Shown here: piece after piece, positions 1 through 64,000 of the stretch | Layout: each line of letters starts with the position of its first letter | Position numbering within the stretch: position 1 is the first letter of the stretch | Virus record (IMG/VR): IMGVR_UViG_3300042453_002354 | Span: 1-64,000 of that record | Reading direction: 5' to 3' (one strand) | Length of the DNA stretch: 64,000 nucleotides | Source: a virus | Program-made: the position numbers and the translations under genes | The notes under the pieces: model-generated | What the model saw: only the letters and a program-made list of their open reading frames with translations | Databases searched by the model: none | Told to the model about the DNA's origin: nothing

Positions 1-220
1 AAAGAAAATTTACTATATGAAATATCTGTGTATGATCTATGCCATAAGACATCGCCTTTGCGAATATTGATTTTGCGGTTTGTAGTACAATGGCCTGTCG
101 AGTAAAACTTCTGCTTGAATTGAAATTAGTTAATATGGGATCTGTGACCACGCTATGCGGCGAAACTTCTTCTCGATTTACCGAATTATAATAATCAAAA
201 AGAATTTTAGTAATATTCAT
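1..220 (-). CDS. hypothetical protein, partial (runs off window start)
   Basis: Not in ORF track. ATG at 220 gives MNITKILFDYYNSVNREEV..., open to the window edge, overlapping the stop of the upstream gene. Confidence 0.55.
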   Translation of the reverse strand, partial: MNITKILFDYYNSVNREEVSPHSVVTDPILTNFNSSRSFTRQAIVLQTAKSIFAKAMSYGIDHTQIFHIVNFL

Positions 221-428
221 CAACATCGAAGTCCGGATCTGTTTTACATTCCGATAGATATCTCCAATTAGGTCCAACGCAAGGATCTTCTTCTGGAAAG
301 AATGCCCCTTTAAAATCGGCACAACCACTAAAGAGAAAACAAACTACTATTATGCCGATTAAAAAGAATAAAAACTTTCTATTCAAATCTATGATTTTAA
401 TTATTCTATCTACATCGTCGTCGTTCAT
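207..428 (-). CDS. small putative lipoprotein
   Basis: Hydrophobic stretch ending in lipobox-like FSG-C. Confidence 0.55.
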   Translation of the reverse strand: MNDDDVDRIIKIIDLNRKFLFFLIGIIVVCFLFSGCADFKGAFFPEEDPCVGPNWRYLSECKTDPDFDVDEYY

Positions 429-640
429 ATTCTACCCTCCGGACACCATCCCTTTAAAAAATCAAAAATAGGTCTACCAACAAATTCACAATCGCTCATT
501 TTTACCCATTTGCCATGCTGATCGCCGTGCGGTTTAATCACCCTTAGCATTTTCAAGGATGATTTAACACGCAAAACTGAGTACAATTCACCCCTACATC
601 TAATTATATCACGAATTTTTATTTCCTCTGAGCCATTCAT
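425..640 (-). CDS. hypothetical protein
   Basis: ORF overlapping its neighbours in a co-directional operon. Confidence 0.5.
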   Translation of the reverse strand: MNGSEEIKIRDIIRCRGELYSVLRVKSSLKMLRVIKPHGDQHGKWVKMSDCEFVGRPIFDFLKGWCPEGRI

Positions 641-1634
641 TTGATATCACCTTAAAAGAGGTATAGTTACGTACATCACCAAAAGACTTAAACACAAGAC
701 CTTCTCTTGGTACATCTGCCAATTCAGATCTGCCATCTGCCCAGTTTATTAAAATGTCCAGAGACTCAAAATCTTCCAAACTTACATTACTAAACGTTGG
801 TACATGATGTAATCTTGCATCGAGTCCTATCAAACTTAAAAAGTCCATTCTCTCTTGAGAAGAAAGATATCTCTGGTTTCTTATATCAAATACATCAAAT
901 ATCTTGAGAGTAGGCTTTTTCAATTTATATGAATTCGATTGTATTCCTGGTCCTATTAATTCTCCCTGTAAGGCGACAGAGGTGTCTTTCAATCTGTGAT
1001 TAAGTTCCAATTCTTCAGCAACACAATCCCATGCACTTTCTTTACCTAGTTTCTTCTCAAAGTTTCTACTACAAGCACCAAATCTACCTTCATGATGAAA
1101 GAACGTTGCACTAGTACCATCTAATTTTTCACTCACCTCAAATTTCAAATCGTGTGGTAGTGACTGTAGATGAGAAAACATGTTTTGTATTCTTTCTTGA
1201 TCTGTTTTTCTTATGAAATGCGGAAACTCGTCAAGTATATCCGCATTTATGAATTTCAATTCTGGTTCGTACTTTGTTATTCCTAATTGTTCTGTGACAT
1301 CAGCACCTTCTGCCGTTGATACATCCACAAATCCTTGAAGCGGAAATACCAAACCTTGTGATATTTGATTTCTAATAGTAATCGTTTTTACTCTATCACC
1401 ACCAGGCCCTCTCAATTTACCCTTTGATGTCTTTTCATCCCACAAATTTGCACGTTTCAGTAGATCAACTGGAACGACAGAATCAATCTCCAAATAAACA
1501 ACTCTATCACCAACATTAAATTGATCTTTTCTAACTACACACGACCATCCATCGACCCTAGCTACGACTATATTATCGGCATCAGGAATCGAATTGATGT
1601 CTGCTATTTTTCTAACAGAAGCTAATTTTCTCAT
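609..1634 (-). CDS. ATP-dependent RNA ligase (DRB0094/Rnl2-like) with N-terminal OB-type domain
   Basis: Motifs EKLDGT (I), QGELIG (III), FDV (IIIa), REGLVFK (IV), FKVISN (V); N-terminus MRKLASVRKI...ADNI typical of this family. Confidence 0.9.
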   Translation of the reverse strand: MRKLASVRKIADINSIPDADNIVVARVDGWSCVVRKDQFNVGDRVVYLEIDSVVPVDLLKRANLWDEKTSKGKLRGPGGDRVKTITIRNQISQGLVFPLQGFVDVSTAEGADVTEQLGITKYEPELKFINADILDEFPHFIRKTDQERIQNMFSHLQSLPHDLKFEVSEKLDGTSATFFHHEGRFGACSRNFEKKLGKESAWDCVAEELELNHRLKDTSVALQGELIGPGIQSNSYKLKKPTLKIFDVFDIRNQRYLSSQERMDFLSLIGLDARLHHVPTFSNVSLEDFESLDILINWADGRSELADVPREGLVFKSFGDVRNYTSFKVISNEWLRGNKNS

Positions 1635-1642
1635 TATATGCC

Positions 1643-1954
1643 TTACAGAAATATTTCCACAAATGTTGAGCCTAGTTGATATTTTAGCACACCATCATTT
1701 TCTAGTAAAGCGGGTTTCAGTGCCAAATCATAATCTTTTGTCAATAAATTTAAAATAGTTTCTACAGTCGATGAGTCTTTAAGGAAAAATCCCACAGTCA
1801 CACTAGGAGAACCATCAAAATAAAGAGTCAATCTAAAATCTCCAGGTTTGGTCGAGCAAGTTATTCCATTTACCTTAGCTTGTCTCCAAGAAATGGATAA
1901 TGGATCATTTTTATCTCTTGTCACAACGTTCAACAATACATTTTCAGCACTCAT
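1643..1954 (-). CDS. hypothetical protein
   Basis: ORF with AAAGGA SD. Confidence 0.65.
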   Translation of the reverse strand: MSAENVLLNVVTRDKNDPLSISWRQAKVNGITCSTKPGDFRLTLYFDGSPSVTVGFFLKDSSTVETILNLLTKDYDLALKPALLENDGVLKYQLGSTFVEIFL

Positions 1955-1972
1955 TTACATCCTTTGTTAAGT

Positions 1973-2170
1973 TTAATCAGTTTTCTTTTTATAGTCCGTT
2001 TCATAAAAGCCTTTACCCTTAAATTGGGGTTTGCTAGGTAATGGAAACACTCGTACTAGAGTATCCGTAGCCATACAATCGGCACAATAAGTTGGTTTAT
2101 CTTCCTCACTAAATTCTACATTCTCAAATGTATGATCGCATCTTTGACATTTATATTCAACTATGGGCAT
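1973..2170 (-). CDS. FmdB-family zinc-ribbon protein
   Basis: MPIVEYKCQRCDHTFE...CADC...FKGKGFYETDY; start reassigned to 2170 (AGGAG SD). Confidence 0.85.
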   Translation of the reverse strand: MPIVEYKCQRCDHTFENVEFSEEDKPTYCADCMATDTLVRVFPLPSKPQFKGKGFYETDYKKKTD

Positions 2171-2181
2171 ATGTTCTTCTC

Positions 2182-2901
2182 CTATCTTGATACAACCCAT
2201 TTACTGTTTACATCATTAAAATCTCTTCTCATCTTCACAACAACAGGTTGATTTAACAATTCATAGTGTTCATCTAATACCGATGCATTTACAAACTTTA
2301 CACCAAATTTTTTCTTAGTCTGTAAGTCATACTGTTTAGTGTGTATGTGACCAAAAACATGCAATTTCAGATTGTCTAACTTTTTAACTGCATTCAAAAG
2401 TTCTACATCACCACACGCTTCGCCATTTAAATTCTTATCTAAGATGTTAAAACAGGGACCGTGAGTAATTAATACATCGGTGTTTGTTGGTATCTGATCC
2501 CAATATGCAAAAAGTTTACCTCTTGGTATGTTAAATGCCCAATCAAAAAAATATGGTGTGTATGGCGAACCAAACACGTTCAAGTCATACGATGAAATAT
2601 AATGAGATTGATGATGCAGATATGTAATATTGGGAAACTTTTTTAAAATTTGATAACAACTGGTGGCATTATAATGAAACTTCTCAAAACACCAATCGTG
2701 ATTCCCTGCTATGAATATTTTATGCTGGTGTTCAAATTTATCGAACCAAGACAAAAAAGAATAAAGACTATTAATCTCGCCAACGTTGGTGATGTCGCCA
2801 GAATGTATAAGAATATCACCAGTTGGCACTGTCTTTAATTGTGTGTGCTTAGTGTGAGTATCACTAATGCATACTATTTTTATTTCAGTATACTTTTTCA
2901 T
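2182..2901 (-). CDS. calcineurin-like metallophosphoesterase
   Basis: SDTH, HSGD, GNHD, THGP, GHIH motifs. Confidence 0.9.
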   Translation of the reverse strand: MKKYTEIKIVCISDTHTKHTQLKTVPTGDILIHSGDITNVGEINSLYSFLSWFDKFEHQHKIFIAGNHDWCFEKFHYNATSCYQILKKFPNITYLHHQSHYISSYDLNVFGSPYTPYFFDWAFNIPRGKLFAYWDQIPTNTDVLITHGPCFNILDKNLNGEACGDVELLNAVKKLDNLKLHVFGHIHTKQYDLQTKKKFGVKFVNASVLDEHYELLNQPVVVKMRRDFNDVNSKWVVSR

Positions 2902-2919
2902 TTCAATTCCTCTACTATA

Positions 2920-2948
2920 ACTATAATTATAGTATCACGAGTGATCAA
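2920..2948 (-). promoter_or_regulatory. sigma70-like early promoter
   Basis: TTGATC-17 nt-TATAGT upstream of the phosphoesterase SD. Confidence 0.5.
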
Positions 2949-2957
2949 CAAAAACAA

Positions 2958-3212
2958 CTAAAATTCTAATTTTTCAAAATATTTGGCCCTGAGCCATTCG
3001 GCAGTTTCTTTTACTAGAGATTTCAAGTCATTGCAAATTATTTGATGAACAGAACCATCTTTTTGTTCTACTAATGCATCCCACTTTGTCGTATTGGATT
3101 CGGTAAAGTTGCCAATTCTAACTTTGCATTTTAAACTACTCGTAAATGCATGTAAACTATTGAGATCGTATAAGTATTCTGATTTGTTTATTATTGTGGT
3201 ATTTGATGCCAT
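2958..3212 (-). CDS. hypothetical protein
   Basis: ORF track; tightly packed operon. Confidence 0.65.
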   Translation of the reverse strand: MASNTTIINKSEYLYDLNSLHAFTSSLKCKVRIGNFTESNTTKWDALVEQKDGSVHQIICNDLKSLVKETAEWLRAKYFEKLEF

Positions 3213-3213
3213 A

Positions 3214-3504
3214 TCAATCCATTGTTATTACAATTTCTACAATTTCAAATATGTTTCTGATAATTTTTATTTCACCATTTTCATTTTGCCATTTTCTATC
3301 GAGTGGCGGAATTATATTATATCCCGCCAGATCTTCTATGCTGTGAAAATGAGAACTTCTATCACATATTTTTTCTGCTAAGGAATGATTTTCAGTAACA
3401 AAGTATATCGGATTGTCTTCATCAATTTCTAATTCTATACAATCGTTTTTGCCAGGTCTAATTTTTAGATATTGATTGTTCTCCTTCTTCCTAATCAAAT
3501 ACAT
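3214..3504 (-). CDS. hypothetical protein
   Basis: ORF track; TAGGA SD. Confidence 0.65.
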   Translation of the reverse strand: MYLIRKKENNQYLKIRPGKNDCIELEIDEDNPIYFVTENHSLAEKICDRSSHFHSIEDLAGYNIIPPLDRKWQNENGEIKIIRNIFEIVEIVITMD

Positions 3505-3512
3505 ATTTGTTC

Positions 3513-3830
3513 CTAATCATGAAACAGTTTCCAAGCAAATTTATACCAGAGATTTTTAATCTTACCAAAATTCATCAATTGATCTTCTATAAGTATTTTC
3601 TTCATTTGATATGTGGACATTTCATTGTCATTATAATCATCACTTATACGCTTTCTGTATATTAAATTCCAATTACTAGTACTATGATTCTCGCACTCTT
3701 CTTGTGCATATTTTTCTACGGTTAGAAGTCCATGTCTATACTGTATTATAAACATGTCGTTCAACTGATTTTTTGCACACCACTGCGTTAAATCAAAATG
3801 ACTATGCACCTTTACTATGTTGGTCAACAT
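3513..3830 (-). CDS. hypothetical protein
   Basis: ORF track. Confidence 0.6.
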   Translation of the reverse strand: MLTNIVKVHSHFDLTQWCAKNQLNDMFIIQYRHGLLTVEKYAQEECENHSTSNWNLIYRKRISDDYNDNEMSTYQMKKILIEDQLMNFGKIKNLWYKFAWKLFHD

Positions 3831-4071
3831 TTATGAAATACTCCAATTTATATAAAACGTCTCTGATGTTATCGCTTTCCGAAAAGAAACAAACTCCATC
3901 AACACCATTCTTATTTCGATAATAGACCTTTATTTTCCATTCATCGGGTGTACTTGTTTTTGCTTTCGGATTGGTTACGGAAGATACTGCGATATTCGAT
4001 TCTGGAAATCTTTGCACTAAAAATTGTGCGATGTTTTCACACAACGAATGCAATTCATAATTAGCTGTCAT
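3802..4071 (-). CDS. hypothetical protein
   Basis: Start MTANY at 4071 behind GAGGAG SD. Confidence 0.65.
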   Translation of the reverse strand: MTANYELHSLCENIAQFLVQRFPESNIAVSSVTNPKAKTSTPDEWKIKVYYRNKNGVDGVCFFSESDNIRDVLYKLEYFINVDQHSKGA

Positions 4072-4198
4072 ATTATTCTCCTCTTTCATTACCACTAAAA
4101 GTCAGTGACAAACTTACAAAACGGTATCACAAACTGACTCAGAAAAATTAGTGATACCGTAAACCAAAACAGACATTGTATCATACAATCTAATATAC

Positions 4199-4227
4199 AT
4201 TCTATAATACTTCTCACGACCAGTCAA
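4199..4227 (-). promoter_or_regulatory. sigma70-like early promoter
   Basis: TTGACT-17 nt-TAGAAT. Confidence 0.65.
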
Positions 4228-4244
4228 CTCAAAAATTACAACAA

Positions 4245-4568
4245 TCAATCAAACGAACTTTTTATATCTATTTTCTTCACATGTTCCAAATTCTCCTTTT
4301 CTCTAAATTTTACGACAAGCAATCCATCTTTTAGTACAGCCGATTCTACCTCAGCTTCAACCACAGATGATATTTTATAAGTATACTTAAAAGGGCTAAC
4401 AAATTCATTAGATTTGTCCGAAGAAATGCTTAAAATTCTAGTTAGTTCATTATATTCTATATTTACATCTTCAGTTGAATGCCCTGCTAAGTTCAAATTA
4501 ACGGTATAGTTTTTTGGTGAATGTCCTATGAAAGATGATCCTCCCAAAAGTTCCGAAAGAATTGACAT
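4245..4568 (-). CDS. small heat-shock protein (Hsp20/alpha-crystallin)
   Basis: LAGHSTEDVNI...AVLKDGLLVV...VKKIDIK signature; start 4568 with TAGGAG SD. Confidence 0.8.
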   Translation of the reverse strand: MSILSELLGGSSFIGHSPKNYTVNLNLAGHSTEDVNIEYNELTRILSISSDKSNEFVSPFKYTYKISSVVEAEVESAVLKDGLLVVKFREKENLEHVKKIDIKSSFD

Positions 4569-4624
4569 AGTTTTTCTCCTATTAAAAAACAAATGTTATA
4601 CACAATCTCTTTCTAAACATCAGA

Positions 4625-4882
4625 TCAAGATTCTTCAAGATGCTTTCTCAAAATTTTTTCCCATTGGTCTGCGTCCATTCGCATACCTAATCTATTTTCT
4701 AATCTGGCCTCACGAATTTCATCCGTAATTAATTCTCTAGTATTGGCGTTGAGATTATTCCAATTTCTTAATATATCTTCAACAACGATACTAACAATAT
4801 AAGTTTTTCTGCCCAATGCATATCTAAATGCAGAAAGTAGAGAATTGCAAGTCACAACACACTCAGCTTCGTCTTTATGCAC
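4625..4882 (-). CDS. hypothetical phage protein
   Basis: ORF; AFRYALGRKTYI motif resembling small phage proteins. Confidence 0.7.
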   Translation of the reverse strand: MHKDEAECVVTCNSLLSAFRYALGRKTYIVSIVVEDILRNWNNLNANTRELITDEIREARLENRLGMRMDADQWEKILRKHLEES

Positions 4883-5171
4883 TTTTCTCTCCGATTAGTT
4901 TATCAACCTGTCTTTGTATTAACTGTACGTCACCATCTTGTCTTATTACACGCTCCGTCATCTCTGGTGATACATAAATGCTTATTTCATTCTTCTTATA
5001 TCTATAGTGTATCACAGGCGGACCAACAAGTCTAACACTAACTATTAGTCCATCCTTTTCCATATACAAGGAATGATCTTTGATATCAAAGTTCCAACCT
5101 CTAAGTTTTCTAAAAATCAAATATACATCGCCCCTATTTGTGGCTAGATATTTGGATAAACTTAAACTCAT
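4875..5171 (-). CDS. hypothetical protein
   Basis: ORF overlapping neighbours by 4-8 nt. Confidence 0.65.
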   Translation of the reverse strand: MSLSLSKYLATNRGDVYLIFRKLRGWNFDIKDHSLYMEKDGLIVSVRLVGPPVIHYRYKKNEISIYVSPEMTERVIRQDGDVQLIQRQVDKLIGEKSA

Positions 5172-5692
5172 TCCGCATTCTCCGCTTTTGTGTTTTTATT
5201 TCTTATCTTTGATATTTCTTTCCATATGTTTTTTTGTCTGGCAATTTCGGCGGACCAGTATTCGACTCCATTTGCAATTTGAGTTTCTATTGGATCGGTT
5301 ATTGGTCCATAAATGTGAACGCCCCATCCACCAAATTGATCGAACGAAGGTCTTTTAAATTTTGCACTAGCATCATCTTGCTCTTGCTTTCTTGTCGTCT
5401 GTAATCGATCTGCAACGCAAGCCGTAACCCATTCTTCTAATGATTCTCTGTCGTCAAAGTATAACATATCACTGTCCACATCGACATACACCTTTGACAT
5501 TTCTAGAAAAACGGGGACTGGTATTTTTAAACGAACCTTCTGAGTCTCGATATCAAGAGACAAAAGATTTTCTATGTTAGTTTCTAAGTAAAGATTATTG
5601 TCGTCGAAAAATTCTCGGTAAAAGTGAAAATCTAAATGTTTCTCCGACTCATCTTCCTTTGGATAATGTTTAAGTGTTATTTTAGTACTCAT
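5168..5692 (-). CDS. hypothetical protein
   Basis: 174-aa ORF. Confidence 0.7.
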   Translation of the reverse strand: MSTKITLKHYPKEDESEKHLDFHFYREFFDDNNLYLETNIENLLSLDIETQKVRLKIPVPVFLEMSKVYVDVDSDMLYFDDRESLEEWVTACVADRLQTTRKQEQDDASAKFKRPSFDQFGGWGVHIYGPITDPIETQIANGVEYWSAEIARQKNIWKEISKIRNKNTKAENAE

Positions 5693-5754
5693 ATATGCTA
5701 AAAAACTCTCAATAAATACTCATATAGAAAACATTATATATCATTCTAATTAAA

Positions 5755-6096
5755 ATGACAATAAAAAATAGACTATTAAAATTAATATCAGAAGATAAAA
5801 ATAAATTGTCCAAACTTCTCTTTGAGAAGGGATTTAATAGAAGCACATCTAATGATATTGAAAATATGAAATTGTTTGCTAGAAAGCAAGATGGATATCA
5901 TTCTATCATAATTTTTCAAAAAAGTGAACCGAATTTAAAGGAATTTGATCAAGTATTTTTTTGTTTATATAATCACAAAATTGGAGAAAAAATAGGCTCT
6001 TGGAACTCGGATACGGGTAAAAGTTCCGATCCAGAAGCTGCTATAATTTGCGAATGGCTGATGCCATTACCAAATACATTTAAGGTTAGAGATTAA
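5755..6096 (+). CDS. hypothetical protein, possibly late-expressed
   Basis: Isolated plus-strand ORF preceded by AATAAATA (~5712). Confidence 0.6.
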   Translation: MTIKNRLLKLISEDKNKLSKLLFEKGFNRSTSNDIENMKLFARKQDGYHSIIIFQKSEPNLKEFDQVFFCLYNHKIGEKIGSWNSDTGKSSDPEAAIICEWLMPLPNTFKVRD

Positions 6097-6404
6097 TTAT
6101 TTAAAACTGTAGGAATCATAGATCCGGAAACATACTGTGCATCATTACATAGCACTGTTATTGATTTTTTAATTTGATCGAGGCAACGGAAAAAGTTTTC
6201 GTGATCGTTCTTTTGTGACCAACGTTCTAGCTCAGATAATAATCGCTTTTGATTATTAACAATATTTTCATAGAGATGAAGTCTTTCTGAAAGTCCGTTC
6301 TGACCTTCAAGTTCAGAAATAATTTTACAGTCAAAGATTGCAGATTCTAAATCTTGCAAATTACTTTTTAGGTTGTTCAAAACCTCTGTCAACTGTTGTT
6401 TCAT
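6093..6404 (-). CDS. hypothetical coiled-coil protein
   Basis: ORF with GAGGT SD. Confidence 0.65.
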   Translation of the reverse strand: MKQQLTEVLNNLKSNLQDLESAIFDCKIISELEGQNGLSERLHLYENIVNNQKRLLSELERWSQKNDHENFFRCLDQIKKSITVLCNDAQYVSGSMIPTVLNN

Positions 6405-6525
6405 TCAAAGCACCTCTTTTTATTAAATCTTCTGAAAATATAGAAAATAACACTATAATTGTCAATACAAATAAAACAGCAACTACATCAACCAAAAAAA
6501 CTTTGGTATCACTCGATAATTTCAT
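6361..6525 (-). CDS. small membrane protein (54 aa)
   Basis: Not in track. MKLSSDTKVFLVDVVAVLFVLTIIVLFSIFSED... has one TM helix. Confidence 0.45.
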   Translation of the reverse strand: MKLSSDTKVFLVDVVAVLFVLTIIVLFSIFSEDLIKRGALNETTVDRGFEQPKK

Positions 6526-6606
6526 TTCACAGCCTAATTTTAGAAGACTCGACTATTTCTTAGCTTTATAGTGCCACTATGACACTGTAGTATATATTTA
6601 TCACTA

Positions 6607-7149
6607 TTAATTTTTGACATTTTGTTCAGATTCTTTTAGAGCCTTCTCAAACTCTTTCTTACCCTTCTTTGTGCTCAAAAACTGATGCAATTCTTCAGGT
6701 GAAGCAAATTTGTGCTTGGTCTGTAGTTTGCTAAGTGCAACATCTTCATTGTGTCTTGAAATTGCATCTTCAAACGATTTCTTGGACTCTTTGACCGACT
6801 TCTTTAATTGTTTTAGTGTCTTTTTCTCTATCTTTGGAATGACAGGGCCGTTTTCTTTGATTTTGATATCTTCATATGGAGCAATTTGCATACGATATAT
6901 CTCTAGTTTGGCACACTCAAGTGCACCCATTATTTCATTCCAATCGGAATAACCAACACCATAAAAATCTACATGTTCTTTAGCAAATTCAATATAACCA
7001 AGTATGAGTTTGGTAATAGTATAATTTAATCTACCGGCCAGTAATCCATCACCCGTCTCGCCAAAATGAACTATATCTACCAATTTTTCTATTAATTCGT
7101 CTATATACGTATCTAAAAGTCTTCTTTCTTCGATTTTAATGTACGGCAT
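6607..7149 (-). CDS. conserved phage protein (DUF6899-like) with charged C-terminal extension
   Basis: MPYIK...GRLNYTITKL...GALECAKLEIYR...APYEDIKIKENG motif. Confidence 0.65.
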   Translation of the reverse strand: MPYIKIEERRLLDTYIDELIEKLVDIVHFGETGDGLLAGRLNYTITKLILGYIEFAKEHVDFYGVGYSDWNEIMGALECAKLEIYRMQIAPYEDIKIKENGPVIPKIEKKTLKQLKKSVKESKKSFEDAISRHNEDVALSKLQTKHKFASPEELHQFLSTKKGKKEFEKALKESEQNVKN

Positions 7150-7150
7150 T

Positions 7151-7540
7151 CTATTGTTCTCCTTTCAGCATATTGGCAAGTTCGCCGTTTTCCACCTGTT
7201 CCCAATCTACATAATAAATTGGCAACCCAAGACCTTGTGCATATTTAATTTCTTCTCTTACGCCTACTGATTTTTCCCAACCTTCTAATTTGAGTACTAT
7301 CACACTATCAGATCTTTCGACAAATGCTTTATCAAAGTGTTCCCAAAATGAAAAAATATGCGGTAGTTCATAATCTTCCCAAGGTGCATTATATGATATG
7401 GGAGAAAAAACAAAAACGTTTTGCTTTAAGAGTTCAACCGCAACATCGGTAACTTTTTTGAATCTTTCTTTCATTACAGCTTTATCGGCGTGTGTGTATG
7501 GACACGCTAAGTAATGCAGTTTATACGTGACTTTATTCAT
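7151..7540 (-). CDS. DUF1937 / nucleoside deoxyribosyltransferase-like protein
   Basis: YLACPYTH, VFSPI, LEGWEKSVGVREEIKYA. Confidence 0.75.
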   Translation of the reverse strand: MNKVTYKLHYLACPYTHADKAVMKERFKKVTDVAVELLKQNVFVFSPISYNAPWEDYELPHIFSFWEHFDKAFVERSDSVIVLKLEGWEKSVGVREEIKYAQGLGLPIYYVDWEQVENGELANMLKGEQ

Positions 7541-7576
7541 ATATTCAACCCTCTCTTCTTTGTAGAGCGTATGTTG

Positions 7577-7605
7577 AATATAACACGATCACAATGTCGT
7601 GTCAA
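7577..7605 (-). promoter_or_regulatory. sigma70-like early promoter
   Basis: TTGACA-17 nt-TATATT. Confidence 0.7.
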
Positions 7606-7611
7606 TTATAA

Positions 7612-8967
7612 TTAAACAGTGTCCTTGTATCGCTCAAATGGATCTTCGTGTTCAATTTTTTGCCAGAATCCATCTCTTGCCACTTCAAGATCTATCGTGT
7701 ATGCTGTGAATGATATGTGGTGCTTTAATGATGTTATTAAATAATTGCCATAATAATATCTATTATACTTTTCGGGTCTGTTCGAGTCAACGTCTCCGGC
7801 CTCTTCAGGAAGCTCTATTTTGATGACCTCACCAACATTTCGCCTAGGATCGCCTGGTATACTCATAGCGAATCTCGTGTAAAACATTTGAGCCAATTTG
7901 GCAGTTCTACTCAGCGCATATGATTCCAAATTTAATGAATGTTCTTCTGGATTATAGGATTCTATTCCCAAATTTGTGCTTATTAATTTTCTATGTGCCA
8001 TCACAGAATCGGCAAGATGACTATTTTCCGATATAACCCTTTCTGGTTCCAGTTTGTTGAAACTATCCCAATCACGATTTATTTTGAAATCGTATTTGTT
8101 AAATTTTCTTAAAACCGAATCGACCGTTATCAATTCTTGACCATAAAATCCCATATCAAGGAATCTCATCGTGTCGTACCAACCTACCCAGTCTATAAAC
8201 TCAATTCGTTTAATATCCTTTTCAACTTCTTTACTATAGTTTTCAGGATTTCTCATATTAGCAATTCTTCTGACATACGTTTCAGTATGTTCCTGCAATA
8301 ATAGAGAATCCAAACTAACATATCTAAAATCTGTTTTAGTTTCAAAAAATAGATAAGGTGGCATATGACCTTTGCCATTCGTTGAACCGCTTGGTATTGA
8401 TCTGGCCGCAAAAAGGTTTATCAATTCATATGGACTTTTATTACCGATACAAAAGTTATGCTCGCCTGATGTTTCTTCTACTATTAGTTTCTTTCTAGAT
8501 TGCTCTGGTTTTGTGGTATCGGTGATGTAGTTATTAAATACATCTTTGACCATATCAGAATATTTTACGTGCTTCCACCCCTTGAACACTTTATTTTTAT
8601 ATGCATTACAACTCTCTCTAGAAAGTAAGTGAAACGTGTATTGTTGTGCTTTAGTTTGAAGTATTGTTCTTCCTGTGACTTTGTAAACGTCAAATTCTAG
8701 TATGATAGGGTCAAGTTCTTCTGATGGTTTCTCAGGATTTCTCTTTGTAAATATCACACGCAAAACTTCTTCACCAATAAATGGAAAAAGAGTACACAGA
8801 TCCATAGTATCCGTCACACTCAATTCTCCTGTCATTGGTGTACCGAAAATGTCCTCATAGATCATTAAATTGCCACGCAATGCAGAGATATCATAATCTC
8901 GTCCGTTGTATGCAATTAGACGCATTTCTTTTAGTACGTAATCTTTTACGTTTACATTATTTTCCAT
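7612..8967 (-). CDS. baseplate hub protein (gp27/contractile-tail hub-like)
   Basis: IYEDIF..PMTGELSVTD..L...PFIGEE, YLFFET, IPGD...VGEVI, GNYLITSLKH; next to gp53/gp48. Confidence 0.7.
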   Translation of the reverse strand: MENNVNVKDYVLKEMRLIAYNGRDYDISALRGNLMIYEDIFGTPMTGELSVTDTMDLCTLFPFIGEEVLRVIFTKRNPEKPSEELDPIILEFDVYKVTGRTILQTKAQQYTFHLLSRESCNAYKNKVFKGWKHVKYSDMVKDVFNNYITDTTKPEQSRKKLIVEETSGEHNFCIGNKSPYELINLFAARSIPSGSTNGKGHMPPYLFFETKTDFRYVSLDSLLLQEHTETYVRRIANMRNPENYSKEVEKDIKRIEFIDWVGWYDTMRFLDMGFYGQELITVDSVLRKFNKYDFKINRDWDSFNKLEPERVISENSHLADSVMAHRKLISTNLGIESYNPEEHSLNLESYALSRTAKLAQMFYTRFAMSIPGDPRRNVGEVIKIELPEEAGDVDSNRPEKYNRYYYGNYLITSLKHHISFTAYTIDLEVARDGFWQKIEHEDPFERYKDTV

Positions 8968-8970
8968 AAT

Positions 8971-9777
8971 TTATTTGAAGATTTTAATCAAATCGTTTAT
9001 CAATGTGTTTGCTTCTGTTTTATCGATCACCCTTCTTCTACGTTTTATATCATTTTGTAATATTTCCCATTCATAAAAGCTGTATTTTGTTCTGTTTGAT
9101 TCGGAAAGATTTAACCAGGTAGCATAATCAACTTGAAATACGGCAGGAACTTTTTCAACACTAATTGAATTAGTCTTTTCATTATACACACCTACTTCCT
9201 CAAATACTTGCCAATAAGAATGTATATCGGTTAAAATATCAGCACTTTCCAATTGAGATGCTGATGAAGGAAAAGGTTGAGAAAACGCCGATTCTATCGT
9301 AAACCTTTTATTTGCCAAATCAACAGAAATAATTCTGCGGTATTCATCTCTAAATGGATGTTTTATCGTTTGGTTTATTTCTATCGGAGTAGTTTTTTGT
9401 ATCTGATAATTAACTATTGTTGAACTGACAGAGGTGTTTATCCACACGTTATTAAGTAGTCCTAATTTTTGAAATATTCTACTAGGATCTGAACTGTTAT
9501 ATTTTTGCTCAAGGTATGAATTGAATTCATTAGTATTCATTGGCCAATCGTGTATTGGATCTATCATATCATTGGCATAAAAGAATAACCATTCATTCTC
9601 AGAATCGCCATAATATTGATCGGACAAAATATCAGGTCTGGAATTTTCAGGAATTCTAACATCATTATATCCAGTAATATTTTGTTTTAGCTTTTCTTGC
9701 AAAACGGCTCTACGAAATATATCCGTAACTACTAAACCATCATATTCTATTGTCGGAAAATATTTAAAATGTTTCAT
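8971..9777 (-). CDS. 53: baseplate wedge subunit gp53
   Basis: HFKYFPTIEY, RPDILSDQYYGD..EWLFFYANDMIDPIHDWP, YEWE..QNDIKRR. Confidence 0.85.
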   Translation of the reverse strand: MKHFKYFPTIEYDGLVVTDIFRRAVLQEKLKQNITGYNDVRIPENSRPDILSDQYYGDSENEWLFFYANDMIDPIHDWPMNTNEFNSYLEQKYNSSDPSRIFQKLGLLNNVWINTSVSSTIVNYQIQKTTPIEINQTIKHPFRDEYRRIISVDLANKRFTIESAFSQPFPSSASQLESADILTDIHSYWQVFEEVGVYNEKTNSISVEKVPAVFQVDYATWLNLSESNRTKYSFYEWEILQNDIKRRRRVIDKTEANTLINDLIKIFK

Positions 9778-10823
9778 TAGTAATTCTGCCTTATATGGTC
9801 TTTTGTTAGCATGAAAATTTCTTGGAATTCTATGCTCAAGTCAACTTGAACAGGTGCACCTGTTCCTATAAAAAATGAGGCCTGACCTGGACCATATCTT
9901 GCGGTCAAGTTTGTTATAACACAAGGACCAAAGTTAAACATAAATGCATTACTTTTGCCTGTGCTATAAAATCTTAAAATCATTTCGTCAGGATATTCAA
10001 ATGTCGTTCCTAGTGCAACTCCTTCGCCTCCTACTCCTGAATGTGATGCTTCTTTTAATCGTTTTATTAAATTATGTATTGCTCCACTTTCTTCGGGAGA
10101 TCTTGCAAAAAGTTGCCATTCTATTGAAATTGTTCTAAAATCGTGCGATTGATATAATAGTGCTTTGTGTGGATTTACTATTGATCTACTACCCCTTTGT
10201 CTAACATTACCAAATACAGTGGCATCAATTGCTCTTATACCAGAGGCAATATTAGAAGCACCTTGCGAGGCGTTTGATGAAATTTGTCCAAGTCCTCCCA
10301 TTATTTCTGTAGCCGCACCTGCCATCCCACCTAGCGCATCATCTTGCCACCTTGCACTATATCTAGCTTGAATATCCGGCGGCATATAAAGTGCTATCGT
10401 ATCAGTAAGCTCAGGTCTATTAGAATTGCCTATTATATCAATTTCAATTCTCGATGAATTTTTTGTTCCATTAGAACCTTCATTATCTAATAAATCGAAA
10501 GGAAAAACAAATTTTTGTACATCACCCTTTCTCGGCAAGTTTGATGATTTGAAAATATCAAAACCTAAGCCTATTGTTAGTAGGTTTTCGCCGGCGGTAA
10601 TCATCTCTCTAAATGCAGTTAGTCCTGATTCTGTGTTGGATGCTATCCAAGTAAAGGCGGACTCTAGATTGGTGAGGTTCAGTTTATCAAATTCAGCCTG
10701 TGGTATAACAGATCTTATTTGTGAGAATACTGCATCCTGCATTGCAGATTCTGAACCATTTGCCCTAGCTCTGGCAACAAGATCCGCAATTTGTTGTTGT
10801 GTGCTTTGTGTGTTATCTGGCAT
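9777..10823 (-). CDS. 48: baseplate tail-tube cap gp48
   Basis: IALYMP, VNPHKALLY...FRT, ARSPEES, YPD, PCVITNL, PVQVDLSIEFQEI. Confidence 0.8.
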   Translation of the reverse strand: MPDNTQSTQQQIADLVARARANGSESAMQDAVFSQIRSVIPQAEFDKLNLTNLESAFTWIASNTESGLTAFREMITAGENLLTIGLGFDIFKSSNLPRKGDVQKFVFPFDLLDNEGSNGTKNSSRIEIDIIGNSNRPELTDTIALYMPPDIQARYSARWQDDALGGMAGAATEIMGGLGQISSNASQGASNIASGIRAIDATVFGNVRQRGSRSIVNPHKALLYQSHDFRTISIEWQLFARSPEESGAIHNLIKRLKEASHSGVGGEGVALGTTFEYPDEMILRFYSTGKSNAFMFNFGPCVITNLTARYGPGQASFFIGTGAPVQVDLSIEFQEIFMLTKDHIRQNY

Positions 10824-10834
10824 ATAATCTAAAT

Positions 10835-11272
10835 ATGTTTATGAAATACTATCAAGGACAATTTAATCCCAGAAATAAGCAAAAATACGTTGGTAACGTA
10901 AATGCCATATATTATAGATCCTCTCTAGAACTTAGAGTATTTATATGGTGTGATAGAAATTCTTCCATAACAAAATGGACATCGGAAGAAGTTGTCATAC
11001 CCTATAAATGTCCGATAGATAATAATATGCATAGATATTTTGTAGATTTATTGATTGAATTTAAAAATAACGAAAAAATGTTAGTGGAAATAAAACCAGA
11101 AAGATTTACAAAACCTCCAAAAAAAGGAAAAAGTGATAAAAGATATTTAAAGGAAACTATCGAATATGCAAGAAATATGGCAAAATGGGAACAAGCATCA
11201 GACTTTGCAAAGAAAAATAATATAGAGTTTGCGGTATGGACGGAAAAGACGATCAAACAACTGGGATTATAG
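10835..11272 (+). CDS. 4: head completion nuclease gp4 (TnsA-like)
   Basis: YQGQFNPRNKQKYVG, YRSSLE, WTSEEVVIPY, HRYFVD, VEIKP, NMAKW; start 10835 or 10841. Confidence 0.9.
   Translation: MFMKYYQGQFNPRNKQKYVGNVNAIYYRSSLELRVFIWCDRNSSITKWTSEEVVIPYKCPIDNNMHRYFVDLLIEFKNNEKMLVEIKPERFTKPPKKGKSDKRYLKETIEYARNMAKWEQASDFAKKNNIEFAVWTEKTIKQLGL
10938..10945 (-). promoter_or_regulatory. T4-type late promoter (inside gene 4) for the gp48-53-27 operon
   Basis: Exact TATAAATA on minus strand ~115 nt upstream of the gp48 start. Confidence 0.5.
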
Positions 11273-11838
11273 AAGATTATAGTGACATATTACAAAAACT
11301 AGAAGAAGTTTGGGATATGTATTCAAACAAAACCAAACGACACGAAACGAATAAACTGAAAGAATTAAATTGGTTTGAGGAGATGTATAATGAACCAATA
11401 AAATATGACAACGTAAAAGTTGTATTTTATGGCGAATTATATCTGTTCAATTATATGGCAGAAACTACACAAGAATATGACAGACAACCATTGGTCATAA
11501 GTATCTTTCCAAAAGATAGAGAAGGATTTCACGGCATAAATTTACATTATGTTGCACCAAGACTAAGGGCGTCCTATTTGTATAATTTCATAAAAAATGA
11601 AATGGAAAACAGAACAAGTATTAGAACTAGTCCACCTACCGTGAAAAGAATTAAAAGATGGGATATGATGAGAACATACAAACACTGCATAAAGCACTAT
11701 AAATATGAAAGAGTTCGTGGTAGTCTTAAACAATTACCAAAAGAATACTGGCCGTTTGTACCGTTTTTGCCTTTTGAAAAGTTCATAAACGTGGCAAAAA
11801 CAAAGGTATGGCTAGAAGGTTCAAAGAAACAAGAGTAA
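11236..11838 (+). CDS. 2: DNA end protector gp2
   Basis: YDRQPLV, GFHGINLHY.APRLR, CIKHY, LPFEKF, VW. Confidence 0.85.
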   Translation: MDGKDDQTTGIIEDYSDILQKLEEVWDMYSNKTKRHETNKLKELNWFEEMYNEPIKYDNVKVVFYGELYLFNYMAETTQEYDRQPLVISIFPKDREGFHGINLHYVAPRLRASYLYNFIKNEMENRTSIRTSPPTVKRIKRWDMMRTYKHCIKHYKYERVRGSLKQLPKEYWPFVPFLPFEKFINVAKTKVWLEGSKKQE

Positions 11839-11841
11839 CAA

Positions 11842-12648
11842 ATGTCATTAAGAACGCCAAGTCTAACAAATTTTTTAGGTGCAGTCGGAAAAGGTTTTCA
11901 AAGACCTTGGAGATACTATGTACTATTTGATCTTCCGTATGGACTCACGAAAGATCAGGGTTCTTTGAGAGAAGTTTCAAATTTAGTACCAGCATTAGCA
12001 TCAAAAGTTGAATTGCCAGGTAGGGAGATAGAGACAGTAGAATGGAAACATCAAGGCAAGTTGAGAAATATGGCGGTTTATGCCAAATGGCCTTCTATAC
12101 AAATTACATTCTTATGTGATGAGGAGATGAAGATTAAAAAAATGCTAGATGCGTGGCAAAATTTTGTCATAGATCCAAATAGCTATTATGTAAATTATTA
12201 CGATGAATATGGAAGACAAGGATGTACAGTCGCAAGTTTAGATTCGGCTGGCTTACCAACTTACTGCGTAAGAATAAATGAATTTTGGCCTAGAAGAGTT
12301 GATCCAATAGTATTAACTAGTGATGGTGGTCAATCTGTAGCAACTGTAGAAGCAGAATTTGTTATGAAAGATTGGCACAATTCGGATAGTATAGGATTAC
12401 AACCAAATTCTAGTGCCGCTGACGATATATTTTCAAAATTAAGAATAGATCCAAAGTCTTATATAGATTCTCTATTACAAAATGTCACAGATCCTAACGA
12501 TAGAAATAGTATTTTGAGTTTAAATGACACTCTAAATAAAAGGCTAACTTCGGACTTTAATCACTTAAAAGGTTTTGTCTTTGATCCTCTTGCGTCTCTA
12601 TATTCAGTGACACAATTAATAGCAGGAAAAAAATTGTCACAAATTTAA
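11842..12648 (+). CDS. 54: baseplate tail-tube initiator gp54 (gp19-like fold)
   Basis: RPWRY, VELPGR, ITFLCD, WQ, YYDEY; position in the 4-2-54-26-51 order. Confidence 0.7.
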   Translation: MSLRTPSLTNFLGAVGKGFQRPWRYYVLFDLPYGLTKDQGSLREVSNLVPALASKVELPGREIETVEWKHQGKLRNMAVYAKWPSIQITFLCDEEMKIKKMLDAWQNFVIDPNSYYVNYYDEYGRQGCTVASLDSAGLPTYCVRINEFWPRRVDPIVLTSDGGQSVATVEAEFVMKDWHNSDSIGLQPNSSAADDIFSKLRIDPKSYIDSLLQNVTDPNDRNSILSLNDTLNKRLTSDFNHLKGFVFDPLASLYSVTQLIAGKKLSQI

Positions 12649-12662
12649 TTAAAATTATTTGA

Positions 12663-13406
12663 ATGGAGAATACAATGTTTAAACAATTACAATTGCCAGT
12701 ACATGAAATAGAATTGCCCGTCACAAAACAAAAAGTAAGAATAAGACCGTTTACGGTGAAAGAAAACAAAATATTATTGATGGCACTAGAGACAGAAAGT
12801 GTCGATCAAATGATTATTGCCACCAAACAAATAGTATCAAATTGTATAGTGCATCCAGAATTGGATGTAGACAAGATGGCATTCTATGATTTGGAATTCA
12901 TTCTATTAAACATAAGAGCCGCATCAGTATCGGAAATTTTGACCCTAAATCTATCGCCAACAGACAGACCAGATTGTGATGAATGCAAAAAGTCAAAATC
13001 GATAGAAGTCAATTTAAACTCAGTAAAAGTTTTTATACCGGAAAATTATAATAAAAAAATAAAACTAGATTGTGGACTAACAGTTTGCATGAAAGACCCC
13101 ACATATGAAACCATCTCAAAGTTCAAAGAACTAAACTCGCCGGATGTTGAATCGGTTTTTAATTTTGTTTCCGAGTGTATAAAAACTATATCAGATGAAG
13201 AAACAATCTATGATCTAGATGCGATGGAAGTATCAAAAGAAGAAGTATTAAAATTCATAGAGTCTTTACCGATAAAAGATTTTAATAAAATAGAAAAATT
13301 CTTTGAAGATTTACCAAGACTTGAGCACGTTGTATCTTGGGAGTGTTCTTCCTGTCAAACAAAAAGAAACTATGAAATGCGAGGTATAGAATCTTTTTTA
13401 GAATAA
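12663..13406 (+). CDS. 26: baseplate hub assembly protein gp26
   Basis: LPV...RPFTVKENKILLMALE, DLEFILLNIRAASVSE, FFEDLPRL, GIESF. Confidence 0.9.
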   Translation: MENTMFKQLQLPVHEIELPVTKQKVRIRPFTVKENKILLMALETESVDQMIIATKQIVSNCIVHPELDVDKMAFYDLEFILLNIRAASVSEILTLNLSPTDRPDCDECKKSKSIEVNLNSVKVFIPENYNKKIKLDCGLTVCMKDPTYETISKFKELNSPDVESVFNFVSECIKTISDEETIYDLDAMEVSKEEVLKFIESLPIKDFNKIEKFFEDLPRLEHVVSWECSSCQTKRNYEMRGIESFLE

Positions 13407-13585
13407 TGCTGGGCCATGAATCCTTGTTTGCTCATTACCAAAACAACTTTTCTATGATCCAGCATCATAAATACTCATTAAGAGAAATCGAAGAAATGAT
13501 TCCCTTAGAAAGAGAAATCTACATTGCATTATTAAATGATTGGATAGAACAAGAAAATGAAAGAATAAAGAAAGCTATGAAATAA
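13406..13585 (+). CDS. 51: baseplate hub assembly catalyst gp51 (59 aa)
   Basis: Not in track. MLGHESLFAHYQNNFSMIQHHKYSLREIEEMIPLEREIYIALL... is typical gp51; TAATG overlap with gp26. Confidence 0.9.
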   Translation: MLGHESLFAHYQNNFSMIQHHKYSLREIEEMIPLEREIYIALLNDWIEQENERIKKAMK

Positions 13586-13591
13586 AATTCT

Positions 13592-13987
13592 ATGAAAGAT
13601 AAAGCCACTAAAACAAAAAATAAAGGTTTGGTTGCATCCGCAATAGAAAGACAAGGACTTCAACCGAATAAACCACACAACAAAGAAATAGTGGCATTAG
13701 GAGGTGCACCTAGATTCGAGGAGGATGTTGAAGATAAAAAGGACACAAAAATTAATGAAAGCTCTGTAGAAATTAGTGATACGTGGAGAAATAGAAGAAG
13801 AATGGCATATTTTTCTTTATTTTCTATTATGCTTGTAACTTATTGGGCACTTTTTGTGGTACCTGAATCCAGATTAAAAATTTTAGGTGAAGTTATAACT
13901 TGGTTTTATTTTGTTATGGCATCTGTGGTAGGTGGATACGTAGGATTCTCTGCATTTGAGAAAAAATGGAATTCAAAGAATAAGTAA
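13592..13987 (+). CDS. two-TM membrane protein (holin-like candidate)
   Basis: RRRMAY followed by two hydrophobic helices and a basic C-terminus. Confidence 0.55.
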   Translation: MKDKATKTKNKGLVASAIERQGLQPNKPHNKEIVALGGAPRFEEDVEDKKDTKINESSVEISDTWRNRRRMAYFSLFSIMLVTYWALFVVPESRLKILGEVITWFYFVMASVVGGYVGFSAFEKKWNSKNK

Positions 13988-13994
13988 GGCACAG

Positions 13995-16163
13995 ATGGAA
14001 GGTTCTTTATCACCGATAATCTACAAAGCACAAAGCCACGATGGTCCCAAAACCATAGAACTAAAAAGATCTGGCAAAAATAAATGGACTGTAGAAGGAG
14101 ATGAGAATCCCGAAACTTCCACATCAACAGTATTGCCCCATTTGATGTCAGAAAGAAATCAAGCTAAAAATAATAATTTAAAATCTCAAAAAAATCCGTA
14201 TGGTCAATTAACCTTAGCGGGTATGGGAGACGCACTAAAGTCCATTTCGCCTGCATTTGCACTAGGACTTGCATCCTTTGGACCAAATACTCAAAAATTA
14301 ATGGCATTGGCGGCCGCCGGATACGGAGTATATAAGGAGGCAAAACAAGGTTCAATCGAAAGGAGAGAAAAGTACAGAGATTGGATGACAGAAAATCAAA
14401 GTGACGTAAATCTACAAAGAATGAATCCTCCTGTATTTGCCGATGTTAGTGCAGCAGGTGCATATGCAAATCAAACTAATGAGGACATTGGAAAACAAGT
14501 TGTAAAACAATTAGAAATCTCTAACAATCTACAAAGAGAATATTTGGATTTTCTTTATGATCAAAGAGAAACTGGTACAAAACCAGAAGGTTCCGCATTT
14601 AAAGAAAAAATTAAAAATAAAGAAGATCAAACTGATAAAATTCAAGAACAAAGTCAATCATTTTTTGGTAAAATAAAAGATTTTATATTTGGAATGGGTT
14701 CAGCAACTGCGGCATTAGCTTTATTTCCAAAATCTATTAAAAAAATCATTTCAGCTATAACATCAATAGTTGGTGGTTTGGCCGGTGGAAAGGTCGCAAA
14801 ATCAATCGCAAAGGTGGCTACAAAGGCCGCTAAATCGGTAAGTAGTGTCGCAAAGGTTGCAACAAATGCTATCACAAAAGGTATAGCAAAAACTGGTGCT
14901 GGAAAAATTATATCAAAGTCTGCAAAATCTGCGTTTGAAAAAATAGCACCAAAAGTTATTGGTAAAAATGTTGGTAAATCTGCATTGAAAAAAATACCAA
15001 TAGCGGGCGCCATAGCCGGCGGACTGTTTGCAATACAAAGAGCCTTTGAGGGCGACTGGACTGGAGCCGGAATGGAAATAGCATCCGGTGCGGCCAGCAC
15101 CATACCTGGTCTTGGAACCGCAGCATCTGTAGGAATAGATCTTGCATTGGCCGCAAGGGATTTATCACAAGAAGACGATGGTATTAGTGTGTCATCCGAA
15201 TCTGCTACGAACGTAATGCCTGCACCACAACCGGCCCCCGTACCAAGATCTAATGTAATGAATCGTCGTAGTAGTATCAGAACATCAGGCGGTGTTGCCG
15301 GTATGATACCTCCTGCACCGATACCGGCACCAAAGACAAAAGGCAAACTTGAGCCTGAGATGCAAGCAATGCTAACTAGTGTTGCCGAAAAACACGGAAT
15401 AGATCCTGCGGCCTTTATTGCAATGGCAGGACACGAATCTGGATTTAATCCTAGTGCAGTCAGTCCAACTGGTGCTATGGGACTGTTTCAATTTACAAAA
15501 GGAACTGGAAGACAGTATGCGGAGAAATTAGGATTCAGTGGTGATTTAAATCAAATAAGAATGGACCCTATGAAAAATGCGGAAATGGCGGCCGCATTAT
15601 ATAAAGATAATTTGAAATCTATGCAAGCTGTAATGAAGGAAAGCGGATTTACAGACGAAGCAACGGCCGCATATCTTGCACATAACTTAGGTGCAGGAGG
15701 AGCTAAGTCATTATTGAGACAATATGGAGCAAATCCGAATGCGCCTCTGCAATTGACTAGAGATATGGCCTTAAATCCTGCTAATTTTAGAGGAGTAGCA
15801 ACACCTGCACAGGCACTTCAAAGATTATCTAACGTTGCAGGCAGTTCTTCCGCCGAGGCTTATAGACAAAAATATCAAATTGGTCAAATGAGTGTGTCAC
15901 CATCTGTTCAAAATATGTCCGTTGAACCATCGGTACCCTCTATGTCACGGGCACTTGCGAGCAATTCTGCACAGAATGCAGGATTACAAACCTCCATGAA
16001 TGCAAGAACCGCACAATCGTCGCCAGTTATTATGAATAATATGTCGAGTGTAGGAGGAAATGGTGGTGCTTCGACACCACCAAGAGGTAATATTAAACCA
16101 AGACCAGAAGAGCCATATTTTTATGAATTGCAGAAAAAGGCATTATTAAGTTCCGTTTCCTAA
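13995..16163 (+). CDS. tape-measure/gp29-like protein with lytic transglycosylase (SLT) domain
   Basis: A/G/K-rich helical region; HESGFNPSAVSPTGAMGLFQF and AHNLG SLT motifs; follows gp26-gp51; likely start 13995. Confidence 0.75.
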   Translation: MEGSLSPIIYKAQSHDGPKTIELKRSGKNKWTVEGDENPETSTSTVLPHLMSERNQAKNNNLKSQKNPYGQLTLAGMGDALKSISPAFALGLASFGPNTQKLMALAAAGYGVYKEAKQGSIERREKYRDWMTENQSDVNLQRMNPPVFADVSAAGAYANQTNEDIGKQVVKQLEISNNLQREYLDFLYDQRETGTKPEGSAFKEKIKNKEDQTDKIQEQSQSFFGKIKDFIFGMGSATAALALFPKSIKKIISAITSIVGGLAGGKVAKSIAKVATKAAKSVSSVAKVATNAITKGIAKTGAGKIISKSAKSAFEKIAPKVIGKNVGKSALKKIPIAGAIAGGLFAIQRAFEGDWTGAGMEIASGAASTIPGLGTAASVGIDLALAARDLSQEDDGISVSSESATNVMPAPQPAPVPRSNVMNRRSSIRTSGGVAGMIPPAPIPAPKTKGKLEPEMQAMLTSVAEKHGIDPAAFIAMAGHESGFNPSAVSPTGAMGLFQFTKGTGRQYAEKLGFSGDLNQIRMDPMKNAEMAAALYKDNLKSMQAVMKESGFTDEATAAYLAHNLGAGGAKSLLRQYGANPNAPLQLTRDMALNPANFRGVATPAQALQRLSNVAGSSSAEAYRQKYQIGQMSVSPSVQNMSVEPSVPSMSRALASNSAQNAGLQTSMNARTAQSSPVIMNNMSSVGGNGGASTPPRGNIKPRPEEPYFYELQKKALLSSVS

Positions 16164-16585
16164 AAGGTGGAATCAATATCTCTGACACAACTCATTGTTT
16201 TTGATATGTTATTGAAGTTTCCTGATATGTGTAGTTTGTACATATACATACCATCAATCTTTTTTAGAAATTCAACACTACAGTATACTCGTGAATTGCA
16301 ACATACAGACAAAGAACTATTCGTTCTTCTAATTCCCTTCTCGCTAGATTCATATTTGCCCCATACCCTGTGCGATGTATAGTTTTGTTTGAATTCTGGA
16401 TTACCAAACTCAAACAACTTTTGATCGTTTGGTTCAGTCTTTTTAGGTGACGAGAAGATTACAAGGACCAGAACAGTTAAGGCAATTGAAACAAAGACAG
16501 GAAACGAAAATACAAAGTACCAAAACAAACGATCTTTTTTCATTTTTTTCTCCATCATATTAATGTGGGTGGTAACACCACCCAC
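16160..16585 (-). CDS. hypothetical membrane-anchored protein
   Basis: N-terminal TM helix; true start probably at the MMEKK or MKKD codons. Confidence 0.6.
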   Translation of the reverse strand: MGGVTTHINMMEKKMKKDRLFWYFVFSFPVFVSIALTVLVLVIFSSPKKTEPNDQKLFEFGNPEFKQNYTSHRVWGKYESSEKGIRRTNSSLSVCCNSRVYCSVEFLKKIDGMYMYKLHISGNFNNISKTMSCVRDIDSTF

Positions 16586-16586
16586 A
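16564..16586 (-). terminator. stem-loop after gene 32
   Basis: Perfect 10-bp inverted repeat TGTGGGTGGT-aac-ACCACCCACA; weak U tract. Confidence 0.55.
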
Positions 16587-16597
16587 CATCAGTATAG

Positions 16598-17530
16598 TTA
16601 AACGCCGTCAACTTTACTCATCAATTGATTCAGAAATTCAAATTCATCACTTTCATCAGTCGTGGAAGCAAATGGACTTGGCGAATCATCCTCATCTTCT
16701 TCAGTAAATGCAGGCGCTACGGGTTTATTTGGTATGACAGCATTTTCCGGTGCTCTCTTACCATCAGAACCAGTCACTCTCAAGAATCTTGCTTCAAGTT
16801 CCTCATAGGTCTTGAATTGATCTGGAGCAACGATAGCTTGTAAACTATGACATCTAGACCATAATTCATCATAGTCTGAATCTGAACCATTGTCAATAAC
16901 TTCCGAAGGTTCATCCCATTCACAAGTATCAAAATTAGCATAACCAGAAACCTTTCTTATGTCAAGAACAAAGTTTCTACCAGTCCAAAAGTCAAATGGA
17001 TCTGTTGGCTTTTTTGGTTTTAGTCCAGTTTGCGGCGGTAAGATTAGTGAGCTAACCTTCTCGAATATCTTAATTCCGTACTTGAAGAGAAACACCTGTC
17101 CATTGTTCTCAGGTTTCGCAGGGTCGTTGATTACGAGAACATTAGATACATAGTGTAGTCTTCGCTTACGTTCTCTTACAGTTCGTCGTTCTGGCGAATT
17201 GTCATCAGAAGTGGCATTCCACAACTTTCCATTAGATTCAGCTACAGGATCTTTCCCACCCAAGGTAGTTAAAGATCTTTCGATATACCAGCCGCCTGGA
17301 CCTTTAAATGCGTGATCCCAATACTTAACGAATGGAGCATTTTCACCCTTTGGTGCTGGCAGAAATCGAATAATCGCTGAACCATTTCCAGCCTTATCTA
17401 GTGTTGCCTTCCAATACTTATTATCTTCAGTTGAATTATCTTTGCCCTTAGAAAGATCTTCTAATTGCTTCTGCAAAGATTCTAAATTAGATTTATGACT
17501 TGATCTAAGATCAGATATTGATTTTGCCAT
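16598..17530 (-). CDS. 32: single-stranded DNA-binding protein gp32
   Basis: DKAGNGSAIIRFLP, HAFKGPGGWYIE.SLTTLG..DPV, FKYGIKIF, acidic tail; start MAKS at 17530 (GAGGA SD). Confidence 0.97.
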   Translation of the reverse strand: MAKSISDLRSSHKSNLESLQKQLEDLSKGKDNSTEDNKYWKATLDKAGNGSAIIRFLPAPKGENAPFVKYWDHAFKGPGGWYIERSLTTLGGKDPVAESNGKLWNATSDDNSPERRTVRERKRRLHYVSNVLVINDPAKPENNGQVFLFKYGIKIFEKVSSLILPPQTGLKPKKPTDPFDFWTGRNFVLDIRKVSGYANFDTCEWDEPSEVIDNGSDSDYDELWSRCHSLQAIVAPDQFKTYEELEARFLRVTGSDGKRAPENAVIPNKPVAPAFTEEDEDDSPSPFASTTDESDEFEFLNQLMSKVDGV

Positions 17531-17534
17531 TTTA

Positions 17535-18146
17535 TTATCCTCTTTTATTATTATTAAACTTATCCACAGAACACATATTAATGATGACATCTTTATACAT
17601 TGATTGCTTTTTGATGTCAACAAATTTTTCGTACTTTGTCCAGATTTTTAAAGATTCACACAAAACTATATCATCGTAGTATTTTGACCAAATTTGAAAA
17701 ATATTCAAAAGTTTGTGTAGAATTATTAAAGTTTCTAATTTAATCTCACCCTTTCTGGTCATTCTATAAACCACAGGCAATTCTTCCGACTTTGGCGATA
17801 ACATACTGTTGAAATCACCAGCCTGTATTATATTATGCATATCATTCTTAAAGTTGTATGACAATGCAGACAGATCTTTTATCTTATTGTGATAATTTTC
17901 TTCACTACCACTTTCAAGTAAATTGTTTAACCATATGTTTGGATTTTTTATTAGATTTGATATGCATAACCATTTGTATGATTCTATGTCGTATCTTTTC
18001 ATTAATGCAAAACAGGTCAATTCATTATTTTTCATGTAAGTCTTAGAGACTTTACAATTGCCAGAATATTTAAAATAATCGTACTTCGTGGTGAAATGTT
18101 TCTGTAAAGCTCTAAACATTACATAATAATTTTCAACTTTGCTCAT
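17535..18146 (-). CDS. 59: helicase loader gp59
   Basis: ALQKHFT.KYDYFKY, IKLETLIIL; upstream of gene 32. Confidence 0.85.
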   Translation of the reverse strand: MSKVENYYVMFRALQKHFTTKYDYFKYSGNCKVSKTYMKNNELTCFALMKRYDIESYKWLCISNLIKNPNIWLNNLLESGSEENYHNKIKDLSALSYNFKNDMHNIIQAGDFNSMLSPKSEELPVVYRMTRKGEIKLETLIILHKLLNIFQIWSKYYDDIVLCESLKIWTKYEKFVDIKKQSMYKDVIINMCSVDKFNNNKRG

Positions 18147-18421
18147 CAGAATAATTTTTTTGAACTTTTTTTGGTTTTGGTTCTAATTAGATTTAATTGA
18201 ATGGCTTCTTGTTTTAGCGAGAAGCTAATATTTGGAGTGATTAGTTTTTTGATCACAGCATGATCAACATCATATTCATTCGTAAATTCCATAATAGATT
18301 CAAGGTATGACAATCCCGTTTGAACCTTAGCTTCAATCATCATTGAAAACTTTTCTGGCGTTAATATTTTAACTTGATTTGTGGCTGTATCTAAACACTC
18401 CATTTGCTTTTTTCTCGCCAT
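18146..18421 (-). CDS. 33: late transcription co-activator gp33
   Basis: FSMMIE...YLESIMEF...LKQEAIQLNLI; 33-59-32 synteny. Confidence 0.85.
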   Translation of the reverse strand: MARKKQMECLDTATNQVKILTPEKFSMMIEAKVQTGLSYLESIMEFTNEYDVDHAVIKKLITPNISFSLKQEAIQLNLIRTKTKKSSKKLF

Positions 18422-18446
18422 CAGAATTTGTCCATAGTCAAATATT

Positions 18447-18475
18447 ATACTAAACCGTATCGAGAAAAAAGTCAA
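18447..18475 (-). promoter_or_regulatory. sigma70-like promoter for 33-59-32
   Basis: TTGACT-17 nt-TAGTAT. Confidence 0.6.
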
Positions 18476-18502
18476 ATAAAATGTTGATTATTTTTTAATA
18501 TG

Positions 18503-18661
18503 TTACTTTTTGAACATATTTTTTGCTACCGTCTTATAATGCTCTTTGATCTTTGCTACGATCTTTTCAGCCATGACCTTCTTGAAAGATTCTTCGGCTT
18601 TTACGGCATCATTATTTTTGACGGACTTTAATAATTCTTTTAGGGCATCTTTACTCGACAT
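18503..18661 (-). CDS. prohead core protein gp67-like (52 aa)
   Basis: Not in track. MSSKDALKELLKSVKNNDAVKAEESFKKVMAEKIVAKIKEHYKTVAKNMF resembles the T4 gp67 N-terminal pattern (LIEAIKSNDLVAA..F..AM..........IARNF); AGGAAG SD. Confidence 0.65.
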   Translation of the reverse strand: MSSKDALKELLKSVKNNDAVKAEESFKKVMAEKIVAKIKEHYKTVAKNMFKK

Positions 18662-18663
18662 GT

Positions 18664-19236
18664 TTAGCTTCCTATAAATTGAGCATTTATGTTGTGGTAT
18701 ATATATTCAATCTTTTTATGTAAATCATCCACACTCGCATCATTATTTATAATGTGATTCCACTCGCCGAAATCAGACAAGGCCAGTTCGGACTCATTTT
18801 GTGCGCCAGGTAGAGGTGCATTATCTAGTTCTGGTCTATCTATTCTTATAGTAACTATTTTTGCATTACAATCTTCAAGTGACTTTTTGGTGTAATAATA
18901 TTCGTTTGGATATCTAAAATCTGTTATTACAACTTTATCGAGTCCTGAATTTTTGACTTCTTCGCAAACTTGTCTAACCCAAATATGCGGATCTCTATTT
19001 CTTTGCTCTCTGCCAAAATCTTGCAATATTTGTCTAGGTGTAAGATTGTATCTTGTATCAACCACGGATTTAAGTTCTGTGCTCAACTGTTCCCAAGACA
19101 TATTGTACAATTTGCCAACGTGATACCTAAGTGCATCGGCAAATGCAAATCTCTTAAATCCATGCTTCTCTATCAAGTGTAATGCAGCAGTATCTTTGCC
19201 ACGATACATTCTGTGACCAAACATAATCACCAACAT
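18664..19236 (-). CDS. deoxynucleoside monophosphate kinase (gp1-like)
   Basis: GHRMYRGKDT, AFADAL, PRQILQDFG, VITDFRYPNE, SE. Confidence 0.85.
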   Translation of the reverse strand: MLVIMFGHRMYRGKDTAALHLIEKHGFKRFAFADALRYHVGKLYNMSWEQLSTELKSVVDTRYNLTPRQILQDFGREQRNRDPHIWVRQVCEEVKNSGLDKVVITDFRYPNEYYYTKKSLEDCNAKIVTIRIDRPELDNAPLPGAQNESELALSDFGEWNHIINNDASVDDLHKKIEYIYHNINAQFIGS

Positions 19237-19267
19237 AATAAACTCCAATATAATAAATGATAGGTGA

Positions 19268-20062
19268 TTATAATACACCTAGTCGCATTTTTGCAAGTAA
19301 ATATTTCTTTACAAAACCAGATCTTACGATATCATCTATTGTAAATTTTACACAACCAAACTCTTCCATATCATGTACAATAGATATCAGTTCATGAATA
19401 CCAGTTTCCATCTTTTTATGCATTTGCAAATCATTTTGTGCGGTGTCACCACACAATATTAATCTTGTGTTTTTACCAACTCGTGTCAACAAAGAATCTA
19501 TTTCATGAAATGTACAGTTTTGCGCTTCATCTAATATTATGATTGCATCGTCTATGTTTAAACCTCTTATGTAAGAAGTTGACATAAACTCATAATATCC
19601 CTTTGTTTTCAGTATATCGTAAGTATCCGCTCTTAGTGTCATATGTTTAAAAATATCTCTATATGGCATTTCATACAGAGCCATTTTTTCTGCTAATGAA
19701 CCAGGAAGAAATCCCTGATCTCTGGTAGTAACAGCACTTCTGACGATATAAATTTTGCTCACAGTTCCAGCTTTTAATTCTTTTAGTGCAAAATAAATTG
19801 CTAAAAAAGTTTTACCAGATCCCGCCGCACCAAATAATAACAAATTTTTCTCATTTGACCAATGATCAAATGCTAATTTTTGGTTTTCTGTTATTGGCTC
19901 TATGGACTTTAAATCGTACATGCGCCTCAATAATTTTTTTTGTCGTCGTCTCTTATCTTCTATTTTAATTGATCTATCTTCAATTTCAGCATTTTCAATA
20001 TTTTCAAATTCGGATAAATCAATATCTTCTAGGTTGTAGTTTAGGTAGTTGTCGTTTTTCAT
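19268..20062 (-). CDS. phoH: PhoH family ATPase
   Basis: GAAGSGKT, GFLPG, YIRG, DEAQN, TRVG, CGD..QND, DIVRSG. Confidence 0.95.
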   Translation of the reverse strand: MKNDNYLNYNLEDIDLSEFENIENAEIEDRSIKIEDKRRRQKKLLRRMYDLKSIEPITENQKLAFDHWSNEKNLLLFGAAGSGKTFLAIYFALKELKAGTVSKIYIVRSAVTTRDQGFLPGSLAEKMALYEMPYRDIFKHMTLRADTYDILKTKGYYEFMSTSYIRGLNIDDAIIILDEAQNCTFHEIDSLLTRVGKNTRLILCGDTAQNDLQMHKKMETGIHELISIVHDMEEFGCVKFTIDDIVRSGFVKKYLLAKMRLGVL

Positions 20063-20317
20063 TTATACTTGAATGTTTGCCTTTGGACCTAGCCTCTTCT
20101 TCATTTCCTGCATTCTTTCAGTAAATGCTCCATGAGGCTTTTTTACACCGATACGAATTGGATCTGCTATTAGTGGCGAACCCACGATAAGCAGTATTGA
20201 TTGTTCTGTGTTGCATTGAGGACAAGGAGACAAAGTAGGTAAATTGCGGTCATCGATTTTTAAAACCTCCTCGAAAGTGTGTAGACATTGCTGACATTGA
20301 TAATCGTATGTTGGCAT
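20063..20317 (-). CDS. FmdB-family zinc-ribbon protein
   Basis: MPTYDYQCQQCLHTFEE...PCPQC. Confidence 0.85.
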   Translation of the reverse strand: MPTYDYQCQQCLHTFEEVLKIDDRNLPTLSPCPQCNTEQSILLIVGSPLIADPIRIGVKKPHGAFTERMQEMKKRLGPKANIQV

Positions 20318-20422
20318 ACAATCTATCTCCATTTATTTATTAAAATTCGAGACTTTCATTTCAACTTTTTTTCTTAATAATATTAAATACTATTTTTGTA
20401 AACTTAATTTAACTATAACACA

Positions 20423-21088
20423 CTATTGATTTCTAATCAAGTGTAGTTGTTGTTTATATAAATTTATTTGTTCTTGTGATGGCGTATAATACTTAGGTTC
20501 GCAAAGATTCCATACCAAACCACCGTGATTATGCTTTAACAATTCCGGATCAAGTTTATGTTGAAAATAGTGTTGCAATTCGTGTCTATAGACCATTGCT
20601 ATATCATAGTTTTCAACAAGAAATATGGTTTCTGTTTCTGGTTCATATAATCCCACAACAGACAAGAATCCTATATTTCCGATTCTTATTGGACTAAAAT
20701 TCATGTAGTTTTGTTCACTGAAAAATACATTAGGTGAACCATGTGGAAGAACAAAGCATCTAGGTGGCGTTGTCACACTATCTGGTAGTGTTTTATTGTA
20801 TTCTGATACAAATGCTAAATTAGAACAAGATTTAGCTTTATTGAATTGCTGTACTTCATCTATATACTCAGCACAAGGTCTAACTTCTGACCATTTTGTT
20901 TTATTGAATATTTCATGTATAACCGGATTTCTTTTTATGACATCCGTTGCAATTCCAGAATTCGGTAAAGGTTCGCTTAAATCAACCAATAATGAAAAGC
21001 AGTAAAACGTAAAATGAAAGGTCAGTAAAAACAAAGACAAATGAAAAACAAATTTAGAAACCGACCTTAAACTATTTTTCTTCGACAT
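20423..21088 (-). CDS. membrane-anchored putative zinc metallopeptidase
   Basis: N-terminal TM; HELQH (HEXXH) with downstream His. Confidence 0.55.
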   Translation of the reverse strand: MSKKNSLRSVSKFVFHLSLFLLTFHFTFYCFSLLVDLSEPLPNSGIATDVIKRNPVIHEIFNKTKWSEVRPCAEYIDEVQQFNKAKSCSNLAFVSEYNKTLPDSVTTPPRCFVLPHGSPNVFFSEQNYMNFSPIRIGNIGFLSVVGLYEPETETIFLVENYDIAMVYRHELQHYFQHKLDPELLKHNHGGLVWNLCEPKYYTPSQEQINLYKQQLHLIRNQ

Positions 21089-21094
21089 AAAATC

Positions 21095-21523
21095 CTAAAA
21101 AAAGGTATCAGGAAAAACTGATTGTAATTCCTTTTTCGTTAACCCCAAGTCAAGATTTTTGTCTTTTACACTGATCAATATTGTTGCATCTCTAGTATTC
21201 AATTTTCCCAAAATTTTTAAAAAATTCATTTCTCTTTGAACTTTGGTCATATGAGTATTAGCAGACAGAAAATTCTTGTACTCTTTATATATAGTCGAAA
21301 GATTGGCAGGTGCTTCTTCGTGTGGCCAAGATTTTATAGAACCTTCTGGCACACCTACAGCTAGATCGTGCTTAACGATTGGATTGCCATCAAATTGAAG
21401 TCTAAGCAACGTTCTTAGTGCAAGCGTGTCGTGTTCTTTGAGTAATTTCTTTTTGTCTGCCTTTTTGGTTTCTGTCTTTACCGCATCTATCACATCACCC
21501 ACAGTTCTTATTTTAGAAGTCAT
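21095..21523 (-). CDS. conserved T4-like protein (DUF6433-like)
   Basis: KKKLLKEH...LRTLL..QFD, REMNF..IL..L...DA.ILISVKDK; follows rnh. Confidence 0.65.
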   Translation of the reverse strand: MTSKIRTVGDVIDAVKTETKKADKKKLLKEHDTLALRTLLRLQFDGNPIVKHDLAVGVPEGSIKSWPHEEAPANLSTIYKEYKNFLSANTHMTKVQREMNFLKILGKLNTRDATILISVKDKNLDLGLTKKELQSVFPDTFF

Positions 21524-22361
21524 TGATATCCTCCAATAACAAATTTAATTGATTCTCGACAAAATATGGAAATAATTTATTCCTACTAGGTATTATGTAT
21601 GACGAATAATTTTGTCTAACTTTATCCTTTATGTCTTCTGGTATTTTTGTAAGATCAATTATTTGTTCATTTCTTTTAAAGTTTCTAAACATTATATCAT
21701 CACAAAATGTTTTAGGATCAGACTTGAGCCAAGTTGCAAGTTTTTCTTTGCGAATTGGTTTCTGATTTTTATCTGAAACAAATGTGTCGTCGGCTGATAA
21801 GAAGTTTGGTACACCATCACCCCTATCACCCTGTAGTATGTGTTCCTTTAAAAATTCCAAAGGATTTGGATGATTCAAGAACCTATTCATAAATGGTGAA
21901 TATTGTCTGATGTTATCAAACCTCTGCAATTGCACAAAATCTTTATCAGCGGAAACTATCATCACACTTTCACCAGAACGAGATTTATCTATTGATAGTG
22001 TGGCGATAATATCATCAGCTTCGGCCTTTTCGACACGTATTACTTTGTACGGAAAGGTTTCCGAGACTTCGTTTCTTATCTTGTTTAGACAATTAAAAAT
22101 TAAATTCCAATCAAATTCGGAATCGTCTCTCCACTTCTTTCTTTGTGCTTTGTAGTATGGAAAAAAATCTTTGCGCCAATAATTTTTATCATCGGCAGCT
22201 AAAACAATTTCTCTGTATTCTGGAAACTTTTTCTTTAGATGTAGTATGTTTGATAGTACTATGTGTCTTACTAAATTCTCATTTATTTCTTTTGTCTTGT
22301 CACTCTTTAATTGTGCCATCAACGATGAGATGATGATCTGATTAAAATCTATAATTAGCAT
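21513..22361 (-). CDS. rnh: T4-type RNase H (5'-3' exonuclease)
   Basis: IIDFNQ, YWRKDFFPYYKA.R, EADDII, SADKDFVQL, GDRGDGVPN. Confidence 0.95.
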   Translation of the reverse strand: MLIIDFNQIIISSLMAQLKSDKTKEINENLVRHIVLSNILHLKKKFPEYREIVLAADDKNYWRKDFFPYYKAQRKKWRDDSEFDWNLIFNCLNKIRNEVSETFPYKVIRVEKAEADDIIATLSIDKSRSGESVMIVSADKDFVQLQRFDNIRQYSPFMNRFLNHPNPLEFLKEHILQGDRGDGVPNFLSADDTFVSDKNQKPIRKEKLATWLKSDPKTFCDDIMFRNFKRNEQIIDLTKIPEDIKDKVRQNYSSYIIPSRNKLFPYFVENQLNLLLEDINDF

Positions 22362-22386
22362 TTTTATCTCCGAATTATGGAGATTC

Positions 22387-22656
22387 CTATTTTTCTAATG
22401 TTTTGTGCCAATCCTCGAATGTATCTTCGGCGCAACGAATGGCAAATGCTTCTACATTGTTGTTCCACTCATCCGTTACACGAAAAATACAATATCTCCA
22501 AGCCGATACCCAAATGTGCATTCTCTCTTTCTTTAGCTTGGATTTAACCTTTGATTCGATATGATTGACGTGAATTAAGTCTTGCACTACAAAACCTAAT
22601 ATTAAGCCTACTACGAATGCAACGGTTATCGATATTGTCCAAAAATTTAAATCCAT
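22387..22656 (-). CDS. hypothetical membrane protein
   Basis: N-terminal TM helix. Confidence 0.6.
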   Translation of the reverse strand: MDLNFWTISITVAFVVGLILGFVVQDLIHVNHIESKVKSKLKKERMHIWVSAWRYCIFRVTDEWNNNVEAFAIRCAEDTFEDWHKTLEK

Positions 22657-22685
22657 AGGAAAACTCTATTTAATACTATTATATA

Positions 22686-23945
22686 TTAACACGACTCTAA
22701 AGCATAATCAAACTTTTTTGCAAAATTTTCATACAATTCTATTAAACTATTAATATGACTAGAACTTTCTTTGGATTTTAATTCCAACGCTTTTTTATAT
22801 TGTTCTTGCAAAGTCCAATGTGTGATGTTTACATCATTCTTATCTATGACAAATTGTTTATTGAAGTATCTGTTTGAAACATATTTGCTTAATATGGATT
22901 CATTACCACGCCTCATCATAGAACGCATATAAAGTTTTTTGGCATAATCACTTGCCATTTCTAAACCTTGAAGTTTATTTTCGTGTATCGCCTTTCTAAC
23001 AATTTCTATTTCAGAATATGGCATCAAATAAATGTGATTTTCTACATCACACACTTGTCTATCAAAAAATGTTTCAACATTATAATAAGATTGCTCTTCA
23101 CTATGAACGAAATTTATGGCTGCAACAATTTCATTATTATTTGTATATCTACGTAATGGAATAAAAGATGACAAATCTTTTTTAAACCAATGTACGGCAC
23201 TTCTGCCCAAAGATTTGTAATCGACAGAAAGATCCAACCACAAAGAATAACTTCTATTTTCAGATATCTTTACAACTGGTGTTTCTATCAATTTACCATC
23301 CTTAAACGTGGCAATATATGTTGCAGGTAATTCTTCTTTAGAAAACTTGACATTTTCATACGTATTAAAATTTACAGTAAGTTTCGCATCTTCCTCGAAG
23401 AAGTTTAATAAATTTATTGTGTGTTCTACATCGGAAAGTGAGTTGTGAAAAGATTGATCATCACAATTTAACCATTCTTTCACTAAAGTAGACAATTTAA
23501 AATTTGAAGGTATTCTATCTGGACGCAAAACACAGTACTTTTTTGCTAAGTGTATTGTATCGGCAAATGCTAAGTTTCGTCCAAAATAAGGATTGAATCC
23601 GTTTCTTATTAATGACGTTCTGAGAAAATGCAAATCAAACTTTGCAATATTGTGTCCAACCATAACTACTTGTTTTTGACTATTTTCTATTATATTAATC
23701 AAAAACGAATGTATTTTAGACATAGCTTGAAATTCATCGTCAAGTTTTCCCTGAAGATGATCTGATATATTAATCTTTGTTGTGTTTATGGCATCTACTG
23801 ATGGTAATTGTCCAGGACTCAATTCGATATCACCAAGCAATTCTTCTCGTCTTCCATCATCGTGTAGACAAACAAATGCGTAATTTAAAATTTGACCGCA
23901 AGGAAATAAATCAGTAGTTTCTAAATCAAAAACAATTTTGGTCAT
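22686..23945 (-). CDS. DEDDh 3'-5' exonuclease, exonuclease I (SbcB)-like
   Basis: FDLETT, GHNIAKFD..FLR, FKLSTL, HNSLSDV. Confidence 0.75.
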   Translation of the reverse strand: MTKIVFDLETTDLFPCGQILNYAFVCLHDDGRREELLGDIELSPGQLPSVDAINTTKINISDHLQGKLDDEFQAMSKIHSFLINIIENSQKQVVMVGHNIAKFDLHFLRTSLIRNGFNPYFGRNLAFADTIHLAKKYCVLRPDRIPSNFKLSTLVKEWLNCDDQSFHNSLSDVEHTINLLNFFEEDAKLTVNFNTYENVKFSKEELPATYIATFKDGKLIETPVVKISENRSYSLWLDLSVDYKSLGRSAVHWFKKDLSSFIPLRRYTNNNEIVAAINFVHSEEQSYYNVETFFDRQVCDVENHIYLMPYSEIEIVRKAIHENKLQGLEMASDYAKKLYMRSMMRRGNESILSKYVSNRYFNKQFVIDKNDVNITHWTLQEQYKKALELKSKESSSHINSLIELYENFAKKFDYALESC

Positions 23946-23950
23946 ATAAT

Positions 23951-24325
23951 TTACTCAATTGGTTCTATTGGTGTAGTAGGAGTAAGTCCAAAATACGCAT
24001 TTAAATAATCTGCCAGTGCAGTCTTTACTGCTATATTACTTGGATCATTAATTGCATTAGAAATACCCGTAGCAAAACTATTTTTAAATTCGCTATTACC
24101 GCCTCCCGAAAAAATAGAAGAAAATGAAGAACCACTCAACAACATTGAAACAAAGTTACCAACATTATCTGTCAATAACTTTGCAACATATTGCTCAACG
24201 ATTTCTTGAAATAAATTTATTTGTGCAAGTTCTTGTGCAATTTTTTGATAATTTTCTTGATTGCTTAGTTTGCTATCTACGGAAGGAGAATCTACATCCA
24301 ATCCATATTTTGATGCTTTTGTCAT
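23951..24325 (-). CDS. hypothetical protein
   Basis: ORF with AGGA SD. Confidence 0.65.
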   Translation of the reverse strand: MTKASKYGLDVDSPSVDSKLSNQENYQKIAQELAQINLFQEIVEQYVAKLLTDNVGNFVSMLLSGSSFSSIFSGGGNSEFKNSFATGISNAINDPSNIAVKTALADYLNAYFGLTPTTPIEPIE

Positions 24326-24334
24326 TTGACATTC

Positions 24335-24889
24335 CTAATTAAAAAGTCCATATTTGCAAATAAAGTATGAATCCACAACATCCGAACACGGACTCTTATC
24401 CGAAGTTTTACAACTCAAAATATCGCACAAATTGAGATTTGTGTCAAGAACAAAATGTTCATACATTAGTGCTTTATTGGCATTACCTTTACCCGTTGCA
24501 AATTTTTTGATTACCGTTGGTGGCAATATATTGCAAGAATATCCAGCAGAAAACAGTCTCCATTTTAGTATTCCGCCATTTTCGCCTATATTGTAAACTT
24601 GACCGGTGGAGCCAAAAGAATATCCTTCCAAATTGATTGACTGTGGTGAATACTTTTCGACTATTGAGAGAATATAGTCAGATATGTTGCCATATCGCTC
24701 CATATCTAAATGCCAGTCAGCATAGTATGCACCTTGAAACATCTTATGTTCAAACAGTGATTTTTTATGTGATGTGTAGTAATGAAATATGCAGTTTTTC
24801 CAATTCCACTTTTTGCCTATGTGTACAGTTATAGCGGGACACGTAATAGATAAATCTATGCCAATCGTTACATACTTATTCTTCTTCAT
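24335..24889 (-). CDS. RuvC-like Holliday junction resolvase
   Basis: IGIDLS, LEGYS, IGENGGILK, PTVIKKFATGKGNANK, DVVDSY. Confidence 0.8.
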   Translation of the reverse strand: MKKNKYVTIGIDLSITCPAITVHIGKKWNWKNCIFHYYTSHKKSLFEHKMFQGAYYADWHLDMERYGNISDYILSIVEKYSPQSINLEGYSFGSTGQVYNIGENGGILKWRLFSAGYSCNILPPTVIKKFATGKGNANKALMYEHFVLDTNLNLCDILSCKTSDKSPCSDVVDSYFICKYGLFN

Positions 24890-25304
24890 TCAAAGGTTCT
24901 TTCACCAAGTTTTCGCAAATCTTACAGAGATTCGATTTATTATATTTAAAAACATTATTTGGATATTTTTGTGTTTTACACTTATCACAACAAGTAGAGG
25001 ACAAACTTGCTCTCCAGTTTGCCATATAGTTTATCCTCCTCTTATCGTCAATGCTCGCCTTGTTCCAGTGTTGAACCTCATATGCAGTTCTATGACAAAA
25101 TTCACATACTGAATTCAGTAAAATTTCTTCATCAGTCATAGATTGAAAACTCATCGTTTTTCTCCAAGAAGCTCTTTCATTTATTTTCAACTTTTCTTCG
25201 TCGGTTGAATGTGACCAAGATGTTATTTCATTTATTGTTCTATAACAACCCAAACAAATTCCACGCTTTAAGTTACAAGATTTTGTACAAGGCGAACATA
25301 TCAT
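24876..25304 (-). CDS. tandem DUF1289-like Cys-rich protein
   Basis: SPCTKSC...CLGCYRTINEI..W, a second CEFCHRT..EV..W unit, and C-terminal CxxC pairs. Confidence 0.7.
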   Translation of the reverse strand: MICSPCTKSCNLKRGICLGCYRTINEITSWSHSTDEEKLKINERASWRKTMSFQSMTDEEILLNSVCEFCHRTAYEVQHWNKASIDDKRRINYMANWRASLSSTCCDKCKTQKYPNNVFKYNKSNLCKICENLVKEPLNEEE

Positions 25305-25312
25305 ATCACTTC

Positions 25313-27229
25313 CTATGAAATTTCACAATTATTTCCCACGCAAGCAAATTCCTGTGAAGAGGTTGTCGTATCAATTTTTTCGTACTCAGAAAGTTTACTA
25401 CTCCAATTTACATTTTTAGGCATCTTCTTAGACAATTCCTCATATTCTTCTGCTGTGCATTCCTGAAAAGGTGCTTGCTTATACACGTGATCACTATAAG
25501 GTAAAAACGAAATTCCGCATATCTGACTAAAGTTTTTATAAACCCAAGATGATACCTCAATCCATTCATTTTCCTTTACCGATATAGTAACCGATGGATT
25601 ATGTTCGCACCAGTTTTCATAATATGTTTGCCATAGACTAAGATGATCTATAGCATTTAAATCTTCCTTTGTCAAACATTTCTCTGGAGATTTAATTGGA
25701 AAGGAAAATACAGTAACGTGATCTGGTCTCATCACACACGCTTCGTGTGGAAATCCCATATCCTTCATCATTTGACACAATGGATCTTTATTGTCGGCCC
25801 TAACCGTTCTGATATAATATTCAGAGTGTCTTGGGTGTATACCAGATGCACTATTAACCAGAGCGGAAACTGTGCCAGATGGTTTAATACAAGTTGTGGC
25901 AACAGATGCATTAATGCCAAGTTTTTCTGCCAAATTATGATTAATCTCTATGCAATAATTTCTCATATCCTTCAAGAAGTCTTTTAGATCTTCCGTGGCG
26001 TGTGCAGTAAAGTTATTGTCTAATATACCAGTCAACGAAACGCCAAGTAGTCTTTCCTCTTCACAATTCAATTTCCACTTTTTGGAAATATATTTGAAGT
26101 CGGTTAGCGTTGATTGAATAGTTCCTAGTATTGTTGCTATTTTTACTTTTCTTTGTAAGTCTTCTTTACTGTCTGTAGATCTAATAACAACTTCAGACAA
26201 ATTGCAAAATTGATTAGATCTCAACAATATTTCACCACAAGGATTTGTTCCAAAATTATGATTAGATTCTCTTCGTCCAAACTTGTCTGCTTGTTTTTGT
26301 GCGGACATTCTATTAAATATTCCACGTTCTCCGGACTTACTATCGTACAAAGATTTCCATTCATCCATAAAAATACCTACATCTGGCATTTCGGTATATG
26401 CGGCCGAATTATTCGCAAGTGCTCTCTGAGGATTTTCTATCCACCATTGTCCGTTCTTGGCGTGTCTCATCCTGTCATCAGATAGATTAGACAGTGATAT
26501 TAGGGCAGATCTTCTAACACCACCTACAACGACAATTTCGGCAATCTTACAAACGATATCGTGACATTCTATGGATTGAAGTTTGCGACCTCTCGCTTGC
26601 TTGAATATTCTAATTAAAAATTTAAACAATTCAACTAATGGTTCTGGACCAGATGCTCTACCACCAAAGGTTTTTAATGGTGCTCCCGCAGGTCTTACCT
26701 TAGAAACATCCCATCTCGCAATTTGTCCTGTGTAAAGCATTGCAATTAATTCTTTCAATGCTTTCGCCCATCCAATCTTACTATCAGCTACAACTATCGT
26801 AGTATCGGTTTCGTATAACTCTTCTGGAACTTCTGGCAGTTTACTCACAAATTGTCTTTCAACGGAAAAACCTACGCCAGTTCCATTCATTAGAACATAT
26901 AGAATTTCATCAAATGCTCTAGGTGTATCGATTGCAATAAAGGAGCAATTGTATCCGGCAACATGACATCTCTCCAATGCAGGCCCTGCTGTCATCAAAG
27001 CTCTCATCGAGGGCATTACTTCCAAATTTAATACTGCTTCTTCTAGTTCTTTCCTTTCTTCAAATGAGAATGAAAATGCAAAATTTTCTTTTAGATGTTT
27101 ATCGAAGAAGTCAAAGTATCTCTTGACCGTTTCTTCCCATGTTTCCCTTCGATTCTTATCTGGCAACCACCTTGAATATCGACTCAAATGAATGTAAGTC
27201 TGGTAGTCCGTAGGAAGAGACTTCGACAT
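25313..27229 (-). CDS. nrdJ: class II (adenosylcobalamin-dependent) ribonucleotide reductase
   Basis: PSMRALM, YNCS, GTGVGFSVE, GGVRRSA, GTNPCGEI, IKPSGT, C-terminal FAC...CEI; start MSKS at 27229. Confidence 0.92.
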   Translation of the reverse strand: MSKSLPTDYQTYIHLSRYSRWLPDKNRRETWEETVKRYFDFFDKHLKENFAFSFSFEERKELEEAVLNLEVMPSMRALMTAGPALERCHVAGYNCSFIAIDTPRAFDEILYVLMNGTGVGFSVERQFVSKLPEVPEELYETDTTIVVADSKIGWAKALKELIAMLYTGQIARWDVSKVRPAGAPLKTFGGRASGPEPLVELFKFLIRIFKQARGRKLQSIECHDIVCKIAEIVVVGGVRRSALISLSNLSDDRMRHAKNGQWWIENPQRALANNSAAYTEMPDVGIFMDEWKSLYDSKSGERGIFNRMSAQKQADKFGRRESNHNFGTNPCGEILLRSNQFCNLSEVVIRSTDSKEDLQRKVKIATILGTIQSTLTDFKYISKKWKLNCEEERLLGVSLTGILDNNFTAHATEDLKDFLKDMRNYCIEINHNLAEKLGINASVATTCIKPSGTVSALVNSASGIHPRHSEYYIRTVRADNKDPLCQMMKDMGFPHEACVMRPDHVTVFSFPIKSPEKCLTKEDLNAIDHLSLWQTYYENWCEHNPSVTISVKENEWIEVSSWVYKNFSQICGISFLPYSDHVYKQAPFQECTAEEYEELSKKMPKNVNWSSKLSEYEKIDTTTSSQEFACVGNNCEIS

Positions 27230-27262
27230 AATAACCCCCAAGTATAAAAAAAAAGAATTGTA

Positions 27263-27532
27263 TTATTTTTCCATCTTTGCAAGACGATCATAATAATCAG
27301 GAAGTTCTTTGAGATGTGCTAATGCAACTTTTGCAATCTTATGAAAATCGTGTGAACCTGGAATAACATCGGTTTCGGAACTATCGTCGTGTTCTTGTTC
27401 GACTTCCATTCCCTTTCTTAATTGCTCTAAATCTATATCATTCCAATTGACGTTTAGCTCGTCGCCAACTTTCTTTGCGAATTCTTTACTAATAGATTTC
27501 TTTTCTGTGATGAATGAGGAAAATGATTTCAT
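27263..27532 (-). CDS. conserved phage protein (DUF5661-like), putative internal head protein
   Basis: GMEVEQEH, KVALAHLKELPDYYDRL; N-terminus MKSFSSFITE. Confidence 0.7.
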   Translation of the reverse strand: MKSFSSFITEKKSISKEFAKKVGDELNVNWNDIDLEQLRKGMEVEQEHDDSSETDVIPGSHDFHKIAKVALAHLKELPDYYDRLAKMEK

Positions 27533-27560
27533 AATTAACACACTAAAAAACAATGTGATG

Positions 27561-27568
27561 TATTTATA
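27561..27568 (-). promoter_or_regulatory. T4-type late promoter
   Basis: Exact TATAAATA ~30 nt upstream of the 27532 start. Confidence 0.75.
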
Positions 27569-27571
27569 GAA

Positions 27572-28471
27572 CTAACCTAAAACTAATTTATTAATTTTTG
27601 AAATAAATTCAGAAAATTCTCTTTTATTTTCAAATAATGATTTAGTCAAAGTTTCTATTTTTTCCGAAGAGAGAGTATCATGTTTCAGTACATCACGCAA
27701 TACAATTTTTAGTGCTTCTATATCTTTTTTATGTAATTGCATAGAGTGTAAAGTATATTCATCAAATGATTCTACAGTAACAGGAACTATAGGTTTAATT
27801 AATTCTAGTAATGCTTCAGCATAAACTCTTATTTCATATTGTGCATGATCGTCTAATCTTAGTCTCAAGAAATGCAAAAGATTATGTAAATCTACGGATG
27901 CGTACATTTCGGTATATTGAGACAATGGCAGATTAATTCTAGCCAGTTCTCTTCTCATTCCAGTACCGAGTAGTTTTTCATACTGATTGCGAATAGTTTT
28001 TTGTTCATTCTCAAACACTTCTTTCCAAGACCAAGAATCTGCCATTTCTTCTGGAGTAAAACAATCCCACCAATCATTAGGATTCTTAATGTTCAAAGTA
28101 GTTATCTGATCATTCGTACCACCTTGTTTATTGTTTGGATTTTGAAAGGTACAATGCTCTTCTTGCGGTACATAAAATTCGTCTGGCATCTCAGAGTATC
28201 TACCAGATATCTGATTAAAGGACCAAGTTCTGTGACGAACCCACTGATTAGAGACAAAAATTGGCAATTTTACGTGGAAGGTGAATGTTACCATTTCAAA
28301 TGGACTTGTGTGCTTGTTCCTCCACAGATATCGAATTAAGTTTTTATCATCTTGTACGCTCTTTGTACCCTTAGCATATGAAACTCTAGCAGATCTTGCG
28401 ATAGTATTATCATCGCCCATATGATCGACTAATCTGACAAATCCTTTATCAAGCACTTTGATTTCTGTCAT
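27572..28471 (-). CDS. thyX: flavin-dependent thymidylate synthase
   Basis: ARVSY, HTSPFE, RHRTWSFNQISGRY, ELARINLP, HAQYEIR. Confidence 0.97.
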   Translation of the reverse strand: MTEIKVLDKGFVRLVDHMGDDNTIARSARVSYAKGTKSVQDDKNLIRYLWRNKHTSPFEMVTFTFHVKLPIFVSNQWVRHRTWSFNQISGRYSEMPDEFYVPQEEHCTFQNPNNKQGGTNDQITTLNIKNPNDWWDCFTPEEMADSWSWKEVFENEQKTIRNQYEKLLGTGMRRELARINLPLSQYTEMYASVDLHNLLHFLRLRLDDHAQYEIRVYAEALLELIKPIVPVTVESFDEYTLHSMQLHKKDIEALKIVLRDVLKHDTLSSEKIETLTKSLFENKREFSEFISKINKLVLG

Positions 28472-28477
28472 ATTACC

Positions 28478-29464
28478 TCAAACTTTTTTCCATCTAGTAA
28501 ATTCTAGTCGTGCTCTAACACCCGAAAATGTATTATCTTCTATCATTCTTTCGATGTCAACGCCCGTATTTGCAACATCATTAAAATCTTTACCTAGTAT
28601 ATTATTTGGCCATATAAAAACACGAAAACCATTATCAATTGCTTCTTCGATCAGTTTAACAATTTCTCGACTTCTAGGTTCATTGTCCCAACAAAAAACC
28701 GTATTCTCTATATTAAGTTGTGGTAGTATCTTCTTCGCTCTCTTTAAATCGGAAGATGCAACGGCTAAACCATTCTTCAGAAACAAAGAATCAATTGGAC
28801 CTTCAACAATTTTTGTGGTAATATTTCTATTCCATTGATCGAGTCCAAAAATCATAGACTCTACTTCTGGATGCTTTACGGTTTCGTATCTTAAATTTTC
28901 TTTAGGATCTATGCTTCTGCCTTGTGCGCCAACTAGATTACCTTCTATGTCATAGAAAGGTAACAACAACTTTGTAGATTCAGAAACTTTTGAATATTTT
29001 TCGCCAAATTGTTCAACGCACCACCGTCTAAAGTTAGGACAAGAATATACCCTCTTTATCGCTGTAAGTTTTAATCCACGAGCTAATGCGTATCTTGTAA
29101 CGTCATCTTTACTATCGTATAGAGTTTTTAAATTTATATCTTTATATTTGGTTTCAACCTTTTCCTTCTTCGGTTGAATCGATTTTATCGGAGAATCATT
29201 CAATCGCTCAAGTGAATATTGAGAATATAATGTAGGGTTTAATTGCTGTAAAACTTGACTGAAGAATCCACTATATGAACAGTTGTGACATTTATATGCT
29301 ATACCTTTATCGACTTCATAAAAGTAACCTCTGGCTTTTAATTTGTTTTTTTGAGAATCGCCGCAGAGAGGACATCTACAATTATATACGTGATTACCCT
29401 TATCCGAGAATCTACTCAGAGAGGTTGATAGAATCATCAAATACTTTTGATCTAGATAAAACAT
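28478..29464 (-). CDS. 61: DNA primase gp61
   Basis: CRCPLCGDSQKNK.KARG, CHNC, QGRS, VEGPIDSLF, DNEPR, KDFND. Confidence 0.95.
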   Translation of the reverse strand: MFYLDQKYLMILSTSLSRFSDKGNHVYNCRCPLCGDSQKNKLKARGYFYEVDKGIAYKCHNCSYSGFFSQVLQQLNPTLYSQYSLERLNDSPIKSIQPKKEKVETKYKDINLKTLYDSKDDVTRYALARGLKLTAIKRVYSCPNFRRWCVEQFGEKYSKVSESTKLLLPFYDIEGNLVGAQGRSIDPKENLRYETVKHPEVESMIFGLDQWNRNITTKIVEGPIDSLFLKNGLAVASSDLKRAKKILPQLNIENTVFCWDNEPRSREIVKLIEEAIDNGFRVFIWPNNILGKDFNDVANTGVDIERMIEDNTFSGVRARLEFTRWKKV

Positions 29465-29472
29465 TATAATTA

Positions 29473-29793
29473 TTATTTTTCATAATATTCTTTATACAGA
29501 ATAACAGTTTTTCTGTATTCACGCAATACATTTTCTATCTTTTGTATGTTTACAGATAAATTCTTATAGTCATCGCCGGTCAATCCTATTAGTACTGGTA
29601 TTTCTCCTTTGGATTCCATAAGACGAAAAACTTCTTCTACGTTGTCTTTATGTACAACAATAAATTTAACAGAGTCTAGTTTTAACTCATCTGGTAGAGT
29701 TAGATTTAATTTTGGTTTATTGTGTGGCAATTTATTTGAATGTGCGGAACAACCACAAAATAAAATGATTAAAATTAGAATTAATCTTCGCAT
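29473..29793 (-). CDS. outer-membrane spanin (Rz1-like lipoprotein)
   Basis: Signal peptide with FCG-C lipobox; YKNLSVN...YYE tail; overlaps the i-spanin. Confidence 0.75.
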   Translation of the reverse strand: MRRLILILIILFCGCSAHSNKLPHNKPKLNLTLPDELKLDSVKFIVVHKDNVEEVFRLMESKGEIPVLIGLTGDDYKNLSVNIQKIENVLREYRKTVILYKEYYEK

Positions 29794-30209
29794 AATTCAC
29801 CTTTAACTAATTTCTCAAAACATTTTAATTTCTTTTCGGTCGCTTCGTTTATTCGCTTCTCCACCATAGGTGTTTTACGTTTTGCAAGCTCTTCTAAACT
29901 CTTTTTCTTTTGATTCTCTCTGTAGATAGTCTTACGCAATTCTTCTAAGTTGGACACGCTTCTTTGTCTTTCTACTTCCAATCTTTTCATACTTTTTGTA
30001 ACGTTCTCATAATCTTGTCGAACATTATTCAGTGCTTCGTTCAAGGTTCTAATTTCTATTGCTTGTTGTTCGGTTTTATCTCTTAGACTTTTGATAGTCC
30101 AATCTGTATACTTGTACCAACCAAAAAGAGACAGTGAAACTAAGCCGTAAGCAAAGACTTTACTTCTAACAAACTTAAATAGTGCGGCATATAACAAAGC
30201 GGGGTCCAT
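29781..30209 (-). CDS. inner-membrane spanin (Rz-like)
   Basis: N-terminal TM, long coiled coil, VEKRINEAT, C-terminal Cys. Confidence 0.75.
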   Translation of the reverse strand: MDPALLYAALFKFVRSKVFAYGLVSLSLFGWYKYTDWTIKSLRDKTEQQAIEIRTLNEALNNVRQDYENVTKSMKRLEVERQRSVSNLEELRKTIYRENQKKKSLEELAKRKTPMVEKRINEATEKKLKCFEKLVKGELCED

Positions 30210-30210
30210 A

Positions 30211-30603
30211 TTATCCTCTTTTCAGGAACCATTTTCCATCATTAATTCTTTTGTATTCGGGTCTTATTTCTTTCAGTATGTATACTGTAGCATCAATTTG
30301 TTCTTTGATCAAGTTATTATCATCATTAATAATGGCTCTCATTTTCTTCTGATAAGTTCTATTTGGATATCCCAGAAAATATGACAATTCTTGCAATGGA
30401 TCTATAGAATCGGTTAGCCAAATTTGACCATAGACATTATCTATGCCAATTTCTGTATAACCAGCATCTAGTCCTATGTCCCATAAGGTACCGTGAATAT
30501 AACTTTCGTGTTCCCAAGTCAATAGTTCAAATCCTGGAAAAGGTTGATCTCTTAAATTAAAAGTATCAACCTTTAAGTTGTTATATATGAATATGGCCTG
30601 CAT
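30211..30603 (-). CDS. gamma-glutamylcyclotransferase/AIG2-like protein (divergent)
   Basis: IFIYNNLK (cf. FVYGTL), GTLWDIG, VYGQI, ATVY, RI..GKW. Confidence 0.55.
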   Translation of the reverse strand: MQAIFIYNNLKVDTFNLRDQPFPGFELLTWEHESYIHGTLWDIGLDAGYTEIGIDNVYGQIWLTDSIDPLQELSYFLGYPNRTYQKKMRAIINDDNNLIKEQIDATVYILKEIRPEYKRINDGKWFLKRG

Positions 30604-30634
30604 AGTGGAGTGAATAAGTAAAACAAACTATAAT

Positions 30635-30642
30635 TATTTATG
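30635..30642 (-). promoter_or_regulatory. late promoter for the GGCT-like/spanin genes
   Basis: CATAAATA. Confidence 0.55.
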
Positions 30643-30651
30643 CTAATCGCA

Positions 30652-30903
30652 TTAATTGATCATAGTAGAAGGCATTTCAACATTATCGTCCACCATATAC
30701 GATAATGAAATAATTATTAATCCCATTTTAAATATTTCTTGCTTGTCCGCAGATTCGGTCAGCATTTGTTTAACTTCATTTAATATTTCTATTTGCTTAG
30801 ACAACACGCTTAAATACCGATCACGCTCAAACTTGGTAAAAATATTATCTTTAGTTTCTAATATATTTTCTTGTAAGATTGAGATTACTTCTTTTGTGTT
30901 CAT
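30652..30903 (-). CDS. hypothetical protein
   Basis: ORF overlapping upstream gene (ATGA). Confidence 0.6.
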   Translation of the reverse strand: MNTKEVISILQENILETKDNIFTKFERDRYLSVLSKQIEILNEVKQMLTESADKQEIFKMGLIIISLSYMVDDNVEMPSTMIN

Positions 30904-31217
30904 TGTTCTAGAGTTTCCTGTCTCTTTCCAAAAATTATTGTCGAACAGCTCAGATTAGGAACGCCACCTTCCACACCGTGAAAAGTTGACATAAAGATTC
31001 CTGGCTCAAAAATTCTTTGTTTTATGGTATCGGAATAATCTTTTTGACCTCTCAGATCAACGGAAACTATTGATTCAAAGTTTAATTGGAATTTGGTGAT
31101 TATTTCGTTCTCTTCTTCTAAGATTTTGGTGATGACACCATAGAATGGATATATCTTTCCTTCTTCTAAATTTGCAACATCTTCGTATTTTAATGCGATA
31201 TCATCATTTTCACTCAT
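30900..31217 (-). CDS. hypothetical protein
   Basis: ORF with AGGA SD. Confidence 0.65.
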   Translation of the reverse strand: MSENDDIALKYEDVANLEEGKIYPFYGVITKILEEENEIITKFQLNFESIVSVDLRGQKDYSDTIKQRIFEPGIFMSTFHGVEGGVPNLSCSTIIFGKRQETLEQ

Positions 31218-31274
31218 AAGATTCCTGTAGTTTCAGATTAATAAATGTAACTAATAATTGTATTATAACAACAT

Positions 31275-31808
31275 TTATTTGAAATTTGCAAACTTTTTTT
31301 TCTTTCTTGAGACCATTTGTAGAGGAGGTGAATACATTTGAACACCACCACCGGCAACACTATTGACCGGAGCATCTTCTTTCTTCAATTCAGATTCAAG
31401 TGAATTTAATATTTCTTCTACATTATCGCAAGATTCAATTTCATCCAAAAAGTTTAAAAATTTTGACTCAACTACATTTTCTTTCAAATATGAATTGACA
31501 TTCTTTTCTTCTTTTAGTAGCCACAATGCGGCGGCAAATGTGGCAATACGACTCTTGCCGAATGGTAATTTTTCTATCATCTTTTTGATATTAAAAATGA
31601 CAACATCAAATAGTGTGTATGCATTTTCTTGTTCTGTTGTGGTGAACTTTTTTCTTGGAATTAAGTTTTTACCTTGATCGTCTATGATTCCAAGTTTGTA
31701 TGCTTTTGTTTTCTCGAACGGTGTTGTTAGTTTTTTTAAAAAGAAATACAAAAAACCAACATTAAAAACAAATGAAGACTCAGACAATATTACTTTATAA
31801 GTTTTCAT
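31275..31808 (-). CDS. conserved T4-like late/virion protein
   Basis: LKKLTTPFEKTKAYKLGIIDDQG, FAAALWLLKE, EDAPVNSV; N-terminus MKTYKVILSE. Confidence 0.7.
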   Translation of the reverse strand: MKTYKVILSESSFVFNVGFLYFFLKKLTTPFEKTKAYKLGIIDDQGKNLIPRKKFTTTEQENAYTLFDVVIFNIKKMIEKLPFGKSRIATFAAALWLLKEEKNVNSYLKENVVESKFLNFLDEIESCDNVEEILNSLESELKKEDAPVNSVAGGGVQMYSPPLQMVSRKKKKFANFK

Positions 31809-32197
31809 ATGTTTCTCAACTTTTCAACTATTGTAAAATCTATCATAATACGAGAAGAATCCACAGGAGATGTTCTAATATTATGTATATGCGTTGGCAT
31901 ATAGTTTAAATACAAAAGAAAAGTTTTTAATTGAGGCCAGTATTTTTCTGGCAACTTAAAGAAGAGCATTTTGGTTGCGGATTCGACATCAAAGTAATTA
32001 TAGAATGATATTAAATGATTTAACATCAATCTTTCTTTTATGTCTCCGGTTTTTTCGTACTTACAGATCAATCTATGAATATATCTAATTCTTCTTAGGT
32101 CTGAATGAAACTCTTTTAGATTCAAGCAAACTGGATTAGTATAACTCTTAGATGCAAAGAGTAAAAAATTACTATCTGTAAGTACGAAATATGTCAT
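31805..32197 (-). CDS. conserved T4-like hypothetical protein
   Basis: NFLLFA...Y.NP.C...EF..DL.RI.YI.RL, LNHLI..YN.F, LKTFL.YL. Confidence 0.75.
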   Translation of the reverse strand: MTYFVLTDSNFLLFASKSYTNPVCLNLKEFHSDLRRIRYIHRLICKYEKTGDIKERLMLNHLISFYNYFDVESATKMLFFKLPEKYWPQLKTFLLYLNYMPTHIHNIRTSPVDSSRIMIDFTIVEKLRNI

Positions 32198-32212
32198 AAA
32201 AATTAGATCAAT

Positions 32213-33436
32213 TTAACAGTTAAAATATCTCGACATACAAAAATCTGAAGGATATTCTGCATTTGTAATATTTAGTATATGAATTTTACCACCATAAACG
32301 TGGTACATTTTTCCATTAGGTGCAAATTTTAATGAATTTACTCTAGGATTTCCTGACGTTAATACATTAGTGGCAATCACTGGTGTTATTTCATTTGTTG
32401 ACACATTTAACTTATAATATCTGCTTGTATTTTTAGTCGAAAGGAAATAGATATGCCCATTTGGTATGAATGTCCCGTTGGCGAGAGTACCGGATATATT
32501 TATTTCCGCTGAAGAAATATTTGTAATAGAGTTATTGGAAACATCATATGAAATTAATTTTGCATCGTTTATTCCACTATTACTATTTGTTATTATATAA
32601 AGTTTATTCCCATAAGATGCCACGAGATTCAGAGTACGTGAAGACCAAAATGTTCCACCATTTCCCAAGTTTGCTGAATAGGAAAATGAATTATCGGAAG
32701 GATTTATAACCGATAAAAAATAGTGATACACATCGGAAACTTGATACAAATTATTATTGGCACTTAATAATATTCTATACGAGGCCCTAAGTCTTGGTAT
32801 AGAACCATATACATTTGGATTTGGAACTGGAACAGAAACATATGTTTCTTGATTTAAATCGACATCGTAAACATCAGAAGATCCCACTTCCACGCCGCTG
32901 GATTTACCCGAATAAATTTTATTATTTGGTCCCAGTACTGCATGAAATGCGTTGTATCCGGCGGACGATCCAAGTCCGGAAGTAGATGTGTTAATTAAAG
33001 TGTGTACGTTGTCCGTTGAGGGGTCGAGTCTTAAATATGGTCCTGAATTGGCCGGTACGGCGTAAATGTATCCGTTTGGATGTAGTACGCAACCCGAATA
33101 TCCAACCGACAAATTATCTCCTATAAATTCATGAGTGTCGTTGTTGGTATTAATTTTTAATATTTTTTTGTTTGCTGTTAGTGGAAAATAGTAAATGCAA
33201 TTATTTGGGGCTAAACACCCAAATACATGATCATTTCCATTACTGAATGACGTATTTAAATTTATACTACTATAACTATCTATTGTACTATTTTGCTGAA
33301 TCTGTAATCTCTGATCGATTGCAGTTTGCATCATGTTCCAATTAGTGGCATCTACACCACTCCAAGAAGGAAATGATGCAAATATAGGTTGTCCCGTGTT
33401 GTGTAGAATTTTTTTATAATTAAAAACATTTCTCAT
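32213..33436 (-). CDS. beta-propeller protein, putative receptor-binding/virion protein
   Basis: About 7 repeats of (L)xPNGxIY. Confidence 0.65.
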   Translation of the reverse strand: MRNVFNYKKILHNTGQPIFASFPSWSGVDATNWNMMQTAIDQRLQIQQNSTIDSYSSINLNTSFSNGNDHVFGCLAPNNCIYYFPLTANKKILKINTNNDTHEFIGDNLSVGYSGCVLHPNGYIYAVPANSGPYLRLDPSTDNVHTLINTSTSGLGSSAGYNAFHAVLGPNNKIYSGKSSGVEVGSSDVYDVDLNQETYVSVPVPNPNVYGSIPRLRASYRILLSANNNLYQVSDVYHYFLSVINPSDNSFSYSANLGNGGTFWSSRTLNLVASYGNKLYIITNSNSGINDAKLISYDVSNNSITNISSAEINISGTLANGTFIPNGHIYFLSTKNTSRYYKLNVSTNEITPVIATNVLTSGNPRVNSLKFAPNGKMYHVYGGKIHILNITNAEYPSDFCMSRYFNC

Positions 33437-33466
33437 AATGGTATTCCGAAAACAGTAAACAACGCA

Positions 33467-34234
33467 TTATGAGTAATTTGTAGTTGAAGAACCAAATACA
33501 TTCACAACACCCAAATTATCCACTACGATAACAAATGTTATTATGTCAAAATTATTAGTTGAAGTTGGTGCCGATCCGCCAGACCATTTTACACCACCAG
33601 AAACGGCAACGCCATTTACTCTACAAGCATCGCCGTAGGTATAGGTATTCACTCCATCCAAAATGAGTGTTATTCCAAGTATTCTAGAATTACCGGCTGG
33701 TACATTTGTAAATGACCATTCCGTAACAGATTCAGACAGTGCACCCAAGAAAACGGTAGCCGTGGAAGTGTCTATAGTCAAAACTCCTGACGATGGTGAA
33801 AGTGTTGTACTAAAACTATTCGCAACAATTTCTGAACTTGAGTTTGCCGCAGGTGCAACCATATAATCGCCAGTTGCATATGAAACATGTATTTCATCAT
33901 TCGATAATGGAGCACTAAGAAAAGTGATTGTAGATCCAGCTATTGTGTAACTATTGCCAGCACCAGGATCTTGTAATAGTCCATTGAGATAAACTTGTTC
34001 GCTGCCGGAAACTGGTATATTCGCTAATGTAAAAGTAACATTAGAACCATTCACTGAACCACTAGGAACTTCTCTAGTAATAAATGAATCATTTTCTAAA
34101 TCATTTACTCGATTTCTAAGATCAACACCATCTTCAATTTTAGTTAAAGCAATATTGGCATCAGACGCAATTTCTGTATTGGTTATAGAACCAGATCGTA
34201 TTTGTTTATTACCACGAATCTGTGTTTGCGACAT
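33467..34234 (-). CDS. fibre adaptor protein (shared N-terminal tag + adaptor domain + C-terminal beta domain)
   Basis: QIRGNKQI; REVPSG..NGSN...EQVYLNGLLQDPG; C-terminal VKWSGGSAPT...DIITFV. Confidence 0.7.
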   Translation of the reverse strand: MSQTQIRGNKQIRSGSITNTEIASDANIALTKIEDGVDLRNRVNDLENDSFITREVPSGSVNGSNVTFTLANIPVSGSEQVYLNGLLQDPGAGNSYTIAGSTITFLSAPLSNDEIHVSYATGDYMVAPAANSSSEIVANSFSTTLSPSSGVLTIDTSTATVFLGALSESVTEWSFTNVPAGNSRILGITLILDGVNTYTYGDACRVNGVAVSGGVKWSGGSAPTSTNNFDIITFVIVVDNLGVVNVFGSSTTNYS

Positions 34235-34261
34235 TTTAGTTTTCTCCTTGTCTATTCAAAA

Positions 34262-35797
34262 TTATGAATTTAAATCAACTTCCGATTTGCCCGGACCATA
34301 TCTATTTCTGTTGGTGGCATCACCCAATTGTCCATGAGTATTTTCACCACCCAGAGCATATAATGTTCCATCAGTTTTGCTTGCTAATGTATGAAATCTA
34401 CCACCACCAACTTCACTCCAATCGGTATCTGTACCAATTTGAACTGGCGAATTTCTCTGTGTGCTAGTTCCGTCACCCAACATCCAATAATCATTATATC
34501 CCCATGCCCACAGTGTACCATCGGTCTTAATAGCAAAACTAGAATACTCAGAACAAAATACTTTGCTCCAATTTGTTGCAACGCCAACTTGAACGGGCGA
34601 ATTTCTTTGTGTCGTATCGCCAAGTCCTAGTGCTCCATTTCCTCCTTGTCCCCAAGCCCAAAGGGTACCATCGGTTTTTATGGCAAGAGTGTGAAGATAT
34701 CCGCACGCAATTTTGCTCCAATTTGTGGCACTTCCTACTTGAGTAGGAGAGGTTCTTGCTGTCGTATCACCAAGTCCTAGTGCACCAGTAGAATTGGCTC
34801 CTGAAGCCCATAGCGTACCATTACTTTTAAGTAAAATAACATGCGCCGCACCACCTTCAACGCTACTCCAATTAGTGTCGGAACCAATTTGAACCGGAGA
34901 ATTTCTTTGTATTGTTGTACCATCACCAATTCTACCATCGCCATTATACCCCCAACCCCATAAGGTTCCATCGCTCCTTATAGCATGTGAAGTCGCACTT
35001 CCTGATGCAATTTTACTCCAAGTTGTAACAACACCAATTTGAACCGGAGAATTTCTTTGTGTCGTATCTCCTAGTCCTAATTGACCATAATCATTTCTTC
35101 CCCAAGACCACAACGTTCCGTTGGTTTTTAATGCAATATAATAATCTTGCACTCTATTCGATGTGGCTCTCCATATATTGCCAACTATTTTACTCCAATT
35201 TGTATCACTACCTACTCTTCTAGGAGTGTATCTATCAACGGTGTCGCCAAGACCTAATTGTCCGTAATTATTAGCACCAATCGTTAAAAGTACGCCATCA
35301 GATCTAATCATAGCACTTGATTTATCCGCACTAGCAAATGTATTTTCTCCGGATAAAACAGAACCATAACTAAAACTTGAAACAACTGGACTCGATTCAG
35401 AATTAGGATCTGTTGTATAATTTTCAGTTTTATAAGATACGTGAATTTCATCGTTCGTTAATGGAGCACTAAGAAAAATGATCGTAGAGCCAGAAATTGT
35501 ATAGCTATTACCAGCGCCAGGATCTTGTAAAAGTCCATTCAAATAAACTTGTTCGCTACCAGAAACAGGAGTATTATCTAGCGTAAAAGTAACGTTAGAT
35601 CCGTTTATCAAACCACTAGGTATTTCTCTCGTCACAAAGGCTTCAGTTTCTAGTGTTGTAACTCTACCATCATATCCAGAAATAGTATTGCCATTTTCAA
35701 TCTTACTTAAAGCAATATTTGCGTTTGATGCAACTTCTGTATTGGTTATAGAACCAGATTGTATTTGTTTATTACCACGTAGCTGTGATTGTGCCAT
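34262..35797 (-). CDS. adaptor-tagged RCC1-repeat protein (paralog 3)
   Basis: Shared N-terminus plus ~7 RCC1 blades (AIKTDGTLWAWGxNxxGQLGLGD..RxSPVQ). Confidence 0.85.
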   Translation of the reverse strand: MAQSQLRGNKQIQSGSITNTEVASNANIALSKIENGNTISGYDGRVTTLETEAFVTREIPSGLINGSNVTFTLDNTPVSGSEQVYLNGLLQDPGAGNSYTISGSTIIFLSAPLTNDEIHVSYKTENYTTDPNSESSPVVSSFSYGSVLSGENTFASADKSSAMIRSDGVLLTIGANNYGQLGLGDTVDRYTPRRVGSDTNWSKIVGNIWRATSNRVQDYYIALKTNGTLWSWGRNDYGQLGLGDTTQRNSPVQIGVVTTWSKIASGSATSHAIRSDGTLWGWGYNGDGRIGDGTTIQRNSPVQIGSDTNWSSVEGGAAHVILLKSNGTLWASGANSTGALGLGDTTARTSPTQVGSATNWSKIACGYLHTLAIKTDGTLWAWGQGGNGALGLGDTTQRNSPVQVGVATNWSKVFCSEYSSFAIKTDGTLWAWGYNDYWMLGDGTSTQRNSPVQIGTDTDWSEVGGGRFHTLASKTDGTLYALGGENTHGQLGDATNRNRYGPGKSEVDLNS

Positions 35798-37361
35798 TTG
35801 ATTTCCTTAAAAAAATTAGGATTTGAGATCTATTTCAGATTTAGATAAACCATATCTAGCGGAAATTGTGCCTTCACACAATTCCCCATAATTATTTGCA
35901 CCCCAAGCATATAGTGTTCCATCCGTCTTACTTGCTAATGTATGAAATCTACCGCCACGAACTTCGCTCCAGTCGGTATCATCACTAATTAAAACTGGTG
36001 CATTTCTTTGTGTTGTTGTACCATCACCTAACATATAGCTATCATTATAACCCCACCCCCAAAGTTTTCCATTGGTCTTGATTGCAAAAGTGGTATACTC
36101 GGTAAGAAACAACTTACTCCAATCAGTATCGCTACCAATTTGAGTTGGCGTAGATATGTCTGTAGTATTGCCTTGTCCTAGATTACCGTGACCACCATAT
36201 CCCCAAGCCCAAAGAGTCCCGTTGCTTTTTCTTGCAACGCTATGATAAACCCCACCATAAACTTCCACCCAGTTTGTATCGGAACCTATTTGTATGGGAG
36301 ATTTTGTAGATACGCCAGTACCATTACCTAATTTATTATAGCTATTGTCGCCCCAAGCCCATAATGTTCCGTTCGTTTTGATTGCTAATCCGTGTGTGGA
36401 GCCTGCGCCAACTTTACTCCAATTACTATCGCTACCAATTTGAACAGGGGAATATCTATGTCCATCATCACCTAAACCAAGTCTACCTCCATTTGCGCCC
36501 CAAGACCAGAGCGTTCCATTACTTTTAATTCCTAATGCGTGTGCATCGCCTAGTGATATCATACTCCAAGTGTCGCTTCCTACTTGTACAGGAGAATATC
36601 TATTAGAAGCATCTCCTACTCCTAGTTGTCCGTAATCGTTTCTACCCCATGCCCAGAGTGTTCCATTTGACTTTATTGCAATATAAAAATCTCGGAATGC
36701 CGCCGATGCCCTTCTAGATTTATTGGCATGTATTTTAGTCCAATTTGTTTCACTACCTACTCTTCTGAGTGAATATCTATTAGTAGTGTCACCTTGTCCT
36801 AGTTGACCCTCCTGGTTATTTCCTACGGTGAAAAGAGCACCATCGGATCTAATTACTGCGGAACCCTCATCGGTGCCATCAAAAGCACGTTCACCAGAAA
36901 AGATTGTACCATAGTCAAGACTTCCGGCAGAACCACCACCGCCGCCACTTCCTGCACCAGCCGGTGCTACCATATAATCAGCACTAGCATAAGATACGTG
37001 AATTTCATCACCAGTCAAAGGTGCTGTATTAAATGTTATTGTTGTACCAACGATAGTATAGGTATCGGAGGCACCTGGATCTTGTAATAAACCATTAAGA
37101 AATACTTGTTCACTTCCAGTCACAATAGGATTTGCTAGTGTATAGACCCTATTCGATCCGTTAATTAAACCGCTAGGAATTTCTCTAGTTACGAAAGCAT
37201 TTGTTTCTAAATTGGAAATTCTTCCATTTAGTTCTGATAGTACAGAACCACTTTGAATTTTACTTAAAGCAATATTGGCATCAGACGCAATTTCTGTGTT
37301 GGTTATAGAACCAGATTGTATTTGTTTATTACCACGTAGCTGTGATTGTGCCATTTGATTT
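35742..37361. repeat. 63-bp exact direct repeat covering the 5' ends of two RCC1 genes
   Basis: 35742-35804 is identical to 37299-37361. Confidence 0.9.
35816..37354 (-). CDS. adaptor-tagged RCC1-repeat protein (paralog 2)
   Basis: Same architecture; Gly-rich linker. Confidence 0.85.
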   Translation of the reverse strand: MAQSQLRGNKQIQSGSITNTEIASDANIALSKIQSGSVLSELNGRISNLETNAFVTREIPSGLINGSNRVYTLANPIVTGSEQVFLNGLLQDPGASDTYTIVGTTITFNTAPLTGDEIHVSYASADYMVAPAGAGSGGGGGSAGSLDYGTIFSGERAFDGTDEGSAVIRSDGALFTVGNNQEGQLGQGDTTNRYSLRRVGSETNWTKIHANKSRRASAAFRDFYIAIKSNGTLWAWGRNDYGQLGVGDASNRYSPVQVGSDTWSMISLGDAHALGIKSNGTLWSWGANGGRLGLGDDGHRYSPVQIGSDSNWSKVGAGSTHGLAIKTNGTLWAWGDNSYNKLGNGTGVSTKSPIQIGSDTNWVEVYGGVYHSVARKSNGTLWAWGYGGHGNLGQGNTTDISTPTQIGSDTDWSKLFLTEYTTFAIKTNGKLWGWGYNDSYMLGDGTTTQRNAPVLISDDTDWSEVRGGRFHTLASKTDGTLYAWGANNYGELCEGTISARYGLSKSEIDLKS

Positions 37362-37373
37362 ACCTTTTTTTAT

Positions 37374-38924
37374 TTAAATGTCTAAATCGACTTCTGCCTT
37401 AGCAGGACCATATTTTTGAACTGTAGTTCCGTGTCCTAATTGTCCGTAAGTATTTTCGCCCCAAGAATATAATGCACCATCAGTTTTACTAGCAAATGTA
37501 TGTGCAACTCCGATAAATATGTTATTCCAGTTAGTTGCTGTACCTATTTGAACTGGTGAAGTTCTATTTGTTGTTGTACCATCACCAAGATGATAATATG
37601 GGCTATTAATGCCAAAGCCCCATAATGTACCATCGGTTTTAATTGCCATTGTATGCCAGGTTCCGCATTTAACTTTACTCCAATTTGTAGCAACACCAAC
37701 TTGAACTGGCGAATTTCTTTGTGCTGTATCACCAAGTCCTAGTTGACCATATTCATTCCTACCCCAAGCCCATAGTGTTCCATCAGATTTGATGGCCAGT
37801 GAATATGCCCATCCGCAAGCGACTGCAACCCAGTTAGTTGCGCTACCAACTTGTATGGGTGAATTTCTGCTTGTAGTATTGCCAAGTCCTAGCTGACCAT
37901 ATGCGTTCCAACCCCAACTCCATAATGTTCCATCTGTTTTGATTGCGATATTATGATCAGCACCACAAGCAATTTTGCTCCAATTAGTACCACTACCAAT
38001 CTGTACTGGTGTTGTTCTAGTTGTATTTGTACCATCACCAATAGAACCAGATGTATTATTTCCCCAACTCCATAATGTTCCATCCGTTTTGATTGCTGAA
38101 ACAAAATTTGTACCCATACTTATAGTTGACCAATTAGTTGCAACACCAACTTGAACTGGCGAATTTCTTTGTGTTGTGTCGCCAAGTCCTAATTGATAGT
38201 AACCATTATACCCCCACCCCCATAGTGTACCATTTGATTTTATGGCTAAACAAGCATCCGCCAAACCTGGACCGCCATCTCGATAATGAGAGGCAAATAC
38301 CTTACTCCAATTTGAATCCGATCCCACTTGTCTAGGAGAATACCTTACGCTAGTATCGCCAAGTCCTAATGTGCCATAAGTATTTACGCCACACGAAAAA
38401 AGTTTGCCATCAGAACGTATCATAACAGACCAGTTCTGTGAAGCGGCGACAGCATTTTCGCCTGCTATTACTGTAGCATAATTAATATTAGAAGAAGCAG
38501 CAGGAGAACCGCCACCCTCAGCACTTGAAGAAGGCGTTACTGAATAACTACCCGTAGCATACGAAACGTGAATTTCATCTCCACTTAATGGAGCACTGAG
38601 AAATGTAATAGTAGATCCAGAAATTGTATAGCTATTACCAGCGCCAGGATCTTGTAATAGTCCGTTTATAAAAACTTGTTCGCTACCGGAAACGGGTGTA
38701 CTTGCTAATGTAAAAGTAACATTAGATCCGTTTATCAAACCACTAGGTATTTCTCTGGTAATAAATGAATCAGCTTCAAGATCGGAGACACGACCGTTAA
38801 GTCCCGATAGTACGGTGCCATTTTGCAATTTAGTTAAAGCAATGTTTGCATCAGACGCAATTTCGACATTGGTTATGGAACCAGATTGTATTTGTTTATT
38901 ACCACGAATCTGTGATTGTACCAT
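37374..38924 (-). CDS. adaptor-tagged RCC1-repeat protein (paralog 1)
   Basis: Same architecture. Confidence 0.85.
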   Translation of the reverse strand: MVQSQIRGNKQIQSGSITNVEIASDANIALTKLQNGTVLSGLNGRVSDLEADSFITREIPSGLINGSNVTFTLASTPVSGSEQVFINGLLQDPGAGNSYTISGSTITFLSAPLSGDEIHVSYATGSYSVTPSSSAEGGGSPAASSNINYATVIAGENAVAASQNWSVMIRSDGKLFSCGVNTYGTLGLGDTSVRYSPRQVGSDSNWSKVFASHYRDGGPGLADACLAIKSNGTLWGWGYNGYYQLGLGDTTQRNSPVQVGVATNWSTISMGTNFVSAIKTDGTLWSWGNNTSGSIGDGTNTTRTTPVQIGSGTNWSKIACGADHNIAIKTDGTLWSWGWNAYGQLGLGNTTSRNSPIQVGSATNWVAVACGWAYSLAIKSDGTLWAWGRNEYGQLGLGDTAQRNSPVQVGVATNWSKVKCGTWHTMAIKTDGTLWGFGINSPYYHLGDGTTTNRTSPVQIGTATNWNNIFIGVAHTFASKTDGALYSWGENTYGQLGHGTTVQKYGPAKAEVDLDI

Positions 38925-38965
38925 TGTGGTTTCCTAAAAAAGTTAAAGTTCTAAATCAATCTACA

Positions 38966-38973
38966 TATTTATA
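38966..38973 (-). promoter_or_regulatory. T4-type late promoter for the RCC1 array
   Basis: Exact TATAAATA ~42 nt upstream of the 38924 start. Confidence 0.75.
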
Positions 38974-39012
38974 GAAAGATATTTATTTTTTCACGATTCC
39001 ACAATTCAATTA

Positions 39013-39666
39013 TTAATTGGCCAAATAAACGATATAAACTCGTTCAGTGGTCAAAGGTGCATAAGCAAATATAATTGTATTACCGGATTCATTAATCGAA
39101 TATGAAACTCCAGGTTCTTGTATAACGCCATCACTAACAACTAACAAAGAAGAAGCATAAGTTACGGCATACTGTAATGCAAATTGTGTTGTCGAACCAT
39201 CCGTTGTCAAAACTTGTTTTGTAAAAGTGCTAACCGAACTACCACCGCCAGCTCCACCAACAGAACCGCCAGGCGCTACTAGATAATTTCCGGTTGCATA
39301 AGATACGTGTATTTCATCACCAGTCAAAGGTGCTGTATTAAATGTTATTGTTGTACCGGCGATTATATAACTATCAGAAGCGCCAGGATCTTGTAAAAGT
39401 CCATTCAAATAAACTTGCTCACTTCCAGCAACTACGACATTTGCGAGTGTATAAACTCTATTAGATCCATTTACCAGTCCACTTGGAATTTCTCTAGTTA
39501 TAAAAGCATTGTTTTCTAAATCAGAAACTCTGCCATCAATTCCAGATAAAATGGTTCCGTTTTCAATTTTACTCAAAGAAATATTGGCATTGGACGCAAC
39601 TTCACTGTTGGTTATAGTGGTACTTTGAATTTGTTTATTACCACGAATTTGAGTTATTGATGACAT
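39013..39666 (-). CDS. fibre adaptor protein with two adaptor domains
   Basis: QIRGNKQI tag; adaptor domain plus a second divergent copy (DGSTTQF...DGVIQEPG.SY...IIF.YAP). Confidence 0.7.
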   Translation of the reverse strand: MSSITQIRGNKQIQSTTITNSEVASNANISLSKIENGTILSGIDGRVSDLENNAFITREIPSGLVNGSNRVYTLANVVVAGSEQVYLNGLLQDPGASDSYIIAGTTITFNTAPLTGDEIHVSYATGNYLVAPGGSVGGAGGGSSVSTFTKQVLTTDGSTTQFALQYAVTYASSLLVVSDGVIQEPGVSYSINESGNTIIFAYAPLTTERVYIVYLAN

Positions 39667-39732
39667 CCGAAATACTCCTCAAGCTATTTAATTTTGTTTG
39701 TTCTACGCTTAAACACATTCTCTCCTTGAGTT

Positions 39733-40851
39733 TTATGAGATATATGCGTTTAATTCATATCTATTATCATCCATTCCATAAACTTGAAAGTGTAGCACTT
39801 TTTTAATTTTATTTCCTGTTTTGTCATATAATGATAAGTGATATTTATTAGTTTTACCAGGCGAAGGCTTTTTAGGGCCTGTACTGACCTCGTTAAAATA
39901 TTCATCATCATTAACTTCAAATCCTTTTCGTTTCACAAAATCCAAAACTTCTTTAACAGCACCGGAGAACGAAGAGTGGTAAACAGAGTACCCACTAGCG
40001 GACTTTACTGCTGAGTTTTTTTTTTCTTGTGCTTCGTTTACTCCTTTATGTGCCGGTCTGCTCTTAGGAACATCTAGAGCACTTGCAATCGCTTCCGCTG
40101 AATTTGGTATATCAAGTAGTGCCAAATCTTCTACAAATTCCATACCAGGTTCATTTGGTGCTGGATGTATTGAAACTTGACCTGTTGGATATTGGCACCA
40201 AAGTCTGTATGATCTCTTTGGATTATTAGGATCGCTTCTATCTATATCGCACAAAACATCTACTCTTTTTGGTGGTATGGGATCGTTTCTGAACCCAACG
40301 GCAGAATTAGGTTCTGCATTTGCAACATCAAGACCAGATTGTGATACTGGTTCTGCATCGGCCATTTCTTCTTTATCTTCTGCTCTTTCACTCAATTGCT
40401 TTTCTTCTTTGGTCGCTTCATTGTATGTAGGAGATGGATGTCTTCGATCTATTATAGAATTGATATCGGCATTATCTATGATTTTGTGTCTTTTTGTTGG
40501 AAACTTTTTTTCATAAAATTTGCCTTCTTTCATTGCAGCTTTATCGGCTGCATCACCGTATTCATTTTCATCTCGCCAATCTTCACCTTCAGTCATATCC
40601 TGTTCTGGATGCTGTGCGGCAAACTTCTTATAGTCATCAGCATACGATTCGTCTTTTGCTGTATATTGCGAATCGACATAGTTAAAAAACTCTTTCTTCT
40701 TATCATCTGAACCAAGTTCATCTGGCGATGAGATATTAAATTTCTTCATGGCCGCATGAAATACTTTGTCATATTCTGACATTTCTTCATTCATTATCTT
40801 TGTTATTGTATCGACGTATGCCGATTCTAAATCTTTAAAGCCTTTCATCAT
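39733..40851 (-). CDS. acidic multi-module putative prohead/internal protein
   Basis: Late promoter CATAAATA at 40882-40889; KKEFFNYVD and GPKKP..GKT...QVYGM...YELNAYI modules; many hydrophobic-x-E sites. Confidence 0.65.
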   Translation of the reverse strand: MMKGFKDLESAYVDTITKIMNEEMSEYDKVFHAAMKKFNISSPDELGSDDKKKEFFNYVDSQYTAKDESYADDYKKFAAQHPEQDMTEGEDWRDENEYGDAADKAAMKEGKFYEKKFPTKRHKIIDNADINSIIDRRHPSPTYNEATKEEKQLSERAEDKEEMADAEPVSQSGLDVANAEPNSAVGFRNDPIPPKRVDVLCDIDRSDPNNPKRSYRLWCQYPTGQVSIHPAPNEPGMEFVEDLALLDIPNSAEAIASALDVPKSRPAHKGVNEAQEKKNSAVKSASGYSVYHSSFSGAVKEVLDFVKRKGFEVNDDEYFNEVSTGPKKPSPGKTNKYHLSLYDKTGNKIKKVLHFQVYGMDDNRYELNAYIS

Positions 40852-40958
40852 GGTACTCCATAGTAGAAAATATTTCTAATCTATTTATGCAAATAAAAAA
40901 AGTCACAAGAAGTTGTAGCCTCTTGTAACTTAAAAAATATATTATATTTTTACTATAA

Positions 40959-41165
40959 TTACTGAGATACCACGGCATCAGCACCTTCTGAGGGTGCAGG
41001 CCGCAATTCGGCTTGTACGGAATTTGCAACGAGAACAAGACCTTCAAGAACCTGAGCAAATTGCGATGCAAATGCACCAGGAACACGGTCATAGTTTGCC
41101 AAAAAATTGTGAATTTTAACAAGAACATCTAGTTGTTCTTCTTTTGAGAGTACTCTTGGTTCCAT
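40959..41165 (-). CDS. hypothetical protein (own sigma70 promoter)
   Basis: GGAG SD; promoter at 41205-41233. Confidence 0.7.
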   Translation of the reverse strand: MEPRVLSKEEQLDVLVKIHNFLANYDRVPGAFASQFAQVLEGLVLVANSVQAELRPAPSEGADAVVSQ

Positions 41166-41204
41166 TATTTTTCTCCATTAATATGTGAAAACATACACGC
41201 AATA

Positions 41205-41233
41205 ATTGTATTATTATACTAATAATAAGTCAA
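41205..41233 (-). promoter_or_regulatory. sigma70-like early promoter
   Basis: TTGACT-17 nt-TACAAT. Confidence 0.65.
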
Positions 41234-41234
41234 T

Positions 41235-41270
41235 AAAAAAATAGACCCCACAAAATATGGGGTCTATTTT
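41235..41270 (-). terminator. rho-independent terminator
   Basis: ATAGACCCCA-7 nt-TGGGGTCTAT stem followed by a T-run on the minus strand. Confidence 0.85.
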
Positions 41271-41276
41271 AATAAC

Positions 41277-41303
41277 CCGCCACAACCTTTACGGTTATGG
41301 CGG
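41277..41303 (-). other. second 3' stem-loop after the fibre gene
   Basis: CCGCCATAACC-gtaaa-GGTTGTGGCGG; pairs fully (one G-U) only in the minus-strand RNA. Confidence 0.65.
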
Positions 41304-41315
41304 ATAATCATTTAA

Positions 41316-43358
41316 TTAGTCAACAACGTATGTTGCACGAAGAACATCACCAGACTGTGGTTGTGCACCAGATTCAAAGGTGATAACTGCACCAGATACG
41401 GTGTAGTCTGCACCAGCGCCAGGACGAAGAACAAGTCCGTTAAGCATAACTTGTAGCTTACCAGAAAGTGGTGTTGAAGCCAAGTTAAACGTTACGTTTG
41501 TTCCGTCAATTGTTCCCGATGGAGTTTCGTTGAAGATGAAGCTGCTTTCAGATACCTTTGCATTCAATTGTGTTTGAATTGCAGAAGTAACTCCCGAAAG
41601 ATATCCAAGTTCAGTCGAAGTAACCGAAGAAGCACTAGGTAGTCCATTTGCATCCGATACGAGAGCACGGCTAGCAGTCAAAAGACTTGCAGCGAATGCT
41701 GTACCAGCGGAATTCATATGGAGGAACGAATATGCACTTGCAGCCGAGAGGTTAGCATTACTACCACCACGTGACAATGCTAGTTGTGCTTCCGAAGACA
41801 TAACGCCTGTACCATCGTTCACAAGAACGTGACTTGCAGTTCCCGATGCGAGCTTGCTTCTAGCGATAGCGGCACTTGCCGAAACCTTAGAATCAACAAC
41901 TGCATCCGAAGCAAGTTTTGCTTCTGTTACGTTAGCATCTGCAATCTTAGCTGTAGTAACAGCACTGTCAGCAAGTTTTCCGGTAGTAACAGCACCATCG
42001 GCAAGTTTTCCGGTAGTAACATTACTATCAGCGATCTTAGCTGTAGTAACATTGCTATCAGCAATCTTAGCGGTTGTTACGTTAGAATCTGCGATCTTAG
42101 CTGTGGTAACAGCACTGTCAGCAAGTTCTGCGGTATTAACTGCACTATCGGCGAGCTTTGAGTTTGTTACAGCATTGTCTGCGATTTGTGCGCTATCAAC
42201 AGCACTATCGGCAATCTTTGCATTTGTAACAGCATCGTCGGCAATCTTAGCTGTGGTAACATTGCTATCAGCAATCTTAGCTGTCGTTACGTTAGAATCT
42301 GCAATCTTAGCTGTGGTAACAGCATCGGCTGCGAGCTTTGCGGTAGTAACGTTAAGATCGGTGATCTTCACAGTAGTAACAGCATCGTCTGCGAGCTTTC
42401 CGGTAGTAACATTAAGATCAGCAATCTTAGCGGTTGTTACGTTAGAGTCTGCAATCTTAGCGGTTGTTACGTTAGAATCTGCGATCTTAGCTGTGGTAAC
42501 AGCACTGTCAGCAATCTTGCTTGTGACAACTGCACTTGATGCAATCTTTGCTTCTGTTACGTTAGCATCAGCAATCTTTGATGTGATTACCGAATCGGCA
42601 GCGAGCTTTCCGGAAGCAATCGAAAGATTGACGAGCGAGAACGACAATTCGTTTGCGGCTGCAACGACATCAATTTCAGAGCTATCTGCAAGAGATTTGA
42701 ACTCGAAATTGCTTCCACTGAGCTGCTTGAATACGCCTTCTCCTGTACCTACGTTCGATGATGTCTGTGTACCAGCACCAGAGAACTGAGTAAATACGAG
42801 ATTGTCTGTACCAACTACAAGATTTGACTGACCAGTCAATACCCAAGAAGTATTAGGATTTACAGAACCTTCTTGTACGAATACAAGGTTTCCGCCTCTT
42901 ACTTCGGTACCAGGACTGTCATCGAAATCCGATGCACGACTCCAAGAACCAGAAGCAACAACGTAAACACCGTTATTTACTTGGTTTGTCTGATTCTTTA
43001 CAAGAACTCTATCATCAGCAACGAGCGATACGCCATCGACGGTAAGAAGTCCCGAAAGACTTGCAATGTTTGCGGTACTAGCAACACGAACTGCCTGCTT
43101 TACGCTAACACCAGCGGCAACATCTTGCAACTGTGAATAGGTAACTGCATCGTTCGGGTTAGAACCGGCACCAAGATTGGTTAGCTTAAAACCACCAGCA
43201 TCGTGGTTTGCTGTCCAAACCACTGAACCATCTTTCTTCAAGAAATTGCTACCATCTGCCAGCTTCGACGAAGCGATTGCGGCATCTGATGCAATCTCTG
43301 CATTTGTGATAGTACCAGACATAATCTGTGTATTACCACGGATTTTTAGTTGTGCCAT
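41316..43358 (-). CDS. long virion fibre protein with 10-aa repeats and a C-terminal adaptor domain
   Basis: KIRGNTQI tag; DAVT..QL and DRVLVKNQT...NGVYV phage fibre domains; ~24 repeats of xVTTAKIADx; C-terminal ETPSG.IDG.N...LNGL...PG domain. Confidence 0.85.
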   Translation of the reverse strand: MAQLKIRGNTQIMSGTITNAEIASDAAIASSKLADGSNFLKKDGSVVWTANHDAGGFKLTNLGAGSNPNDAVTYSQLQDVAAGVSVKQAVRVASTANIASLSGLLTVDGVSLVADDRVLVKNQTNQVNNGVYVVASGSWSRASDFDDSPGTEVRGGNLVFVQEGSVNPNTSWVLTGQSNLVVGTDNLVFTQFSGAGTQTSSNVGTGEGVFKQLSGSNFEFKSLADSSEIDVVAAANELSFSLVNLSIASGKLAADSVITSKIADANVTEAKIASSAVVTSKIADSAVTTAKIADSNVTTAKIADSNVTTAKIADLNVTTGKLADDAVTTVKITDLNVTTAKLAADAVTTAKIADSNVTTAKIADSNVTTAKIADDAVTNAKIADSAVDSAQIADNAVTNSKLADSAVNTAELADSAVTTAKIADSNVTTAKIADSNVTTAKIADSNVTTGKLADGAVTTGKLADSAVTTAKIADANVTEAKLASDAVVDSKVSASAAIARSKLASGTASHVLVNDGTGVMSSEAQLALSRGGSNANLSAASAYSFLHMNSAGTAFAASLLTASRALVSDANGLPSASSVTSTELGYLSGVTSAIQTQLNAKVSESSFIFNETPSGTIDGTNVTFNLASTPLSGKLQVMLNGLVLRPGAGADYTVSGAVITFESGAQPQSGDVLRATYVVD
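41880..42625. repeat. coding 30-bp tandem repeat array (~24 units)
   Basis: GCAATCTTAGC-type units every 30 nt; 42061-42124 is identical to 42451-42514. Confidence 0.9.
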
Positions 43359-43452
43359 ATATTTTTTCTCCTTATAAGGTTTGTATTTTCATAACATTGG
43401 CCAATATGCAATCGACACAAGGTATCGATCAAACATAATTTAAGATTACGTT

Positions 43453-43460
43453 TATTTATG
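43453..43460 (-). promoter_or_regulatory. late promoter for the long fibre gene
   Basis: CATAAATA ~95 nt upstream of the start; AAGGAG SD. Confidence 0.6.
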
Positions 43461-43466
43461 AAACTT

Positions 43467-43730
43467 TTATTTTCTAAAGTAGTCGATTATTAAAATATCT
43501 CCTGGCAATGGAGCATAGTTCATGACAAAGGTTTGATCATTAGGTATCACGTAGTCTAGAAACTCTCCTGGTCTCAACCTTAGACCATTTAAATATATTT
43601 GGCAATGATCATCATAGAATCTATATTTAGTAAAAAATATAGTGTTGGTTCCATCAATGTCACCAACAGGTTCCTCATTTTCTACGTGCCTCAAAGTGGC
43701 TGGCATTATCACTTGCGCTGCTGGCGACAT
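43467..43730 (-). CDS. stand-alone fibre adaptor domain protein
   Basis: EEPVGDIDGTN..F...IYLNGLRLRPG..DY....F..APLPGD. Confidence 0.7.
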   Translation of the reverse strand: MSPAAQVIMPATLRHVENEEPVGDIDGTNTIFFTKYRFYDDHCQIYLNGLRLRPGEFLDYVIPNDQTFVMNYAPLPGDILIIDYFRK

Positions 43731-44460
43731 CTATAGACTCCCTTTCAAAACTATTAGGTATCATTTCAGCATACGCATCGACCAGTTCGTCAGTACCAAC
43801 CTCTAGCGTATGTTTAGGTAAAAATCTATTATCTAATTTTTCTTCCTTTTTGTAAAATTCTAGGAATGATTGTAACACAAAATCTTCAGATTGCAAGTTT
43901 ATTTTTTTGCGTAATGTATTATACATTAATTTGGCCGCATCAGCTTTCAATCCAGACATTAAACCTTTACTGAATTCAGTAAAATTACCAGAGGATGCTA
44001 AAGATCTTAACTTTGAAGCACTCATTCCGGTAACATCATCTGCGTCAGGATCTCTTGCACCAGCACTTATGACTTTAACGGAGTCCGCATCAATAGACTT
44101 ACTTTTATCTGCAATATTTAGATAAGGTAAAATCATTGCTCTAAATGATTGTACTCTATCTTCACCGACAATTACAACAATTTCTTTGTATCCTTGATTG
44201 GCCAAATGCTGTAATGCTTGAAATGGCGTTTTTATGGATTCATCCTTTACAATAAATGGTGATATTTTTGGATAACCCAAGGAAATAAATTTAATCTTTT
44301 CGGCAAAACTCAAAGGATTCTTTTTTTTGTCTTGTGTGTGCGATACAAATAAAAATGGTCTAGCATCTATTTTCTTTGCCGTAGATAATACTTTATCAAG
44401 TAAAAGCTGGTGTCCCGATGTGGGTGGATTTAATCGACCAAATGTCATTACCGCTTTCAT
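43675..44460 (-). CDS. HIGH-superfamily (cytidyltransferase/NMNAT-like) nucleotidyltransferase
   Basis: TFGRLNPPTSGH, KNPLS, VGEDR, GMSASKLR. Confidence 0.85.
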   Translation of the reverse strand: MKAVMTFGRLNPPTSGHQLLLDKVLSTAKKIDARPFLFVSHTQDKKKNPLSFAEKIKFISLGYPKISPFIVKDESIKTPFQALQHLANQGYKEIVVIVGEDRVQSFRAMILPYLNIADKSKSIDADSVKVISAGARDPDADDVTGMSASKLRSLASSGNFTEFSKGLMSGLKADAAKLMYNTLRKKINLQSEDFVLQSFLEFYKKEEKLDNRFLPKHTLEVGTDELVDAYAEMIPNSFERESIDVASSASDNASHFEARRK

Positions 44461-44461
44461 A

Positions 44462-45673
44462 TTAGCCCCAATTTTTAGCGACAGTAAAGTTAAGTTTAGA
44501 AAATTCCAATCTATCCACTAATTTCAATGCAGTATTATCATTGGAGACTGCAACGAATCCTTCGGGATCTGTCACCTTAAAACCATCTTCAGTTTGTATA
44601 AATGTTCCTACTGTTTTGGTTTTCTTTAGTTTGGCTATTAACATTAATTTACAATCAATTAATAGCTTTTGTATTTCATACAGTTTATATAAGTTTTCTC
44701 TTGACGACTCCACAAAATCTATTAAATTTTGCAATCTTGAAGTTCTATCAATTTTTGACTTTTCTGTTTTAAGTTTATCTATTTCTACCTGAAACTTTTG
44801 TTTTATGAAGTTTATCAGTCCATCTACATGTGACTTCACATCGCCAATCGTTGAACCAACTTTTACATTTGCATTAAAATACATGTGCATATATGGCAAC
44901 AATTCAGAAGATGATAATTTATTTAATAGATTTTTTGTTTGTGAATCCATTAAACTTCTAATAGACTTAATTTTTACTGCTATTTGTTTAGTTTCTTCTT
45001 TTGTAAATGTTGCGGTACCGGATACATCTTTAAAAAATGCATCAGTAACCCAAACATTAGGATTTGATTTCAGTTTAGATATGTCCACATCAAACGATGC
45101 ACTAGAATCGGCTATGGTTGATCCTGTATATTTTGTGTGAAAAACAATTCCTATTTTGGCTTTTTGTATTTTCTTTGCAAAATCACTATCAAGAGGTACG
45201 GCATATGTGATGGTATTTGGTCTAAATGTTAAACAATTTTCTCCTTCAATCTCTTGCATCGAAACACTATCATCCGTAAATAATAAATCGCCTTGCAATA
45301 TTTCATTAAAATTTAATTTACTCAAATGTTGTAGTGCTACTTTTAATTTTTCAGCTAAAGCACCTTCGTGATTTTTGTTTATGTCGGTAACAGTATAATT
45401 AATTTTTGGTCCTACTTTGTTGAAAACGCTTTTAGTTCCAACAAAAAACTTACCAGTTTCTGGATCTTTACCACAAACAATAGCAGGAGCACCGTCCCAC
45501 TTTGTGGTTACTTTGACACTTTTGTTCGATGAAGTTGCTAACATTTTAGCAACAGATGTTATGAATCTAATTGCAGTAGATAAACCTTGCACACCTTTGT
45601 CGAACATCTCATCTTCCAAATGCGTTAAATGCACATTTTTAGATTCTTGTAGAAAAATGTTAAAAGATTTCAT
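44462..45673 (-). CDS. conserved T4-like protein (DUF6267-like) with ligase-type nucleotidyltransferase motifs
   Basis: HLTHLED, KWDG, QGDLL, PEGFV, KLVDRLEFS; N-terminus MKSFNIFLQE. Confidence 0.75.
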   Translation of the reverse strand: MKSFNIFLQESKNVHLTHLEDEMFDKGVQGLSTAIRFITSVAKMLATSSNKSVKVTTKWDGAPAIVCGKDPETGKFFVGTKSVFNKVGPKINYTVTDINKNHEGALAEKLKVALQHLSKLNFNEILQGDLLFTDDSVSMQEIEGENCLTFRPNTITYAVPLDSDFAKKIQKAKIGIVFHTKYTGSTIADSSASFDVDISKLKSNPNVWVTDAFFKDVSGTATFTKEETKQIAVKIKSIRSLMDSQTKNLLNKLSSSELLPYMHMYFNANVKVGSTIGDVKSHVDGLINFIKQKFQVEIDKLKTEKSKIDRTSRLQNLIDFVESSRENLYKLYEIQKLLIDCKLMLIAKLKKTKTVGTFIQTEDGFKVTDPEGFVAVSNDNTALKLVDRLEFSKLNFTVAKNWG

Positions 45674-45693
45674 TTTTTATTATGAGTATTAAT

Positions 45694-46302
45694 TTATTCT
45701 TTATCTAATGAATCCATTTTATCATCGCTTTCATAAGTTTTAAACTTATTTTTCATTCGCCAAGCTCTAGCATAAAGAACTTGTTTTCCTTTTTCGGGTC
45801 CATATTGTTTAATGAATCTGGCTTTATTCTTTTTAATCCAAGTTTCGTAATCTTTCCCTGGTGGCGAAACTTCATCTAATGATTCTTCTTCAGCAATTTT
45901 TGAAACTGGCGTGTCGGACCACATCTTACAAGACCAATAATTGGCTTTCCATTTTGGGCCTGGATCTGAACAATTATGTCTTGCTCTATAACTAGCTCTT
46001 CTTTCTGGATCATCTCTCTTAATTTCCATATTAGGATCGCCAAAATTAACTTTGACTACATTACCCTTGTCATTTTTGACATATACTGAAAACTTTTTAG
46101 GGCCGCCTGGTGTACGAAATGGTTTATTAAGTGTAACTTTTTTACCTTCGTGTTCAGATTCTTCGTGCATATCTTCACAATCATCTTCTTTCATACAAGA
46201 ACCTTTTTCATATGGTTTCTTGCCTGGCGTTGGTTTATAACCGTCCCAACATCTTTCGCTTAGTTCTTTTGATTCTTTTAGTATTTTGGATAATGTTTTC
46301 AT
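45694..46302 (-). CDS. conserved T4-like late protein (DUF6321-like)
   Basis: CWDGYK, LNKPFRTPGGPKKF.VYV, V.FGD, RARHNC, YWSC..W. Confidence 0.7.
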   Translation of the reverse strand: MKTLSKILKESKELSERCWDGYKPTPGKKPYEKGSCMKEDDCEDMHEESEHEGKKVTLNKPFRTPGGPKKFSVYVKNDKGNVVKVNFGDPNMEIKRDDPERRASYRARHNCSDPGPKWKANYWSCKMWSDTPVSKIAEEESLDEVSPPGKDYETWIKKNKARFIKQYGPEKGKQVLYARAWRMKNKFKTYESDDKMDSLDKE

Positions 46303-46371
46303 TTTAAATCTCTATGATATTCGGAATAGAAATGGATAATAATCTAAATAGATACACACAATGTTTCTTTG

Positions 46372-46379
46372 TATTTATA
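46372..46379 (-). promoter_or_regulatory. T4-type late promoter for the 46302-43467 operon
   Basis: Exact TATAAATA. Confidence 0.65.
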
Positions 46380-46401
46380 TTCCGTTACAAATAGACAAAA
46401 A

Positions 46402-46794
46402 ATGTACAACGACCTAGAAAAACTATTAGAAAAACTGATAGAACAAAACGAAAGAACTCAAGAACAAATTGATCATATCGTCAATTCTACGTTTCAATAC
46501 AAAAATGATATAACAACTATTGCCATAAAATTGGATGTACTCAGAGAAGATTGGCAAAAAATTTCAAAAATAATTCACGGCGATGGATTAATAGATCCAC
46601 TTTCATCAAGAATGCGAATAATTGAAATTAAATTAAAAGAAATGGAAGAACAAGTTGAGAACTTGGAAATCGAGAGTAGAAAAAATCTAGAAGCCGAAAG
46701 AACTAAATTTCAAAAAATACTAGTAGCGATAATAGGAGGAGTATTCACAATTATATCCTCCTTATTTGCTTGGCATATTGATTTAAAAAAATAA
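46402..46794 (+). CDS. coiled-coil protein with C-terminal TM helix (holin/XhlA-like candidate)
   Basis: Heptad-rich, ends with ILVAIIGGVFTIISSLFAW; CTAAATA upstream at ~46344. Confidence 0.6.
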   Translation: MYNDLEKLLEKLIEQNERTQEQIDHIVNSTFQYKNDITTIAIKLDVLREDWQKISKIIHGDGLIDPLSSRMRIIEIKLKEMEEQVENLEIESRKNLEAERTKFQKILVAIIGGVFTIISSLFAWHIDLKK

Positions 46795-47787
46795 TCATTT
46801 TCTGACGCTAGATTCGGACTGATATGTTGGCGTAACTTCAACAAATTCCGCCTTTCTTTGCAATTCGGATATTGTTCTGGCACCACCATAAGTTAAGGCC
46901 GATCTCAATCCTCCTAGCAATTCATCTATAAGTTGTTGTGCACTTTTCTCGACCGGAGCCCAAAAGTGTTCACCCTCTGCTACCGTACCTTTCTTTAATC
47001 CACCTCTAGCTTCATCTTGAAAATCTTTTGATGCTTGTCCTCTGTATTTTGCATATATCTGAAAGTCTGTGTTTCTTTTTTGTGCGGCACTTTCGTAAGT
47101 TAGTGCAAATAGCTTTCCTATCATTACGGTAGAAGCACCAGCGGCCAACGCAAGCACAATATCTCTTGAATTTCTTATACCACCATCGGCAATAATTGGT
47201 ACTTTAAATCTGCTTGCAATTTCACTGCAATCTTGTATTGCGCTAAATTGACTAACACCAAACCCCGTGGTCGATCTTGTAGTACAGGCAGCTCCAGGTC
47301 CAATACCAACCTTTATCGCATCAGCACCAGACGAAATTAAATCATGGGTGCCCATAGCTGTACAAACATTTCCAGCTATAATTTTAACATGAGGATATTT
47401 TGATTTAATAAACTCAATTTCTTGCATCATAGATTTTGAATGTCCGTGTGCAATGTCAAACGTTATTACACTGGCACCGACACCTATAAAATCTTCTAAG
47501 TAATCGTTATTCAATCCAGTTGAAATGGAACAATTAGAGTATTTCTTAATCCACAATCTTTGTTGTTCTATATCTGTAAATCTATGAAATATGGGAAATC
47601 CACCGTTCGACAAAAGCACATCAGCTAATTGATCGCAAATGACAGTATCCATATTAGCTGCCAATAATGGCATACCAATTTTAGTATCCTTAACAAGCCA
47701 AGTTGATAGATCTGGTTCAGTTCTGCTACTTATATTACTATATTGCGGAACTAGTGCTACGTCATCAAAAGTTAAAACTCTTCTCAT
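46795..47787 (-). CDS. IMP dehydrogenase / GMP reductase family, no CBS domains
   Basis: LTFDDV, ANMDTV, DIAHGH, AGNV, KVGIGPGAACTTR, IADGGIR, AEG, GLRSALTY; start MRRV at 47787. Confidence 0.9.
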   Translation of the reverse strand: MRRVLTFDDVALVPQYSNISSRTEPDLSTWLVKDTKIGMPLLAANMDTVICDQLADVLLSNGGFPIFHRFTDIEQQRLWIKKYSNCSISTGLNNDYLEDFIGVGASVITFDIAHGHSKSMMQEIEFIKSKYPHVKIIAGNVCTAMGTHDLISSGADAIKVGIGPGAACTTRSTTGFGVSQFSAIQDCSEIASRFKVPIIADGGIRNSRDIVLALAAGASTVMIGKLFALTYESAAQKRNTDFQIYAKYRGQASKDFQDEARGGLKKGTVAEGEHFWAPVEKSAQQLIDELLGGLRSALTYGGARTISELQRKAEFVEVTPTYQSESSVRK

Positions 47788-47789
47788 AA

Positions 47790-48347
47790 CTACTCCTGTG
47801 TTGATAATTGATCTCCCCACGAATCCCATCCAGATTCAGTTTGTCTAGCAAAAAGTTCTATTCTAGGTAAATCACCAACTAATTCTACTATATGTTTTCT
47901 TATTATATCAGGCTTTTTGCTATGAGATTCTATTGGCGATAAAACAACTTGTTTGATTGATGCAGACTTTCTTTTGATCTTGCCACGTAAACCTAGTAGA
48001 CACAATTCGGCATTGCTTCTGGTCCAGTTTCCCATACCCATAAAAATTGTATCTTGAGATTTTTTGTTCGTCTTGACCCAAGTGAATGCACAAGTTTTAT
48101 ATGTAAATCCCCAAGATTTAATTACATTTAATCCTTCTTGTAGCTTAGGATATGTAACCCACATAAAAAGAATGCAATCATCAGCACATATCTCAGATAT
48201 TGGTAGTTCTTCTATTGATTTGTCATTCATTAAATTATATTTACATCCTGCACCTCTGTTCCCTGCTAATGCTTTATCTTTATACATCCAAGGAGGATCT
48301 GCATAAATTATATTATACTTCTTATTAGGGAAGGGTATCATAATCAA
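47790..48347 (-). CDS. MT-A70 family adenine methyltransferase
   Basis: IYADPPW, LFMWVT, WGFTY...FTWVK, GMGNWTRSNAE, HSKKP, IELFAR. Confidence 0.92.
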   Translation of the reverse strand: MIMIPFPNKKYNIIYADPPWMYKDKALAGNRGAGCKYNLMNDKSIEELPISEICADDCILFMWVTYPKLQEGLNVIKSWGFTYKTCAFTWVKTNKKSQDTIFMGMGNWTRSNAELCLLGLRGKIKRKSASIKQVVLSPIESHSKKPDIIRKHIVELVGDLPRIELFARQTESGWDSWGDQLSTQE

Positions 48348-49729
48348 AATTTGAATCCAGAAAATTTAGAAGGTGCATCTTTAACTGGAAGATTTGAATT
48401 ATCAAAATCTCTTACGTTCTGTATTATATCATTTTGTGCAGATTCTTCAAGCTCATAAAATCTCATTTTAGGTCTGTCAATTCCTAATAGTATTTTTCTA
48501 TCTTTGGCAGCTTCGTTGTATCTATTTTTTAGTTGCTTGATCATTATTTGATTCTGCTTTTCCAATTCATCCGTAGAAATAAGAGCAAGCATTAAATCTG
48601 CGGTTGCTGGTACGCCAAAACTTTCTGAAGTGTTTTCTAATCCTACATCGGATGCATTGTAACCGCTTCTGTTTAACTGTGTTGCGGTCCATACTGGTAC
48701 CTTGTGTATAACGCTCAGACCACGAACCTCTTCTGCAATATACTTCACGTAAGTGTACATATTAGAAACACTATTAGATGACTTCAATCTGGCACTTACC
48801 ATGATGTTTAAGTAATCCAGAATAATGACATCTGGCTTGAAATTCTTCTTGAGAGATAATTCATTCAGAGTATTTGCCACATGAAACACACTAGCGGTAG
48901 ATGTTGGATATTCTTCTACTATAAGTTTGCCAGTAGTCTTTGATATGATTGAATTTAAAGACTTGAGAAATGCTGGTTTTGGTATGTTCTTTAAATCTTG
49001 TATCGGTATGTTGAGAAGATTTGCATCAAATCGTTCTGATGTCTTCTCTTTTGACATTTCAAATGTAGCATAAAAAACATTATACCCTTGCATAAAATAT
49101 GAGCAAGCAAGGTGAGACAAGAACGTAGATTTTCCTATTCCTGTACCGGCGACCACGATATTCAAGGTCTTCTTTGGTACACCACCATTAGTAATTTTAT
49201 TCAGTATATTAATATCAAATGGCAACTGTTCTTCTTTTGTGTGATAGTAACTAAATCTATCCTCATAATCTTCTGCATACGAATGACCAACAGAGGTATT
49301 AAAAGAAACGGCCAATGCCTCTTTCATCATATCGGGCAATACACCTACACTTCTTTTTTTATCTCTACCGTCAATTATTTCTATGCCACTTCTGAAGGCA
49401 TTTATTATAGCTTTATCTTTACAAAACTTTTCTGTCTGACCAAGAAACCATTCTTGGTTTGGTTTATCGTATTCTTTTAATTCTTTTATAGTATCTTGAA
49501 TGTTTTGATAAAGTTCAGAAGAAACTTGTTTATCGGCGGAACATATTGATATTGCTTCTATGGTAGGCAGTGCATTATGTTTTGCTATAAAATCATAGAT
49601 GCAAGAAAAAACGATCTTGTCAGATGGCGAATCAAAGTATTCTTCCTTGAGAAAGGGAAATACTTTTCTGCAATAATCTTCATCGTGTATCATGCCCTTC
49701 AATATAAGGGACTCTATTTTGTCTGACAT
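48344..49729 (-). CDS. 41: replicative helicase gp41
   Basis: AGTGIGKS, EEYPT, DYLNI, AEEVRGL, TATQLNRSG, TSESFG.PATAD, KQLKNRY. Confidence 0.97.
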   Translation of the reverse strand: MSDKIESLILKGMIHDEDYCRKVFPFLKEEYFDSPSDKIVFSCIYDFIAKHNALPTIEAISICSADKQVSSELYQNIQDTIKELKEYDKPNQEWFLGQTEKFCKDKAIINAFRSGIEIIDGRDKKRSVGVLPDMMKEALAVSFNTSVGHSYAEDYEDRFSYYHTKEEQLPFDINILNKITNGGVPKKTLNIVVAGTGIGKSTFLSHLACSYFMQGYNVFYATFEMSKEKTSERFDANLLNIPIQDLKNIPKPAFLKSLNSIISKTTGKLIVEEYPTSTASVFHVANTLNELSLKKNFKPDVIILDYLNIMVSARLKSSNSVSNMYTYVKYIAEEVRGLSVIHKVPVWTATQLNRSGYNASDVGLENTSESFGVPATADLMLALISTDELEKQNQIMIKQLKNRYNEAAKDRKILLGIDRPKMRFYELEESAQNDIIQNVRDFDNSNLPVKDAPSKFSGFKF

Positions 49730-50007
49730 TGATTTCCTATAATTTGAAATAACTGAGATGCAATTTCATTAATCATTAACATCATAGACTGTTCTTGCTG
49801 TTCTGTCAAATCCTCTTTCAATAGATGCATCAAGTGAGTTGGAACTCCTGCTATTTCATAAGAAAACTTTCCTTTTCCATTTACCTCATTAAAGTTATCA
49901 AAAACAATAAACATGCCAGACCAATATCCTTCCATTACAAAAACTTTTATACCTCTGGCTTTGTGTTCAACTATTTGGTATTTTTTGATCATATTAACCT
50001 TCTTCAC
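49714..50007 (-). CDS. hypothetical protein (position of T4 gp40)
   Basis: Between uvsX and 41. Confidence 0.55.
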   Translation of the reverse strand: MKKVNMIKKYQIVEHKARGIKVFVMEGYWSGMFIVFDNFNEVNGKGKFSYEIAGVPTHLMHLLKEDLTEQQEQSMMLMINEIASQLFQIIGNQCQTK

Positions 50008-51070
50008 CGTTTAAAATATCTTCTACGAAAATATCTGTAGATACGCCACCATATAACATGGTATTCTTAACATAAGTATTGATCTTATGCAATACTTCTT
50101 CCGTAAAGAAGTGTTTAGGATTTTCTCTGATTTCCTTTTCAAATACACTCTTACCGCCAGGCACTTGTATTCTAGTGGATACCTTTGTAAAAATCTCAGC
50201 TTCTAATGCAATGTCAATTAATCCATAATATCTGTCAAGCCCACTCTGAAAGTTTAACAACACTTGAGCTACAGATCCTTCTTTAGTCAATCGAGATTTC
50301 ATGGCAGTGCATTTGATCAAAACGCCTACCAAGTTTCCATCTTTATCCTTCTCTTTGCTTTTGGATAGCATTATGATGTTATTTGCTGCATATTTCAATC
50401 CGCCACCGCCGCCAATAGATTTTTTAGGACCATACATTTGACCAACATTTTCATATACATGATTGGTCATAATCATAGGTATGCCAGCTTTGCTAAGTTT
50501 TAGTGTGAGCACACGAAATGCCGCTCTAATTTCAGATTGTCTGGTCATATCTTTCTTGTCACTTCCACTTTCCGTGTCTGCAACTTCTTTGTTTGTAGAT
50601 AACATACCAAGACTATCTAAACATATCATCATCTTACGATTTTCATTTTTCGCCTTCTTCTTTTCTTCAAGATAGTTATCAACTAACCTCAAACACTGTG
50701 ACTTAAATTGCTGTATCGTTTCTACGGGAACCATCAAAACTCTTTTTGCATCTATGTTCCGATTCACTAATAATTCTTTTGTGATCGCACCTTCACTTTC
50801 AAACACAACGACGACCGCATTTGAATCAGTATCAAGAAAATGTTTGACAATAGAAAGCATAAAGTAAGTTTTACCAGTAGCTTCTTCACCAGCTAATGCG
50901 CTGATTTTGTTTGAAGGAAATCCACCAAAAATATCACCAGAAAATAATGCGTTTAATGCATAACTGCCAGTATCAATAAATTGAGGTATGTCCGCATAGG
51001 TGCCTTCTTCTGCAACACTTGCGTATTCATTATCAAGTGATTTTATTATTTCTTTGAATATGTCACTCAT
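49994..51070 (-). CDS. uvsX: RecA-like recombinase UvsX
   Basis: DTGSY.LNAL.SG, AGEEATGKT, DSLGMLST.KE, DMTR, TNHVY. Confidence 0.96.
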   Translation of the reverse strand: MSDIFKEIIKSLDNEYASVAEEGTYADIPQFIDTGSYALNALFSGDIFGGFPSNKISALAGEEATGKTYFMLSIVKHFLDTDSNAVVVVFESEGAITKELLVNRNIDAKRVLMVPVETIQQFKSQCLRLVDNYLEEKKKAKNENRKMMICLDSLGMLSTNKEVADTESGSDKKDMTRQSEIRAAFRVLTLKLSKAGIPMIMTNHVYENVGQMYGPKKSIGGGGGLKYAANNIIMLSKSKEKDKDGNLVGVLIKCTAMKSRLTKEGSVAQVLLNFQSGLDRYYGLIDIALEAEIFTKVSTRIQVPGGKSVFEKEIRENPKHFFTEEVLHKINTYVKNTMLYGGVSTDIFVEDILNGEEG

Positions 51071-51079
51071 ATTAGTATC

Positions 51080-52171
51080 CTAAAATAAACTCTTCTTATT
51101 TTCTAATGACCAACCAATGCAGTTTGCAATATCTTCTATGGGTTTTCTGAACATCTTATCAAATTGTGTGTCATAGTCAATATATTTGTGAAGATTAAAT
51201 TCAATAGGTAATTGATCTATAAAGCCAATAACATCTTCTCCTATTGGATTAGGCGTTTTAAGATAGACATATCTGATCTTTTCCTTCTCTTCAATCTTTT
51301 GATATTTGGCAGACAGATCTAATTTTTTTATGTAATGATTATATAATAAAGATGCTCTAGTGTTTATCGGACAAGATTTTGCATATATGGTTTTACTATC
51401 AGAATACTTGTCTAATCCATTGACAGTCTTCGGAAAGGCAATGTCATTTACTTGAGCATCATTGTAGATTTTTTTAAAGTTTTTTACGAAATCTTGTAAA
51501 GTTTTTTGATCTTCTTGCAGAAGTATTCTAAGTGCTTCGTACAAATATTCTTTAACAAACGATGGTGTAGAACTTTTAACAACATCTAAACCTGTAGCTT
51601 TAACTTCCGGTTCTTGATAACGAACACCTTCAACATCAATAGCGTTGACAACATATCTTTTCTTGGCAACCCAGATACCACGATCTGCCAAAGTCTCTCT
51701 TTTCATTTCCATTCTAGGCAGAAAACCATTTGTATAGTCATACAAATTCTTGAATGATTGCTCTATCTTTTTCTGCAAACCTTGCTCACAAAATGCATCA
51801 AGAAAATCTATGACCTTCTGCACAGGAAGTTCTTTACCTGCTAGAGTTTTTAAAACAACTTGTTCTAGATTTAGATATACAGAATCGGTATCAGAGGCTA
51901 TAACAAAGTCTTGATTCTCTGTGCCTAGAAGTTTGTTTAAATATTGATTTAAATCTTGCTGAATCCACTTGATTGCTAATTGACCGGATAGTGTAACGGC
52001 TTCGGCTTGGCGCACATCGAAATATCTGAAATAGACATTACCTAATGCGCCGTAAGCCGAATTCAACATTACCTTTCTGCCGTTCTGAGTGTTAGAATAC
52101 TTAGACACTAATTTTTCAAGTGTTTTTTTCTTTTCTAGCAACTCTTCGGTTGATAACTGAGAAAGATCCAT
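51080..52171 (-). CDS. 43: family B DNA polymerase, C-terminal subunit (gp43B)
   Basis: KVMLNSAYG, TLSGQ, DTDS, KKRY, VKSSTP, terminal SLF clamp-binding tail. Confidence 0.95.
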   Translation of the reverse strand: MDLSQLSTEELLEKKKTLEKLVSKYSNTQNGRKVMLNSAYGALGNVYFRYFDVRQAEAVTLSGQLAIKWIQQDLNQYLNKLLGTENQDFVIASDTDSVYLNLEQVVLKTLAGKELPVQKVIDFLDAFCEQGLQKKIEQSFKNLYDYTNGFLPRMEMKRETLADRGIWVAKKRYVVNAIDVEGVRYQEPEVKATGLDVVKSSTPSFVKEYLYEALRILLQEDQKTLQDFVKNFKKIYNDAQVNDIAFPKTVNGLDKYSDSKTIYAKSCPINTRASLLYNHYIKKLDLSAKYQKIEEKEKIRYVYLKTPNPIGEDVIGFIDQLPIEFNLHKYIDYDTQFDKMFRKPIEDIANCIGWSLENKKSLF

Positions 52172-52176
52172 GAATA

Positions 52177-52494
52177 TTACTTAAATAGTTTGCTAAAGAA
52201 TCCTTTCTTGGTTGGTTCGGGCAAATCTTCCAATATTTTAGTAGGTAATTCTACCTTCTCGGGTACTCTAACAACTTTAGATAATTTGTCAACCTTGAAT
52301 AGTAGTTTATCATCACAAGTTCCTGCAAGTGAATAAGTGGCCTCTGACAGATCTATTTCTCCAGACTCGGATGATGTGGCAGCAGATAGCAAAAATTTTG
52401 ATAGTTCTTTTCTGGGATCTTCAGACATTCCAAATACTACCATTTCACTTAAAGAAATTTGTACTAATGCATAAAATTGATCACTCATTTTCAT
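52177..52494 (-). CDS. hypothetical protein inserted between the polymerase halves
   Basis: AAGGAG SD; ends KKGFFSKLFK. Confidence 0.7.
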   Translation of the reverse strand: MKMSDQFYALVQISLSEMVVFGMSEDPRKELSKFLLSAATSSESGEIDLSEATYSLAGTCDDKLLFKVDKLSKVVRVPEKVELPTKILEDLPEPTKKGFFSKLFK

Positions 52495-52499
52495 TCTCC

Positions 52500-52910
52500 T
52501 TACTTTTTAGTTTTTGATTTTGGCTTAGCGACTTCTGATTTTTGATTTGGTGTTGACTTTTTCTTCGCCGGTGCCACATCAGCTTCTTTCTTTTTTGATT
52601 TTGATACGACTGGTACTACTGGTTCCAATACAATCTTTTTTGACGCTTTGCCGGACTTAACTGGTTTTGCTGCACGTTCTTCTAAGACTCCGACTACAGA
52701 AAAGACAGCCACTTCACCACGAGCACCCCAAAGAACATATTCAAATTGATTTTTATGCCAAACAAAATTCTTACCTTTACTATTGCTTATAATTTTGTTC
52801 AGGAATAGATCACCTATAGCCTGTTCGGATTTTCCTAGATTAAAAATTTCATCTATTGACACAAATAGGAAATCTTTAAAATTTTTCGTTTTAGCCTTTT
52901 GTTTTACCAT
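52500..52910 (-). CDS. hypothetical protein with Lys/Pro/Ala-rich tail, inserted between the polymerase halves
   Basis: TAGGAG SD. Confidence 0.7.
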   Translation of the reverse strand: MVKQKAKTKNFKDFLFVSIDEIFNLGKSEQAIGDLFLNKIISNSKGKNFVWHKNQFEYVLWGARGEVAVFSVVGVLEERAAKPVKSGKASKKIVLEPVVPVVSKSKKKEADVAPAKKKSTPNQKSEVAKPKSKTKK

Positions 52911-52941
52911 GATATCTCCTATAAAAAATTCAACAGTTCAA

Positions 52942-52970
52942 ATCATATTACAAAAATAACTAATCGTCAA
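52942..52970 (-). promoter_or_regulatory. sigma70-like promoter overlapping the gp43A stop
   Basis: TTGACG-17 nt-TATGAT. Confidence 0.6.
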
Positions 52971-54423
52971 GACCTCTGCGTCTTAATTCTTGTTTAATTT
53001 TTTGTAACTCATTCTTACACTCAATCATTTGGCTTTTGTATTTTTTTCTTTCTGTGTATAATCTTTCTATTATTGCGGGAAGAAATCCTTGACCCTTTCT
53101 GGAAAAGAAATGACCGTTTGCAGTAAACGCCAGATTGTCTTTCTTCAGTGAAGACAAATCGACCGAACGAGAAAGTAGGTCTTCTATCTTCACATCAATC
53201 TTATGACTAGTCAATAGCTTCTCTGGTGATATGTTGTATTGAACGATTAACATCGGATATAGACTGTTTACGTCAAACGAGGATATCCATTTGTGCATAC
53301 CTATGATTGGTTCCTTTACGGCGGCACCTTCATATTGTGCCTCTTTATCTCCGTCCTGTTTTGGCGGAATAATCATTTTCATTTTTTTGATATGATTAAA
53401 AATTATGATATCCCAAAGTCTAACCTGCTTGAAAACATCCATAAAGTTTACAAGACTATCATAAGCAATGGTCATAATCATTTCCATTAACTTGAGCTTT
53501 TCTTCTAACTTCATTACAAGTCGAACGTCATGAATGTTATAATCTATAAATTTTTGAAAGTTTGTCGTATATAATGTTTTTAGATTACCATCAAAAGTAA
53601 TCTTTGCTTCTCCAAGTTCTTCTTTTGCAACGGTGTCGAGTTTATAGTTCTCTGGTTTGGCGTTGTGAAACTTTTTATAAATTTCTATGTAATCTAATGT
53701 CACTATACCCAAAAAATCATAAGCAGTATAAGTTTTATTTTGTATTGTCATTGTTCTAGTTTTTATCTCATTCCAAGGTGAGATATTTTTAGCATAATCC
53801 TTTTCAATCAACCTATTCATTCTTCCGACGAGATATGGTATATCAAAAAAGGTTATATTGTAACCAGAAATTATATCGGGCGATTCTGTTCTAACGTGTT
53901 CAACAAACGAGCATAATAGTTGAGTTTCCGTTGAACATTTTCTGTATTCTACATTTGATTCGGATGGTGTGTAATCGCCTAGACCAAAAACTACAAACTT
54001 TTTACCAACACCACAGGTTATTGCTATCACCTTTTGGTCAAAAACTTCCATACTAGGAAATCCACTTTCACAAGTAGTTTCTATGTCAAAGTATAGTACT
54101 TTGATTCTATTGAGATCGTAATCTATTCCATTTTCGTACATATCAGAGATGCAAGCATAATCATATTGCTGTAAACCCCAAACTTCATAGTTGTCTACAT
54201 CGCCGTAGTTGTTTACGTAATCTCTTGCTTCTGATATGCTATCAAATTTTATTCTGTCTAACCACTTCTTGCCATCATAGCTCATATATCTCGTACTCTT
54301 CTTAGAAGGTAAGAAAAGACTAGGCTTATATGGAATTTTTTGTTGTACACGACGACCGTGATCGTATCCCGTATACAATACACTATTTCCTCGAACGGAA
54401 AAGTGTGTATAAAATTTTGACAT
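52960..54423 (-). CDS. 43: family B DNA polymerase, N-terminal subunit (gp43A: exonuclease + motif A)
   Basis: FDIET, GYN..FFDIPY, YNIHDV, SFDVNSLYP, NISPE. Confidence 0.95.
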   Translation of the reverse strand: MSKFYTHFSVRGNSVLYTGYDHGRRVQQKIPYKPSLFLPSKKSTRYMSYDGKKWLDRIKFDSISEARDYVNNYGDVDNYEVWGLQQYDYACISDMYENGIDYDLNRIKVLYFDIETTCESGFPSMEVFDQKVIAITCGVGKKFVVFGLGDYTPSESNVEYRKCSTETQLLCSFVEHVRTESPDIISGYNITFFDIPYLVGRMNRLIEKDYAKNISPWNEIKTRTMTIQNKTYTAYDFLGIVTLDYIEIYKKFHNAKPENYKLDTVAKEELGEAKITFDGNLKTLYTTNFQKFIDYNIHDVRLVMKLEEKLKLMEMIMTIAYDSLVNFMDVFKQVRLWDIIIFNHIKKMKMIIPPKQDGDKEAQYEGAAVKEPIIGMHKWISSFDVNSLYPMLIVQYNISPEKLLTSHKIDVKIEDLLSRSVDLSSLKKDNLAFTANGHFFSRKGQGFLPAIIERLYTERKKYKSQMIECKNELQKIKQELRRRGLDD

Positions 54424-54424
54424 G

Positions 54425-54718
54425 TTATCCCGTAATCAGTGATGATGGTGTTATGAGACCAGTAGACATTTGCCTATATTGTGCGGCAATCTCTTCTGCT
54501 GGTTCATAATCATACATAACGAACTTTTTGTCAATCTTTATTTCAGCTTCGGGATTAGTTGCTATTAGTGGAACAATTAGTAAATCTGGACCTTTTGGCG
54601 TGTGTCGCATTGCCAGTATTAGTGGAAATCTTATATTAATGTGAGTTTCGGATTGTGAAACTAATTCCGCAACCACATCTTCACCTGTACTCAATCTAAA
54701 ACATCTCGATGTGCTCAT
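54425..54718 (-). CDS. Sm-like fold phage protein
   Basis: FRLSTGEDVVAE...P....Y....GLITP pattern. Confidence 0.65.
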   Translation of the reverse strand: MSTSRCFRLSTGEDVVAELVSQSETHINIRFPLILAMRHTPKGPDLLIVPLIATNPEAEIKIDKKFVMYDYEPAEEIAAQYRQMSTGLITPSSLITG

Positions 54719-55284
54719 AATGTATCCTTTGGTTTATACGCAAGGGTAAAATTGTTTGGTTCGACTTCTACGCTCTCAAAGGCAAATGTTCTATGCCCTC
54801 TCATTTTGGAGTAGAAATCTCCTATTTTATTGGCTCTCCAATCGCCAACGACAACTTCTTTATTTAATCCTGGCCAAGCGGCACTATTCGTCCCTATCAA
54901 TACCGCCTTTGATTCTGCTTCTTTATAAAGAACTGAATCCTGATCAAATCTTTTGCCAAAACTTTTTAGAAATCCTTTCAGTTTGCCATTATCATCTTTA
55001 TCGGAAATTACCAAAAAACTATTTTCAATTACCTTTTGTGCTTGTGGAGTACCAGCATCTTCTATATAATGACCCTCAACATTTATGAAACCAAATCCAG
55101 CAGACCTTATCAAAGATTTTAATTGTTTGTTTCTGTTTAAATTTTCTTCTCTTGAATACCCCTTTCGGAAAGCGGTCAACATACCTATAGTTTTTTCTTT
55201 GGTGTGTTGAAAGATTCTAGATAAAGACGATTCGTGTAATGCATATTCTTTAAATTCTAGAATGTCTGATTGTTTATTCTTCAT
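54715..55284 (-). CDS. conserved phage protein
   Basis: ESSLSR, TAFR, N..RNK.L, G.YIE, E.SF, FDQDSVL. Confidence 0.7.
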   Translation of the reverse strand: MKNKQSDILEFKEYALHESSLSRIFQHTKEKTIGMLTAFRKGYSREENLNRNKQLKSLIRSAGFGFINVEGHYIEDAGTPQAQKVIENSFLVISDKDDNGKLKGFLKSFGKRFDQDSVLYKEAESKAVLIGTNSAAWPGLNKEVVVGDWRANKIGDFYSKMRGHRTFAFESVEVEPNNFTLAYKPKDTL

Positions 55285-55762
55285 GAGAACCGTCCTCCGA
55301 TTGCAATTCGTACAGACCAGACAAAAACATTTCTTTTTCTTTTTGCCTACGCCTAATTAAACCTTTTACTACTTTACCCTTCGCAAGTCTCCATTTGTCA
55401 AATTCTTCGGCACTCTCTTCATACTTACCTTGATTTAATAATTTTAATAATTGTGAATTCTTGAAATTACCTTGACCGACATTGTATACAAAAGAAACCA
55501 AAGAGTCAAACATTTTTTGATTAATGTCTACCTTAACTCTGTTATTAATACATTGTTCAAATTCAAATAAATCTTCCAATAATGCATCTTCGGCTTGTTT
55601 TTTATTCCAAACCATGCCAAGTCTAATCGGAGATCCTTTATATCTTGTAGTACCATAACCAATTGTCGGAACACCAGCAGAACAAAGATATGCGTGTAAT
55701 CGCAATCCTTCGAGAGTTTTGATTAAATCAAGACCAGACGTTGAAATGCTTCTCTTTGCCAT
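55274..55762 (-). CDS. phage lysozyme / endolysin (GH24)
   Basis: E-X8-C-X5-T triad (EGLRLHAYLCSAGVPTIGYG), SFVYNVG, GLIRRR..E. Confidence 0.92.
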   Translation of the reverse strand: MAKRSISTSGLDLIKTLEGLRLHAYLCSAGVPTIGYGTTRYKGSPIRLGMVWNKKQAEDALLEDLFEFEQCINNRVKVDINQKMFDSLVSFVYNVGQGNFKNSQLLKLLNQGKYEESAEEFDKWRLAKGKVVKGLIRRRQKEKEMFLSGLYELQSEDGSHEE

Positions 55763-55764
55763 GA

Positions 55765-56250
55765 TTATTTACCCGTTGAGCCAAATCCACCCGTTCTAGT
55801 GGTATTGGATGGTTGTATTAATGTTTCGACTATGCTGTATTCATAATTCTTCACTAGCTCGCCCTGTGCGATTCTCTGACCGTGTGAAACTACTATATCG
55901 GACTTGCTATGATTAATCATTGCAACCTTTAGTTCGTTGACATAATCAGCATCAATAACACCCTCACAGTTTACTAGAGTCAATCCGGACAATGCTAATC
56001 CGGATCTTGGATGTAACCTAACGGAATGTGCATTAGGTATATCGAGAATAATTCCGGTTGGTATTAAAGCAATATCGCCCGGCTCTATGGAAACAAACCC
56101 ATGTGTAAGTTCGATTTCTTGACCATTTAACAATGGTTTAGAACCTTCACTCAAATATGCCGCTATGTCAAAACAAGCAGATCCCTCTGTCGCAAACTTA
56201 GGAATTTTTGAGTCTGCGAAAATAGGATAAACACATAATTTTATTTCCAT
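55765..56250 (-). CDS. dut: trimeric dUTPase
   Basis: SACFD, PRSGLA, GVIDADY, RIAQ, RTGGFGSTG. Confidence 0.96.
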   Translation of the reverse strand: MEIKLCVYPIFADSKIPKFATEGSACFDIAAYLSEGSKPLLNGQEIELTHGFVSIEPGDIALIPTGIILDIPNAHSVRLHPRSGLALSGLTLVNCEGVIDADYVNELKVAMINHSKSDIVVSHGQRIAQGELVKNYEYSIVETLIQPSNTTRTGGFGSTGK

Positions 56251-56657
56251 TACTTTTTTTGCCCTATATTATATTTTGCAACCAATCTCCATTCACTCTT
56301 TTCTGAATGTGGTATGATTTTTATTTGCTTGATCGATATGCTATTATTTTGCAATACCGATTCGTTCAGTATTTCTACTAAACCCCAAGTCTGCAAAGCC
56401 AACGCTATGGCATTTCTTCTGGCTATATCTTCTTCTGAAATATTTGCTGTTTTACCATCAAGCAAAAATAGTTCTTTAAAATGGCAAATGTAATATTTAC
56501 CCCTTTTGTGTAGTATGTGACAACTTTGATATAAAGTTTTATTTTGCTTTGACGCTACACCAATTCTAGTTAAAGTCTCTCTTATTTTTAGAAAATCTTC
56601 TTTATTCTTTAGTTGGACTTCAACAAACTTCTTTACGATATCATCATTATTATTCAT
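56250..56657 (-). CDS. regA: translational repressor RegA
   Basis: DFLKIRETLTRIGVAS, LYQSCHILHKRGKYYI.HFKELF.LDG, KYNIG. Confidence 0.97.
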   Translation of the reverse strand: MNNNDDIVKKFVEVQLKNKEDFLKIRETLTRIGVASKQNKTLYQSCHILHKRGKYYICHFKELFLLDGKTANISEEDIARRNAIALALQTWGLVEILNESVLQNNSISIKQIKIIPHSEKSEWRLVAKYNIGQKK

Positions 56658-56667
56658 GGCAACTCCA

Positions 56668-57051
56668 TTATTTTATACCATTGCAAATGACCTTTATTTT
56701 ATTTATATCTTCTTCACTCAACACTTCTAAATGTATCAGAGCTTCTCTTGTACTGCAATTAAAATATAGCTTTATATGATCAACATTTTCTATTTTTATT
56801 TTCTTACCCCAAGAACACTTCCTTTTCTTTGCTCTTATGGACTCTCGAAGATAATCATACTGCATCTTTTTCGATAAATGCCAGTTACGATTCATTTCCT
56901 GAGCATATAAGATTGTATCTATATTTGAAGATAGGAATCTGTTAATAAGATAAGGATTGTAATCCTGTTCAGGATATTCACCAGTTTCAATTAAGTCTTT
57001 TTTGTTTTCTTGTATAGAGTTTAAAAAATCAAATACACAGTTATTGCTCAT
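56668..57051 (-). CDS. 62: clamp loader small subunit gp62
   Basis: FDFLNSI, YNPYLINRFLS, AQEMN, MQYDY. Confidence 0.9.
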   Translation of the reverse strand: MSNNCVFDFLNSIQENKKDLIETGEYPEQDYNPYLINRFLSSNIDTILYAQEMNRNWHLSKKMQYDYLRESIRAKKRKCSWGKKIKIENVDHIKLYFNCSTREALIHLEVLSEEDINKIKVICNGIK

Positions 57052-57052
57052 A

Positions 57053-57988
57053 TTAATTCCAAATAAGATTTACCATCAATTCAGTCAAACAGGCCAACAA
57101 GCATATTTCTGGATCTACAGAGAAGTTTGCCTTATATTGGTAGTCGGCTAAACATATAACAGACTGAGGAACTGATTGCTTTGCTATGTGTTCACCTATG
57201 CTATCATAGATTTTTCTATATAGAGCTTGCTGGTCTGCATCAGAATTGTTCACTACCCACTCCCTTACCTGTGTGAAGTTCTTATCCTTCATCGACTTAA
57301 AGAGAGAGGTCAAATTGGCATCTCTAAACTGTCTTAGTACACCTTCATTTATTTCTTTGTTATTTGAAGCAAATTTTTGCAATTCATTAATGGTCTTTCT
57401 GAAATCTGGAAAGAAGTTGAGTATAACTTGTCCGACAACTTCTGGTTTAAATGTAACCTTTTCTGAGTTGAGTATGAAAGATATTCTCCTATAAACGTCT
57501 TTAATTACCTGTTCTTTGTCGGATTTTTGTATGGAAAACTCTACAGTCGAACATCTAGAATGAATAGCATCTATAATTCTATTTTTGTAATTACAAGTGA
57601 GTATGAAAGAACAATTTATTGCAAAGTCTTCCATAAAACCTCTCATAGCAGCTTGAGCATCTGGCGTCAAATGATCTGCCTCGTCTAATATTAGAACCTT
57701 TCTAGATCCATCTAGGGATTTGGCGGAAGCATAGGTTTTCATCTTAGTTCTAAGAACATCTATACCTCTCTCATCTGAACTGTTTAATAACATATAAGAA
57801 CAGTCCAATTCATTACACATTGCTTTTGCGATTGTGGTTTTGCCCATACCTGGACCACCGCAAAGCAATAAGTTGGGAATTTGACCTTTGTTTACTATTT
57901 CTTGAAATGTAGATTTAATGTGTGATGGTAAAATACAATCAGCTACTATATTAGGTCGATATTTTTCTACCCAAAGAAAATGTTCCAT
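57053..57988 (-). CDS. 44: clamp loader large subunit gp44
   Basis: LWVEKYRP, GPGMGKTT, DEAD, SRC, FPDFR. Confidence 0.96.
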   Translation of the reverse strand: MEHFLWVEKYRPNIVADCILPSHIKSTFQEIVNKGQIPNLLLCGGPGMGKTTIAKAMCNELDCSYMLLNSSDERGIDVLRTKMKTYASAKSLDGSRKVLILDEADHLTPDAQAAMRGFMEDFAINCSFILTCNYKNRIIDAIHSRCSTVEFSIQKSDKEQVIKDVYRRISFILNSEKVTFKPEVVGQVILNFFPDFRKTINELQKFASNNKEINEGVLRQFRDANLTSLFKSMKDKNFTQVREWVVNNSDADQQALYRKIYDSIGEHIAKQSVPQSVICLADYQYKANFSVDPEICLLACLTELMVNLIWN

Positions 57989-58056
57989 AATTTCACCTTA
58001 TAATAATATAAACTAAAGAAATAGTAACAGATAAAAAGAATAAACACAAATAATCT

Positions 58057-59328
58057 TTATCTGCCTTCACCTACTTTATGTAAGTATTTTTCTTTCGCTT
58101 CTTCAAAAGACTTCATTGTAATAAGATCATCATAAAAACACAAGTCATCTCTAATTCTTTGTGTTTCTATTAAATTTTTAATTCGCTTTGCTGCATACTT
58201 TTCTTTCCACAAATTACAAAAATATTGTTCTGATGTATCAAACTTTTTTACTAGTTCTTTTTGTGTAATTTCTTTTCTCAAAAACTCATTAGTGTTTTCA
58301 TATAATGGTGAAAAATAAATACCTCTAACGTGTTCTGTAAGAATCTTTTCTTTTGGCACCTTTAATTTGCTGTACACAAAATTTAATGAACGAAATTTAG
58401 AATCTCTCTTCAACTTTTGCCCATTTTCTTTGGCAGCAAGAGAGTATTCCCAATACATTCTTGGATAATTTAATGCTAACCAATCCATTAGCTTCTTTCT
58501 AATATGCGAAGTTGGTTCCCAAGGAGTTTGGCCTTTTGTACCTCCCACATTTTTCCAATGTTTTAGATTATCATATTGCGAAAATGTTCCATAAAGACTA
58601 GTAGTAGTCATTCCCACAAGTAAATCATTATATTTTTCTAACCAGTCGTTTTGCACCTTGTCTGATAACGTCAGCAATGAAATTAGTTTATTTCCTAGAT
58701 AATTGTAACCTAGCGGTTGAGTTGCTACTATTGTTGATCCTATTCCAAGATGATTAATCATTCCATTTGAAACCTTTTCATGTTTAGACCATCCTATAAT
58801 CCGGTCTCGGGGAGTAAGATCCATAAAATCAGATGCTACGCAAAAAAAACCAAGATACTTATCTGTAATTCGATCTCTAACAAAATATCTAAGACTTCTT
58901 CCTATAACACCATTATAGGTTTGAGTAGAAATAAAATTTCTTATTGTGTTCCACTCTTGAACCAACTCACTATTATCACACAATTGGACATAAGGTTCCA
59001 AAGATAAGAAATCATTCGTGCTTTTAGGAATCCAAATATTGTTTTTTAATTTTAGTATTTCTGGCATTTGCGTTTGACAATCTAGTGTAACGCAAGTTTC
59101 TCCAAACAAGTTTTTTGTAATTTTTTTGACGGGAAACTTTCTTTTTATCTCATGCCATTTTTTGTACAGTGTATACTCTTGTACTGTCATCGTGGATAAA
59201 TAGTCCAATTCCTGTATCGTCATTTCTCGCAAAATATGATCTTCGATCTTCTCATACTTACTGAAATCTTCGGAATTGAACCATTCATTATACTGTTCGT
59301 CTAGTAAAATTTCGGTTGACATACACAA
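58057..59328 (-). CDS. DUF4338 / DruA-like domain protein
   Basis: GRSLRY.V.D....YLG, RD..IGW, QPLGYNYLG.KL, TTTSLYG..SQY. Confidence 0.75.
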   Translation of the reverse strand: MCMSTEILLDEQYNEWFNSEDFSKYEKIEDHILREMTIQELDYLSTMTVQEYTLYKKWHEIKRKFPVKKITKNLFGETCVTLDCQTQMPEILKLKNNIWIPKSTNDFLSLEPYVQLCDNSELVQEWNTIRNFISTQTYNGVIGRSLRYFVRDRITDKYLGFFCVASDFMDLTPRDRIIGWSKHEKVSNGMINHLGIGSTIVATQPLGYNYLGNKLISLLTLSDKVQNDWLEKYNDLLVGMTTTSLYGTFSQYDNLKHWKNVGGTKGQTPWEPTSHIRKKLMDWLALNYPRMYWEYSLAAKENGQKLKRDSKFRSLNFVYSKLKVPKEKILTEHVRGIYFSPLYENTNEFLRKEITQKELVKKFDTSEQYFCNLWKEKYAAKRIKNLIETQRIRDDLCFYDDLITMKSFEEAKEKYLHKVGEGR

Positions 59329-59341
59329 TATTAAAATTAAA

Positions 59342-60034
59342 TTATTTGCTTATTTCATTATCAGAATCTGGTGCAATCCAATACTGAACATTGTGTCTGT
59401 TATTTTTAAAGTTTACCACACTTTCGCCGACATTTACAGTATAATCTCCTGACAGTATTTTGAATTTGTCTACAGACAAGAATGCAGAAAAGTTACCAGC
59501 AATCTGATCATCCAAATACAAAACATGTTTATCCGACAAATCATTCTTCTTATCATACGCTTGTAGTGTTACGTGTTCCGAGTCTACGGTTATCAAAACA
59601 TCGGTAAGTTTAAGTACCGAACTCTTTTTTAGAAAGTCTTGTAAATCTTGGTCTTTCAACAGAAATTGAATATCATACTCAAGATTTTGACTCGTATTCT
59701 TTATATATTTTTCTACCTTTTCAAAGTCATTTCTCTGTGAGATGATGAGAGGATCGGCAAATCTATAATCAGTTCTACTTTTATTTGCTATAATCTTTAC
59801 GCTGTTTTCATTGAATTCAAATGTAGGATTTTCAAAGAATGAAACCAGAGAAAGAAATCTACTTAGATCATAGATACCAAAATCTACTGGAAAATTGTCT
59901 TCAACTTCAGCAAATCCAATTATACTTTTATCGTGTGATGATGTCCATATTTGATTACCGGACTTGATAAAAATTGAGTTGTTTATTGTGCTGAGATTCT
60001 TTAGCAAAGAAATTGTATGTGGGCTTATCTTCAT
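59342..60034 (-). CDS. 45: sliding clamp gp45
   Basis: MKIS..T...LKNLSTIN.SI, FGIYDL.RFL, GDY.V, YWIA; start 60034 with AGGA SD. Confidence 0.93.
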   Translation of the reverse strand: MKISPHTISLLKNLSTINNSIFIKSGNQIWTSSHDKSIIGFAEVEDNFPVDFGIYDLSRFLSLVSFFENPTFEFNENSVKIIANKSRTDYRFADPLIISQRNDFEKVEKYIKNTSQNLEYDIQFLLKDQDLQDFLKKSSVLKLTDVLITVDSEHVTLQAYDKKNDLSDKHVLYLDDQIAGNFSAFLSVDKFKILSGDYTVNVGESVVNFKNNRHNVQYWIAPDSDNEISK

Positions 60035-60044
60035 AATATATCCT

Positions 60045-60074
60045 AAAAAATGTGCGGTGAAAATACACCGCACA
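60045..60074 (-). terminator. rho-independent terminator abutting the gene 45 SD
   Basis: TGTGCGGTG-6 nt-CACCGCACA followed by TTTTTT. Confidence 0.75.
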
Positions 60075-60097
60075 GCATTATACTATACTCTTATTTT

Positions 60098-60373
60098 TTA
60101 ACCTAGAGTTTTTGTCTTGCCGTTGCTAAAAACGACAACATTAGGATTGTTTCTGAATTCTCTAGCCAGTCGATAATTATAAACAACTTCCTTGGTCTTC
60201 TTATACCTAGTCTTGTTTGTAAAAATCCTATAACCATCCTCACGCAATTCAAATATACGGGCAGACAGATTTTGTATCCCCCAACTTCTTGCCCTGCGAC
60301 GAGTAAGCGGTCTTCCTGTTTTCAAAAAATTCAAAATTGTATCAACTTGTGTCTTACGCATAATGTTCTCCAT
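60098..60373 (-). CDS. winged helix-turn-helix protein
   Basis: ILNFL..G..LT...A...GIQNLSARIFELR..GY.I. Confidence 0.8.
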   Translation of the reverse strand: MENIMRKTQVDTILNFLKTGRPLTRRRARSWGIQNLSARIFELREDGYRIFTNKTRYKKTKEVVYNYRLAREFRNNPNVVVFSNGKTKTLG

Positions 60374-60417
60374 AAAAAAACATGTTAATTGTTTAAATTA
60401 TAATATTCTCATCAAAT

Positions 60418-60612
60418 TTAGTTAGCAACGTTGCTCACCAAAAGTCGTTCTCTTTGCATTGCCGTTATTCCATGTCTTCCAAACTTACGCACAGGTATAC
60501 CGTGTACAGGTTTAGACCTAACCACAGGTCGCTCTGAAGCGACAGCAATATTATTGGTTGTAATGATTCCTGTAAATACAATACATCCAATTAAAACTCT
60601 AAAAAGTTTCAT
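60418..60612 (-). CDS. small secreted hypothetical protein
   Basis: Signal peptide ending AVA; AAGGAG SD. Confidence 0.6.
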   Translation of the reverse strand: MKLFRVLIGCIVFTGIITTNNIAVASERPVVRSKPVHGIPVRKFGRHGITAMQRERLLVSNVAN

Positions 60613-60677
60613 ATTTTTATCTCCTTAAATCACCTACTAAAAATTTATTTTTTAAAATACACATTATAGTTGTTTAG

Positions 60678-60706
60678 ATAATAATATACTCACAAAAAAT
60701 TGTCAA
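60678..60706 (-). promoter_or_regulatory. sigma70-like early promoter
   Basis: TTGACA-17 nt-TATTAT. Confidence 0.7.
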
Positions 60707-61392
60707 ATATTTTTTTTCTTTCTCCCCCTCTTCTTGGGTTCTTCAATTGTGTTTTCGGATAAAATTAATTCCATTTGAATACAAGGAACCAAGACTGGAT
60801 ATCCTACTTGATCGATCAATCCATGTTCTCTGGCTTGTTGAGAATCCAAATATATGTCGGCGTGTTTGTGATCTGCGAAAACCTTTTTAAAGTATCCAGG
60901 CGATTTATTACATTTAACGTCTAGTAAATCAAAAATTAAATTGGTTAATCTTTCACACTCTTTGAAATCTGCTCTAATTTCTTCCATCTTGCCGAATGAA
61001 AAGGAGGCTATATCGTGTAACATTATTGTACAAAATTTTGTGGCGAATCTATATCCATTAGTACCGCCCAAAGCTAATAGTAAAGCACCGCAAGACATAG
61101 CCTTTCCTAAAGCTATTGTAACTACTGGCTTTTGTGCTGAATCTATTACATCTAACATAGCCAGTAATGAGTAAGCATCACCACCGAAACTATCGATATA
61201 GATTGGTATGTAAGGAACTTGATTATTCAAATTGAAATCATCGAAAAGTTCCCTAAAAGAAGATACTGAGCCTTCGTTAAAGTCATTAATATGAATACCT
61301 TTCTGTAATTTCTCAGAAAGTCCTATTTCAACTTTATTCGTTGGCGGCGGACTAAAATTATCACTTTCTTGCATTTTTTTTATTTTTATCAT
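60703..61392 (-). CDS. clpP: ClpP-family serine protease
   Basis: YIDSFGG, GKAMSCG (Ser), IMLH (His), DIYL (Asp), A..HGLIDQV. Confidence 0.85.
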   Translation of the reverse strand: MIKIKKMQESDNFSPPPTNKVEIGLSEKLQKGIHINDFNEGSVSSFRELFDDFNLNNQVPYIPIYIDSFGGDAYSLLAMLDVIDSAQKPVVTIALGKAMSCGALLLALGGTNGYRFATKFCTIMLHDIASFSFGKMEEIRADFKECERLTNLIFDLLDVKCNKSPGYFKKVFADHKHADIYLDSQQAREHGLIDQVGYPVLVPCIQMELILSENTIEEPKKRGRKKKNI

Positions 61393-61394
61393 TT

Positions 61395-63104
61395 TTAAGG
61401 CTCCGTCTTGCTGAATCCTTTGTCTACTCTATATTTAACCGTTTTATCAAATTTGTCAACTATGGATTCTTTGTGGCTTATGACAAATATATTAGTATCA
61501 TCAAATATTTCTTCTTTAAATATGGACAAAACATTTTCAGTTGCAGCAGTATCCAAATAAGAATCAAAAACTTCATCCATAATTAGAAGATTTGTATTGA
61601 CTGAATTTTTGGCTTTGGCTATACAACGCCAAGTGAACAATAGTGCCAAATCAAGTCTTTGTCTTTCACCTTCGGAAAAATTTTCATAACTAAAAAAATC
61701 ACGTCCTTTGGATTTTATTTGTTCTTCAAAATTTTCGTCTAATTTGAAATTAACATAAAATGACATTGAGTTTAAAAACATATTTACATATTGATTAATA
61801 TATGGAACATATTGTTCTATGATTTTAGACTTCACGCCATTGTCTTTTAGTATTAAACTGGAATATTCAATTAATTGTTGCTCATAAAGATGAGATTCTT
61901 TTTGTGATAATAAAGATTTCAATTCACAATTTAAATTGTTTAGTTCATTCAATTGTTCTTGTAGTTCTGTATCCGAACGATTCATTTCGTTTATTTCTTC
62001 TTTGTATCTTTTAATATTGGTTTTATGAAACGAAACGGCTGTATTTTTTTCTCGTATTTCAAAATCAATCTTTTGTATATCGGATTGAACATCTAATATG
62101 GAAGTTTTTTCCATTATCAGCTTTTCTATCATAGCTTCGGTTTGTGATAATCCAATCTCAACCTCTTCTAAAGCTGAAGTTTTCTTATGTACCTCACATA
62201 TTTTTGTATCTTCTGCTATTGATTGCTTGCAGGTAGGACAAGTTTCATTTTGACTGTAAAACTCTATCTCTCTACTCAATCTGGACTTATTATTCATCAG
62301 TTTTGATTTAATATCATTACACTTGAATAATTGTGATTCTATTGGTTTTAGTGTTTTAATACCCATCTCTGACTTTTTAGTTTCCAATTCACTTATATAA
62401 GATGAAATGGACTCTAAAGATCTTTTTTCAGTTTCAATCATTTCATTTATTTGTTCTATCTTTTCAGTCTTCCTTTGTCTCAAAGTATTGACATACTTGG
62501 ATGCCATATCAATTTTTTGATTGGTGTGGGAGATACTACTATCAAGATCGTGTAGTTTAACTTTAAGCAAGGAAACTTTTTCTCTGAGTAAAGAATTCAT
62601 TACAGAAAATATTTGTATATCCAATAAATCTTCTATAATGTTACGACGATCTGAGGGTTTTAATTGCATAAAAGGTGTAAAGTTGGCCGCACCCAACATC
62701 ACTACCTGTAAAAAGGTTCTGTAATTGATTTTTAATATTTGATTTTCTAGTACGGATTGATAATCAACATTACTGGAATCTTGATTGAGTAAAATGCCAT
62801 TTTCTGTTATTTCAAATATATTTGGTTTAATGCCTCTAGTGATTTTATATTTCTTACCGTTAGTTTCAAACTCAACGAATACTACACAATCGCCTTCATT
62901 TACAGCATTAACCAATTTTGGCTTATTGATATTCCTAAAAGGTTTGTTGAAGAGACAAAATGTGAGTGCATCTAGTAGTGTAGATTTACCGGAGCCTGAA
63001 GGTCCGAATAAGATTGTGGTTTTATGCTGATCTAAAGCAATCTCAATTCCTGAGTTTCCCGTACTTAATAGATTTTTCCAAAATATTTTGGTAAACCTTA
63101 TCAC
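61395..63104 (-). CDS. 46: recombination nuclease ATPase subunit gp46 (Rad50/SbcC-like)
   Basis: KNLLSTGN, GSGKST, CPTC hook, FSEGE, MDEVFD, ISH. Confidence 0.97.
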   Translation of the reverse strand: MIRFTKIFWKNLLSTGNSGIEIALDQHKTTILFGPSGSGKSTLLDALTFCLFNKPFRNINKPKLVNAVNEGDCVVFVEFETNGKKYKITRGIKPNIFEITENGILLNQDSSNVDYQSVLENQILKINYRTFLQVVMLGAANFTPFMQLKPSDRRNIIEDLLDIQIFSVMNSLLREKVSLLKVKLHDLDSSISHTNQKIDMASKYVNTLRQRKTEKIEQINEMIETEKRSLESISSYISELETKKSEMGIKTLKPIESQLFKCNDIKSKLMNNKSRLSREIEFYSQNETCPTCKQSIAEDTKICEVHKKTSALEEVEIGLSQTEAMIEKLIMEKTSILDVQSDIQKIDFEIREKNTAVSFHKTNIKRYKEEINEMNRSDTELQEQLNELNNLNCELKSLLSQKESHLYEQQLIEYSSLILKDNGVKSKIIEQYVPYINQYVNMFLNSMSFYVNFKLDENFEEQIKSKGRDFFSYENFSEGERQRLDLALLFTWRCIAKAKNSVNTNLLIMDEVFDSYLDTAATENVLSIFKEEIFDDTNIFVISHKESIVDKFDKTVKYRVDKGFSKTEP

Positions 63105-64000
63105 GTTCCCTCTTGCATCTTTAAATTAATGGCTTCATGATACAACTTGCTCATGAAGTCGATTATATCACCCTCATTAGAGAGTTGCAAATTTTTTATG
63201 TAGTCCACTAAAATAGATTTTGTATCTTTGCCAACATCGACAGACACATCTTCATTTTTTTTCTGAAAAACAAGATCTACTATAGAAACGTCAGCCGGAG
63301 ATTTATTGTATAAGTTATCTAAAAACTTATCAAGGAAATAAGGATTTGTTTTATTTTTAATAATAATTTTTACATACTTGTTCGTAAAAGAATTATAGTC
63401 AATATTAGATAGATCATTCATTGACATATGTTCATCGTCATATTCAAATTTGATAAACATACTTTTTGGATTCTCGAAGAATTGCAAAGAGCGATCATTA
63501 AAATCGAAAATATGATAACCTCTAGGATCTCCAAAATCGGACCAAGTCATGCCATATGGAGAACCTACGTATGTTATATTACCTTTAGTAGATCTATGGT
63601 GATAATGGCCGGACAATACTATTCTAAACTTTTTCAAAACTTCTTCACTCAGTCCGTGTGTGCTTTGATGTCCCTTGAACATATCGAAACCCATAAGTTC
63701 AAAATGTCCAAAACAAATATCAGATCTAGCCTCATCCAATTCTTTTATAAATTGTTGTTCTTGTCCAGATGGAATCCAAGGACACAGAAAAACTTTATAT
63801 CCATCATTTTCCCAAAGGTGTGGTTTGTCGTAGACGAATATATTTGGATATGAATCCAATAATTGCATACTATTCACATCATTTGTATTCTTGTAATACA
63901 CATCGTGATTACCTACTATTACGTGTAGATTGATTTTATTTTCACACAGAATATCAAAGAAGTTTTGCCGCCAATCTGATAGAGTTTTAAAGTTGATGTA
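63101..64000 (-). CDS. 47: recombination nuclease subunit gp47 (Mre11/SbcD-like), 5' part outside the window
   Basis: GNHDVYYKNTN, CPWI, GHFEL.GF, SGHYH, YVGSPY..TWSD. Confidence 0.93.
   Translation of the reverse strand, partial: YINFKTLSDWRQNFFDILCENKINLHVIVGNHDVYYKNTNDVNSMQLLDSYPNIFVYDKPHLWENDGYKVFLCPWIPSGQEQQFIKELDEARSDICFGHFELMGFDMFKGHQSTHGLSEEVLKKFRIVLSGHYHHRSTKGNITYVGSPYGMTWSDFGDPRGYHIFDFNDRSLQFFENPKSMFIKFEYDDEHMSMNDLSNIDYNSFTNKYVKIIIKNKTNPYFLDKFLDNLYNKSPADVSIVDLVFQKKNEDVSVDVGKDTKSILVDYIKNLQLSNEGDIIDFMSKLYHEAINLKMQEGT

Follow-up and report, generated by a model that had tools for sequence, protein, structure and literature searches.

A conserved T run at the gp26-gp51 junction of T4-like phages predicts a short and a long tail assembly chaperone from one gene

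The gp26 gene of a divergent T4-like phage very probably gives rise to both a short and a long protein by slippage on a T run that is conserved among its relatives. We consider it likely that the slip is a -1 ribosomal frameshift, by which the sequence usually called gp51 would be appended to gp26 to form a predicted long chaperone of 307 aa. The stretch of DNA analyzed here (hereafter, the window) comprises 64,000 nt, positions 1 to 64,000 of the IMG/VR virus record IMGVR_UViG_3300042453_002354, and is AT rich, with a GC content of ~34%. Its gp26 is at most 36% identical to those of named phages, with the best matches coming from cyanophages and the pelagiphage HTVC008M, while five IMG/VR contigs are ~94% identical to the window at the DNA level.

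The 3' end of gp26 reads TCT TTT TTA GAA TAA, which contains a T_TTT_TTA heptamer in the X_XXY_YYZ phase (Table 1). The -1 frame is open from about position 13374, passes through the heptamer, and continues to a stop at 13583-13585, so that a product joined at the heptamer would contain 246 + 61 residues. The initial annotation had claimed an in-phase heptamer at this end of gp26, a stop-free passage of the -1 frame into gp51, and a Shine-Dalgarno (SD)-like GAGGT located 8 nt 5' of the heptamer and 20 nt from the gp51 ATG, and each of these is found exactly where it was placed. The heptamer alone is nevertheless common in so AT-rich a window: there are 12 in-phase copies of T_TTT_TTN in the 49 long ORFs and 100 runs of six or more T's on the plus strand. 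Hence, its significance must come from conservation in relatives. These counts are what lends some appeal to the idea that the run arose by chance at a gene end next to a small overlapping ORF in a 34% GC genome and has no recoding function, an idea that the comparisons below make extremely improbable. The 11 in-phase occurrences outside gp26 include AAT TTT TTA at codon 10 of the gp54-like gene, and no genome-wide avoidance of T_TTT_TTN was seen in the other long ORFs of the window.

Table 1. Locations of the features discussed in the text; positions refer to the window unless a locus of a relative (L number) is given.
Feature	Location	Strand	Remarks
gp4 head-closure homologue	10799-11272	+	phrog_218, 2e-51
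gp54-like tail tube initiator, upstream neighbor of gp26	11842-12648	+	phrog_45 (tail tube), 4e-23
gp26, predicted short tail assembly/baseplate hub chaperone, 247 aa, zero frame	12663-13406	+	Pfam T4_baseplate, 9.5e-46; phrog_150, 9e-51
SD-like GAGGT, candidate upstream stimulator	13381-13385	+	
Slippery heptamer T_TTT_TTA, X_XXY_YYZ phase	13394-13400	+	Read directly
-1 frame extension ("gp51"), 61 codons plus stop	13400-13585	+	phrog_634, 8e-23
gp26 zero-frame stop TAA	13404-13406	+	Read directly; one codon past the heptamer
ATG at codon 3 of the -1 frame, TAATG overlap	13406-13408	+	Possible coupled start of a free 59-aa gp51
Candidate stem-loop, beginning 5 nt after the heptamer	13406-13465	+	-18.5 kcal/mol, z -3.9
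131-aa membrane protein ORF	13592-13987	+	Hydrophobic C-terminal half; between chaperone and tape-measure-like gene
Tape-measure-like protein, 722-735 aa, SLT lytic transglycosylase domain	13956/13995-16163	+	Pfam SLT, 3.8e-18
gp51 as annotated in Syn1	L006:3696-3884		Start at least 50 nt past the slip site
gp51 as annotated in HTVC008M	L007:3669-3860		Start at least 50 nt past the slip site
gp51 as annotated in Aeromonas phage 65	L104:1950-2129		Start at least 50 nt past the slip site
gp51 of Cronobacter phage S13	L013:2163-2333		Uncalled in the record
Tight hairpin	L021:1504-1525		
Tight hairpin	L087:1501-1522		
Tight hairpin	L093:1504-1525		
Tight hairpin	L083:1504-1525		
Tight hairpin	L029:1503-1525		
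Ackermannviridae-type locus, Vibrio phage YC	L015:2170-2435		
Ackermannviridae-type locus, Vibrio phage K369	L103:1801-2080		
Ackermannviridae-type locus, Kuttervirus Sa157lw	L102:1890-2200		

For the comparison, 80 IMG/VR loci were gathered by similarity to the middle and C-terminal parts of the gp51 peptide only, so that their selection was blind to the junction; the addition of nine named phages with the heptamer, belonging to six or more genera and drawn from Kyanoviridae, Schizotequatrovirus, Angelvirus, Emdodecavirus, Chakrabartyvirus, RSP15, and S13, gave 89 relatives that form 73 clusters at 80% nucleotide identity. Relative to gp26, the frame of gp51 is -1 in all 89, including those with an apparent gap of 50 nt between the annotated genes, and all 89 have an in-phase T_TTT_TTN located where both frames are open; Aeromonas phage 65 displays the same arrangement of frame and heptamer. 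The frame of gp51 relative to gp26, on which the initial annotation had staked its proposal, is thus not random, and its constancy over 73 clusters, which include the GC-richer phages pf16 and phiM12, speaks directly against a chance origin of the run. The last base of the heptamer is C in 42 relatives, T in 30, and A in 17, and the zero-frame stop follows the heptamer with a spacing of 3 nt in 78 of the 89. In tblastn comparisons, similarity to the window's -1 peptide begins at residues 1 to 4 past the slip site at all loci.

Constraint is also seen at synonymous sites, as the initial annotation had anticipated. The first Phe codon is TTT in 89/89 relatives versus a background of 71% elsewhere in the same genes, and the codon before it (AGT, TCT, AAT, GAT, or GCT, encoding S, N, D, or A) likewise ends in T in every case, against T-ending backgrounds of 50% for Ser and 33% for Ala, with the proviso that nucleotide conservation at the heptamer is confounded in part by a conserved motif of the peptide, G-[LIM]-x-x-F-F. 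In the 17 TTA cases, the zero-frame residue has changed from Phe to Leu while the T run has been retained, which points to selection on the nucleotides and not on the peptide alone. Such synonymous constraint is a further argument against a chance T run.

It could be argued that no recoding occurs and that termination-reinitiation at the ATG at 13406 is the sole source of gp51, as a free protein of 59 aa, with the T run merely encoding the Phe-Phe/Leu end of gp26. Under this scenario, the synonymous constraint on the run is left unexplained, as protein coding does not account for it. Moreover, in 50 of the 89 relatives, ATG, GTG, and TTG are all absent from the first ten conserved -1 codons, and just 21 have an ATG there, whereas the window has one at codon 3, and it is this ATG that makes reinitiation plausible in the window itself. 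Public records do annotate gp51 as a separate small gene, but the starts assigned in Syn1, HTVC008M, and Aeromonas phage 65 remove conserved sequence, and in the window, the R-I that precedes the ATG is part of a conserved segment that can be aligned with T4 gp51, itself contiguous. The constant frame by itself is less telling here, since TAATG and ATGA overlaps automatically place a downstream gene in the -1 frame, and starts devoid of SD sequences are the rule in this operon. Taking these points together, we regard reinitiation as the only source of gp51 as improbable. The caveat of the initial annotation, that the TAATG overlap also permits coupling, stands in a narrower sense: as the genes of the operon lack SD sequences, initiation at this ATG is possible in this clade, and coupled reinitiation may add a free 59-aa gp51 beside the fusion.

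Phage T4 provides both a contiguous equivalent of the predicted fusion and a natural control for the T run. Its gp26 (208 aa) and gp51 (249 aa) are hub assembly chaperones (Leiman et al. 2010, PMC3004832). Both match the T4_baseplate profile; T4 gp26 consists of this domain alone and ends in ...GLKEFFELL, while T4 gp51 combines the domain (residues 1-201) with an extension that aligns with the window's -1 peptide, its residues 147-246 spanning positions 2-103 of the phrog_634 profile. The alignment of the -1 peptide with the T4 gp51 C-terminus starts from the first residues of the former. Because T4 gp51 thus carries the body together with the same extension, it represents the predicted fusion in uninterrupted form. 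The T4 counterpart of window gp26 is gp26, which has the body without the extension, and that of the predicted 307-aa protein is gp51, which has the body plus the C-terminal helical extension. The difference lies in the genes, with T4 having two paralogous and divergently transcribed ones, 26 for the short and 51 for the long form, in place of the window's single gene and its -1 frame. The reading of the initial annotation that gp26/gp51 are the T4-like equivalent of lambda G/GT is supported, with the correction that T4 itself does not frameshift.

A separate, divergently transcribed gp51 was found in T4, MX01, fHyAci03, PSTCR6, Acj9, AS4, and O157 typing phage 6, and the heptamer is present at the end of gp26 in 0/7 of these, the ends being GAG TTC TTT in T4 and GAA TTT GTT, GAG TTT ATT, etc., in the others; these seven cases probably go back to a single event or a few events in evolution. 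The slippery run is therefore retained with a -1 ORF downstream and missing exactly where the long form has its own gene, a matched loss that neither exclusive reinitiation nor chance would lead us to expect. Certain relatives of the Ackermannviridae type (Vibrio phage YC, Vibrio phage K369, and Kuttervirus Sa157lw) are without T_TTT_TTN, and their gp51-like ORF is still in the -1 frame. Their gp26 ends all contain T_TTC_A (GCT TTC ATG, CTT TTC AAG, and ATT TTC ATT), which could be a P-site-only slip site; alternatively, gp51 could be started independently in these phages.

The two frames could, in principle, also be joined during transcription, with RNA polymerase adding one U in the T6 run. 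Efficient polymerase slippage needs about 8 to 9 or more T's, whereas the window and most relatives have only six (TTTTTTC or TTTTTTA after a non-T base), and thirty relatives come closer with runs of 7 to 8. The run is always in the same phase (X_XXY_YYZ), a constancy that polymerase slippage does not require, and the synonymous enrichment of an SD-like element next to it points to the ribosome. Homopolymeric T runs can indeed make polymerase slip, and UUUUUUU is under-represented in all three frames in Escherichia coli, possibly for this reason (PMC4066793). On balance, we judge transcriptional slippage to be quite unlikely and favor the ribosomal frameshift.

The SD-like element takes the form of a GAGG, GGAG, or AGGA core 8 to 11 nt 5' of the heptamer and is present in 58/89 relatives versus 6.6% of control windows. 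Within the element, the choice among synonymous codons is also biased: the Glu codon is GAG in 32/57 cases versus a background of 24% (odds ratio, 4.1). With one sequence per cluster, the odds ratio for GAG is 3.6 (p 5e-5), and GGG for Gly is enriched 5.5-fold at synonymous sites. The initial annotation had pointed to an upstream SD of the dnaX type, and these results fit that analogy, although a conserved E/R/K-G peptide confounds them and the statistics ignore phylogeny. We therefore suggest, from the enrichment, that the GAGGT of the window probably raises the slip rate.

The downstream RNA presents a more heterogeneous picture. The candidate stem-loop of the window recurs with the same fold in its 94%-identical relative L001 (-17 kcal/mol, z -3.6), a pair too close for covariation to be testable; this clade-specific structure may raise the slip rate. 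Across the family, RNAalifold predicted no pairs on 67 junctions, and the folding energy of the 38 nt after the heptamer is no better than that of gp26 control windows (mean, -4.2 versus -3.6 kcal/mol). A strong downstream hairpin is present in only about 7 to 10 of the 73 lineages, and the stem-loop of the window is not conserved outside its own clade; a search of Rfam gave only a chance-level match on the opposite strand. Five lineages (L021, L087, L093, L083, and L029) have a tight hairpin of 8 to 9 bp located 5 to 6 nt past the heptamer. The L-S-H-E-S-L codons make up this hairpin, and changes in its two arms compensate for each other from one lineage to another (GGCTCTC/GAGAGCC, GACTCTC/GAGAGTC, and GACTTTC/GAAAGTC). 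L095 and L050 have a different long hairpin, and most lineages are without any. The conserved M-M-Q-H-H codons (columns 92-106 of alignment A4), which are ATGATGCAACATCAT in most relatives and lie at 13455-13475 in the window, ~55 nt after the slip site, are self-complementary (ATGATG/CATCAT).

In E. coli assays, H_HHU_UUY belongs to the group of heptamers with the most efficient -1 shifting, and shifting is weaker with UUA in the A site than with UUC or UUU (PMC4066793). The window, which has UUA there, may accordingly have a low shift rate, like that of lambda G/GT. We tentatively propose, as a possibility rather than an expectation, that the internal SD-like purine tract (GAGG/GGAG/AGGA, 8 to 11 nt upstream, synonymously selected), and not a downstream structure, is the universal stimulator in T4-like phages, with strong hairpins being lineage-specific add-ons, and that clades combining UUA, TAATG, and an ATG at codon 3 make three products, namely, the chaperone in its short form, the fused long form, and free gp51 produced by coupled reinitiation.

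At the protein level, gp26 covers positions 4-218 of the 219 in the T4_baseplate profile (PF12322), and the gp51 peptide matches positions 59-115 of phrog_634, annotated "baseplate hub assembly catalyst," as well as positions 238-277 of phrog_150, the profile of the gp26 family itself. No solved structure was found among the sequence relatives of gp26. An AlphaFold2 model of the protein has a mean pLDDT of 92.8. In a VIA-align search of this model against structural representatives, the top matches, all on residues 1-98, were 3fgx (Z 9.1; 86 residues aligned at an rmsd of 3.6), 2ob9, which is the tail assembly chaperone of HK97 (Z 7.8; 88 residues, 4.6), YqbN, 3klu (Z 6.7; 89 residues, 5.0), and 5ir0 (Z 5.6). 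The matches that come next after these chaperone-type ones are unrelated, score Z 4.4, and involve a different part of the model. Foldseek likewise ranked 2ob9 first, yet with an E value of 0.5. The modeled structure thus supports the conclusion that the N-terminal domain of gp26 folds like the HK97-type tail assembly chaperones, the moderate scores indicating kinship at the level of the fold.

The -1 frame extension is modeled as a small helical domain (pLDDT 84.7). A word-based search did not recover any longer proteins containing the gp51 domain, a result of little weight given that T4 gp51 is too divergent to share words with it. As candidate Pfam families for the extension, DUF6889 and Stealth_CR2 were rejected, since both matches are below threshold and occur in 1 and 11 of 65 relatives, respectively. 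The gp26 protein further contains two CxxC pairs (DCDEC and ECSSC, residues about 105-108 and 228-231). The second of these directly precedes the G-x-x-x-F-F end; CPxCG occupies this point in T4 gp26, PX29, and KVP40-like phages. This suggests a zinc-ribbon-like element, which is not found in the lambda-type chaperones.

On the plus strand of the window, the gene order is gp4 head closure, gp2, the gp54-like tube initiator, gp26, gp51 (as an ORF of 59 codons, 13406-13585), the 131-aa ORF, and the SLT domain protein, which matches the annotated order in Syn1, HTVC008M, PX29, and phiM12. The gp4 homologue has a second match, to the Pfam Tn7_TnsA-like_N domain of the endonuclease fold (3e-18). 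The initial annotation had a tape-measure-like gene following gp51 shortly after; such a gene is present but does not succeed gp51 directly, the 131-aa ORF being interposed, and the HTVC008M and phiM12 records also show a small ORF in this place. The start of the tape-measure-like gene is ambiguous between a TTG at 13956 and an ATG at 13995. Its product displays weak pairwise similarity to T4 gp29 (E 0.005), and in HTVC008M and phiM12, the product of the equivalent gene carries the annotation of a putative tape measure. Its position and size, the annotation of its relatives, and the weak match to gp29 make it a candidate tape measure protein. Its SLT domain, absent from T4 gp29, spans residues 477-592, and the protein also has Gly/Ala-rich hydrophobic stretches.

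Several parallels are offered by known frameshift systems. One is lambda gpG/gpGT, together with the -1 frameshift that is conserved among tail assembly chaperones (Levin 1993; Xu 2004, 2013, 2014; summarized in PMC5009743). As in lambda, the predicted products of the window share an N-terminus, the long one resulting from slippage by -1 shortly before the short ORF ends, the gene is located just upstream of the putative tape measure region, and the N-terminal fold is chaperone-like. On the other hand, there is no detectable sequence similarity between the lambda proteins and window gp26, which is about twice the size of gpG and has extra domains and the CxxC pairs; the heptamer is U_UUU_UUA and not G_GGA_AAG; and, unlike in lambda, one ORF separates the chaperone from the tape-measure-like gene. 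The -1 frameshift of E. coli dnaX, described by Larsen et al. in 1994, reportedly uses an upstream internal Shine-Dalgarno sequence as a stimulator, which recalls the SD-like sequence at a comparable place in the T4-like phages, but dnaX has another heptamer, and the T4-like junctions are without a conserved downstream hairpin. Christie et al. are said to have reported in 2002 that the tail chaperone E/E+E' of phage P2 is made by frameshifting at T_TTT_TTG; P2, too, is a myovirus, and the heptamer in its tail chaperone gene is likewise a U run that ends with a UUR codon, though the protein family is unrelated at the sequence level.

Taking the invariant -1 frame, the conserved heptamer, and the chaperone fold of residues 1-98 together, we propose that gp26 is the tail assembly chaperone of the window phage and the counterpart of lambda gpG. 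The majority of the ribosomes would reach the zero-frame TAA and release the 247-aa short form. A minority would slip by -1 on U_UUU_UUA, with the P-site tRNA-Phe and the A-site tRNA-Leu re-pairing to UUU UUU, and would then read on in the -1 frame across the gp51 sequence. The resulting long form, with the predicted junction ...GIESF(L/F)RIMLGHESL..., would correspond to lambda gpGT and to T4 gp51, which is contiguous. During the assembly of the hub and tube, both forms might then act on the tape-measure-like protein.

The initial annotation knew of no description of this frameshift for T4-like phages; this part of it does not stand. Vladimirov, Gautam, and Davidson (Virology, 2022) reportedly identified gp26/gp51 as the tail assembly chaperones of T4-like phages. 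A later paper, crediting Vladimirov et al. 2022, treats poly-T runs as signals already known for -1 slippage in the "TAC-N genes of T4-like phages" (PMC12846349), and another states that some T4-like phages have a short gene and a long fused gene in place of frameshifting (PMC10274946). As far as these citing texts go, the frameshift is therefore already known in kind, and the system described in 2022 shares with the window the gene family (T4_baseplate plus the gp51 extension), the position, and the poly-T signal. The window differs in coming from an uncultured phage with a gp26 distant from those of the named phages and in having a heptamer that ends in TTA. Three points may go beyond the 2022 paper, namely, the SD-like element, the hairpins confined to certain lineages, and the variants seen in the Ackermannviridae.

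A joined CDS is annotated in 0/12 of the public records with the tandem arrangement that were examined, and gp51 is called in them as a separate short ORF, truncated, or missing, as it is in Cronobacter phage S13. The record of Kuttervirus Sa157lw has no CDS annotated across its gp51-like ORF. As the join is unannotated in these records, the annotation of marine T4-like phages could be corrected. A 2016 review of recoding described G-T frameshifting as conserved among long-tailed phages "except T4" (PMC5009743). The results presented here would bring the T4-like phages under the rule for long-tailed phages, whereby one gene yields the tail assembly chaperone in both a short and a long form through a -1 slip, with T4 proper being the derived case in which the job has been split between two paralogous genes.
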